The notes under the pieces were generated by a model. That model ran no database searches. It saw only the letters and a list, made by a program, of their open reading frames with translations, and was not told where the DNA came from. From a virus (Duplodnaviria > Caudoviricetes): 42,709 nucleotides of DNA. The stretch is taken from positions 1 through 42,709 of the IMG/VR virus record IMGVR_UViG_3300030106_002427. One strand, given 5' to 3'. This document shows positions 1 through 42,709 of the stretch, one piece after another. A program made the translations under genes and the position numbers. Position 1 is the stretch's first letter; each line of letters opens with the position of its first letter.

Positions 1-120
1 GAAGGTATTATTGACCCTGTTAAAGTTACACTATCATCATTGAATAGTGCGGCTAGTGTTGCGGCATTAGTATTAACATCAGAAGTATTAGTAGGTGAAT
101 TAGATGATATGCATAGTTAA
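1..120 (+). CDS. groEL: Chaperonin (GroEL/Cpn60-like), C-terminal fragment, truncated by window start
   Basis: Frame 1 reads EGIIDPVKVTLSSLNSAASVAALVLTSEVLVGELDDMHS*, matching the GroEL C-terminal pattern GIIDPxKVxxxALxNAASVAxxxLTTE; stop TAA at 118-120. Confidence 0.8.
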   Translation, partial: EGIIDPVKVTLSSLNSAASVAALVLTSEVLVGELDDMHS

Positions 121-220
121 AGATTGCATGGAGTTTACACATAGAGGATTTAGAAAATGTTTAGAATGTTTAAAAGGAAATACACCAGATAAAAGGAGGA
201 ATAAAGATGAAGAAGAATAA
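104..220 (+). CDS. Small Cys-rich (zinc-finger-like) protein, 38 aa
   Basis: Manual translation MICIVKDCMEFTHRGFRKCLECLKGNTPDKRRNKDEEE*; GGTGA SD at 94-98; CxxxxC...CxxC; fills the gap between chaperonin and ORF 207. Confidence 0.55.
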   Translation: MICIVKDCMEFTHRGFRKCLECLKGNTPDKRRNKDEEE

Positions 221-431
221 AGATAAATTAGTTTACCCAACATTAGCAATACAATTGTCTAATGATATGGGATTACCATATGATATGCCCGATGATTGGT
301 TAGAAACCTGTATGCATATCGGTGCTATGATAAATGCGAAATATAAATGTGGACTGAACATAACTTATGGTTTAGTGACAGAAGATTTAATGAAACAAAT
401 GGAGGTTGAAGTAAATGAAAACGAAGAATAA
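207..431 (+). CDS. Hypothetical protein
   Basis: ORF with AGGAGG SD upstream; no recognisable motif. Confidence 0.7.
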   Translation: MKKNKDKLVYPTLAIQLSNDMGLPYDMPDDWLETCMHIGAMINAKYKCGLNITYGLVTEDLMKQMEVEVNENEE

Positions 432-933
432 AGAAGAAAAGAAAGAAGAAAAACTAAAGATAACTTTAGAGAAAGGAGAAGATGATTTAACTAAACAACA
501 GAAATGTTTAGAATTTATTATGAGTATGCGAGGTCAATTAATTATCGGTCAAGCACTTGCTAATTCTATTAAAGCAATGGAAACAAGATTGCCCGAAATG
601 TGGCAAGAGCCTTCCAATGTTAAAGATATGAAATATATCTTAAAGAATTTTGGAATAGCAAAGGCGCTAACTGATACTAAAAACTTAGACACTAAGTATT
701 ATGTTAAAAGAAATAATGAAGTAATTGCTGAGTATGATGATGCTATCTATAATAGTGTATTAGCAAAAGAAGTTGCAGAAAAGATGCATTCGGTTGACCC
801 GAATAACTACTATTCAGCAAGTGTTGAAGTTACATTTAGTCCAGTGTTAATTGAAGGTGGAAGTAAAGAACCACAAGAGATAGGAATATGGTCTTCTGAT
901 TCAGTAGCAACTGATGATGAATTCAATTTTTGA
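415..933 (+). CDS. Hypothetical protein
   Basis: 172-aa ORF, GGAGG upstream, acidic C-terminus. Confidence 0.7.
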   Translation: MKTKNKEEKKEEKLKITLEKGEDDLTKQQKCLEFIMSMRGQLIIGQALANSIKAMETRLPEMWQEPSNVKDMKYILKNFGIAKALTDTKNLDTKYYVKRNNEVIAEYDDAIYNSVLAKEVAEKMHSVDPNNYYSASVEVTFSPVLIEGGSKEPQEIGIWSSDSVATDDEFNF

Positions 934-942
934 GGTAATAAA

Positions 943-1035
943 ATGAAATACGAAGGAGCGATAATAATAATATCAGAGAATGCAACATTTGATTGTCATG
1001 CTGATTATACTTTAGCATTAAAGGAGATGAAATAA
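943..1035 (+). CDS. Hypothetical microprotein, 30 aa
   Basis: MKYEGAIIIISENATFDCHADYTLALKEMK*; GAGGT SD upstream; TAATG overlap with ORF 1035. Confidence 0.45.
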   Translation: MKYEGAIIIISENATFDCHADYTLALKEMK

Positions 1036-1241
1036 TGCCTAAATTTACTATATACATTAGAGATGAAAACCTAAAGAAATACAGAAGTATTCCTAATAAA
1101 GCCGCTTGGGTAAATAATATATTACATAACACAGGTATAAAAGAATTAAAACAAGAAGTTCTTCCTGATTATGTGAAATTAGAAAATAAAATAAAATCTT
1201 TAGAAAAGAGAATGAGAAAATTAGAAAAGGTGATAAAATGA
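1035..1241 (+). CDS. Small putative DNA-binding protein (ribbon-helix-helix-like N-terminus, coiled-coil C-terminus)
   Basis: N-terminal alternating strand KFTIYIRDE followed by two helices; heptad-like C-terminus. Confidence 0.5.
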   Translation: MPKFTIYIRDENLKKYRSIPNKAAWVNNILHNTGIKELKQEVLPDYVKLENKIKSLEKRMRKLEKVIK

Positions 1242-1450
1242 CAGAAGAAACTGAATGGGAATTACTAGGTAGAATACCTAGAGATGCAAAGAATGAATGG
1301 AAAGTGACTAAAGGTGTTTATTGGAAATTAGATGTAGTTGATATTAGATTATATAATAACGATAAACCAACAAAGAAAGGAATAAGATTAAACTTAGAAG
1401 AAATAAAAGTATTACAAGAAATATTAGAGAAGGTGAAACAATGGGAATAG
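1238..1450 (+). CDS. PC4/Sub1-like ssDNA-binding protein
   Basis: VDIRLY...KPTKKGIRLNLEE matches the PC4 signature (VDIRxYY...PTKKGISL). Confidence 0.8.
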   Translation: MTEETEWELLGRIPRDAKNEWKVTKGVYWKLDVVDIRLYNNDKPTKKGIRLNLEEIKVLQEILEKVKQWE

Positions 1451-1821
1451 AAAAATATAATGAAGAAGAATTTAATGATTGGTGCGAAGCACATACAGAA
1501 TGGATGAGAAAGAATTTACCAGCGCAAATGGTAGAGTCTTTTGAGAATGAACTAGAGTCTTTAATCTCTATTAAAGATAAACATGGGTTTATGCTCTTTC
1601 ATCTATTACATATGTCCACACTAAATAAAGATGATAACTACTCTTACTGGGAGGAAGCACAAAACGCATGGAATCTAGCATTGCCTATGGTTCAAGCGTT
1701 TAACACAATGATGATGGGAATGGCTAATAGAGCAGGTGATGAAAAGACATTACATGCTATTGGTTTATCTAATGCATTAATGTTACAAATGTTTTCCGCA
1801 CCAGTTGGTGAAGAAGAATGA
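1441..1821 (+). CDS. Hypothetical protein
   Basis: 126-aa ORF, AGGTGA SD. Confidence 0.7.
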   Translation: MGIEKYNEEEFNDWCEAHTEWMRKNLPAQMVESFENELESLISIKDKHGFMLFHLLHMSTLNKDDNYSYWEEAQNAWNLALPMVQAFNTMMMGMANRAGDEKTLHAIGLSNALMLQMFSAPVGEEE

Positions 1822-2063
1822 GTGTTAAATTAGAAGATGGTACACTAAGGCGAAGAAGTAAACACACAAGGTTAGTCAAAAGATTAACTGAGTTATTATC
1901 AGATGATGTATTAAGTACCAAAGAAATAATGGATAATCTAAATAAAACTTGGAAGAATTCTTCTCCGTCACAACAACGTGTAGTTAACATTCTAACTAGA
2001 TACCCTGAGTTTATTAGGATTAATAGTAGAAAAGAACGACCTGCTTTATGGGGGTTACGGTAA
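1818..2063 (+). CDS. Winged-helix DNA-binding protein (paralog of 12938..13207)
   Basis: LSTKEIMDNL...PSQQRVVNIL...EFIRINSRKERPALW wHTH-like pattern; ATGA overlap with previous gene. Confidence 0.65.
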   Translation: MSVKLEDGTLRRRSKHTRLVKRLTELLSDDVLSTKEIMDNLNKTWKNSSPSQQRVVNILTRYPEFIRINSRKERPALWGLR

Positions 2064-2794
2064 TGTATGATACGTTAACCGAATCAATAAAATCAAAATG
2101 GACTTTTAAACCAAACTATATGCATTTTAATACTACAGAACTTTATCAACATACATGTAAACATTGTGGTAAAGATTTCAAAAATAAGTCTATTAATTCT
2201 AAATGGTGTAGTAAGAAATGTGAAAACGACCAAAGAAAACCATATAAGAGACATTGGGCGCAAATAAATAGAGGTCTCATTTGGTCTATCCTAGAATTCA
2301 AAAGTATGACTGAACCATGTATTTATTGTGGTAAATTACATATGAAAAAATCAATTAGACAAAAAACATGTGGAAGTAAGTTTTGTAAAAACCTACATAA
2401 GAAGATTGGGAAAAGAAACTATGAGAGAAATAGACGTAGAACTGACCCTAAATATAGATTAGACCAAAGAATTAGATTACAATTAAGAAGGGATTTAAAA
2501 AATAGAGGAATGGGAAAACATCAAAGAACTTATGAAATGTTTGATTTCAATAGAGATGAATTAATTAAACATATTGAATCTAAATTCACTGATGGTATGT
2601 CTTGGGATAATATAGATGAGTGGCACTTAGACCATATAATACCTAAACAGGCTTTCAAATATAAATCAATAGATGATGGGGAATTTAAAGTGTGTTGGTC
2701 ATTAGTTAATCTTCAACCTAAGTGGGCTGAAGATAATATGCGAAAGAGTTCCAAATTTGATGGTGGTTTTTATAGAAAAGGTGAAAGAATATGA
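2063..2794 (+). CDS. HNH endonuclease with N-terminal Cys-rich zinc-binding repeats (free-standing homing endonuclease-like)
   Basis: WHLDHIIP...NLQPKWAEDNMRK HNH motif; two CxxCGK...C repeats; start placed at TAATG overlap 2063. Confidence 0.85.
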   Translation: MYDTLTESIKSKWTFKPNYMHFNTTELYQHTCKHCGKDFKNKSINSKWCSKKCENDQRKPYKRHWAQINRGLIWSILEFKSMTEPCIYCGKLHMKKSIRQKTCGSKFCKNLHKKIGKRNYERNRRRTDPKYRLDQRIRLQLRRDLKNRGMGKHQRTYEMFDFNRDELIKHIESKFTDGMSWDNIDEWHLDHIIPKQAFKYKSIDDGEFKVCWSLVNLQPKWAEDNMRKSSKFDGGFYRKGERI

Positions 2795-4350
2795 GATGGA
2801 TAGAATTTAGTAGATTAATGCAAGCAGTAGAATATAAAACGCCAACTAAAACAGTTAGTTTATTGGCTAAAGAATTTAAAGAAATAGAAAATAAAACAAG
2901 GTTTATTGATATATTATCTTTAAATTTAGGCCCAAATAATCTAGCAAGTAAGAAGGCATTAAAATGGATTACTAAATCTTTAGAAGTATTCGAAGAAGAA
3001 ATTGAAACTTCTATTTATAATCATGGAGATATCGGAGAAGCGATATATCATTTTGATAATATTGATGAATCTTCCGAGTACGGTTTAGGCCCAATGTATT
3101 CTTTATTACAAATGGATTGTAGTAAAAGTGATGGAGAAGCATTTAGAATTTTTAATACCTATTTTAATGGGATGTCATCATTAGAAAGAAAATGGTTTTT
3201 GAGATACTGGTTAAGAACGCCAAGAAACGGAATCAATGAAGGACTAGTTAGAAAATTAGTTGCTAAAGTATATGATAAGAAGGAAGCAGAAGTTAAAAAA
3301 CATATGCAATTACATTCCTTATCTGATATAGTCGTGTACTATTCAATAAATCAAACACCACCTAATGATTTAGTAATTGGTAGATTCATTAAGCCTATGT
3401 TAGCGAAAGAAGTTCCTAAAGAGAAGTGGCCTAAAGAATCTATTATTGAATACAAGTATGATGGTGCTAGGTATCAGATTCATTATTGTTTGAAACCTTT
3501 TATTCAAATGAATACTAAAATTACAATGTTAGACCCCTCCATTATTATTTTCAATCGTAAAGGTAAGGTAGTTACAGATAAGTTTCCCGATATTGTTCTT
3601 ATGATAAATGCATGGGAAATGAAAGAATCATTTATTATTGATACAGAAATATATCCTGTTGAAAGTAACGGCAGACCTGCTCCTTTCAAGAAGATGGGAA
3701 CTCGTATTCATTCTAAGAACATTGATGAAGCAGTTGAAAAATGTCCCGTAGAACTGGCTGTGTTCGATTGCATGATGTTTAATGGTGAAAACCTAATGGA
3801 TAACTCATTAAGAGAACGATTACCGTTTATCCTTAAATTCCATAAACAAGCAGTTAGAGTTACAGAAGACAGTGACTCTTTCTATAACTTAGCAATCAAT
3901 GATGGTTACGAAGGTATAATGGTTAAAGACCTTAACGCTTCATATGAAAGTGGTAAACGTTCTTGGGTTAAGTATAAACCACCAAGAATAGAGTTAGATG
4001 TTGTAGTTACTGGAGCAAGATACGGTGAAGGTAAGAGGGCTACGGTATTTGGTTCATATGATATAGCAGTTAAAGATGGAACTAAGTTCATCCCAGTTGG
4101 TAGTATTGGAACTGGGTTTTCGAATATAGATTTAATATCTTTAACTCAACAAGGTAAGAAGATAGTTCAAAGGGTTGTAGATGGCACATATGAATTATTA
4201 CCTAGAATAGTATTAGAGGTTACAGCAGATTTAGTAAGTAAGGATGCTGATAATAATTTAGGGTTAAGGTTTCCTAGATTATTAAGAATTAGAAATGATA
4301 AACCAGTATCAGATATTAACACAATATCTGATGTTGAAGCCTTAATGTAA
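2791..4350 (+). CDS. lig: ATP-dependent DNA ligase
   Basis: Motif I EYKYDGAR, IV EGIMVK, V WVKYK, VI LRFPRLLRIRNDK; N-terminal DNA-binding domain (GDIGE). Confidence 0.95.
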   Translation: MRWIEFSRLMQAVEYKTPTKTVSLLAKEFKEIENKTRFIDILSLNLGPNNLASKKALKWITKSLEVFEEEIETSIYNHGDIGEAIYHFDNIDESSEYGLGPMYSLLQMDCSKSDGEAFRIFNTYFNGMSSLERKWFLRYWLRTPRNGINEGLVRKLVAKVYDKKEAEVKKHMQLHSLSDIVVYYSINQTPPNDLVIGRFIKPMLAKEVPKEKWPKESIIEYKYDGARYQIHYCLKPFIQMNTKITMLDPSIIIFNRKGKVVTDKFPDIVLMINAWEMKESFIIDTEIYPVESNGRPAPFKKMGTRIHSKNIDEAVEKCPVELAVFDCMMFNGENLMDNSLRERLPFILKFHKQAVRVTEDSDSFYNLAINDGYEGIMVKDLNASYESGKRSWVKYKPPRIELDVVVTGARYGEGKRATVFGSYDIAVKDGTKFIPVGSIGTGFSNIDLISLTQQGKKIVQRVVDGTYELLPRIVLEVTADLVSKDADNNLGLRFPRLLRIRNDKPVSDINTISDVEALM

Positions 4351-4387
4351 AGTAAAGTATAAGTGGGGCAGATTACTCGCACCCAAT

Positions 4388-4684
4388 ATGATACAATGGA
4401 TTTTAAAGAAGATACTTTATTTTATGGGAGTTGTTTATGTGATAATAGATACATTTGTTAAGTACCCTACAGATGAAATAGTAGGTATAAAAATAGATGA
4501 GTCGTTAAGAAATTTAAGCAGAAGACAGTTGTGTAGACAGATGGAAATTACATACGGATTAGAAGAAGATGTGTTTTGGAATTTACCTTCTACATCTAAA
4601 ATTAGATTAGGTTGTCAGATAACTAGAAACATGCAAAAGAAAGCAAAGATGGATTCTGAAACTATGAGGAAACTTAACGATTGA
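4388..4684 (+). CDS. Hypothetical protein with hydrophobic N-terminus
   Basis: 98-aa ORF; ILYFMGVVYVIIDTFV hydrophobic stretch. Confidence 0.6.
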   Translation: MIQWILKKILYFMGVVYVIIDTFVKYPTDEIVGIKIDESLRNLSRRQLCRQMEITYGLEEDVFWNLPSTSKIRLGCQITRNMQKKAKMDSETMRKLND

Positions 4685-4693
4685 GGGTTACTC

Positions 4694-5047
4694 ATGGAAG
4701 AATATACAGAAGATGTTAAAGCAGAATGGACCGAAGAATATGGTTCAATAACAACAATCACCTTTATGGTATATGGTGATTTAGGAACTAAAGAAAATAT
4801 AATTTTAAACTATGCCATAAAGGATAATTTTGAGATAAATAAATATGCTCAATTAATAGAAGAAATAGATAAAGAAAAAGCAGAATTACTTAATATGTAT
4901 AAAGGGGTTTGTATCCAATGGATTTTCCCTAATAATTTAAAGGAAGCGGAAGAAGTTAAAGATATAATTTCTGATGGATTAAGTTATCAAAGATTATTAC
5001 ATGAATGTATAGGAGTGTCGAAAGATGTTTACGAGAGAACAACTTGA
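4694..5047 (+). CDS. Hypothetical protein
   Basis: 117-aa acidic ORF, GAGG SD. Confidence 0.65.
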   Translation: MEEYTEDVKAEWTEEYGSITTITFMVYGDLGTKENIILNYAIKDNFEINKYAQLIEEIDKEKAELLNMYKGVCIQWIFPNNLKEAEEVKDIISDGLSYQRLLHECIGVSKDVYERTT

Positions 5048-5423
5048 AGGAATATTAGTAGCAATAGCAAGACCACAAATAGCAATAGCACAGAATGTAA
5101 GACATTCTACTGGTTATAAGATTAAATTATCAGTAGAAATTCGTGCAATGAATAGAGAGTTTTTGGCGCTGTTACAAGAATCATTAAAGGAATGTGGTAT
5201 AGATTCCTATTTAAAAGAAATAGAAAAGAAGAGTAGACCGTATCCAGTACTTAGAATTACTAATGCGGATAACTTAATTAATCTATTTCAACTTATACCA
5301 AACTTACCCAAACATTGTGTTAATTTTGATTCATTTTTAGAAGCAGTAACGCTGTTTTCTAATAAACATCATTTAACACAAAAAGGGTTAAACAGAATGT
5401 TAGAGATAAAGGGATTACTATGA
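5025..5423 (+). CDS. Single-domain LAGLIDADG-fold protein with degenerate catalytic helix
   Basis: N-terminal helix EQLEGILVAIA, beta region GYKIKLSVEI, C-terminal KHHLTQKGLNRMLEIK typical of LAGLIDADG proteins. Confidence 0.65.
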   Translation: MFTREQLEGILVAIARPQIAIAQNVRHSTGYKIKLSVEIRAMNREFLALLQESLKECGIDSYLKEIEKKSRPYPVLRITNADNLINLFQLIPNLPKHCVNFDSFLEAVTLFSNKHHLTQKGLNRMLEIKGLL

Positions 5424-6274
5424 GTTTAATAAATATGGGAGAAAAGAAAAGACCAATATTAATTACAGGAAAAAGCGGAACTGGAAAAAGCACTATGGCT
5501 AAGGCTATAATAGATAACGATGATGTGTTAATCTATTATGCTAATGAATTAGAAGATAGAGATTGGAAGTCCGTTGAACAAGATATTATTATTGAAGAAG
5601 TACATTACAAACCTAAGAAGGATATTGTGATGGATATAATACGAAATGCGAAAGGTTCTATTGTATTAACTTCTAATAATGAAAAAGATGTTCCAAAGGT
5701 AATTAAGAATTGTTGTAAAGTTAAAAGGGCTGGAACTAAAAAACACCTTATAGATAATATAAAGCGGTTAGCACCAAGAAGTGAAGAACCGTATAATATC
5801 AATAAAAGTGTTTTTGATTTAGTAGGGGATTATCTAAAAAACCCTAATAGAGATTTAGTTCTAAAGTTTTTAAAATATAATAAACCACCCGATGTTCAGA
5901 TAATGACTTGGTTAGGAATGAATCTTCATCCTAATAAGTTAACGTTTGTAGATGGGGTAGTTAAGAGAAGGTGGTCATCAGATTACTTTTATGAGTTGTT
6001 GGCTTACTCACATGATGGTAGAATATTTTCAAGATTAACTTTCCCTAAAAGGGGTAGTTATTCTAAAATACCTACTATACTTAGAAAGTTAAAGATTAAA
6101 CCAAATCAAGGTTACTTAATCAACCAATTGTTAATGGATGATGAATTTCATACATGGGCAAGTAAAAGATTAAAGAGTGAAGAAAAAAGAGTACTGGGAA
6201 TAAAAGAAAGAGCAAGACCAAGAACTGCTCCCATTATTCCCGAAAGAACCCTTAAGTTAGAAGGGTGGTTTTAA
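5420..6274 (+). CDS. Clamp loader large subunit-like AAA+ protein (RFC-L-like, shortened)
   Basis: Walker A GKSGTGKS, Walker B variant IIIEEVH, LTSN sensor; adjacent to RFC small subunit; ends LEGWF. Confidence 0.65.
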   Translation: MSLINMGEKKRPILITGKSGTGKSTMAKAIIDNDDVLIYYANELEDRDWKSVEQDIIIEEVHYKPKKDIVMDIIRNAKGSIVLTSNNEKDVPKVIKNCCKVKRAGTKKHLIDNIKRLAPRSEEPYNINKSVFDLVGDYLKNPNRDLVLKFLKYNKPPDVQIMTWLGMNLHPNKLTFVDGVVKRRWSSDYFYELLAYSHDGRIFSRLTFPKRGSYSKIPTILRKLKIKPNQGYLINQLLMDDEFHTWASKRLKSEEKRVLGIKERARPRTAPIIPERTLKLEGWF

Positions 6275-6287
6275 GGAGGAATAAAAA

Positions 6288-7199
6288 ATGTTATGGACAG
6301 AAAAATACAGACCAAAAAATATATACGAATTAATAGGGCAAGAGACATTTAAACTCGATGCCGAAAACTGGATAGAAATAAAAGATATGCCTAATGTATT
6401 ATTATACGGACAGGCTGGAGTAGGTAAAACTGCGGCGGCTGGTATATTAGCATTAGAGATATTACAGTCTGAAATAGACTCAAACTATTTTGAGATTAAC
6501 GCTAGTGATGATAGGCGTTTAGAAGTAGTTAGAACAACTATTAAAGATATAGCACAGCAAAAAGCAATAGGAGATGTACCATTTAAAATCATATTACTTG
6601 ATGAAATGGATGGAATGACTCCCGATGCTCAAAATGCTTTAAAAAGAATAATGGAAAGATATTCAAGTAATGTTAGATTTATCATTACTGCTAATGATAG
6701 GAGTAAGATTATCTATCCCTTGCAATCAAGATGTGCAAATTACTTCTTTAGTAAACTGGATAACTCCACAATTACAACATTGTGCAAGACAATCCTGACG
6801 AAAGAGGAAAAATCACATCCATCAGATGCAGATTTGGATTCCTTTATAAGTTACTACAACGGTGATGTTCGTAGAACAATAACGGAATTGCAAGCCGCAC
6901 TTGCAAGTGGATTGAGTTTGAGAAAACAGGTGGATAAAAGTCTTGAGAGGTATGATGGAATATTGAACTTGTTAGAAGAAGGAAAACACGGAAAAGCATT
7001 AGAAGAATTACATGGGGCATTATACGCTGGAAAAACTGTCAAAGATATTTGCTATGGATTACATGAAGTTATTGTTAAGAGTGACATAAATAATGAATCA
7101 AAATACAAATATTTGAGAGCAGTTGGTGAAGCAGAATGGCGTGGAAAAGGAATGACCCCAAGAGTACTAGTCTCATGGCTAGTATCACAACTAAGATAA
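6288..7199 (+). CDS. rfcS: Replication factor C small subunit
   Basis: WTEKYRP, GQAGVGKT, EINASD, ILLDEMD, AQNALKRIME, LQSRC arginine finger, GDVR. Confidence 0.95.
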   Translation: MLWTEKYRPKNIYELIGQETFKLDAENWIEIKDMPNVLLYGQAGVGKTAAAGILALEILQSEIDSNYFEINASDDRRLEVVRTTIKDIAQQKAIGDVPFKIILLDEMDGMTPDAQNALKRIMERYSSNVRFIITANDRSKIIYPLQSRCANYFFSKLDNSTITTLCKTILTKEEKSHPSDADLDSFISYYNGDVRRTITELQAALASGLSLRKQVDKSLERYDGILNLLEEGKHGKALEELHGALYAGKTVKDICYGLHEVIVKSDINNESKYKYLRAVGEAEWRGKGMTPRVLVSWLVSQLR

Positions 7200-7274
7200 T
7201 AATCCAAACGGATAATAAATCTAGTCTATTGACTAGTATAAAATAAATAAAATAAAATAAAAAGAGGAATATAT

Positions 7275-8492
7275 ATGAAAGAAGAAATGAAAAATGAAAT
7301 AGAAAAATACGCAGAAAAATTAGGCGTTAGTGTTGAACAAGCACAAGCAGACTATGAGGATATAGTTGCAAAGCATGATTTAAACCTAGAAGATGAAAAC
7401 GAATTTAAAATCGCAAGAAGTCTTTTTAGGTCTAAATTCTCTCAACAAATGGCGACAAAGAAAAAAGAAGCAGAGGGCGGGACCACGGAATATGATGGTC
7501 CTACTTATACTAAAACTGCTACTGGTTTCTTTTATGCAGTTGAAGGGGCTAGAGATTGGGAAGAAAATAGAAGAAACAATTTACTTGCTGATTACCAAAG
7601 AGATGCAACAGCATGTCTTAACTCTGGAAGTGTAGCAGTAGCAGTATCTTTAGAGGATGGAAGGCATGAAGTTACCATGTTATCTAAAGGTGAAATGGTT
7701 ACTAAAGTTATGGAAAAAATACCTGATAGTGGAATGCAAGTTGATGACGATAAATGGATTATCCCTGTAGATAATAGACAAGCATTTGCTAGTGGTCAAC
7801 CTAATCCTAGATACGGAAAACCTTTACCTGCTGAAGCATGGTCAAGAAGGTTATTCTTTGTAGGTAAACTTGATGATGGTGAATACCAAGAATATCAGTT
7901 AAGAATGAGTGGAGAACAATGTAAAGACTTTTCACCAACAACATTTAGTTGGTGTTCATTTACTTGTGTTCCTAATTCAAACAATGCTAATATTCTAAGT
8001 GCTAGAAAAGATGGTAGTACAGTATCTTCTCTACAATACTTAGAGTTAGAAGATAGCATTATTGAAGTGGTACAATCTACATTAGGTGAAAGAATAGTAG
8101 AACTAACTGGTTTACAATCAGCACATACAGATAATTCACACAAGAAATCAGATGAAAGAATTATTGTTACAGATGGTAATGTTGAGAACATGAACTTACA
8201 ACAAACTGCTAACGGAAACCAAACACTATATCTTAGCGATTTAAATGCTGACTTTAATTGGGATGGAGAAGGTTACTCATCAGTAACATGTTGGGTTCCT
8301 TCTTATGTCAATATTGATTTTGGTATTGGTAGTAATGTAATTGTTTGTGGTAGAACTTCTCAAGGAACAGATAGAGAAACAGGAGAATTAAGACCTGTTT
8401 CAATTAATGTTTTAGGATTGTATGCTATTGATAGACATGGAAGCGCTGAAGTAAATACCGTTGTTGTGGAAGATAATGGGGAATGGTTCTGA
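7275..8492 (+). CDS. Probable single-stranded DNA-binding protein (RPA/OB-fold-like)
   Basis: C-terminal OB-like pattern (ITDGNVENM...LYLSDL...VTCW...GSNVIVCGR...SINV); acidic-aromatic tail EDNGEWF; lies between RFC and recombinase-like ATPase. Confidence 0.55.
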   Translation: MKEEMKNEIEKYAEKLGVSVEQAQADYEDIVAKHDLNLEDENEFKIARSLFRSKFSQQMATKKKEAEGGTTEYDGPTYTKTATGFFYAVEGARDWEENRRNNLLADYQRDATACLNSGSVAVAVSLEDGRHEVTMLSKGEMVTKVMEKIPDSGMQVDDDKWIIPVDNRQAFASGQPNPRYGKPLPAEAWSRRLFFVGKLDDGEYQEYQLRMSGEQCKDFSPTTFSWCSFTCVPNSNNANILSARKDGSTVSSLQYLELEDSIIEVVQSTLGERIVELTGLQSAHTDNSHKKSDERIIVTDGNVENMNLQQTANGNQTLYLSDLNADFNWDGEGYSSVTCWVPSYVNIDFGIGSNVIVCGRTSQGTDRETGELRPVSINVLGLYAIDRHGSAEVNTVVVEDNGEWF

Positions 8493-9376
8493 TGAGTTTA
8501 AAGACAATGAGTAAACCAAACCAAAAACAAGCAGTTGGTCCAGAGGTACAAAAAGAACTTCAATACCAACAGTGGAAAAAACTAACAGCAGAAGCAAGAA
8601 AGGCACAACTAAAAAGAAAACATTCCTTTTTGGTTTTATCAATTGAGGGTAAAGCCAAACAAGGTAAATCAGGATTAGGTCTTGACTTAAGAACTGATAA
8701 AGAAATTAAAGATGGGGCCATACTACGCTTTTTAGATTTTGATGATGGTGCAGAAGTAACGTGGAAATCATGTTGGGATTCAGACCCTAACATCTATGTA
8801 TATTGCCCGAATCATCATAATTCCGATGGTACAGAAAACTATGCTTTAACTATGCAAAATGCATTAAACTTCATTAGAGAAACAGAAGAAATGATTGCAG
8901 ATAAAAATACTAATGTTAGAGCATTTGTTATGGATGGTATGGATAAATGGAATGATTGTGTAACTAATAAATTAAGGTATGAAAGAGTAAAGGGTGACAG
9001 AAAGAAAATGATGGACCCTATACCTCCTACTGCCTATGGTGCTAGAAATATAGACCATAATGAGGTATTTATTAGTGCGTTAAAATTGCAATGTGATAAA
9101 GTATTTATTACACATCTTAAACCAACATATCAGGATTTTAATAATCCTTCTATAACAGGATTAGTTGCTAATTGGAATAAAGATGTTCCCGATAAAATGA
9201 TGCAGATGATTAGCATTAGGGATGAATCAGTTGGTAACAACACAAAATATGTTGCAAGGTTAAAGGCAAGTAAAACAAACCCCAACTTAGTTGGTAAAAC
9301 TTGGACTATCTTTGAGTCTAACTCTAAAGAAGCCAAATGGAATGGTATCCCCGACCTAAGAAACAGGGGAATTTAA
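8492..9376 (+). CDS. RecA/RadA/Sak4-like P-loop ATPase (putative recombinase)
   Basis: Walker A GKAKQGKS, FLDFDDG, Walker B FVMDG, VFITH; TGATG overlap with SSB gene. Confidence 0.7.
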   Translation: MSLKTMSKPNQKQAVGPEVQKELQYQQWKKLTAEARKAQLKRKHSFLVLSIEGKAKQGKSGLGLDLRTDKEIKDGAILRFLDFDDGAEVTWKSCWDSDPNIYVYCPNHHNSDGTENYALTMQNALNFIRETEEMIADKNTNVRAFVMDGMDKWNDCVTNKLRYERVKGDRKKMMDPIPPTAYGARNIDHNEVFISALKLQCDKVFITHLKPTYQDFNNPSITGLVANWNKDVPDKMMQMISIRDESVGNNTKYVARLKASKTNPNLVGKTWTIFESNSKEAKWNGIPDLRNRGI

Positions 9377-9378
9377 GA

Positions 9379-9478
9379 CTCGCAAGAGTGAGGTTTACTA
9401 AATAAAAATGACAAAATTCGATACGTGTTTAGGCATAGTAAGGGGTCAGAGGTGGTCCTGTCATTCCTCATTAGCGAG
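9379..9478 (+). other. Intergenic segment with nested inverted repeats (candidate structured RNA)
   Basis: CTCGC(9379-83)/GCGAG(9474-78), TGAGG(9389-93)/CCTCA(9466-70), AATGACA(9407-13)/TGTCATT(9459-65). Confidence 0.4.
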
Positions 9479-9494
9479 AGCAAGGTGATTAGAA

Positions 9495-10274
9495 ATGAGA
9501 TTAGAATTTGATAAAAAAGAAATGAAAGATGCATTGAAAAATGTTGAACTAAAAGGAAAATGGTCGGTGACTGGAGGATTATCTTCAAAGTCTTTGGGTA
9601 AATACATTCAGTTTCAATTACAAGATAACAGATTAATTATGTTTAATGCAGATGAATCAACAGTATGTGGTAAGAGTATATCGGTAGACTGTGAAACAGA
9701 AGAATATTCTTTTATCTTAGAATTGGATACACTAAAAAAGTACTTAGATAAAATGTCTGATTCTATTACTTTAGATGTTGGTACTACAGTTGTTATGCAA
9801 TCAGGCGGTAAAAGAGCAACAATGCCAATGGTAGTTAGACACCCATTTGAAGGTAGAATAGAACGTCTGATAAATCAATGGCCTTTAAGTTATAATGAAA
9901 ACTTAGAGGAATTATTATCTTTAGGTGAAATAAAAGTAGAGTGTGGAATACAAGTTACTGGAGCAGAACTACAGGAATCTTTAGATGCCTGTGAGATAGT
10001 AAATAACGGAATATATAAATTAGACTTTAAAGAAACAGATGACTTAACAGATGCAAAGTTTGTTATTTCATCCGAAGAGATTGCTTCTTCTTATAGAGAA
10101 GAAATGACATTTAGTAATAATATAGGTGAATCTGCTACAGTTGTATTTAGTGGACCACTACATAAGTTCTTTAATAAAGACGATAAAATAAATATCTTTA
10201 TTGGAGATAATCAACCAATAATAATGGTTACAGAAAATAGCGCTATAATTAGAGCGCCAAGATTAGGTGTTTAA
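9495..10274 (+). CDS. pcna: DNA polymerase sliding clamp (PCNA-like)
   Basis: 259 aa, acidic, two-domain beta-alpha-beta pattern; C-terminal FIGDNQPI...IIRAPR resembles the PCNA end (xxAPR); near RFC and PolB. Confidence 0.8.
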   Translation: MRLEFDKKEMKDALKNVELKGKWSVTGGLSSKSLGKYIQFQLQDNRLIMFNADESTVCGKSISVDCETEEYSFILELDTLKKYLDKMSDSITLDVGTTVVMQSGGKRATMPMVVRHPFEGRIERLINQWPLSYNENLEELLSLGEIKVECGIQVTGAELQESLDACEIVNNGIYKLDFKETDDLTDAKFVISSEEIASSYREEMTFSNNIGESATVVFSGPLHKFFNKDDKINIFIGDNQPIIMVTENSAIIRAPRLGV

Positions 10275-10689
10275 TATGGGTTGGGATGGCGGAGTTTTGA
10301 CTAATAAATTGAGTGACCCATATGATAAAATTTATACATGTCATGATGTTGAATATGGATTAGAATTATGGGAAGATGGTGTGTGTTTCTGGAATAGTGA
10401 AGAATCTCCTTATATACATACATATGTTATCCATTTTTGGCCTAAAAAGGGAAGTATTTTACACAAAAAATGGAAGTATTTTGTAGGAGGGCATACGTAT
10501 CAGAGGGCCGCTTATACCGAAGAAGAAGCCCATAACTTAGCCCAAGATATAATAATTGAAAGAATTTTAGAAGATGATTTACTTTTTAGATTTAGTTACT
10601 GGAAAAAAGATATAGAAGGAAACGATGTTTGGGACAATCAAATAGAACCTGTAACAAGGAGGGAATATAATGATAATAACTTGGACTGA
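10267..10689 (+). CDS. Hypothetical protein
   Basis: Trp/Tyr-rich ORF filling the gap between PCNA and PolB; start codon uncertain. Confidence 0.6.
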   Translation: MFNMGWDGGVLTNKLSDPYDKIYTCHDVEYGLELWEDGVCFWNSEESPYIHTYVIHFWPKKGSILHKKWKYFVGGHTYQRAAYTEEEAHNLAQDIIIERILEDDLLFRFSYWKKDIEGNDVWDNQIEPVTRREYNDNNLD

Positions 10690-12292
10690 TAACGATAGAA
10701 GTATAAAAATAAGATGGAGAGATAAGGATAAAATAAGAAAGGAAAAAGTCATTTCAGACTTTAAACCTTATTTCTTCATTAGGTCTATCGACAATAAACC
10801 CGATACTTACAAAACTAAGCATCATATTATAGGTAAAGATTCAGTCAAACAAACAGGTTTCTATGAATATAAAAAAGGTAATTGGAGAAACTTAGAAGGT
10901 CATACTTTAACTAAAGTTTTTTACTCACATCCTAAAGATATGAAGGATGCAAGAAGACCATTTAGAAATACATGGGAAGGAGATGTACCAATACTTAGAA
11001 GATACTGTGTAGATGAACTGGACAGAGTTCCCGAATATGAAATGAGAAAATGGTATTGGGATATGGAATGGTTGCCCGATGCTCATAAAGATGCAGGGGC
11101 TATAACGGCTATTGGTGTATATGATAGTTATACTAATAAATCTAAATTATACACATGGTCTTATGAAGATAAATCAGAAAAAGAAATGCTTGAAGAATTT
11201 GTAAAAGATATACAAGAACAAGACCCCGACATGTTGATTGCTTGGTGGGGATTAAAGTCCGATGTTCCACAATTAATTAAAAGGTTATTTGAGAACAACA
11301 TAGACCCAAGAAAGTTATCTCCATATAAAGAAGTAAAAGGTGTAAGTTACAAAGCATTAGGTAGTGTTGATTATAGTAATATAGCACAACCAATTAAAGG
11401 AAGATTATGTTTGAATTTAGATTTAGCATTTGAACGTCAGTGGAATGATGCTCAACGTGGAACACTACCTAGCACATCTTTAGATTATTGTGCAAGTGTT
11501 TCTGTTGGAGAGACTAAAAAGAAAGACTCTAAGTTTACAGATAGAAATGAATTCTTTATGAGAGCATGGGAAGAAGATACTCAGAATTATTTAGAGTACT
11601 GTTTACAGGATGCTGAATTACTCTATAAGATAGACGAAGAGATGGGGTTAAGTGAAGGAGTATTAGCGATTCAAAAACTGATTAAAGCACCTTTTGAAGA
11701 TTGTTTTTTCGTAAGTCACATGGGTAGCACATATTTCATGCGTAATGCATTTTGGAAAGCACCCACTGGTAAGTATGGAGAGAAGAAACAATACGATGGG
11801 GCGATGATTTACAATCCGTTAGACGAAGGAACTAATGGATTACATCTCAACGTAGCGGCGTTTGATTTTGCTTCGCTATATCCCTCTTGTATATTAGCAA
11901 GAAATATTTCTTGGGAAACGAAATCTAGCAAAGAAACTGAATTTGCTGTTAATCTTAAAACACCAAGAAACTTCTCTAATATAAAACAAGAGGATATGAG
12001 GTATTATAGAACCGATAAGTTAGGATTATTACCGAATGCTATTGCTACGTTAAAACCTTTGAGAAAAGAATACAAGTTAAAAATGTTAGAAGCATTACAA
12101 GAAGGAAATAAGAAAGAATATGTAAAATGGAATTCAATGCAAATGGCTACTAAAAGATTGTTAGCATCTTTTTATGGAGTTGTAGCATTACAAGGATTCG
12201 GTTGGTATGATGTAGATTTAGCCGCATCTATTACAGCCAGTGCTAGAGAAGCAATTAGAGAAGCGGCATTTAAAGTGAGGGAATTACAATGA
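10670..12292 (+). CDS. polB: Family B DNA polymerase, N-terminal part (3'-5' exonuclease, motifs A and B)
   Basis: ExoI WDMEW, ExoIII YCLQD, motif A DFASLYPS, motif B KRLLASFYG; stops before motif C. Confidence 0.95.
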   Translation: MIITWTDNDRSIKIRWRDKDKIRKEKVISDFKPYFFIRSIDNKPDTYKTKHHIIGKDSVKQTGFYEYKKGNWRNLEGHTLTKVFYSHPKDMKDARRPFRNTWEGDVPILRRYCVDELDRVPEYEMRKWYWDMEWLPDAHKDAGAITAIGVYDSYTNKSKLYTWSYEDKSEKEMLEEFVKDIQEQDPDMLIAWWGLKSDVPQLIKRLFENNIDPRKLSPYKEVKGVSYKALGSVDYSNIAQPIKGRLCLNLDLAFERQWNDAQRGTLPSTSLDYCASVSVGETKKKDSKFTDRNEFFMRAWEEDTQNYLEYCLQDAELLYKIDEEMGLSEGVLAIQKLIKAPFEDCFFVSHMGSTYFMRNAFWKAPTGKYGEKKQYDGAMIYNPLDEGTNGLHLNVAAFDFASLYPSCILARNISWETKSSKETEFAVNLKTPRNFSNIKQEDMRYYRTDKLGLLPNAIATLKPLRKEYKLKMLEALQEGNKKEYVKWNSMQMATKRLLASFYGVVALQGFGWYDVDLAASITASAREAIREAAFKVRELQ

Positions 12293-12747
12293 TAAAAGAA
12301 GATAAAAAATTAGGAATATTAAAAGAAACAGATACTACTTGGTATAGAGAGGCATTAGAATATATTGGGGATAACAAGATAGATATGATGAGAGAATTAG
12401 GCGCTTATTTTGACGTAGTTGAAAGGTGTTCAAGAACATGGGAATGCACATGGGGATTTGTTAAAAATAAAACCTTTGAAGAATTAGAAGAATCACATGG
12501 TAAAGCAGAATATTTAGAGCAAACTTGGAGAGGTAAAATACTAGGAGTGAAATTTAAAAATAAAGAATGGACTATAGATTTACCTCGATATTTCATTTGG
12601 GATGAGGATGATGAACGTGTTAGTATTTTACCTAAAGATTTACCAGTCAAAATAAATAATGTTGGTAGGTGTGAAGGAATAATCAATGGTGAAAGATGTG
12701 ATGTTGCTCCTAGAGATGGGGATTTATGTCACCTTTGTAAGAGGTAA
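12289..12747 (+). CDS. Hypothetical protein with C-terminal zinc-finger-like motif (within split polB)
   Basis: CEG...RC...CHLCKR; ATGA overlap with polB N-part. Confidence 0.65.
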   Translation: MIKEDKKLGILKETDTTWYREALEYIGDNKIDMMRELGAYFDVVERCSRTWECTWGFVKNKTFEELEESHGKAEYLEQTWRGKILGVKFKNKEWTIDLPRYFIWDEDDERVSILPKDLPVKINNVGRCEGIINGERCDVAPRDGDLCHLCKR

Positions 12748-12752
12748 TTATA

Positions 12753-12941
12753 ATGAGTAGAATAGAAGATGAAGTATGTAAAAAAATTAAAGCACGTTCA
12801 GACGTGGGCAAAAGAAAGTATGGAGTTACTATGGAAGAAGAAACTCTTACAAGATTAGAGTGGTTAATACACGCTCAAGAAGAAGCAATGGACTTAGCGG
12901 TTTATTTGCAAAAACTAATAGAAATGGAGGAAGAACAATGA
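12753..12941 (+). CDS. MazG-like all-alpha nucleotide pyrophosphohydrolase-type small protein
   Basis: GKRKYG...WLIHAQEEAMDLAVYL carries the EExxD helix of the MazG-like superfamily. Confidence 0.55.
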   Translation: MSRIEDEVCKKIKARSDVGKRKYGVTMEEETLTRLEWLIHAQEEAMDLAVYLQKLIEMEEEQ

Positions 12942-13207
12942 GATTAAGAAAAGATGGAGAGATAAGAAAAGAAGCACATAGAAAAAATGCTAGAATAATT
13001 AATTGGGTCATAGATATATTAGAAGGAGATGTCATGTCAACTAATGAAATATTAGAAGGTCTAAAAAATATAAAGATAAAACCATATGGTTATCAACCTA
13101 AAAACTTACCTTCAATAAATAAACTTGTTAGTATATTATATTCTAACCATGAGTTTATTAGAGTTAATGCTAAAACAGAACGCCCTGCTTTATGGAGGTT
13201 AAGATAA
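12938..13207 (+). CDS. Winged-helix DNA-binding protein (paralog of 1818..2063)
   Basis: MSTNEILEGL...LPSINKLVSIL...EFIRVNAKTERPALWRLR; GGAGG SD and ATGA overlap place start at 12938. Confidence 0.65.
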   Translation: MRLRKDGEIRKEAHRKNARIINWVIDILEGDVMSTNEILEGLKNIKIKPYGYQPKNLPSINKLVSILYSNHEFIRVNAKTERPALWRLR

Positions 13208-13560
13208 TGACTAGAAAAAAGAAAACTTATGAAGAAAGATTACTTAGAAAAGCACTGGAAAAAATGTCTTTGCACGATTCTATACTATTAATGATGCATA
13301 AACTAGGAGTAACAAAAGAACAACATGGTGCAATAATGGAATGGGAACAGTTTGAAGGAGTAATGGAAAGAAGACCCGAAACTAAAAAAGATGCTGAAAT
13401 GACATTTTCAATAGATGCTATTGCTGGTAATACCGCTATGTTCCATTTATGGTTATTAGGTAGAGTTAAAGATAGATGGGAAAAGGAAGACTTCAATCCC
13501 GAAAAAGCACCACGAACAGTGAACATCAAAGCCCAAGTAGATTGGAGTGACGATATATGA
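13207..13560 (+). CDS. Hypothetical protein (within split polB)
   Basis: TAATG overlap, GGAGG SD; its stop overlaps the start of polB C-part. Confidence 0.65.
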   Translation: MTRKKKTYEERLLRKALEKMSLHDSILLMMHKLGVTKEQHGAIMEWEQFEGVMERRPETKKDAEMTFSIDAIAGNTAMFHLWLLGRVKDRWEKEDFNPEKAPRTVNIKAQVDWSDDI

Positions 13561-14483
13561 AAGTAGTTTATGCACATACTGATTCTCTTTATGTTCCTGT
13601 TCCTTCTATTGAGAAGGCTCAAGAAGTTAGAGAGATACTAAATACACATATTCAGGAAAACGTATTTCCTAATATTATGGGTTTAGAGAATCACCCTATG
13701 GATTTAGAGTTTGAAAAATATTACTCTGTATTAGGTGTAGGTGCAACTAAGAATAGAAATGCTGGATTTATTAACTGGAAAGACGGAGTATATTTACAAG
13801 AACAAGAATTTGTTTGTACTGGATTTACTTTGAAGAGAATAGCAGAATCTAAAGTCGGTAAAGATATTCAGAAAGAAGCATTGCAAATGTGGATTAATCA
13901 AAAGACAGAAGATGAAATAATATCTTATGTTAGTGACTTATATCATAAGGTTAGAAATGGTGATGTATCTAAATTAGATTTAGTAAAAAGAAGTAGAGTT
14001 AGAGAAAACCGTTTAACTCTAAAATGTCAATGTCGTAAAACATACAACCTAGAATATGTTAGAGGACTTTTGAAAAGAGTTCCCGATGCGTATTGTGAGA
14101 AAGAAAATTGCAATACTAAGTTACGTAATTGTACAACTGTAGAAGGTAAACGCCCCTCATTTGGCGGAGGATTTGCTGGTGTTTTATATTATAATGAACA
14201 CATCAATCCTAAAGATAAATTGAATGATTCTTTTTATCATATGAAATGTAATTTTAAGATACCCCAGTCTTTAACTTACACTAATTGGAATGGGGATGAA
14301 AAAAAAGCAGGTTATATCGCTGTAAGAAATCTATCAGAATTAGAGAACTTTGAACCCGACTGGAACTTTTTAGCAGAGTCAGAAGTCATAAAAAAGGTTC
14401 AGCCTATATTCGATGCAATGGGATGGGACGTAGAGAAACTTAAAAGAGATAACAAACAAAGAACTTTGGATGAGTGGTTTTAA
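13557..14483 (+). CDS. polB: Family B DNA polymerase, C-terminal part (motif C, thumb, Cys-rich insert, PIP box)
   Basis: YAHTDS motif C variant, LEFEKYY, KNRNAG, terminal QRTLDEWF PIP box. Confidence 0.92.
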   Translation: MKVVYAHTDSLYVPVPSIEKAQEVREILNTHIQENVFPNIMGLENHPMDLEFEKYYSVLGVGATKNRNAGFINWKDGVYLQEQEFVCTGFTLKRIAESKVGKDIQKEALQMWINQKTEDEIISYVSDLYHKVRNGDVSKLDLVKRSRVRENRLTLKCQCRKTYNLEYVRGLLKRVPDAYCEKENCNTKLRNCTTVEGKRPSFGGGFAGVLYYNEHINPKDKLNDSFYHMKCNFKIPQSLTYTNWNGDEKKAGYIAVRNLSELENFEPDWNFLAESEVIKKVQPIFDAMGWDVEKLKRDNKQRTLDEWF

Positions 14484-15331
14484 TGACAGAATATACATAT
14501 CAATGGAATCCCGAATGGGAAGATGACCCTTCAATGCCTCAATTAAAAGTAACGAAATCTTCGTTAAATACATTTGAGTTTTGTAGGAAACAATATGAGT
14601 TTAATTATATTGAAGGAAGAAAACAAGAACCTAGCATGGCTATGATTAAAGGAACCATAGTGCATAATTCTTATGAGGATTTTTATAATCAATTTGAGAT
14701 TAAGAAAGCAGAAGAATTAGATGAAAATAGTGTTTATGAATATTGTATGGGGTTATTCCCCATAGATGATTATGGTGACATTTATCAAACTATGGCGGCC
14801 TTTGAAACAGAAAGATTTGTTCAAGCAAGAAAAGAAGAAATACTTGAAACGTTTTTACCAGCAGGTAATGAAATAAGATGTAATGCTAAGTTACTAATAC
14901 CTAGAGACTGTAACCCTAAATTCACTTTACGGAGAGATTACACAGTTCATCTTCAAGGTATTATTGATAGGGTGTTTCAAGAGGGAGAAGGTTATATTCC
15001 TGTAGAGTTAAAAACTGGAGCATGGAAAGATAGAAAGCAAACTCACATGAGAAACGAAATGGCGTTCTATAAAGTTCTAATGGATGCCGACCCCGATTGT
15101 GATTTAGGACCAGTAACTCATTGGGCTTGGTATTATCCCGATTCTAATTATTTTCAATTAGAGGAAGTTAAAAACAGAAATGTAAATAATATCATAAGAA
15201 GAATTGCTAAGTTAATTCATGCATATGAACAAGGTATTTTCCCAACTTCATATTATCCTAATAAGTGTCAATATTGCGCCTATGTTGGTATTTGCGATTC
15301 AGCACAACAAGCGGAATTATGGGAGTGGTAA
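14483..15331 (+). CDS. Cas4/RecB-like PD-(D/E)xK exonuclease with putative Fe-S cluster
   Basis: N-terminal FC, GTIVH, GIIDRV...VELKTG, C-terminal CQYCAYVGIC. Confidence 0.85.
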   Translation: MTEYTYQWNPEWEDDPSMPQLKVTKSSLNTFEFCRKQYEFNYIEGRKQEPSMAMIKGTIVHNSYEDFYNQFEIKKAEELDENSVYEYCMGLFPIDDYGDIYQTMAAFETERFVQARKEEILETFLPAGNEIRCNAKLLIPRDCNPKFTLRRDYTVHLQGIIDRVFQEGEGYIPVELKTGAWKDRKQTHMRNEMAFYKVLMDADPDCDLGPVTHWAWYYPDSNYFQLEEVKNRNVNNIIRRIAKLIHAYEQGIFPTSYYPNKCQYCAYVGICDSAQQAELWEW

Positions 15332-15332
15332 T

Positions 15333-15476
15333 TTGGCTAACAAGAGAATAAAAGAATGTAAAATATGTGGTGAACAATTTGAATTACATAAGAAATCAAA
15401 CAAATGTAAAAGTTGTGGCGGAAGACTGAGGATAGTAGTCAATAATAGAAACATAAGAAAATTAGGTGATTTATAA
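15333..15476 (+). CDS. Small zinc-ribbon protein, 47 aa (TTG start)
   Basis: (M)ANKRIKECKICGEQFELHKKSNKCKSCGGRL; two CxxCG knuckles; GGAGTGG upstream. Confidence 0.6.
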   Translation: MANKRIKECKICGEQFELHKKSNKCKSCGGRLRIVVNNRNIRKLGDL

Positions 15477-15949
15477 TGAAAGATAAAATAAAAAAGAAAA
15501 TTGATGGTAAAGAATGGAAATTTCATGAATTACTCAAGTTGAAAAATGTAGCGAAAAGTTTGTCAGAAGAACTTTACCATGAGGTAGAGTTGAAAGACCA
15601 ACTTGAACTGATTTGGGATATTCAAGTTGGAGAAGGTTTAACCTTCGGTAAACTGTTTAAACAGTCAGTCGTGAATAAACTGGAAGAAGAAGTAATGAAA
15701 GCATTTCAGGAAAAGTTTGAATCGGCTACAGTTAACTTTAACCATATGGAAACTAAACACACCCCTATGCTTCCAGTGGAAAAGCCAGCGTCTTTAACCG
15801 ATAAATATACTAAAGACCCAATGGAAGAATTAATTCAAGGTAATGATGTTATAGTAAATGATAAACCAACTTTAGAGGAAAAGGATGGTAGAGTTCAGAC
15901 AAGAGTTGGGAATGTAAAAGTTAAGAGAGTTGGTAATAGTGGTCTTTGA
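15476..15949 (+). CDS. Hypothetical protein
   Basis: 157-aa ORF, GGTGA SD, TAATG overlap. Confidence 0.7.
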   Translation: MKDKIKKKIDGKEWKFHELLKLKNVAKSLSEELYHEVELKDQLELIWDIQVGEGLTFGKLFKQSVVNKLEEEVMKAFQEKFESATVNFNHMETKHTPMLPVEKPASLTDKYTKDPMEELIQGNDVIVNDKPTLEEKDGRVQTRVGNVKVKRVGNSGL

Positions 15950-16094
15950 AGAAATGCTAGAAGGACAAAAGAAACTTACAGAGACTATGGAAGAAATACA
16001 TGCTACTCTTAAGTTCAGTAATAGAATAATTATGATGGTTAATGTTGTAAACATATTAACTATTATCGTGGTTGGTTTGGTGTTATTAAAATGA
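15939..16094 (+). CDS. Small membrane protein (coiled coil plus C-terminal TM helix), about 51 aa
   Basis: (M)VFEEMLEGQKKLTETMEEIHATLKFSNRIIMMVNVVNILTIIVVGLVLLK*; fills gap, ATGA overlap with ORF 16091; start may be the downstream ATG. Confidence 0.6.
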   Translation: MVFEEMLEGQKKLTETMEEIHATLKFSNRIIMMVNVVNILTIIVVGLVLLK

Positions 16095-16414
16095 ATGAGG
16101 AATTAGATAAATTAATAGAAGCACAAGAATTACAAGGTTGTTATAATAAAGAAAAACTTAAAACTATTATAATAGACAACGCTAAGCGTTTTAATATATC
16201 CCTTGATACATTGTTGAGGGCGTTTAAATATGACATAGTAATAAAATATGATTTAGACATAACAACATTACAAGGTTATGAATGTGCTATGAGTTTATTA
16301 CGAGGTAAAATATCTACTTTAAAGAATAGATTAAGAAGTCTGGAAATTGCATCTAAAGAAGAACTACTTAACTATGCAAAGAGTTGCGCCTTTACTCATT
16401 ATTTGAGGGTGTGA
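16091..16414 (+). CDS. Hypothetical protein
   Basis: 107-aa ORF in the coupled gene series. Confidence 0.6.
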   Translation: MNEELDKLIEAQELQGCYNKEKLKTIIIDNAKRFNISLDTLLRAFKYDIVIKYDLDITTLQGYECAMSLLRGKISTLKNRLRSLEIASKEELLNYAKSCAFTHYLRV

Positions 16415-16417
16415 AAT

Positions 16418-17512
16418 ATGAAATTCCCTAGAGAAGTATGGCCTAGTGCTAATAAACAAACTAATACTTTTGGTAGTAAAAGAATTGTAGTTGATAACCA
16501 AGAAGAATTTAATTCTTGGGTTAATGCTCACAATGGTAAGATGAACTGCTTTACATCTGTATATGATTATAAAGAATATACAAATAAACATGCAGTAGTA
16601 TCTACTGTTATTCTTGATAGAATATTTTTAGATTTTGACGCTCATCATGGGGAAACAGATAAAATAACTGGCTCTCAAATTATTAATCCCGATGCAATTA
16701 AAACTTGTTTAGAGGATTTAAATTTAGTATGTCAATATCTTACAACTCATGATTATAAGTTTGATATGTCTTTTTCAGGTAGAGGTTTTCACTTATATGT
16801 TTATGGAGAACCCACAAAAGATATTAGAAGATTAACGGCCTTCTTTAATGAAGTTAAGAAGGTAACAGTAAATGGAACTTTAGATAGTTCTGGAATACAA
16901 GAAAGAAGATTAAGACGTATTAGAAATACTATGAATCTAAAATCTTCTTACGGAGAAGGATGCTATTACTGTATTCCACTAGAATTAAAAGATATATTTT
17001 TAGACGCTAGTGAATTACTAATATTAGCAATGAAACCAAATAAGATTCCTTTAACTACTTATGGTGAAACATTAGTTAAATGGCCTGAAGTAGCACCAAT
17101 AGAGGAATCAGAGATTGAGGTTGATGTAATTAATGTGGGGAATCTACCATTACCCCCATGTATGTATAGTGCTATTATGGTAGAAAACCCAACTGATGAT
17201 GCTAGAATGAGAGCCGTTAGTTGGTATAAAGAATTATTATTGTGGACTGATTTAAGTATTCCATTTGGGAATAACAATGTAGTTCCCGATAAAGAAACTC
17301 GCAACAGGATAGGAAATCAGATTGTTGCAGAGATTAAGAATTTACACGAAAATTATAACGTGTGGTTAGATTTCAATGAAGCGATAACAAAACAAAGAAT
17401 GGGTTCTATCTTGGAAAAGAATTATAATTTCCCAAGATGCGAAACTCTTATCGGTCAAGGTTATTGCGTAGGAAAATGTTGGAGGTTACAAAATGCAAAA
17501 AACACTATTTGA
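16418..17512 (+). CDS. Archaeo-eukaryotic primase; PriS catalytic domain fused to PriL-CTD-like four-Cys domain
   Basis: FLDFD motif I, SGRGFHLY motif II, D...RRLRRI motif III; LPPC...FPRC...GYCVGKC. Confidence 0.9.
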   Translation: MKFPREVWPSANKQTNTFGSKRIVVDNQEEFNSWVNAHNGKMNCFTSVYDYKEYTNKHAVVSTVILDRIFLDFDAHHGETDKITGSQIINPDAIKTCLEDLNLVCQYLTTHDYKFDMSFSGRGFHLYVYGEPTKDIRRLTAFFNEVKKVTVNGTLDSSGIQERRLRRIRNTMNLKSSYGEGCYYCIPLELKDIFLDASELLILAMKPNKIPLTTYGETLVKWPEVAPIEESEIEVDVINVGNLPLPPCMYSAIMVENPTDDARMRAVSWYKELLLWTDLSIPFGNNNVVPDKETRNRIGNQIVAEIKNLHENYNVWLDFNEAITKQRMGSILEKNYNFPRCETLIGQGYCVGKCWRLQNAKNTI

Positions 17513-17576
17513 ATATGGACTAGTATTAGAAGGACAAATGACGCTATTAGATTTTGGATTAGAATTGGAGGATTAA
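17493..17576 (+). CDS. 27-aa microprotein with two tandem PIP-box-like motifs
   Basis: MQKTLFEYGLVLEGQMTLLDFGLELED*; GGAGG SD at 17481-17485; fills the primase-XPF gap. Confidence 0.65.
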   Translation: MQKTLFEYGLVLEGQMTLLDFGLELED

Positions 17577-17578
17577 TT

Positions 17579-18274
17579 ATGGCGTTAATAATTGACAGTA
17601 GAGAAAAATCTATTTTAACAGATTTAGTTATAGAAAAGGCTGAAAAGTTAAATGTAGAAACTACAAAACAATGGATTGAAGTTGGAGATTATGTAGTCGG
17701 AGATGTATGTTTTGAGGCTAAATCAAGTCTTGATTTTATATCGTCTGTAATGACTAAACGCCTATGGACCCAATTAGATAATATGGACAGATGTTATAAA
17801 ACAAATATAGTTATTATTTATGGGTCTTTAGCAGATGCTTTAGAATATACAGGGCATTCGGCTAAATATAATGATAGACCTATAGCAGAGAAAAAGAGAT
17901 ATTTGACTAACAAGTTTTATGGAGCAATTGGTAGAATAATGTTAGATTCAGATATAAAACCAGTGTGGGTATCTAATGAACATTCAGCCGCTAACATAAT
18001 TACTAGTGTTGCTAAAATGCAACCAATAGATAGGCCACCAATTAAACCTCATATCTTTAAAAGATTTACAAGTGATGACATAAGAATTAATATGTTATCC
18101 ACTATTAAAGGTATAAGTGAAAAGAAAGCAAAGATGCTTATTAAAGAATATGGCTCACTAATGGAGATTGGTGATTGCGATAAAAGGGAATTGTGTTCCC
18201 TAGACGGAATAGGAGATGCAACAGCAGAAAAAATCCTATCCGTTTTTAACTCAGAAAAGAAGGTGAAACAATGA
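17579..18274 (+). CDS. ERCC4/XPF (Hef-type) structure-specific nuclease with HhH2 domain
   Basis: IIDSRE, VGDY, FEAKS..DF..S; C-terminal IKGISEKKA and LDGIGDATA helix-hairpin-helix motifs. Confidence 0.92.
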   Translation: MALIIDSREKSILTDLVIEKAEKLNVETTKQWIEVGDYVVGDVCFEAKSSLDFISSVMTKRLWTQLDNMDRCYKTNIVIIYGSLADALEYTGHSAKYNDRPIAEKKRYLTNKFYGAIGRIMLDSDIKPVWVSNEHSAANIITSVAKMQPIDRPPIKPHIFKRFTSDDIRINMLSTIKGISEKKAKMLIKEYGSLMEIGDCDKRELCSLDGIGDATAEKILSVFNSEKKVKQ

Positions 18275-18431
18275 CAAAAATTTTAGAAAGTGAAGAAATT
18301 TATAATTTTGATGACAAAGATTTAGATATTAAAAAAGAGCAAGATACTAGAATAAATTTTTTATGGATTCAGACATCAAGAACTGGATTAAAGGAAAATT
18401 GGAAAGAAGAAAAGAAGGTGAAACAATGACA
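18253..18431 (+). repeat. 24-bp perfect direct repeat AGAAAAGAAGGTGAAACAATGACA (18253-18276 and 18408-18431)
   Basis: Identical copies seen directly; each contains SD, ATG and the overlapping upstream stop. Confidence 0.9.
18271..18429 (+). CDS. 52-aa internally deleted mini-paralog of the helicase N-terminus
   Basis: MTKILESEEIYNFDDKDLDIKKEQDTRINFLWIQTSRTGLKENWKEEKKVKQ*; shares DDKDLD and QDTRIxFLWIQTxRTG with the next gene. Confidence 0.6.
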   Translation: MTKILESEEIYNFDDKDLDIKKEQDTRINFLWIQTSRTGLKENWKEEKKVKQ

Positions 18432-20135
18432 GGAGAAGAAACAGAAATTTCAGAATACGAAATAGATTATGATTATGATGATAAAGATTTGGATGTAAGT
18501 GAAGAAGTAATAAGAGAAAATAAATTACCTAAAGTAGTTCTTAATTTTGAAAAGGTTGCTACAGAATATTCTAGGGGAAATAATGTTCCAGCCATAATTA
18601 CATTTTATTCTATCTTAGGTGATTTAGTAAAAGACTTTACTATAGTTCCTTTTGGTAAAACAAAACAAGATACTAGAATACATTTTTTATGGATTCAAAC
18701 GGCTAGAACTGGTAAAAGTACTTTAATCAAATATGTTTTACTACCAATACTTAATAAATTAAAAAAGGATTTGTTAAAAGATAAATACACCAATATAGAT
18801 ATTATGGAACTTAATTCTTATACGGTTGCAGGTTTAGCGGGTTCTTATAGGGAAAACGAAGACTTCAAGGAGTATGTTGATAATCCTGAAAAGGTAAATG
18901 AGGAATATACAGCGGATATTCAGTTATTACAGGCTAAAAGAGATGATGGTACATTAACTGAATTGAAATATCAACAAGGTAAAAAAAGAGCCGCTAAATT
19001 AAGACAAAGAAAACAACAGGCAGATTACCAAGTAAACGGACCATTAGAAGGTGACGGTTGGGCAGTTCTTGATGAGTTCCATAATAGTGGTGTTTTTACT
19101 ACTAAAAAACATAATGAAGATATTATATCTTTATTCCAAACTACTATGAACAGTCTTATCAATAATGGTAATGTATGGACGAAAAAGTTAAATGATAAAG
19201 TTGGTAAAAAATTATCTGTTTTACATGAGGAGGAAGAATTACATTTAAAATTAAATTGTAGAAAAACATTCTTAATGTGTACTTACCCACCTAAAAAATT
19301 AGGAAATAGTATAGAAGAGGCTGGTCTTCTTCAAAGACCTTTAGGATTTATTAGGGATGTTCCAGAACATGAGTTAGAAGCAGTAAGAAGCGCTATAACA
19401 TTAAGTGTTGGTGATTACGATTTATTAGATGATGATGATTCAAGTAACGCAGAAGATTTAGCAGAGGGTATATTAGAAATCTATAAAACGGTAAGAGATA
19501 GATTTGAAAGAGTAAACAAAAATATGAAAAAGGTAATAATATGGGAAAAGGGAACTGCTTTAGTAGTAGAATCTGAAAGACTTAAAATGAGTAAATTTAT
19601 TCAACACTTACCCTTACAAATGAGATTGACAATTAAAATGTTTGAAATGAATTTAGTTGAATATATTTGTAAATTAGCAACATTAAATTGTATTGCTATG
19701 GCCCCCTCCATTACAAAACACCCTCATCAATCAGATGAAGATGTTGGTAGATTTTTAGTAACATCTTTACATATTAGACAGGCTGGTAATGTAGTAAGAA
19801 CTTGTTATTTAGCATTAGTAGAATGGATGGAAACTCATATGGCTAAAAGAAGAAAGACTTTAAAAGAAAGCCCTGTGGCTAAATTATTCCAACAAGCATA
19901 TAAACAGGCGTTGGAGTCAGCATTACCAAGACAAAAAAGAGAAGGGGGATATGTCGCTAAAAATCTAGTATTCGATATTGCAGAAAAACAAGCAGGGCAA
20001 AGTAGACCTACTATTAATAGACAATATAATAAACTACAGGGAAATGAATCAGGTAAAAAGACTGAAGGTAGAGCGGACATATATAACGAAATAAAAGAAG
20101 GAAAGGAATATTTTATAAAACCGAAGGAGGCATAA
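18426..20135 (+). CDS. Divergent AAA+ ATPase, probable replicative helicase (MCM-like)
   Basis: Walker A TARTGKS, TVAGLAGS (cf. MCM SxAGLTA), Walker B AVLDEFH, LLQR arginine finger, C-terminal wHTH-like region; start at GGTGA-preceded ATG 18426. Confidence 0.65.
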   Translation: MTGEETEISEYEIDYDYDDKDLDVSEEVIRENKLPKVVLNFEKVATEYSRGNNVPAIITFYSILGDLVKDFTIVPFGKTKQDTRIHFLWIQTARTGKSTLIKYVLLPILNKLKKDLLKDKYTNIDIMELNSYTVAGLAGSYRENEDFKEYVDNPEKVNEEYTADIQLLQAKRDDGTLTELKYQQGKKRAAKLRQRKQQADYQVNGPLEGDGWAVLDEFHNSGVFTTKKHNEDIISLFQTTMNSLINNGNVWTKKLNDKVGKKLSVLHEEEELHLKLNCRKTFLMCTYPPKKLGNSIEEAGLLQRPLGFIRDVPEHELEAVRSAITLSVGDYDLLDDDDSSNAEDLAEGILEIYKTVRDRFERVNKNMKKVIIWEKGTALVVESERLKMSKFIQHLPLQMRLTIKMFEMNLVEYICKLATLNCIAMAPSITKHPHQSDEDVGRFLVTSLHIRQAGNVVRTCYLALVEWMETHMAKRRKTLKESPVAKLFQQAYKQALESALPRQKREGGYVAKNLVFDIAEKQAGQSRPTINRQYNKLQGNESGKKTEGRADIYNEIKEGKEYFIKPKEA

Positions 20136-20137
20136 AA

Positions 20138-20368
20138 ATGGAAGTAACATGGGAAAATAAACATATAGTATTTGACATAAATGACGGACCAAAAACAATG
20201 ACTGATGCATTGAACTTAGAAGGAAATGACGGATGGGAAGTATCATCTATCGTAAGTGTTGCAGGTAGTAAGTTATGTGTGTTCATGAAAAAAGCGACAT
20301 ACGTAGAAAAAATATCAGCAAAAGAAGAAAAGGAAGAAGAGATTTCTAAGTTATGGGGCGGTAAGTAA
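20138..20368 (+). CDS. DUF4177-like small protein
   Basis: WENK...ALNLEGNDGWEVSSI...VFMKK pattern. Confidence 0.65.
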   Translation: MEVTWENKHIVFDINDGPKTMTDALNLEGNDGWEVSSIVSVAGSKLCVFMKKATYVEKISAKEEKEEEISKLWGGK

Positions 20369-20967
20369 TGAACAATGTTATGGCTATAGATTTAGAAACT
20401 AAAAATCTATCAACTGAAATAGGAGGCTGGAAAAACACTCATATGTTTTTAGTTTCAACTGTAACAACTTGGAATGGAAATACAGGAACGGTCTATGTAG
20501 ATGAACCAGTTTCGGATACCTTTTCTAAATCAGGAATACAAACAAAACCAATTAGAGAATTAAAGTTCGACTTAGATGACCATTTTGCCAAAGGGGGTTA
20601 TCTATTGGGACATAATATTGTAGCGTTTGATATGCCTGTTTTAAGAGATGCGTTGGACATATATTGTATTAGAAAATATATTGCTAATAATCAGTATATA
20701 GATACCAGTAAATATTTCGTACAAAATCATGGAAGTAGATATTCTTTAAACAATTTAATTGACCACACTTTAGGAAAACAGAAATCTTTAGAAAGTGCAG
20801 ATGCTCCGAGACTATGGAAGCAAGGAGATTATGATACTGTAGTTGATTATTGCTTAAAAGATTCACAATTAGTATATGATTTATGGAGATATGGACAAGA
20901 TAATGGATTTGTAAAAGCATATAATATAGATAATGAAGAAAAAATAACAATGGAGGTTGAATGGTAA
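20368..20967 (+). CDS. DEDD-family 3'-5' exonuclease (RNase H-like)
   Basis: AIDLET, GHNIVAFD, YIDT, YCLKD. Confidence 0.9.
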   Translation: MNNVMAIDLETKNLSTEIGGWKNTHMFLVSTVTTWNGNTGTVYVDEPVSDTFSKSGIQTKPIRELKFDLDDHFAKGGYLLGHNIVAFDMPVLRDALDIYCIRKYIANNQYIDTSKYFVQNHGSRYSLNNLIDHTLGKQKSLESADAPRLWKQGDYDTVVDYCLKDSQLVYDLWRYGQDNGFVKAYNIDNEEKITMEVEW

Positions 20968-21128
20968 TGGACACTGGAGAAGTATTTGGATGGATATTCT
21001 TTTTCATATTTGTTAGCATTTTGTTCTTTGCGGCATTCGGAAGTGCTTCTGTAACAGAAGATACTGTCGAAGAATACATTAATAATCTAATGGCTGAAGA
21101 ACAAAAGTCAATGAATAGAAAGAGATAA
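20967..21128 (+). CDS. Small membrane protein, 53 aa
   Basis: MDTGEVFGWIFFFIFVSILFFAAFGSAS...RKR*; GGAGG SD; TAATG overlap. Confidence 0.7.
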   Translation: MDTGEVFGWIFFFIFVSILFFAAFGSASVTEDTVEEYINNLMAEEQKSMNRKR

Positions 21129-21129
21129 C

Positions 21130-21264
21130 ATGGGATTAAAACATAAATGTGTTGAGTGCGGAAAGGTAGTAATACCTAGACGCATTAAAGGATATTACAT
21201 TGGTTCGCAAGATGTAATAAAAATTTGGGAATGTCCTAAATGTTATCACCTTTGGCAAAATTGA
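21130..21264 (+). CDS. Zinc-ribbon microprotein, 44 aa (TFIIS/TFS C-terminal ribbon-like)
   Basis: MGLKHKCVECGKVVIPRRIKGYYIGSQDVIKIWECPKCYHLWQN*. Confidence 0.65.
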   Translation: MGLKHKCVECGKVVIPRRIKGYYIGSQDVIKIWECPKCYHLWQN

Positions 21265-21308
21265 GAATTGGGCTTCGGCCCTTTTCTCTTTTTTTTTATT
21301 TTTATTTT
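21263..21308 (+). terminator. Hairpin plus T-tract terminator at the junction of convergent gene blocks
   Basis: GGGC-TTCG-GCCC (21270-21281), extendable GAGAA/TTCTC stem, long T run. Confidence 0.8.
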
Positions 21309-21402
21309 AAGTGGGTAAGATTAGTCTCTACCATATGTACGCCTTTTATAAAGGATTAAAAAAAGTTATACAGATATTTCATGCTCGACTAGAATTTCAA
21401 CA

Positions 21403-21549
21403 TTAATTTTCCCAATCGGAGGTATTTCTATTTTTAGGGACTTTTTTCATTAAGTTGTAAAGAGCAACAGAAAAGACCCATAAATAACATACTCCTAAAA
21501 CACTTAGTCCACAAATGTCGGCTATACCTAAAGCAACATTTTCCGACAT
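21403..21549 (-). CDS. Small membrane protein, 48 aa
   Basis: MSENVALGIADICGLSVLGVCYLWVFSVALYNLMKKVPKNRNTSDWEN*; GAGGT SD upstream. Confidence 0.55.
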   Translation of the reverse strand: MSENVALGIADICGLSVLGVCYLWVFSVALYNLMKKVPKNRNTSDWEN

Positions 21550-21556
21550 TTTTACC

Positions 21557-22066
21557 TCATGCAAATGTTATTGTGAATTGATATGTTGGTGAAGCAGTAC
21601 TTCCACCAGCATTAGTTCCAGTACATATTGCCTGAAATACTACTTGATGTCCACTAGATATACTACCACTTCCAAAATTTAAAGCAACCGCTGTAGTTCC
21701 TACATCCTCTGTTGTAAGATTTACGGTATTAGAATTAGATGGAGTAAAGGTCAAACTACTTTCATTAGTTGGTAAACTTATAGCCCAAGCAAAAGATGTT
21801 GGAGCAGTTCCACTAGAACCTGAATCGCCATATACAAACATTATATCTGCTCCAGCGCCACTTGGATTAAAATTATTAAATGAAGAAGTATCTCCATTAG
21901 CAATATCAAATGGGCTACCAACCGCTCGACCCATCGAAGAATTAAACAGTTGGCAAGTCATAGAAGCGGCAGTTCCATCATCATCATTTATTGTCATTGC
22001 GCTAGGAGCAGAAACAGAAGCCCCAAAAGCATAAGAATTGATAACAATAATACCCATATCAATCAT
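21557..22066 (-). CDS. Virion structural / fibre-associated protein (Ser/Thr/Gly-rich, Ig-like)
   Basis: Lys-free, beta-rich composition, C-terminal TNAGGST; follows tail fibre gene. Confidence 0.55.
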   Translation of the reverse strand: MIDMGIIVINSYAFGASVSAPSAMTINDDDGTAASMTCQLFNSSMGRAVGSPFDIANGDTSSFNNFNPSGAGADIMFVYGDSGSSGTAPTSFAWAISLPTNESSLTFTPSNSNTVNLTTEDVGTTAVALNFGSGSISSGHQVVFQAICTGTNAGGSTASPTYQFTITFA

Positions 22067-24279
22067 GTCCTATATCCATAAAGTGTAACCTTTAATCCTT
22101 TACCAGCAGTAGAAGAACCTATTTGGTCTATATCAAAAGTTATCAAAGCATCATTCGCTAAAGAAGCATCGCTGATTACAGCCGCAGATGCCGCAGATGA
22201 AGAAGTAAGTTCACTAGCATCAATACTTAGTTTAGTGCTTAATATTGTTGAACCCGCTTCGTTTATATCTACTATAATTGTTGAGCCTACTGGTGCAGTA
22301 TTAACAGTTGCTTTTACACCAGTTAGTGTCATAGCAAAAGGCATATTGAAACTTGCTTTACCATTTCCAGTTGTTAAATTACTAGTTTCATCAGATAAAG
22401 AAATTATGAAAACTTCTTCTGATAATAGTATATCATTACCTGCGTCATTTGTAAAATATAATGTATTTGGTGTATCGTCATGAACCCATATTTGTCCGTA
22501 AGCCGCAGTATCACCATCGGCATCTGCTTGTTCTTTTAATGTGAAAGCACCTTCAACTGTTAACTTTGTTTTAGGTGCATTAAGTCCAACGCCTACTTTA
22601 TCAGCAGAAGCATCAACAAATAATAAATTAGTATCAGAACTACCTTCACATCTAAAGTCTATATCATCCGCTTGCTCATTAATTACTACATCTCTTGTAG
22701 CGGCTCTTAATCTAATATATTCGCTAAGAGTTCCAGCCTCAATTAAATTAAAAGTCATATGACCGTCTTCTGAATCATCTGATGTATCATCCATTCCCGC
22801 TTCAATTGTAGCATAATTTACTTCTTGAGGTACATCACTATTATTGACTCCATCATTTTCTCCTCTAAATACAATTTGTCCTATAAGGTCATTATCATCT
22901 ATATCAGCGGCGGCGGAATCTGCATCCCTAAATAATACAAGATTAGGAGCGGAAGTAGCCGCACTAGCAAGAGTTCCCTCTATTAATAAGTGGTCACCCG
23001 AACCACTCGAAAGAATATGTAAAGGGGCAGTAGGGGCATTAATTCCAATACCCACATTACCATCTGTGTGAATTCTCATTCTTTCTGCGGCTGTATCTGT
23101 CCCACTTACTTTAGTATGAAATGCCATCATAGATGTTCCAGTTCCATCCCCACCACCAGATTTTAAGATTAAATCTCCACCATCTATGTTATTACCGTTA
23201 GTGGATGTAGAACCCGCAGAGATAGTTAAGTCCCTACCTGCGGTTGTAGAAGTTGTAGCCGCTACGCTTACCGTTGCATCTTGACCATTTCCAAAACCAA
23301 CATCTCCACCTGTAACTGTTAAATCAGTCCCAACTGTTGCAGTAGTGGTAGTTGTTAATGCACCTGTAACCGCTAATGTGCTTCCATCAAAAGTTAAGTT
23401 TGCTTCTCCTTGAATAGCATTTGAACCAGTAACAGTTGTAATTGTATTGTTGGTTGAACCAGTTAAAGCCGCTCCACCACTAGACATGGTTTCCCAACTT
23501 AAGACACCTGCATCTGTAGATTGTAATACCTTGTTACTTGCTGGATAATCGGCAGGTAAAGTATAAACTGTGTTGGCGGTTACTGCCGCAGGTGCTTTAA
23601 ACCCTGTATAATGTGCGCCATTATCTGTATCTTCTAATAATCTTAATTCACCTGCATTTGTAGCACCATTTCCTAATGACATAAATGGAGTAGTAACTAT
23701 AGTAGCAGTTGTTCCATCAATTGCTAAACCAGTCGCACTAGCACTTAGTTCACCTATTGGAGTGTACGCATTTGAATTGGTATATCCTAATGATAGTTTA
23801 TTTTCTGTTTTACTAGTAGTAAATGTTTGAAAAGCAACTGTAGAATGTGTATCAGTTGATTGAACTCTAATTAAAGAAATAGGAGTTAAGGTAACAGTTA
23901 GGTCAGGAATAACTCCGTCACTAGAACCCATAACTACACTAATAGTTCCTGTTCCATCACCATCATCTGCAAAAGCCACCCAATGATAGAAAGCACCCGA
24001 AGAAGGTTTGTTGATTGTAGTAGCCGAAAGAGCATCAACAGCAATATATTGCCCATTTGAAAACCCTTTACCTGCGGTTAATGCTACTTGAATATTAGAA
24101 CTACTAGTTGTAAAAGTGTGAGCAAAACCTAATGTTGCACCATCCTTTAAAGCATAATTACCCTGTGCCATTGAATGTAGTACTTTAAATAATCCTGAAT
24201 GCGGAGAATCTATTTTATCGACTAATTGTGTACTTGCTGTTGTTGTTAAAGTACTAAGTATTCCACTATTTGCTACCAT
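22063..24279 (-). CDS. Tail fibre / receptor-binding protein
   Basis: 738 aa, T/G/S/A-rich, fibre motifs ERMRIHTDGNVGIG, LFVDASADKVGVG, GEANLTFDGSTL. Confidence 0.8.
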   Translation of the reverse strand: MVANSGILSTLTTTASTQLVDKIDSPHSGLFKVLHSMAQGNYALKDGATLGFAHTFTTSSSNIQVALTAGKGFSNGQYIAVDALSATTINKPSSGAFYHWVAFADDGDGTGTISVVMGSSDGVIPDLTVTLTPISLIRVQSTDTHSTVAFQTFTTSKTENKLSLGYTNSNAYTPIGELSASATGLAIDGTTATIVTTPFMSLGNGATNAGELRLLEDTDNGAHYTGFKAPAAVTANTVYTLPADYPASNKVLQSTDAGVLSWETMSSGGAALTGSTNNTITTVTGSNAIQGEANLTFDGSTLAVTGALTTTTTATVGTDLTVTGGDVGFGNGQDATVSVAATTSTTAGRDLTISAGSTSTNGNNIDGGDLILKSGGGDGTGTSMMAFHTKVSGTDTAAERMRIHTDGNVGIGINAPTAPLHILSSGSGDHLLIEGTLASAATSAPNLVLFRDADSAAADIDDNDLIGQIVFRGENDGVNNSDVPQEVNYATIEAGMDDTSDDSEDGHMTFNLIEAGTLSEYIRLRAATRDVVINEQADDIDFRCEGSSDTNLLFVDASADKVGVGLNAPKTKLTVEGAFTLKEQADADGDTAAYGQIWVHDDTPNTLYFTNDAGNDILLSEEVFIISLSDETSNLTTGNGKASFNMPFAMTLTGVKATVNTAPVGSTIIVDINEAGSTILSTKLSIDASELTSSSAASAAVISDASLANDALITFDIDQIGSSTAGKGLKVTLYGYRT

Positions 24280-24280
24280 C

Positions 24281-24691
24281 TTATTCTACCTCCATTGTAT
24301 ATATTATCTCGATAGTATCACTAGTAGAAAAGTTTCCCACTCCTTCAAAGTTAACCCTAGCGAGCATAACGTTTTCTGTAGGACTATAATCGTAACCACT
24401 AGTATCTATTAATGCCATCTCAGCATCAGTAGGAAGATTACCAAATATTCCCATCTCTCTAATTGTATATCCTTGTAAAGTTGAGCCAGTAAAACTACTA
24501 GTAAATTCTACAACTTTATCATCTGATGATGTAGCAGTATTAGTAGCAGATGTGCTTAAAGGTACATCTAAATCAGAAGCGGTTGGATTAGTTCCTCCAC
24601 CACCAGTTCCTACTTTTGTTGTTCCACTTGTTGCCCCAAACATTTCCCTCAAGAATAAGGCTACTTTCTTTTTTGTTGTGTGCGTTATCAT
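24281..24691 (-). CDS. Tail-tip / fibre attachment protein (tail-collar-like)
   Basis: KVGTGG...GYTIREMGIFG...MLAR pattern typical of fibre-anchoring N-terminal domains. Confidence 0.65.
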   Translation of the reverse strand: MITHTTKKKVALFLREMFGATSGTTKVGTGGGGTNPTASDLDVPLSTSATNTATSSDDKVVEFTSSFTGSTLQGYTIREMGIFGNLPTDAEMALIDTSGYDYSPTENVMLARVNFEGVGNFSTSDTIEIIYTMEVE

Positions 24692-27600
24692 GTAAAGTCC
24701 TCGTCTGTTATTATTGTTGTTACTGTTTCTAATGGTCCCATTGTATCTCCGAAATCTAATTTTCTTGTTGTTAAAGTTTGGAATCCTAATGTGAATGCAT
24801 CACTGTCCGCTAAACTAATCTTCTTTATTACTAGTCTTAATTCTTTCAGTTTAATTGAATCGAAAAAGTCTAAAGGAGCAGTAGTAGCACCAAACTGAGA
24901 ACCTCTTATAGAAGCAGAATTAGATTTATTTTGGATTGATAATTCAGCAAATCTATTTGCTAAATCTTTACGATAAGTTCCCACTTCTAACTCAACTAAA
25001 TTTTGAGTGTCCCTTTTAATCTCATATATTTTATATTGACCTTTAACGATACCTTCTTGTGGGAAATCTAAAGTTACCAAATCTCCAGCCTTAATGAAAT
25101 CAATTCCTTTATTTGACATTTTAATAGTGAACCTATCTTCACCATCTGAGTGTGCTGATAGTAAACTCTTTGCTCTCGAATCTACATCATCCTGTGAAAC
25201 AAGTTCCATATTTACATCTTCAAGAGTTTTCTTACCAAACTTGTCTATACTCTTACGATTACGCTTAATTGATTTGACTCCACTACCATAAACTATTATC
25301 TCATTGTAAAGGTCAAAAGTAGATTTGTTTCTAGTTACCCCTGTAATATTTACATTAGGGCTAGAGTAGGATAAATCTATAGGTTGTGAATCTAAAGTTG
25401 TTCTTTCCTTTGTAAGAGATATTCCTGTTTCATCTATTCTCAATTCTTTTTCTTTATACTTAGCGGCAAAGGTAGCGGCTGAGAATATATCAACCCCTTG
25501 ATAATTAGGTGAAATAAAATAAGGGTATTCTTTATTATCTCTTATCTCATAATTAATGTCTTCTTCACTTAATAAGTTATTAACAACGTCTTCAACTTCT
25601 TCACCTATTACTATAGTCGAACCTATTTTTAAAGTAGTGGGTTCATTAACTCTAGTTACTAGTGGGCTTTTGAGAGAGAATATTTCTCCGAAAGAAACTA
25701 TACCATACATAGGTTGACTTGCATTATCACTTAGAGTTAATCTACATAATGCTCTGTCATCGTAATAATCTGCTTCTACTCCTATAGACATTTTTTGTTT
25801 TGATACCCCATCCGTTAATAACATGTTAAATGATGAACCTGATTTGAATGTGTTTCTATTTCCTGTTGGATTAAATAAATGAATATAATCTCTAAGAACA
25901 GTAAATGTGTTATTTAACAATGTTATATTTCCAGAGGATAAATCAGCGTCATTACCAAATTTACCTGCTATCACCAAAGAAGTATCACTGATAATAGACT
26001 TAACATAGCACCTTTGGTGGTCTAATAAAATAACATCTCCCTCTTTTAATTCATCGGTAAACTTAGTGCTACTTCCAGTTAAAGTGGTATTACCTACATC
26101 CATATTGGAAATTGTTCCAGTTAAAGTTTGTTGTTGTGAGTGCCTACTATCCATATCTATAGCCATATACATAGACATAATTGCTTCATTTTCTCCTTGT
26201 TCTCCCGAAGTTCTCAAATCAATATTATGGATACTACTTAGTTCTCCACCAGTAAACTCACCTTTATTGTTTAATCTATTTAACGGAGGAATAAAACCAT
26301 ACATAGAGGGACTTTGTGGTTCTTTAGTAGTTTGCGCAGATAAACAATATAAGTTTAATTCATTAGGTGATTCGGGCCATATACAAGTTTCAGCAGGTCG
26401 CATAACTCTATAATCATTAAAAAAACTTAAATTACCAGTATTATCTATAGGTAAATTATCTATTAATAATTCATGAGCCACAACATTACCCGTTATCTCT
26501 CTTCTATGTTCTTTAACAAAAAGAATATGTTTAGGGTCTACCATAGTATCAGCCATAGAAGTTATAGCCCCGCCACTTGCATCTATTATCCCCTTCGCAT
26601 TAGGGAGAGTGTCATTATTTACATGCACTGAACCACCATTTTTAAATGGTAAATGGTCAACTAAAGTAGGCTGAGTATCAATAGCCGTTCCTAAATTACC
26701 AACTAAATACATACCTGTTAAATCTACAAAATTTAAAAAGGCATTATTAGTTCCATTAATAATTCTAAGCCATCCTTCTTTACTATTACTTCCGTTTATA
26801 GAATTTATACTGTTAACTCCTATTTTAGTTACTGCAAGTCCGCCGTTAGTTAAATCACCATTATAATCGCCTAACTGTAAATGAGGTACAAATGTAGCAT
26901 AAACACCATCAGCAACATAACTTGTTCCGTCAGGGTCTTCATAGAATGTTTCTGTTTTGGTATCAGAACGAAGTTTAGCATAAGGATATGAAGCATGTGT
27001 TCCAGCAGTAATAAAAGTATATTCACCACTATTAGCATTTGCTAAATCTGAATCCGTTATTCCTCCCTTACTGTTTCCATATGCTATATCGGATAAAGGC
27101 CCATTAGTTAGGAAAAGGTCATTAGTTTTAGCACCACCAGTAGTACTAACACTTATTTCAAAAGTATTAGAATCAGTTACAGTAACAACATAAGCCCCTT
27201 CAGGAATACCATCTCCCATTACTCCTTGTCCTTCTGTTATGGTTCCACCAACAGCCCCACTGTGAGTATCTATTGTTGTGCTATTATTATAATCACAACT
27301 TCCAACAATAAATACCGCTGGTTTGGCAAAAGGAAAACCTTCAGCATCTACATTATCATTAATTTTAAATTTACCTCCTAATGGTATATTAGTAATAGAT
27401 TGTTCAATATTATATCGTCCTAAAGCAACTACATCGCAATTTCTGTAAGGATTACCACCCGCTTGAATCCATTCTAAAACATTAGAGGCGTGAGTATATT
27501 CTGTTGCTATAGGATTTTGTATAGTATTATCTGCTCTATTAACAAGGTAACCTCTTGCTTGCATAGCGTTAACGGTTCTACCCGATTCTGCTGAATTAGA

Positions 27601-30600
27601 AGAAGTAGTATGGGCTGAAAAGTATGCCCTAAAAGAAGGCGGTAAAACAAAATGAGAAGAATAAGTAGTGCTTAATGCTGTAAAGTTTTCATTAAAGTGA
27701 GTCATAAATTTAGATTCAGTTATTTTATTAGAGGTGAAAGTTAAAGTGGTATTAGAATTAGTAGCAGTAGTATCTACACTTAATGTGAAGCATGTAGCGC
27801 TGTTTATAGAAACAATAGTAGCACCTGCTGGTATTCCAGTACCACTAACGGCTAAACCTACAACAATATTAGCATTAACATCATGAGTAATATGTCTAAC
27901 ACTTGTGGATGAACCATCAGATAATCCCGAAGTATGATTAGTATCACAAGTATTATCTGTAAAACCTCCCGCATCAGTTCCCTCTCCATCTGCAAATACA
28001 GCACTATTTATACTCCCATAAGGAATTTGTTTATACCCTCCAGAATAATGTATGCCGTTAATCATACTTTGTAACATATTAAGGTCATTATCTCCTACTT
28101 CTGTAAATGTATTTTTACCACCTCTACCTTTAGTTCTAAATGTAAAGAATGAATCATGTCTATCTTGATTTGCTAAACTAACCGCTCCATCTCCACAAAC
28201 ATATACATATCCATAATATTTATTTCTAGTTCCATCTGATTTTAAAATAGGATGTCTAGCAACAGTCCCAACTATATCTATAGTGCTACTACTACCACTA
28301 TCATTCATAGAAAAAACCTTACCGAGATAATATCCTTTATCTGTAAATATTTGGTCGCCTACTTCTAATAACCCGCTAGGTGCGGCACTTACTGTTAAAG
28401 TATCATTTCCATCATAAGCAGTTATTAGTAGATTAAGAGCCTTTAGAGGTTGATACCTTGTATATTCAAAATTGGGAGTATTAAGTTTAGACATATCACT
28501 TGGTAATCTCTCAGGGTCTATTAGATTGAAATGCCAATCATAAGTGCAATCTATTAAACGCATCAAACCAAATCTTTTCATTTCGGATGGAAGAATAGAT
28601 GCTTCACTAATAGGTAAGTTTTCGTATTGGTCATCTACTTCTTGTTCATCAGGTAAACTACCTTCATAGTATTCATGTAAAACAGAACTAGATTTTGTAG
28701 CACTTTTACCTTTTAAGAATATATTATAATCTGTAAACTTCCTAGCAATAGCCGTACTATCAACTGTACCAGAATAACCAATGTGATGTTTTCTAGCCAT
28801 AGAATCGGGATACATATCGGATGGAGAGAATATAGACAATCTTAATGTTTTAGGGTCAGGTAATTCCCAATGGTCTTTTGCTCTAGTAATACCGTCAAAC
28901 TTAGGTCCAATAAACGGTTCATATAGAACTGTAATATGTTCAAAACCAGTAGTAGTATCTGCTGAACCTCCCACTCCAGTTTTAGTATCTAATGTTTCAA
29001 CTCCTATCTGAGTGAAAGGCATCTGTGCTACTTCCATTGTATATTTACTACTAGATAAACTTCCTAACTTGAATGTTCTATTGCTGTTTTTATCAGGCCA
29101 TCCACCTAACTTAACCCATCTATTAGCCAAAGTAGTTGTAAAGTTTGCACTATCACTAGCGGCAGGGTCAATAAAAGCCGCATCTGCATCTCCCCCATTC
29201 CATTCTATATCATAATCATGAGCGTTAGAAGCACCGCCAGCCGCAGTAAACTTTTGATAAATTAAACCAATATCTATACTATCAACTATACCTTCTGTAT
29301 CTTCTTGCCAATCACCCCCTCTATGGTTATCGTGAATTCTAGGCATAAATCTAGGGTACAATAAAGTGTTGTAATCAGAATGTTCTGGAGTGGCGATAGT
29401 AGTTCCATGTTTACTAAAGTCGGCAAAGTTACTACCTGTTACTGGTCTAAAATCTCTTGATTCGGGTGAAAGATATTCTAAGAAATATGGATGTTCTCTA
29501 ATTTTATTTGTAGAATCAAATAAGTTTACATTACTATTACTTGCTTCATTAAAATATTCACTATTATAAGTAAAATCATTATTATGATAACCATATGGAT
29601 ATTTAATAACTTTATCAGTTCCATATTTAGCATCTTCAATTCTGTAAGCAGTAGCATAACCATTTATTCTTCCCTTTTCAGATGTATATGCTCCCTTAAC
29701 TTGTCCATCTCTTTTTCTTCTATTTATGTAAGATAATGCTAAACCTTTTTGTAGGCCAAAATATCTCCACTTAGTATTACCATATCTGTATATGTAATCT
29801 GAATATATTGCGTGTCCAGTGGCATTATGACTAATACCGTTAACTGTATCATTAGTGAAATAATGATATATTCCACCATTCCATTTAATAGGTTTACATA
29901 TATTATCTACTGCATTAGGACTTGATAAGTTATTATTAACTAAAGTTAATACACCCCCTTGACTTAATCCTTGTGTATTTAGAAGATATAATCCTTGAGT
30001 AAAGTAGTCTGTTAATACTGTTATTCTTACTGCATCTCCAGCAGAATCATCATCAGGCCCACCTGCTATAGAACCTGATTTAGCCTTTCTCATATAAAGA
30101 ATAACTTCTCTATCTGCTCTATCAGTAAATACATGAGCAATAGAGAAGACCCCATTATTATGTTCATCTGCATGTCCCTCTATCTTTATTCTCATACCTG
30201 CTTCTAGTTTTTCTAAAAAGGCTCTACCTGCTGTAGTTGCAGAGGATATTACATGTGTTCTAAATGCAGTTCCTCCAAAATCAGAAATAGAATCACTATC
30301 GCCATCAAACGCTATATCCACTCCACTATGATAAGTTGGTGGACTAGCAGAAGAAAAATATTTGTAAATACCTTCACCACTATTAACAGCCTTAAATAAA
30401 GGTCTATCTAAAGTAAAACAAGTAGCATCATTAGCAATTCCACCAGTAGAACTAGCGCTAATATCTATAATTCTGCCGAATAAATTACCCTCAGAATCGA
30501 ATATAAAATCTCCCTCTTTTAATTCTTCAATCCATGTAGTGTAAGAAAATATACCATTATGCCCACTCGGTATAGAGTCAGAACCTAAAAGCGTAGTAGC

Positions 30601-33600
30601 ATCTGGAAACTGACCAATATGAACTAAAGTTTTATCCCTTCTATCTAAGGGGTTATCATCTACTCTACCTAAAACTGCTGGACAAATTGGTGCGACTTCT
30701 ATAACAGTTCCTTCTTCCTTAGAAGAAACACTAACAATATCATAATCAGTTAATGAATTAACGGTGTGTAAGTTTACATAATCTATATTGTTACTCTTTG
30801 TAACTTCGTCTGCTAAATGACAATAAAAGGGTAAATCAAAATCTATTCCATTAGGAGCATGTATATTATATCCTTTCGCTAAAGGATGAGAACTACTAGA
30901 AGAACCTATTAAACTATTACCTTCTAAAACTGGGGCTTTCTTAACACTATTAATTAGAGCATTTCCTCCATTGAAAATTATACCTTTATTACCTGTGCCA
31001 CTTAATGAGTTAACTCTTATAGTTGAATAAGGATTTGCGCTCATGGCTTTAGCAAAACTAACTATATTCCCTCTTATATTTTGTTTTGCAATTTGACTAG
31101 TATCGGCATTAGTATCAACTAAATAACTTGGTATAACATCCTCTAATAATCCTGAAAATTGACTACTAATCATAATGGGTTCATTATCTTTTAATCTAGT
31201 CGGTATTCCCTCTTCTAAATCATAAGTATTGCTAGAAGGAACATTATAAATTCTACCAATATAAGTTCCTAAAGAAGTAAACAATAAATCTCCTACAGCC
31301 GCATCAATTAAAGCATTACTATCTTTAGCCAATATAATTTGAGTTGTCCCTACTTCATAAACTCCACTACTATCACCGTGGTTTATACTACCATAAAGAG
31401 CCATCCTTTCTATTGGTCCAATCGTTGAATAAACTATATCTTCTGTAAATTTAAAGTTTTTATTTACTATTGGTCCTAATAATTCAGAACTAGAATCTCT
31501 CCCTCTTATTTTTAGTTTAAACGCTCCATCCTCTATTAGTTGCTCCACACTTTCTATAGTACCAGTAAAAACATTACGCTCTATATCTAAATTACCTCTA
31601 AAATAATCTATATAAGATGTTACACCCCTTACATGTGAAGAAGCCGCACTAGAAGGTGAACGTGCTAAATCGTATCTAAACCTAGAGCCAGTTCCTTCAG
31701 GGTCATCTCCACTATTTATTGGATAACCATACAAAGAGACATTAGATAATCCGTCTGCATAAGGTAAATAATCTGTTTTATTATAAGATTCTAAAAACCT
31801 TTCATCTTTTAAATGAGTTTTTAATTTAACAAAATTGTTGTTTTTATCTCCGTATTCTACTTTAATTCTATGCCCTGAAATATTACTACCTTTAAACACT
31901 AAATTAATATCATTCATTCTACTAAAGTTTACTTTCTCTAAAGCGGTTTCTCCAAATTTTAAAGATGCTCCAGCGGTTTCAAATAAATTTTTAAAGTTAG
32001 TTACATTTCTATTTGTCGGTTGAGCAGAAGCCCCATCATAATCTAAATCGTAATTAGATATATCAGTATCAATGTCTAAATTAGTCAATAAATTATCTGC
32101 CAAAAAAGAATACTTTCTTCTGAAACCATCTGTGTTAAAATTGGGAACAGAACCAGCAACTAAAGTTGTAGTATTATATTCAGTATCAGTTTCCTTTCTC
32201 CACAATCTAACTGCAAATTCTTGAGAGTTAGAACTGACATTGCTTATTTTATCTGGAACAATATGATATAGAACATTATCTACATCAACAGTAAATGACT
32301 CAAATAATGGGTCTAAACGGCTAGTAGTATCTGTGCTAGTTTTAGGAATAGAACTTTCTAACACGAATCTTAAATCTTGATTATTTTCTAAATTTATAAT
32401 ATCAATAGTTGTCCCACCGTTATAGTCAAAAGTTCCTATTGGAAAGTCCCTAGATACATCAAATTCTTCATCCTTAATTGTTCTATGAATAGATATTTTA
32501 TCTCCTTCTTTAAACTTTTTAGCAAGTATTTTTTGTATATCTATTAGAGTAATATCTACATATCCACCACTAGTAGTTACAGATTCAAATAAATCTATAT
32601 TTATAATGTTAGGCATTATGCAATTTGTTAATGGTGATTTAGTATAGTGCATATATCTTGTTTGTCCTATTGCGTGACCATAATAATAACCGTCATCATC
32701 TTTAGGTCTATGTGCCATCCTAAAGGCATCTTTCATTTTAAAGAATCCACCTGAAGTTGAACCGTAATGAGATGAACTAAAAACACAATACATCTTATTG
32801 TGGTCTAAATCTACAGCGTGTCCAGTAAAATATAATCCCAATTCATTAGATGTAGATGCTCCAGAAAAATCACTGGCCGCCATAGTTAAAGTTGTTGCTG
32901 TTGAACTATTGCCTTCTACTATGTGAAAAGATTCAATTGCGGCATCTGCGTCAGTGTCTAGTGCAAATCTTGAATCTTTTAATATACCTTGTAACCCCCA
33001 GTTAGTAGTTGAACCATCTAAATCTGTAATAGAATTATCAAAACTAGCATCAGCACTAACTGTAACCGTATCAGGACTACCATTAGTTAAAGCCAAATTA
33101 TCGGATGTGTATTGTAAAGTATCTACAGCAACAGGGTCATCTGCTTTGTACATCATATCTACAACTGTTGCCTCCATAGTAAAGGGGCCGTAATCTATAA
33201 CGTCAGTTCCGTATTCAGGAGCAGTAACAAAAACGCTGTAAGTATAACTAGTAGAAATACCTGTAGAATAAGTTGCTCTTAATACATATCGTGTTGAGTG
33301 TTCTAATCTATCTTTATCATTTAAAAAGTAAAAGAAAGGACGTGAAACATGAGTGTTAGCATGATGTCTAGTATTATCTTGAGTACCTTGTAATCCATAA
33401 GCACATGCCACTAAAGTTTGATTATCAGAATCAATTTTAGGTAAATTAGAATCTAAAGAAGAAAAAATAGCATATTTAGTATCTTTAGGTATATCCCCCT
33501 TTATAGCAGGTTCAAATTGTATTCCATCACCTAAAACTTCATTTTCTAATAAGTTAGTTATTTTAGCAAAATGGTGGGTATTAGGGTCATCTGCAAAAAC

Positions 33601-34722
33601 TAAAACCCATAAGTGGTCTATATTATCTTTAATAAATACAGGAGTTTCATCAGCATAACTAGATTCAGGTATATCTGTTCCTTCAAAACCTCTTACAACA
33701 TTTGCTACTAAAGTACCAGAATTAAAAGCAGTAACTAACATATGTTCATTACCAACTATTAACACTTGTCCCACTGTTGGGTCAGTACCCCCTTGTAAAG
33801 TTATAGTTGTAGCAGTAGAAGTTACTGCTCCATCTAAAGTGCCACCATCTGTAATAAATCTTTGACCGCTATCTCTGTCTACATCATAGGTTTTAATTGC
33901 ATTACCTCTAGTAGTTTCTAAGTTAGATAAGTATTCATTAACAGATGTTATTCCCGTATTATTATTAGGATATATTCTGTTAACAGCATTGTATGTTTGT
34001 TTAGTGAATGTAAGTTCAGTTGCCCCACTTCCAGTTGCACTAGCAGATAAAACAAAAGTGGTTGTATTAGTTACCGAAGTAACCGTTGTTCCGTCAGGTA
34101 TATTAGTTCCAGTAACAGACATTCCAGCAAATACCCCAGTAGTATCTCCACTATTTGCAGTAGTGTTACTATTTAGAGTAAAGGTCGCTTTAACTTGATA
34201 AGCCTGATTAATACCAGCAGTAGCGTGAGTTAATACATCATTATCCGCTTTATGAATTTCATAACTATTAATTGTTTGAAATCTAACTTTAAGGTCTTCA
34301 TTATTTCCTAAAGCAACAAGGTTATTTTCTTCTAAAGTTATAACAGTTGCAGTTAAAGATTTAATTGTGCCAACTAAAGCATTAGTATCATCATAAACAA
34401 AATCTCCTACTTTAAATTTAGTAGTAGCATCAACTGTATCCACTACTATAGTTTTAGTGGTATTAGCACTAATAACAGCAGTAGTTAAAACACCTGTATC
34501 ATAAAAACCACCAGAGACAGTAAAATCAGCAAAGTCTTCACTAATATTTCCTCTTAACAATAAAGGGTTTACAGGGACTTTATACAGTGCCTTAGATAAA
34601 AAATTACCAGAATAATCGGCACTAGTTATAGTGGTATCTATAGGTGTAGACCCTAATGCTTGTTCTGTTTGACCTTTACGCATAGCGTAAATATTTGCAT
34701 TAGCATAGCCAGTTATATTCAT
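24688..34722 (-). CDS. Giant baseplate hub/Tal-like tail-tip protein, 3344 aa, with repeated small beta modules
   Basis: Hub-like segments FTGTIESV...KIRGRD and NEIIVYG...SIDKFG...IKAGDLVTL; repeated GxGIPxG and VGDxxFxxxGxxxG modules; downstream of tape measure and distal tail genes. Confidence 0.7.
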   Translation of the reverse strand: MNITGYANANIYAMRKGQTEQALGSTPIDTTITSADYSGNFLSKALYKVPVNPLLLRGNISEDFADFTVSGGFYDTGVLTTAVISANTTKTIVVDTVDATTKFKVGDFVYDDTNALVGTIKSLTATVITLEENNLVALGNNEDLKVRFQTINSYEIHKADNDVLTHATAGINQAYQVKATFTLNSNTTANSGDTTGVFAGMSVTGTNIPDGTTVTSVTNTTTFVLSASATGSGATELTFTKQTYNAVNRIYPNNNTGITSVNEYLSNLETTRGNAIKTYDVDRDSGQRFITDGGTLDGAVTSTATTITLQGGTDPTVGQVLIVGNEHMLVTAFNSGTLVANVVRGFEGTDIPESSYADETPVFIKDNIDHLWVLVFADDPNTHHFAKITNLLENEVLGDGIQFEPAIKGDIPKDTKYAIFSSLDSNLPKIDSDNQTLVACAYGLQGTQDNTRHHANTHVSRPFFYFLNDKDRLEHSTRYVLRATYSTGISTSYTYSVFVTAPEYGTDVIDYGPFTMEATVVDMMYKADDPVAVDTLQYTSDNLALTNGSPDTVTVSADASFDNSITDLDGSTTNWGLQGILKDSRFALDTDADAAIESFHIVEGNSSTATTLTMAASDFSGASTSNELGLYFTGHAVDLDHNKMYCVFSSSHYGSTSGGFFKMKDAFRMAHRPKDDDGYYYGHAIGQTRYMHYTKSPLTNCIMPNIINIDLFESVTTSGGYVDITLIDIQKILAKKFKEGDKISIHRTIKDEEFDVSRDFPIGTFDYNGGTTIDIINLENNQDLRFVLESSIPKTSTDTTSRLDPLFESFTVDVDNVLYHIVPDKISNVSSNSQEFAVRLWRKETDTEYNTTTLVAGSVPNFNTDGFRRKYSFLADNLLTNLDIDTDISNYDLDYDGASAQPTNRNVTNFKNLFETAGASLKFGETALEKVNFSRMNDINLVFKGSNISGHRIKVEYGDKNNNFVKLKTHLKDERFLESYNKTDYLPYADGLSNVSLYGYPINSGDDPEGTGSRFRYDLARSPSSAASSHVRGVTSYIDYFRGNLDIERNVFTGTIESVEQLIEDGAFKLKIRGRDSSSELLGPIVNKNFKFTEDIVYSTIGPIERMALYGSINHGDSSGVYEVGTTQIILAKDSNALIDAAVGDLLFTSLGTYIGRIYNVPSSNTYDLEEGIPTRLKDNEPIMISSQFSGLLEDVIPSYLVDTNADTSQIAKQNIRGNIVSFAKAMSANPYSTIRVNSLSGTGNKGIIFNGGNALINSVKKAPVLEGNSLIGSSSSSHPLAKGYNIHAPNGIDFDLPFYCHLADEVTKSNNIDYVNLHTVNSLTDYDIVSVSSKEEGTVIEVAPICPAVLGRVDDNPLDRRDKTLVHIGQFPDATTLLGSDSIPSGHNGIFSYTTWIEELKEGDFIFDSEGNLFGRIIDISASSTGGIANDATCFTLDRPLFKAVNSGEGIYKYFSSASPPTYHSGVDIAFDGDSDSISDFGGTAFRTHVISSATTAGRAFLEKLEAGMRIKIEGHADEHNNGVFSIAHVFTDRADREVILYMRKAKSGSIAGGPDDDSAGDAVRITVLTDYFTQGLYLLNTQGLSQGGVLTLVNNNLSSPNAVDNICKPIKWNGGIYHYFTNDTVNGISHNATGHAIYSDYIYRYGNTKWRYFGLQKGLALSYINRRKRDGQVKGAYTSEKGRINGYATAYRIEDAKYGTDKVIKYPYGYHNNDFTYNSEYFNEASNSNVNLFDSTNKIREHPYFLEYLSPESRDFRPVTGSNFADFSKHGTTIATPEHSDYNTLLYPRFMPRIHDNHRGGDWQEDTEGIVDSIDIGLIYQKFTAAGGASNAHDYDIEWNGGDADAAFIDPAASDSANFTTTLANRWVKLGGWPDKNSNRTFKLGSLSSSKYTMEVAQMPFTQIGVETLDTKTGVGGSADTTTGFEHITVLYEPFIGPKFDGITRAKDHWELPDPKTLRLSIFSPSDMYPDSMARKHHIGYSGTVDSTAIARKFTDYNIFLKGKSATKSSSVLHEYYEGSLPDEQEVDDQYENLPISEASILPSEMKRFGLMRLIDCTYDWHFNLIDPERLPSDMSKLNTPNFEYTRYQPLKALNLLITAYDGNDTLTVSAAPSGLLEVGDQIFTDKGYYLGKVFSMNDSGSSSTIDIVGTVARHPILKSDGTRNKYYGYVYVCGDGAVSLANQDRHDSFFTFRTKGRGGKNTFTEVGDNDLNMLQSMINGIHYSGGYKQIPYGSINSAVFADGEGTDAGGFTDNTCDTNHTSGLSDGSSTSVRHITHDVNANIVVGLAVSGTGIPAGATIVSINSATCFTLSVDTTATNSNTTLTFTSNKITESKFMTHFNENFTALSTTYSSHFVLPPSFRAYFSAHTTSSNSAESGRTVNAMQARGYLVNRADNTIQNPIATEYTHASNVLEWIQAGGNPYRNCDVVALGRYNIEQSITNIPLGGKFKINDNVDAEGFPFAKPAVFIVGSCDYNNSTTIDTHSGAVGGTITEGQGVMGDGIPEGAYVVTVTDSNTFEISVSTTGGAKTNDLFLTNGPLSDIAYGNSKGGITDSDLANANSGEYTFITAGTHASYPYAKLRSDTKTETFYEDPDGTSYVADGVYATFVPHLQLGDYNGDLTNGGLAVTKIGVNSINSINGSNSKEGWLRIINGTNNAFLNFVDLTGMYLVGNLGTAIDTQPTLVDHLPFKNGGSVHVNNDTLPNAKGIIDASGGAITSMADTMVDPKHILFVKEHRREITGNVVAHELLIDNLPIDNTGNLSFFNDYRVMRPAETCIWPESPNELNLYCLSAQTTKEPQSPSMYGFIPPLNRLNNKGEFTGGELSSIHNIDLRTSGEQGENEAIMSMYMAIDMDSRHSQQQTLTGTISNMDVGNTTLTGSSTKFTDELKEGDVILLDHQRCYVKSIISDTSLVIAGKFGNDADLSSGNITLLNNTFTVLRDYIHLFNPTGNRNTFKSGSSFNMLLTDGVSKQKMSIGVEADYYDDRALCRLTLSDNASQPMYGIVSFGEIFSLKSPLVTRVNEPTTLKIGSTIVIGEEVEDVVNNLLSEEDINYEIRDNKEYPYFISPNYQGVDIFSAATFAAKYKEKELRIDETGISLTKERTTLDSQPIDLSYSSPNVNITGVTRNKSTFDLYNEIIVYGSGVKSIKRNRKSIDKFGKKTLEDVNMELVSQDDVDSRAKSLLSAHSDGEDRFTIKMSNKGIDFIKAGDLVTLDFPQEGIVKGQYKIYEIKRDTQNLVELEVGTYRKDLANRFAELSIQNKSNSASIRGSQFGATTAPLDFFDSIKLKELRLVIKKISLADSDAFTLGFQTLTTRKLDFGDTMGPLETVTTIITDEDFT

Positions 34723-37130
34723 GAATCCTCACCTTCAAATCTAAAATAAAGTAATGTGTTTCTAAAATTAGGAAGTAAAGTATCTAAACTTTGAAAAGTA
34801 GTTTTAACATCTTTAGTAATAGAAAACTCATGTATCTCTCCCATAAACTGTGAAGCCCTTCTTGTTTCTAAAGTATCATTACCGTTAGAACCTAAAAAGC
34901 AATCACTTTGGTCAAATTCAAACTCTATAAAATTTAATGAAGTTCTTATAGTTACATCCTTTAATGTTCCAGCAGTAGTTGTAGCAGAAGCAACAGCACT
35001 TTGAGTTGTTATTGTAAATGAACTGGTTCCAACGGTTTGACTAGGTAATTGAAAAACCCCATCTAAATTAGTAACTCCTGTTCCGTCAATACTTATCCAA
35101 TCTCCAACTGATAAACCATGTGCGTCTATTGTATTGATAGTTACTGTTGTGCTACCATCACCAACTATATTGTGTATTCTCAAATCACCCTCGCTAAAAA
35201 TAGAAGTTTCTACTACATCTCCGTCTATAACTAAGTTAACTCTGTTTGCTAAACTATCATAAGACATACCTAAATAAAACGGTCTTAAAACATAAGATGC
35301 TTCTTTCCAACATTCTGCTATTAAATGACCGCCGTAGTTATCACTGTTACTAATACTATTACCACTTCCATCTATTAACCTAACACCATCAAATAAATCA
35401 CTTGGTAATATCTTATACAAAGTTCTTGAAAAATTATATTCCTCTAGTGGGTCTATGTAATAATCGGTAGGAGTAGAATCACCTCCACCAAAACCATCTA
35501 TCTTACTAGTTCTTGCTGTGCCACCATCTTGATTTCTAGCAACTGTAATAGCATTACCACTAATAGCACCAATAGTTATTACTTCATCAAAAAATCTTAA
35601 GGAATCCCCAACAGATAAATCTCTTGCATCATCAACATAAAAGATAGTTTCTGTTGTTGTTCTTACAGGTTTAGTTAATCTACAGGCCGCCATATAAATA
35701 TAAACAACTTTATTACCACTACTATGAGCATATAAAGAATCAATATATCCTAAAGAAATAGGTTCTTTTTGTTGTAAAGAAGTTGAGAAAGTTTTACTAG
35801 AATTAATTTGTCCATAAAGTTTTCTTCCTCTCCAAACTCTATCAACCATATCTAAAGCAGAAGTACTATCTGCGTTATAATTTGTACTACCATCAGCAAA
35901 GGATAAAACTCCATGTGTGCTAGTTGCTCTTGTTGTGTAATAAACTTTTAATGCTCCAGAGTTATGAGTTTCATCTGTTAATAAATTATTACCAGTATTG
36001 GCTCCTCCAGCCGCTACCCAGTTTGTAGTTTCTAAAGTTAATGTTCCTCCACTTTGTCCTCTAACTCTAAAGTAACCATCATTATTGTCAGAACCTACAA
36101 CTTTGATATATCTCATACTGGCGGTCCAACTACCACTAGCCCTCGATATAGTATTATTAGTAGCACTAAAAGTCACAACATTAGAACTTACATCAGCAAT
36201 GGTATCTACCCCATTAAATAATCTTTCAAAGTATATCTGATTAGCACTAGAGTCTACCATTTTATGATATTTTACTCTATCCTCTCTACCTAGATAAATG
36301 GGCTTTCCAAACACACTATCAATTAATGCTGGCTGGTCAACAGTTACACCATAATATTCTTTATCAGCAGTTATAACTGGATTATTACTTTCAATAGTTA
36401 CAGTTCTAGTAATGCCGTTTGGGTCTTTCCCTTTTATAGTACAACCAATTTTATATTCAGCAGGTTGATTCATATTTGTTCTTGTCATATTTTTTAAATA
36501 GAATTCACAATTAGGATTATAAAATAATGACATTTTGTGATTCTTACGATTGTCTGTATAAATAGGAGCATTAACATCGTGAGTTGTAGCAGTAGTTCCA
36601 TCAAAACCTCTAGCAACTGTTACTTGGTATCCATTACCAAAATTTCTTGCAGTAGAAACTATTCTCATTTTTTCATTATCTATACGAATATAATCTCCAC
36701 CATCTAAGTCTTCTAATCTACTAACATCAATTACAGTTTCAGAACTATCTAATGCTTCTGCTAAATACCCTACATGCATATGTGAAAAATAAGCCTTTGA
36801 CCTAGAAGAAGCCGCATTAGATTCATTTCCAACCGCTGAGAAGTATTTATCATTAAAAGGTAATTCCAAAACATTTGGGTCAGCATTTATATTTGAACTT
36901 GCATCACCAGCACCAGTTTCGTAATCCCCACCTAATAACCAAGCAAAACCATTTACATCATAAGGGGTTACAATAGTTTCTATCATAAAAGAATCTTTAT
37001 GGCCCCATAACCCGTAAGGTTCTTCAGAGTCAGTTGGAATATGTTTGCTATAATCTAAGTGAACATAACCATCTCCCATTATTGGGAATACTAATGATTT
37101 TTTATTTTCACTATAAACTCTATAACTCAT
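34719..37130 (-). CDS. Tail-tip structural protein with dispersed LamG/concanavalin A-like fold
   Basis: SFMIETIVTP, FYLGMSYD...VNLVIDG, FLGS...FMGEIHEFSI...LLYFRFE; inserted VxRGxDGT modules. Confidence 0.6.
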   Translation of the reverse strand: MSYRVYSENKKSLVFPIMGDGYVHLDYSKHIPTDSEEPYGLWGHKDSFMIETIVTPYDVNGFAWLLGGDYETGAGDASSNINADPNVLELPFNDKYFSAVGNESNAASSRSKAYFSHMHVGYLAEALDSSETVIDVSRLEDLDGGDYIRIDNEKMRIVSTARNFGNGYQVTVARGFDGTTATTHDVNAPIYTDNRKNHKMSLFYNPNCEFYLKNMTRTNMNQPAEYKIGCTIKGKDPNGITRTVTIESNNPVITADKEYYGVTVDQPALIDSVFGKPIYLGREDRVKYHKMVDSSANQIYFERLFNGVDTIADVSSNVVTFSATNNTISRASGSWTASMRYIKVVGSDNNDGYFRVRGQSGGTLTLETTNWVAAGGANTGNNLLTDETHNSGALKVYYTTRATSTHGVLSFADGSTNYNADSTSALDMVDRVWRGRKLYGQINSSKTFSTSLQQKEPISLGYIDSLYAHSSGNKVVYIYMAACRLTKPVRTTTETIFYVDDARDLSVGDSLRFFDEVITIGAISGNAITVARNQDGGTARTSKIDGFGGGDSTPTDYYIDPLEEYNFSRTLYKILPSDLFDGVRLIDGSGNSISNSDNYGGHLIAECWKEASYVLRPFYLGMSYDSLANRVNLVIDGDVVETSIFSEGDLRIHNIVGDGSTTVTINTIDAHGLSVGDWISIDGTGVTNLDGVFQLPSQTVGTSSFTITTQSAVASATTTAGTLKDVTIRTSLNFIEFEFDQSDCFLGSNGNDTLETRRASQFMGEIHEFSITKDVKTTFQSLDTLLPNFRNTLLYFRFEGEDS

Positions 37131-37954
37131 ACTATCCCTCTTGCTACCTCAAATGACATACTAAATTCTACATAGGGCTGACCACCAACAAATGTAGTAT
37201 CGAAGGAACGAATAAAACCAGCAATCGCTTCAAGTTTATTGTGTTTAGTGGTATCGCCTAAAGGCTTTGGAAAGGGACTACCCCCAAAACTACCAAATGC
37301 ATCTAAACTAAAACCATCTCCACTTCTAACTCCATAGTTAAAAGGAACTAAGGGACATTTTTCAACAGGTGTATTCTTACCGATTGCATTCCCATCTACA
37401 TCTGTAACATCATTACCAGCCGCATCTTTATCATGATAGATGAAATCATTTCCTACTCTCGAAGGTATAAAAATAATTAAGTTGTTAAGATTTTGTTGAA
37501 CTTGAGCAAAAGAAGAATCAACATAAGAATGTATTAGTTGACATATTTCTTGCGCTGTCATTTTTACAATTACGTGTTTGCCATCCACATCTGTATAGGT
37601 TCTATCTGCTACACCAACATCCACTGTAGTATCAACTTTTTCTTTTGGTAAATCATCCGCTTTAAATTGTTTAGAAATTTGTTGTTCTGTTATAATACCA
37701 CTAAGAGAAATAGTTTTACTGGATATTCCTAAATCAATAGGTTGAGTATTTGCTTCACCAGTAAAGATACCACTAAGAGGAATAGGCATTGCCAAAACAT
37801 CTTTAGTTGTAGATATTGCTACCGTTTCGCATTTTAATGCTATCCTGTTAGTATCAAAGTTTTTCATAGTAGTTGTATCTGTTCTATCTGTTATAGGACT
37901 TCTTGAACTTAAATCAAGAAATACAAAATGCCCGTCATAATCTGTCGTTACCAT
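37127..37954 (-). CDS. Distal tail (Dit-like) protein
   Basis: Directly follows tape measure; IDLGISSKTISLSGII and C-terminal FSMSFEV pattern. Confidence 0.5.
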   Translation of the reverse strand: MVTTDYDGHFVFLDLSSRSPITDRTDTTTMKNFDTNRIALKCETVAISTTKDVLAMPIPLSGIFTGEANTQPIDLGISSKTISLSGIITEQQISKQFKADDLPKEKVDTTVDVGVADRTYTDVDGKHVIVKMTAQEICQLIHSYVDSSFAQVQQNLNNLIIFIPSRVGNDFIYHDKDAAGNDVTDVDGNAIGKNTPVEKCPLVPFNYGVRSGDGFSLDAFGSFGGSPFPKPLGDTTKHNKLEAIAGFIRSFDTTFVGGQPYVEFSMSFEVARGIV

Positions 37955-37955
37955 T

Positions 37956-39659
37956 TTAATACCTCACGTTTGTTGATGAAGAAGTGCTTCTATTTATTTC
38001 AGCACTTACCATTCTTCCTACCTTCTTTGCTATATCTCTTAACTCTGAATCTGATGCTCCTAAACGACCATTAACATGAACATGAATCGTATTACCGCCA
38101 GCCATTTTTCTACTTTGTGAATTAGAATGAACTCTCGAACCTCTCGGTAAATTAACCAACTCTGGTCCTCTTTCTCCTACAACGGCTAAACCACCAGATG
38201 ATACCCCACCATTTGCGAAGAAAGGTAATTTAAAATTCCTAATGAAAGTAAACAAAGGAGTAAAGAAATTTAAAACGCTAGTTAATATTTCACCTATTTT
38301 TGCTTTAATTTTATCTTTTAGTTCTATAATTGCTTCTATTATTCCTACTACTACCTGTCCTATGGGTGTTAATACATGTTTTACCAATAAACCTAATAAA
38401 AACATAAGTAAATCATATGCGGCCTTTATCGTTAAACCAAATAATAGTTTTCCAACGCCTAATAATATAGCGCCTAATCCACCGAAAACACCTGCAAGGA
38501 CTTTAGCCATACCTTCTAGCAACATCATAAATCTTTTTTGAATTGGCTCCGAACCGAAGAAAGCCGAAAATATTAACATAAATCCCTCGACCACCATAAA
38601 TACAGCAGACATCACATTTGCTATTGTGTCCATAACAACTTGCATTGCTTCTGCATTTGACATTATCTTTTTAATTATCTCAAATATAATAAAAGCACCC
38701 ATTAAGAATAATACAAACATTATAGAATATTTAAGGGCAAGACCAGCAACTTTACCAATTTTAGACATAGCACCTAAAGTTAATTTATCTCTTATCTTGG
38801 CTAAATTTTCCTTAAAACTTTCTCTTTTATCATACAATTTTACAAATGGGTCGAATACTCCTTTCATACCCTCAGCAAAAGCCGTAATGCCTGTACCACC
38901 TAACTCACCTAATTTTGCTTGAGAGCCAGCCTGTGCCGCTTCCAATGCTCTAACATTTGTTTGTCTACGTCTAAATAATGGGTCAGACCCACCAGTTCGT
39001 CTAAGTAATTTTTTCGCTTGTTTTAAATCTGCTTTAATCTGTCTTGCTCTTTTGAGTTCTTCTATTTTTTCTTCTTCTTTTATTGCTTTTTCTACTAGTT
39101 TATTTCTTTTATCTAGTAATTTTTGCATCTGTTTTCCTTGATATTCATAAATTTTAAGAGTTCTTTCTACGGCCCTTTTTTGAGCATCTTCTTCACTAAA
39201 ATCCTTTAATGCCCCTTGACTTGCTTTAACCGCTTCAGCCATAGAATCCATTTGTAATTTTAATTCAAGATTATCTTTAATTGCTTCTTTAAACCCAGTT
39301 CCGTTGTCTAAAATACCCTGTAATTCTTTAGTTTTTTGATTAACAGTTACATATTCTTCACTTAATGCCGCTAAAGATTTCATACTTTCATTCTGTGATT
39401 CTATTGCTTTAGCCTGTGCATCTTTATAAAAAGTTAAAAGTTGTATTCCACCTCTAAGATAGTTTTGTAATTTCCAAAGACCTGTACCTGATAATAACCT
39501 ACTAGCGGCTGTCCATACTTTACTTTCATTTGCTACAACCCCAATTGATTTAGCCAGCCCCTCTGTTGCCTGAGCAAGAGTATCTGCGGTATCGGATATT
39601 GAGAACATTTGGTTTTCTAAGCGCATTAACTCTTTTGCTATTCTCTTTGCTTCCGACAT
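37956..39659 (-). CDS. Tail tape measure protein
   Basis: Helical N-terminus, long hydrophobic/amphipathic segment, FANGGV...AVVGERGPELV motif; follows tail chaperone. Confidence 0.9.
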   Translation of the reverse strand: MSEAKRIAKELMRLENQMFSISDTADTLAQATEGLAKSIGVVANESKVWTAASRLLSGTGLWKLQNYLRGGIQLLTFYKDAQAKAIESQNESMKSLAALSEEYVTVNQKTKELQGILDNGTGFKEAIKDNLELKLQMDSMAEAVKASQGALKDFSEEDAQKRAVERTLKIYEYQGKQMQKLLDKRNKLVEKAIKEEEKIEELKRARQIKADLKQAKKLLRRTGGSDPLFRRRQTNVRALEAAQAGSQAKLGELGGTGITAFAEGMKGVFDPFVKLYDKRESFKENLAKIRDKLTLGAMSKIGKVAGLALKYSIMFVLFLMGAFIIFEIIKKIMSNAEAMQVVMDTIANVMSAVFMVVEGFMLIFSAFFGSEPIQKRFMMLLEGMAKVLAGVFGGLGAILLGVGKLLFGLTIKAAYDLLMFLLGLLVKHVLTPIGQVVVGIIEAIIELKDKIKAKIGEILTSVLNFFTPLFTFIRNFKLPFFANGGVSSGGLAVVGERGPELVNLPRGSRVHSNSQSRKMAGGNTIHVHVNGRLGASDSELRDIAKKVGRMVSAEINRSTSSSTNVRY

Positions 39660-39663
39660 ATTA

Positions 39664-39885
39664 TCACCTATTGTTCTTCTTTATTTGTTTGTCCATTTCT
39701 TCCGCTTTATACTGTTCCACTTCGCCATGAACCATTAACATATCTCTAACTAAAGAGGCTGGCATTTGATAAACCTCTAATGGGCTTATTGCTAAAGCCT
39801 TAGAAAGACTGTAAACTGTTATCAGAGATACAACCCGAGGATTAGCAGACTTTCCTCTTATTGCGGCTCTGACTTCTCGTTTTTT
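39664..39885 (-). CDS. -1 frameshift extension of tail assembly chaperone (gpGT-like)
   Basis: Slippery heptamer A AAA AAC at 39885-39879; -1 frame open as REVRAAIRG...LAISPLEVYQMP...KKNNR* ending 4 nt before the tape measure ATG. Confidence 0.8.
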   Translation of the reverse strand, partial: KKREVRAAIRGKSANPRVVSLITVYSLSKALAISPLEVYQMPASLVRDMLMVHGEVEQYKAEEMDKQIKKNNR

Positions 39886-40244
39886 GTATCATCCCCCATA
39901 AAATCTTGAAGGGGATTTGGAAGTATATCTTTTAATTGATTTCCTAAGTATGGACTTAATCTAATTAAGTCTACTTTAGATAAACTGGGTTCAGTTTTCT
40001 CTATAAAGTTATCAATCATATAATGGTATAAATTATTTAAATCTATATCCATTTCCTGAGTACGGGAATTAACTTTCATAACAGAAGCCATTGCCGCTTC
40101 TACTTGCATCCAAGTTGGTTCCTTTACCCATATTTTTAGATGTTCGTCACTATTCTCAGCAATTTTGAGATAGTACAATTTCGGTTCGTTTGCCGCAAAC
40201 AGCAAACTTTTATCACTAACAATTTTTTTATTTTCGTTTAACAT
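39858..40244 (-). CDS. Tail assembly chaperone (gpG-like)
   Basis: Between tail tube and tape measure; GGTGG SD before ATG 40244; slippery site near 3' end. Confidence 0.8.
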   Translation of the reverse strand: MLNENKKIVSDKSLLFAANEPKLYYLKIAENSDEHLKIWVKEPTWMQVEAAMASVMKVNSRTQEMDIDLNNLYHYMIDNFIEKTEPSLSKVDLIRLSPYLGNQLKDILPNPLQDFMGDDTKNEKSEPQ

Positions 40245-40303
40245 TTTTATCCACCTTATTTTTTTACCAACATACAAACAAACGGTGTTGGTGGAATATG
40301 ATA

Positions 40304-40420
40304 TTATTCAGTAGTTTCTGGAGTTTCTTCCTTAACTACCTCCTTTTTCTTTTGGCGTTTTTTAGCCTTTGATTTTTTTAATTGTTTTCTGTAAAGTTCT
40401 CTTTTAGCCCATTTTTCCAT
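40304..40420 (-). CDS. Small Lys/Arg-rich protein, 38 aa
   Basis: MEKWAKRELYRKQLKKSKAKKRQKKKEVVKEETPETTE*; GGTGA SD. Confidence 0.55.
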   Translation of the reverse strand: MEKWAKRELYRKQLKKSKAKKRQKKKEVVKEETPETTE

Positions 40421-40425
40421 CTAAA

Positions 40426-42090
40426 TCACCCCTGTAAAATCCAGTGTGTTTTAACAGTACAAGTATCAAGTTGTCTAGGCATTACTGTAGCCTCAATAGT
40501 AATTGGGCCTTTATCGTCAGGAATAGTTACATTAGAACTACTTAAGAAATAATCTTTTAATTTAATTATTATTTGTTCGTTCACAGTTCCGTTAGGTGCA
40601 AGTTTATCAAATTGTAAATCTATTGTACTTGTTCCTGAAGCAACTTCTGTTTCTGTAAATAACTCTTCGAATAACTTATCATCAGTTACCATAGCAGTAA
40701 AAGTTAATTCATATGTTCTTTGAGCAGGTATTCCAGATTTAACATCTTTATTACCAATCCCTACAAACCTTTTATCTTGTAAATTATTATTAATGGTTAA
40801 AGTCATATTAGTTATTTTAAGGAATGTCTGTCCAAATATACTAAAAGAACCTGTTGAGAAAAAGAAAGGTTCTAAAGATTCTTCTCCTGTAGCCGCTAAA
40901 GTATTAGCACCACTTCCAAAGTTGAATAAAGTTGTAGCGGTTAAACTTGAGTTGCCCCCTCTCGCTTGATATGCTTCTGCTTGTTTTAATTTATTAACAG
41001 CCCTAGTGTTTAAATCCATAGTAAATTTAACTTCTTCATTTTCATTAGCCGTCATAGTTAATGTGTTAACTCTATTACCTCTAGCGATTCTTACAAAGTT
41101 ATGAGATTCACTAGCACTATCTGTTTCTGTATTATAGGTATTAGTAGATTCTAATTTACTTAATGTTTGTTCTAGTGCGAAAGAAGGTAAATCTTCTGTA
41201 TTTAATTCAGCAAAAGTATATTGAATTGGATTAGTTAAAACCCCACTAGCATTATATTCAGGTAAAGTTAATAAAGCCATATTTAATTTATCTGTACCAT
41301 CACTTGTTAATACTGGTGGTAATAAGAAAGCCGAATCTGTTGCCGTTCTATAAAATATAGGTCCAGTAGAAGTATGAGCAGTTAAATTATCGCTGAATGA
41401 TTTAGTACCCGCTGTTGCTCCTATGTCTAAATAATGAACATTATTAGTGTGGGCTGAATAGTTATCTGTAGGGTCTGTTGATGTAGAACCAGTAAAGGTA
41501 GCATTAACTGTAGTACATTGTCCTAAAGCATAGTAAAGCCAAGTTGCATGGTTAGCAACAACATTTATATTACCACCACTAGCAGTTCTTATTCCTTTAT
41601 ATTGATGAGTGAAGTTTCTACTTCCTCCTAATTGTATATTCATTTGTTTCATTTCTTGCTCTACATTAGGGAATGAGGCAGATTCAACTAATCCTAACCA
41701 GTTATCAGCATTTAACCTAGCAATAGAACCAGTTTTTTGTGTAGGACTAGGAGCGCCATAACTTCTAATAACTGCAAAATCAGTCGCATCCTGAAATGCG
41801 CCGTCCAAATCCGCTAAAACAGCCGCAGGTGAAATAGTAAAAGCAGTTTCACTATTAGCAGTAATAACATGAGAAGAAACTGGAACTGTTATTGAGCCAC
41901 TAGCATTGTATAAATCAAGTACACAACCAACGTACAAATTTTGTACCATTCTTACGTTATCTGTCCAAGTAGCATCACATACTAAATTAGTAGTTGTACT
42001 ACTACTATCTAATACGATTTGTAAATCTACTTCTGGAACAAATGTTAAACTTGCTCCACTTCCTAAAAATATATCTGTATTTACTGCCAT
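40426..42090 (-). CDS. Major tail tube protein with extra domains
   Basis: LPSFALEQ, RVNTLTMTA, ITNMTLTINNNL, RTYELTF tube-like strands; position before chaperone and tape measure. Confidence 0.75.
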   Translation of the reverse strand: MAVNTDIFLGSGASLTFVPEVDLQIVLDSSSTTTNLVCDATWTDNVRMVQNLYVGCVLDLYNASGSITVPVSSHVITANSETAFTISPAAVLADLDGAFQDATDFAVIRSYGAPSPTQKTGSIARLNADNWLGLVESASFPNVEQEMKQMNIQLGGSRNFTHQYKGIRTASGGNINVVANHATWLYYALGQCTTVNATFTGSTSTDPTDNYSAHTNNVHYLDIGATAGTKSFSDNLTAHTSTGPIFYRTATDSAFLLPPVLTSDGTDKLNMALLTLPEYNASGVLTNPIQYTFAELNTEDLPSFALEQTLSKLESTNTYNTETDSASESHNFVRIARGNRVNTLTMTANENEEVKFTMDLNTRAVNKLKQAEAYQARGGNSSLTATTLFNFGSGANTLAATGEESLEPFFFSTGSFSIFGQTFLKITNMTLTINNNLQDKRFVGIGNKDVKSGIPAQRTYELTFTAMVTDDKLFEELFTETEVASGTSTIDLQFDKLAPNGTVNEQIIIKLKDYFLSSSNVTIPDDKGPITIEATVMPRQLDTCTVKTHWILQG

Positions 42091-42115
42091 GTTTTTTCAC
42101 CTACTTACTTACTTA

Positions 42116-42703
42116 CTATACTGAGATGGCGTACCGTTTCATTGTCACATTTACTTTATAACCCAATAACCGCTTTGCTTTGTTATTAGATTCTGTTCTT
42201 CCTCCTAAAAAAATTTGATGCATTTTCAATGATTCACTTCCAATTGTAACGGTCGCACCCTTCCTCTGTGATTCAAGCGTGTGGCGAAGCGATTTATAAA
42301 GTGATTCCAACCTTTTATGCGCATACATGTTATCTGCGGCTCTAGTATCTCCACCGCTTACAGTTCTAATATGGCAAGTTAAGTTATAAGTTTCATTTCT
42401 AACATCGAAATGAACTGTACCATATTCTATATCTTGTCCATCTTCAAATACCACAATTAAGTCAGAAGAAGTAGCCGCACCAATAGCAGGGCTAGTCTGA
42501 TTTAACAAACTATATTGCCTAGCCTGACCTCTACTAACTTTACCAGTTGTTCCATCTGTTGCTCCACCAGAAGATAAATTACGAATATCTAGTATTGTAG
42601 GTTTAACTCTATGAGCAGATGGTATTCCCAAAGTATTTTGCATAACACTAGAACTAGGCCAGTTATCTCTTAAGAGTTCTACCAAATAAGTTACTTCATC
42701 CAT
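42116..42703 (-). CDS. Tail terminator / completion protein (probable)
   Basis: Position directly upstream of tail tube; size and alpha/beta pattern compatible. Confidence 0.5.
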   Translation of the reverse strand: MDEVTYLVELLRDNWPSSSVMQNTLGIPSAHRVKPTILDIRNLSSGGATDGTTGKVSRGQARQYSLLNQTSPAIGAATSSDLIVVFEDGQDIEYGTVHFDVRNETYNLTCHIRTVSGGDTRAADNMYAHKRLESLYKSLRHTLESQRKGATVTIGSESLKMHQIFLGGRTESNNKAKRLLGYKVNVTMKRYAISV

Positions 42704-42709
42704 TATAAG

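Follow-up and report, generated by a model that had tools for sequence, protein, structure and literature searches.

A virus-restricted microprotein family of repeated PIP-like units, with a plausible clamp-blocking function

Description of the locus

The window is the whole analysed stretch of viral DNA, 42,709 nt in length (IMG/VR record IMGVR_UViG_3300030106_002427); unprefixed positions refer to it. The relevant features are the following.

5420..6274, + strand: putative large subunit of the clamp loader (AAA and phrog_168 clamp-loader matches; subunit label presumptive)
9495..10274, + strand: viral sliding clamp of PCNA fold, candidate partner of the peptide (AF2, Foldseek, phrog_947 E 1e-4)
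10670..12292: split PolB, other half (domain search)
13557..14483, + strand: split PolB, C-terminal half
16418..17512, + strand: putative archaeo-eukaryotic primase, upstream gene (label from an earlier reading and gene order; phrog_9660, of no assigned function, is the only match)
17481..17486, + strand: Shine-Dalgarno-like GGAGGT, the last of its six bases 7 nt upstream of the ATG
17493..17576, + strand: gene of a 27-aa microprotein of two head-to-tail 13-residue units
17496..17534, + strand: unit 1, PIP-like motif QKTLFEYG and five residues; Q, T, L, E and G invariant in 11/11 distinct cores
17535..17573, + strand: unit 2, PIP-like motif QMTLLDFG and five residues; Q and L invariant, aromatic in 11/11 and G in 10/11 cores
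17567..17572, + strand: GGAGGA, likely ribosome-binding site of XPF
17579..18274, + strand: ERCC4/XPF nuclease with HhH repeats, downstream gene (PF02732, E 1e-15)

By gene content the window appears to be a split-PolB (group B) magrovirus. The replication module holds both PolB halves, RFC-type ATPases, a ligase, nucleases including ERCC4, and a protein of PCNA fold. Group B magroviruses carry a split PolB with clamp, clamp loader, ligase and nucleases in one module (PMC5434244), and a module of the window's kind also occurs in PMC10768690. The earlier note on this DNA had read 9495-10274 as a divergent viral PCNA, and structure prediction agrees: the AF2 model (pLDDT 90.9) has the two-domain clamp fold, its best Foldseek match is P. 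furiosus PCNA (E 8e-14), the TM-score to archaeal PCNAs is about 0.7, and identity to the top-ranked solved archaeal PCNAs is 13-15%. TIGR00590 misses the viral clamps in 5/5 records. The C-terminal PolB half ends, as had been noted, in the canonical PIP QRTLDEWF (14457-14480). The tail of the putative clamp-loader large subunit, TLKLEGWF, is without the PIP glutamine. No Pfam match was obtained for the primase gene.

Four to five small ORFs lie between the PolB halves (12289-13560), and a homologue of 12753-12941 follows the peptide gene in loci L220 and L257. The 405-aa protein of 7275-8492 is SSB-like by gene order only; in most relatives it ends in a D/E-rich stretch followed by WF, an acidic-aromatic tail reminiscent of those with which SSBs bind their partners. 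Locus L279 (2290-3444) encodes, between clamp and PolB, a 384-aa Cys/His repeat protein with a probable endonuclease C-terminus.

The microprotein gene

The ORF at 17493-17576 (+) starts with ATG at 17493, comprises 84 nt and encodes 27 aa, MQKTLFEYGLVLEGQMTLLDFGLELED. Two QxTLx[ED][FY]G motifs start at residues 2 and 15, 13 residues apart, in agreement with the first reading. That reading placed the ORF in the gap between primase and XPF. The gap, from the primase end at 17512 to the XPF start at 17579, is indeed 66 nt, but the ORF is longer, overlaps the primase 3' end by 20 nt and stops 2 nt upstream of XPF. The GGAGG proposed as its Shine-Dalgarno sequence is likewise present, but the same bases are the C-terminal Trp-Arg codons of the primase, are kept in relatives with and without the peptide, and directly precede XPF in most peptide-free relatives; by themselves they are therefore not independent evidence for a gene. 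The likely XPF ribosome-binding site overlaps the last codons of the peptide, and this double use of the bases may account in part for the acidic tail of the window's peptide.

The two 39-nt halves of the gene agree at 27/39 bases and look like the outcome of an ancient tandem duplication of 13 codons. When the bases of the 170-nt region were shuffled, the double motif came up in one frame in 1 of 20,000 cases, and across the six frames of the window the peptide's double motif is the only one. At 17490-17492 the window has CAA where L002 and L003 have the primase stop TAA; the primase here runs seven residues further, over the peptide start.

Conservation and selection

Viral loci were selected on XPF alone, and the peptide follows the primase in 11 of these 80 (L001-L011), the best 80 of 149. 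In four close relatives (L012-L015) its slot holds an unrelated hydrophobic micro-ORF. In the majority of the more distant relatives the primase is joined straight to XPF, with the same GGAGG. Pairwise, uncorrected pN/pS values, calculated on related and non-independent sequences (10 XPF-selected loci with 9 distinct 24-codon cores; L005, identical to L004, omitted), are 0.089 for the Q/L/aromatic codons, 0.14 for T3/E6, 0.27 for G8 and 1.15 for the other (linker) positions; the whole peptide ORF gives 0.51 against 0.22 for the XPF control. Both other forward frames carry stops in 11/11 cores; one antisense frame is open in 10/11.

The peptide start lies at three different frame offsets from the primase stop among relatives, and a new AGGAG is found upstream where the start has moved off the Trp-Arg codons. 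A Shine-Dalgarno match of at least 4 nt precedes 38/38 distinct peptide ORFs, the best start being picked by this match. The differing offsets and the new sites at moved starts argue for an independent, translationally coupled gene and not a frameshift tail; a frameshift fusion to the primase was rejected because the offsets differ.

The ORF behaves as a real gene under motif-focused purifying selection. A stand-alone microprotein had been claimed on the expectation that the ORF and its Q, L and aromatic positions would be conserved in relatives, and they are, with selection falling on exactly these positions. That the ORF is a non-functional spacer or a frameshifted primase tail is highly improbable. 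Such a sequence would fit the Shine-Dalgarno match explained by primase codons, the intermediate pN/pS over the whole ORF and the open antisense frame, but it would not fit purifying selection confined to the motif, the three offsets to the primase, the rarity of the double motif among shuffles, or the recurrence of the ORF, each time behind a Shine-Dalgarno match, at three unrelated gene slots.

The motif

The canonical PIP box is QXXhXXaa (PMC4929162). The peptide had been described as two PIP boxes. Position 1 is Gln and position 4 (Leu/Ile/Met) is Leu in both copies and in 11/11 cores, and position 7 is aromatic (Tyr and Phe here, F/Y in all 11 cores), but position 8, canonically aromatic, is Gly in both copies. 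With three of four canonical positions the units, measured against QXXhXXaa, are PIP-like, not canonical. Over 132 family units position 8 is Gly in 83%, Met in 8%, Leu in 3% and Ile in 3%, with no Phe, Tyr or Trp among the five commonest residues, which counts against PIP docking. PCNA is also bound by non-canonical PIPs that offer two hydrophobic anchors (PMC10087552). Through position 7 the unit resembles the PolB tails of split-PolB magroviruses and matches viral PolB and RFC-L tails.

Basic flanks raise the PCNA affinity of PIP peptides, and acidic flanks weaken binding to human PCNA (PMC6881253). Arg stands at position -1 in 70% of the 132 units; among multi-motif family members the N-flank is net positive in 43/62 and the C-flank negative in 46/62. 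The Arg and the basic N-flanks would fit higher PCNA affinity in the sense of that source. The window's peptide has a net charge of -5, which counts against tight clamp binding by this member; that of the viral clamp is -13. The PIP-degron pattern given in the same source (TD at 5-6, Lys/Arg at +4) is absent: FE and LD occupy positions 5-6, and a Glu/Leu region lies at +4.

Gly at position 8, together with at least 13 longer proteins in which two motifs are fused to a lipoprotein-like signal, could also indicate a short motif other than a PIP, such as a relic of DUF7487 RQTxLxxYG-type repeats or a motif for another host target. The family profile does reach three DUF7487 repeat proteins (E 4e-4 to 5e-4), by summing repeats. 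DUF7487 repeats, however, have a period of 23 residues, against 13-22 in the peptide family, and mostly Lys, Arg or Asn at position 6, where the family has Glu or Asp; DUF7487 (PF24308) matched none of 22 members at E up to 1. Selection on the PIP positions and the likeness to viral PolB and RFC-L tails further make a non-PIP motif quite unlikely.

The peptide family

The first pattern scan placed the gene after the primase in 16/16 viral matches, and a metagenome pattern scan did so in 30/31, the remaining one being a chance repeat (L118), which was dropped. With Gly removed from the pattern, 34 matches comprised 13 after the primase, 19 directly after an unsplit PolB and 2 by chance (L183 and L202, dropped). 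The viruses with unsplit PolB and the peptide after PolB have 44-52% GC. A free-spacing scan yielded 55 loci, 17 of them chance matches and the others family members with spacings of 13 in 31, 14 in 2, 15 in 3 and 19 in 2. For some members a lipoprotein-like gene lies next downstream or is fused with the motifs.

A family profile, built from 22 members, recovered 71 clusters at 90% identity, 27-111 aa in length, with two motifs in 61, one in 7, three in 1 and none by pattern in 2. Motif spacing is 13 in 41/63 pairs and 14-22 in the rest. The unit consensus is [RG]-Q-T-[TK]-L-x-[ED]-[FWY]-G-[LFM]-x-[FLI]-E. An index-free search gave 33 matches, 27 of them family members and 6 long, unrelated repeat proteins, dropped as chance; it added three three-copy forms, in two of which a Lys-rich linker leads up to the last motif. 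Thirteen residues is the unit length and the shortest spacing seen, not a ruler: a fixed 13-residue ruler, imposed by the first patterns, was abandoned when freer searches gave 14, 15 and 19, and then 13-22. The description of the peptide as bivalent thus holds for the window, with its two copies 13 apart, but is too narrow for a family with one-copy and three-copy forms and spacings of 14-22.

In 185,579 prokaryote genomes a strict pattern matched 6 times, 5 of the matches being unrelated and 1 a magrovirus-like contig. The latter (L271, 30 kb, with magrovirus PolB and the peptide gene) lies in a Parvibaculum bin, probably by binning error. No cellular copy was found in these genomes with the strict pattern, which weaker forms could escape. 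The gene is accessory, being present in 5/14 near-complete virus records and not found in 9/14, a tally that sets aside one further single match, in G009. Searches with the window's peptide gave no match in Pfam, PHROGs or, by tblastn, GenBank phages. For 22 family members Pfam gave scattered weak matches only (best E 0.008); a PDB sequence search gave nothing below E 0.47, and the ESM Atlas no usable match for a 33-aa relative. On this sequence evidence the peptides are a virus-restricted microprotein family of repeated PIP-like units.

In the fused forms, as in L289 (1179-1607; record G023) and in the P0107 and P0123-P0135 region, the motifs are in frame with a hydrophobic stretch that closes with a lipobox-like LAGC, and with a 110-aa domain. 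The peptide gene and the lipoprotein-like gene are separate neighbours in L225 and L269. ORFs of L173 (1515-1640) and P0136-P0138 open with a single extended unit followed by unrelated sequence (40 aa, 129 aa).

Comparison with known systems

The PIPs of archaeal PCNA clients (PolB, PolD, RFC-L, Fen1 and RNase H2) share Gln1, Leu4 and aromatic 7 with the viral unit, and a consensus peptide in the same review has Thr/Ser at 3 and an acid at 6, as here (PMC4929162). The viral unit differs in Gly8 followed by hydrophobic-x-hydrophobic, in its one to three repeats and in the lack of an attached enzyme. TIP, the Thermococcales inhibitor of PCNA (64 aa; PDB 5DA7), is cellular, with a folded C-terminal part and a single motif (same review), whereas the viral peptide is 27 aa of motifs only. 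The peptide thus lacks the TIP characters (about 64 aa, folded C-terminal part, Thermococcales), and no TIP match appeared in Pfam or PDB searches. The C-terminal PIP peptide of p21(Cip1), a basic-flanked competitive PCNA blocker, is similar in kind, but it is eukaryotic and a single canonical motif within a larger protein, while the peptide here is viral, tandem and motif-only. Several proteins of SIRV2 bind host PCNA.

Gp168 of phage Twort, also a small viral protein, halts host replication by way of the sliding clamp, as proposed here, but it acts on a bacterial clamp, fills the DNA channel and avoids the partner pocket (PMC8565349). The cPIP/iPIP pair of PolD DP2 likewise comprises two PIP motifs, with partner switching between primase and PCNA (PMC8096248), but is situated in a polymerase subunit and consists of two different motifs, unlike the stand-alone repeat of one motif in the viral peptide. 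By analogy, the peptide would act by pocket competition like TIP or the p21 PIP peptide, for a purpose like that of Gp168; it is a member of none of these systems.

No description of a PIP-only viral microprotein was found in the literature searched, with subscription papers mostly, and supplements, outside its scope. A term search of magrovirus papers gave neither 'PIP motif' nor 'PCNA-interacting', and supplements could list the ORF as hypothetical. In PMC11706807 a term search for clamp and PCNA came up empty, and PMC7544198 holds nothing relevant.

Proposed function

The peptide probably binds a sliding clamp of some kind, and a clamp-blocking function of the family is plausible. The favoured reading, a blocker with host PCNA as its main target, is given a probability of roughly 0.45. 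The peptide would be made together with the replication genes, its translation coupled to the upstream replication gene. Each unit would dock in the partner pocket of PCNA, with Gln1 in the Q-pocket and Leu4 and aromatic 7 in the hydrophobic pocket, and the Gly-hydrophobic-x-hydrophobic tail would substitute for aromatic 8 by following the interdomain loop. A linker of five residues is probably too short to span two pockets of one ring, so the repeat copies would not do this; extra copies may raise occupancy through rebinding or by linking two clamp rings. Host PolD, PolB, Fen1 and RFC would be displaced from PCNA and the viral replisome would receive the nucleotides, the virus meanwhile replicating on a diverged clamp of its own.

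The argument for a host target comes from the unsplit-PolB viruses. Their peptide motif is unchanged. A 246-255-aa gene before PolB encodes a putative clamp, with no similarity to the window's clamp family (hhalign 0.35% and 0.15%), and their PolB tails are without Q-x-x-L. In 6/6 records the only QxTLx[ED]-aromatic matches are the two of the peptide. Constancy of the motif, against drift in the viral clamp and its clients, suggests a conserved host protein as the target. The argument is weakest at the clamp identity of the 246-255-aa proteins, which is taken from position, size and faint matches: phrog_947 at E 0.002 for 1/5 scanned, and gp45-slide_C on 10% of one neighbouring Atlas cluster. 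A single-sequence AF2 model of one such protein was of low confidence (pLDDT 39.7). Because the window's PolB keeps a canonical PIP, the window's own clamp is probably open to this motif too and would not escape the blocker, and this counts against a blocker of the host clamp only.

A fuller picture is put forward tentatively and, taken as a whole, is somewhat doubtful. It is of a motif-only family across deeply diverged magrovirus lineages whose PIP-like units, one to three in number and equipped with basic linkers and tuned Gly-8 tails, would plug Poseidoniales PCNA and spare the viral clamp, as the first pocket-mimicking viral clamp inhibitors in archaea. Some members would be membrane-tethered through a lipoprotein signal, and the family would be paired with loss of the PIP glutamine from the clamp-loader tail. 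If true, viruses infecting an abundant group of marine archaea would have a minimal, undescribed means of stalling replication of the host's DNA. The PIP box would gain a Gly-8 variant, and a viral gene could consist of nothing but a repeated linear motif, a kind of gene that escapes gene callers and family databases. At 27 residues the peptide can be made synthetically and assayed on recombinant host and viral clamps without culture, so one host-takeover mechanism is directly testable.

Alternative targets

The peptide may instead act on the viral clamp, as a free PIP that takes over the role of the RFC-L tail or that times the exchange of PolB, clamp loader and nuclease. The putative RFC-L tail has a Q-type PIP in 13/14 peptide-free and 0/10 peptide-bearing records (24 split-PolB-type records; window 5420-6274 and homologues L295-L320), the peptide-bearing G028 is without the Q although inside the Q-tail group, and no RFC-L match was present in the fetched modules of 4/4 unsplit-PolB peptide carriers. 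The position of the gene, mostly within the replication operon, and the canonical PIP of the window's PolB agree with this. The RFC-L pattern, however, amounts to only 2-3 changes on the tree, with support of 82-91 for the position of G028, and G029, which is no more than a 15% fragment, is without both peptide and Q-tail. Nothing in a free peptide would tether it to the loader, and action on the viral clamp leaves the unchanged motif across dissimilar viral clamps unexplained. The inverse pattern of peptide and RFC-L tail fits either compensation in trans or retuning of the viral partners to escape a host-directed blocker, and the viral clamp is considered an unlikely main target.

PIP motifs also bind archaeal primase, which counts against a clamp as the necessary target; in T. 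kodakarensis the PIP of DP2 is essential for PriL binding (PMC8096248). The motif could thus mimic the C-terminal PIP of PolD DP2 and bind host PriL or the viral primase, either uncoupling the host primosome or linking primase to clamp. The nearly constant place of the gene after the primase in both pattern scans is in keeping with this for the window's lineage, but other members follow PolB or precede a lipoprotein gene, and the primase-XPF slot also takes unrelated small genes. The use of one motif in both copies, and the existence of single-copy forms, speak against a bridge between two partners; a primase target is very unlikely. Still further down, and hardly credible, is the earlier proposal that the peptide supplies a PIP in trans to the adjacent XPF. 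Its starting point is right, in that the genes are adjacent in the window's lineage and the window's XPF has no PIP-like motif. No XPF listed has a C-terminal PIP, however, with or without the peptide, and an internal look-alike occurs in 3 XPF rows, all of them peptide-free (the XPF tree is a quick version only). Genes are inserted between peptide and XPF in L008, L120, L123, L128 and L145, family members occupy other gene slots, and the peptide has no second binding surface. Of the options in the earlier note the host-PCNA blocker remains the preferred one, on indirect evidence.

The primase-XPF interval is an insertion hot spot (L008, L012-L015, L029, L056, L059-L061, L064, L066, L072, L076, L077). 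Inserted there are hydrophobic micro-ORFs (about 30 aa) and larger genes (about 100 aa), and L008 has two Cys-rich ORFs. In L120, L123, L128 and L145 a second micro-ORF lies between peptide and XPF; it is 34 aa, highly charged, alike in all four, and carries the motif ARKGWETRR.
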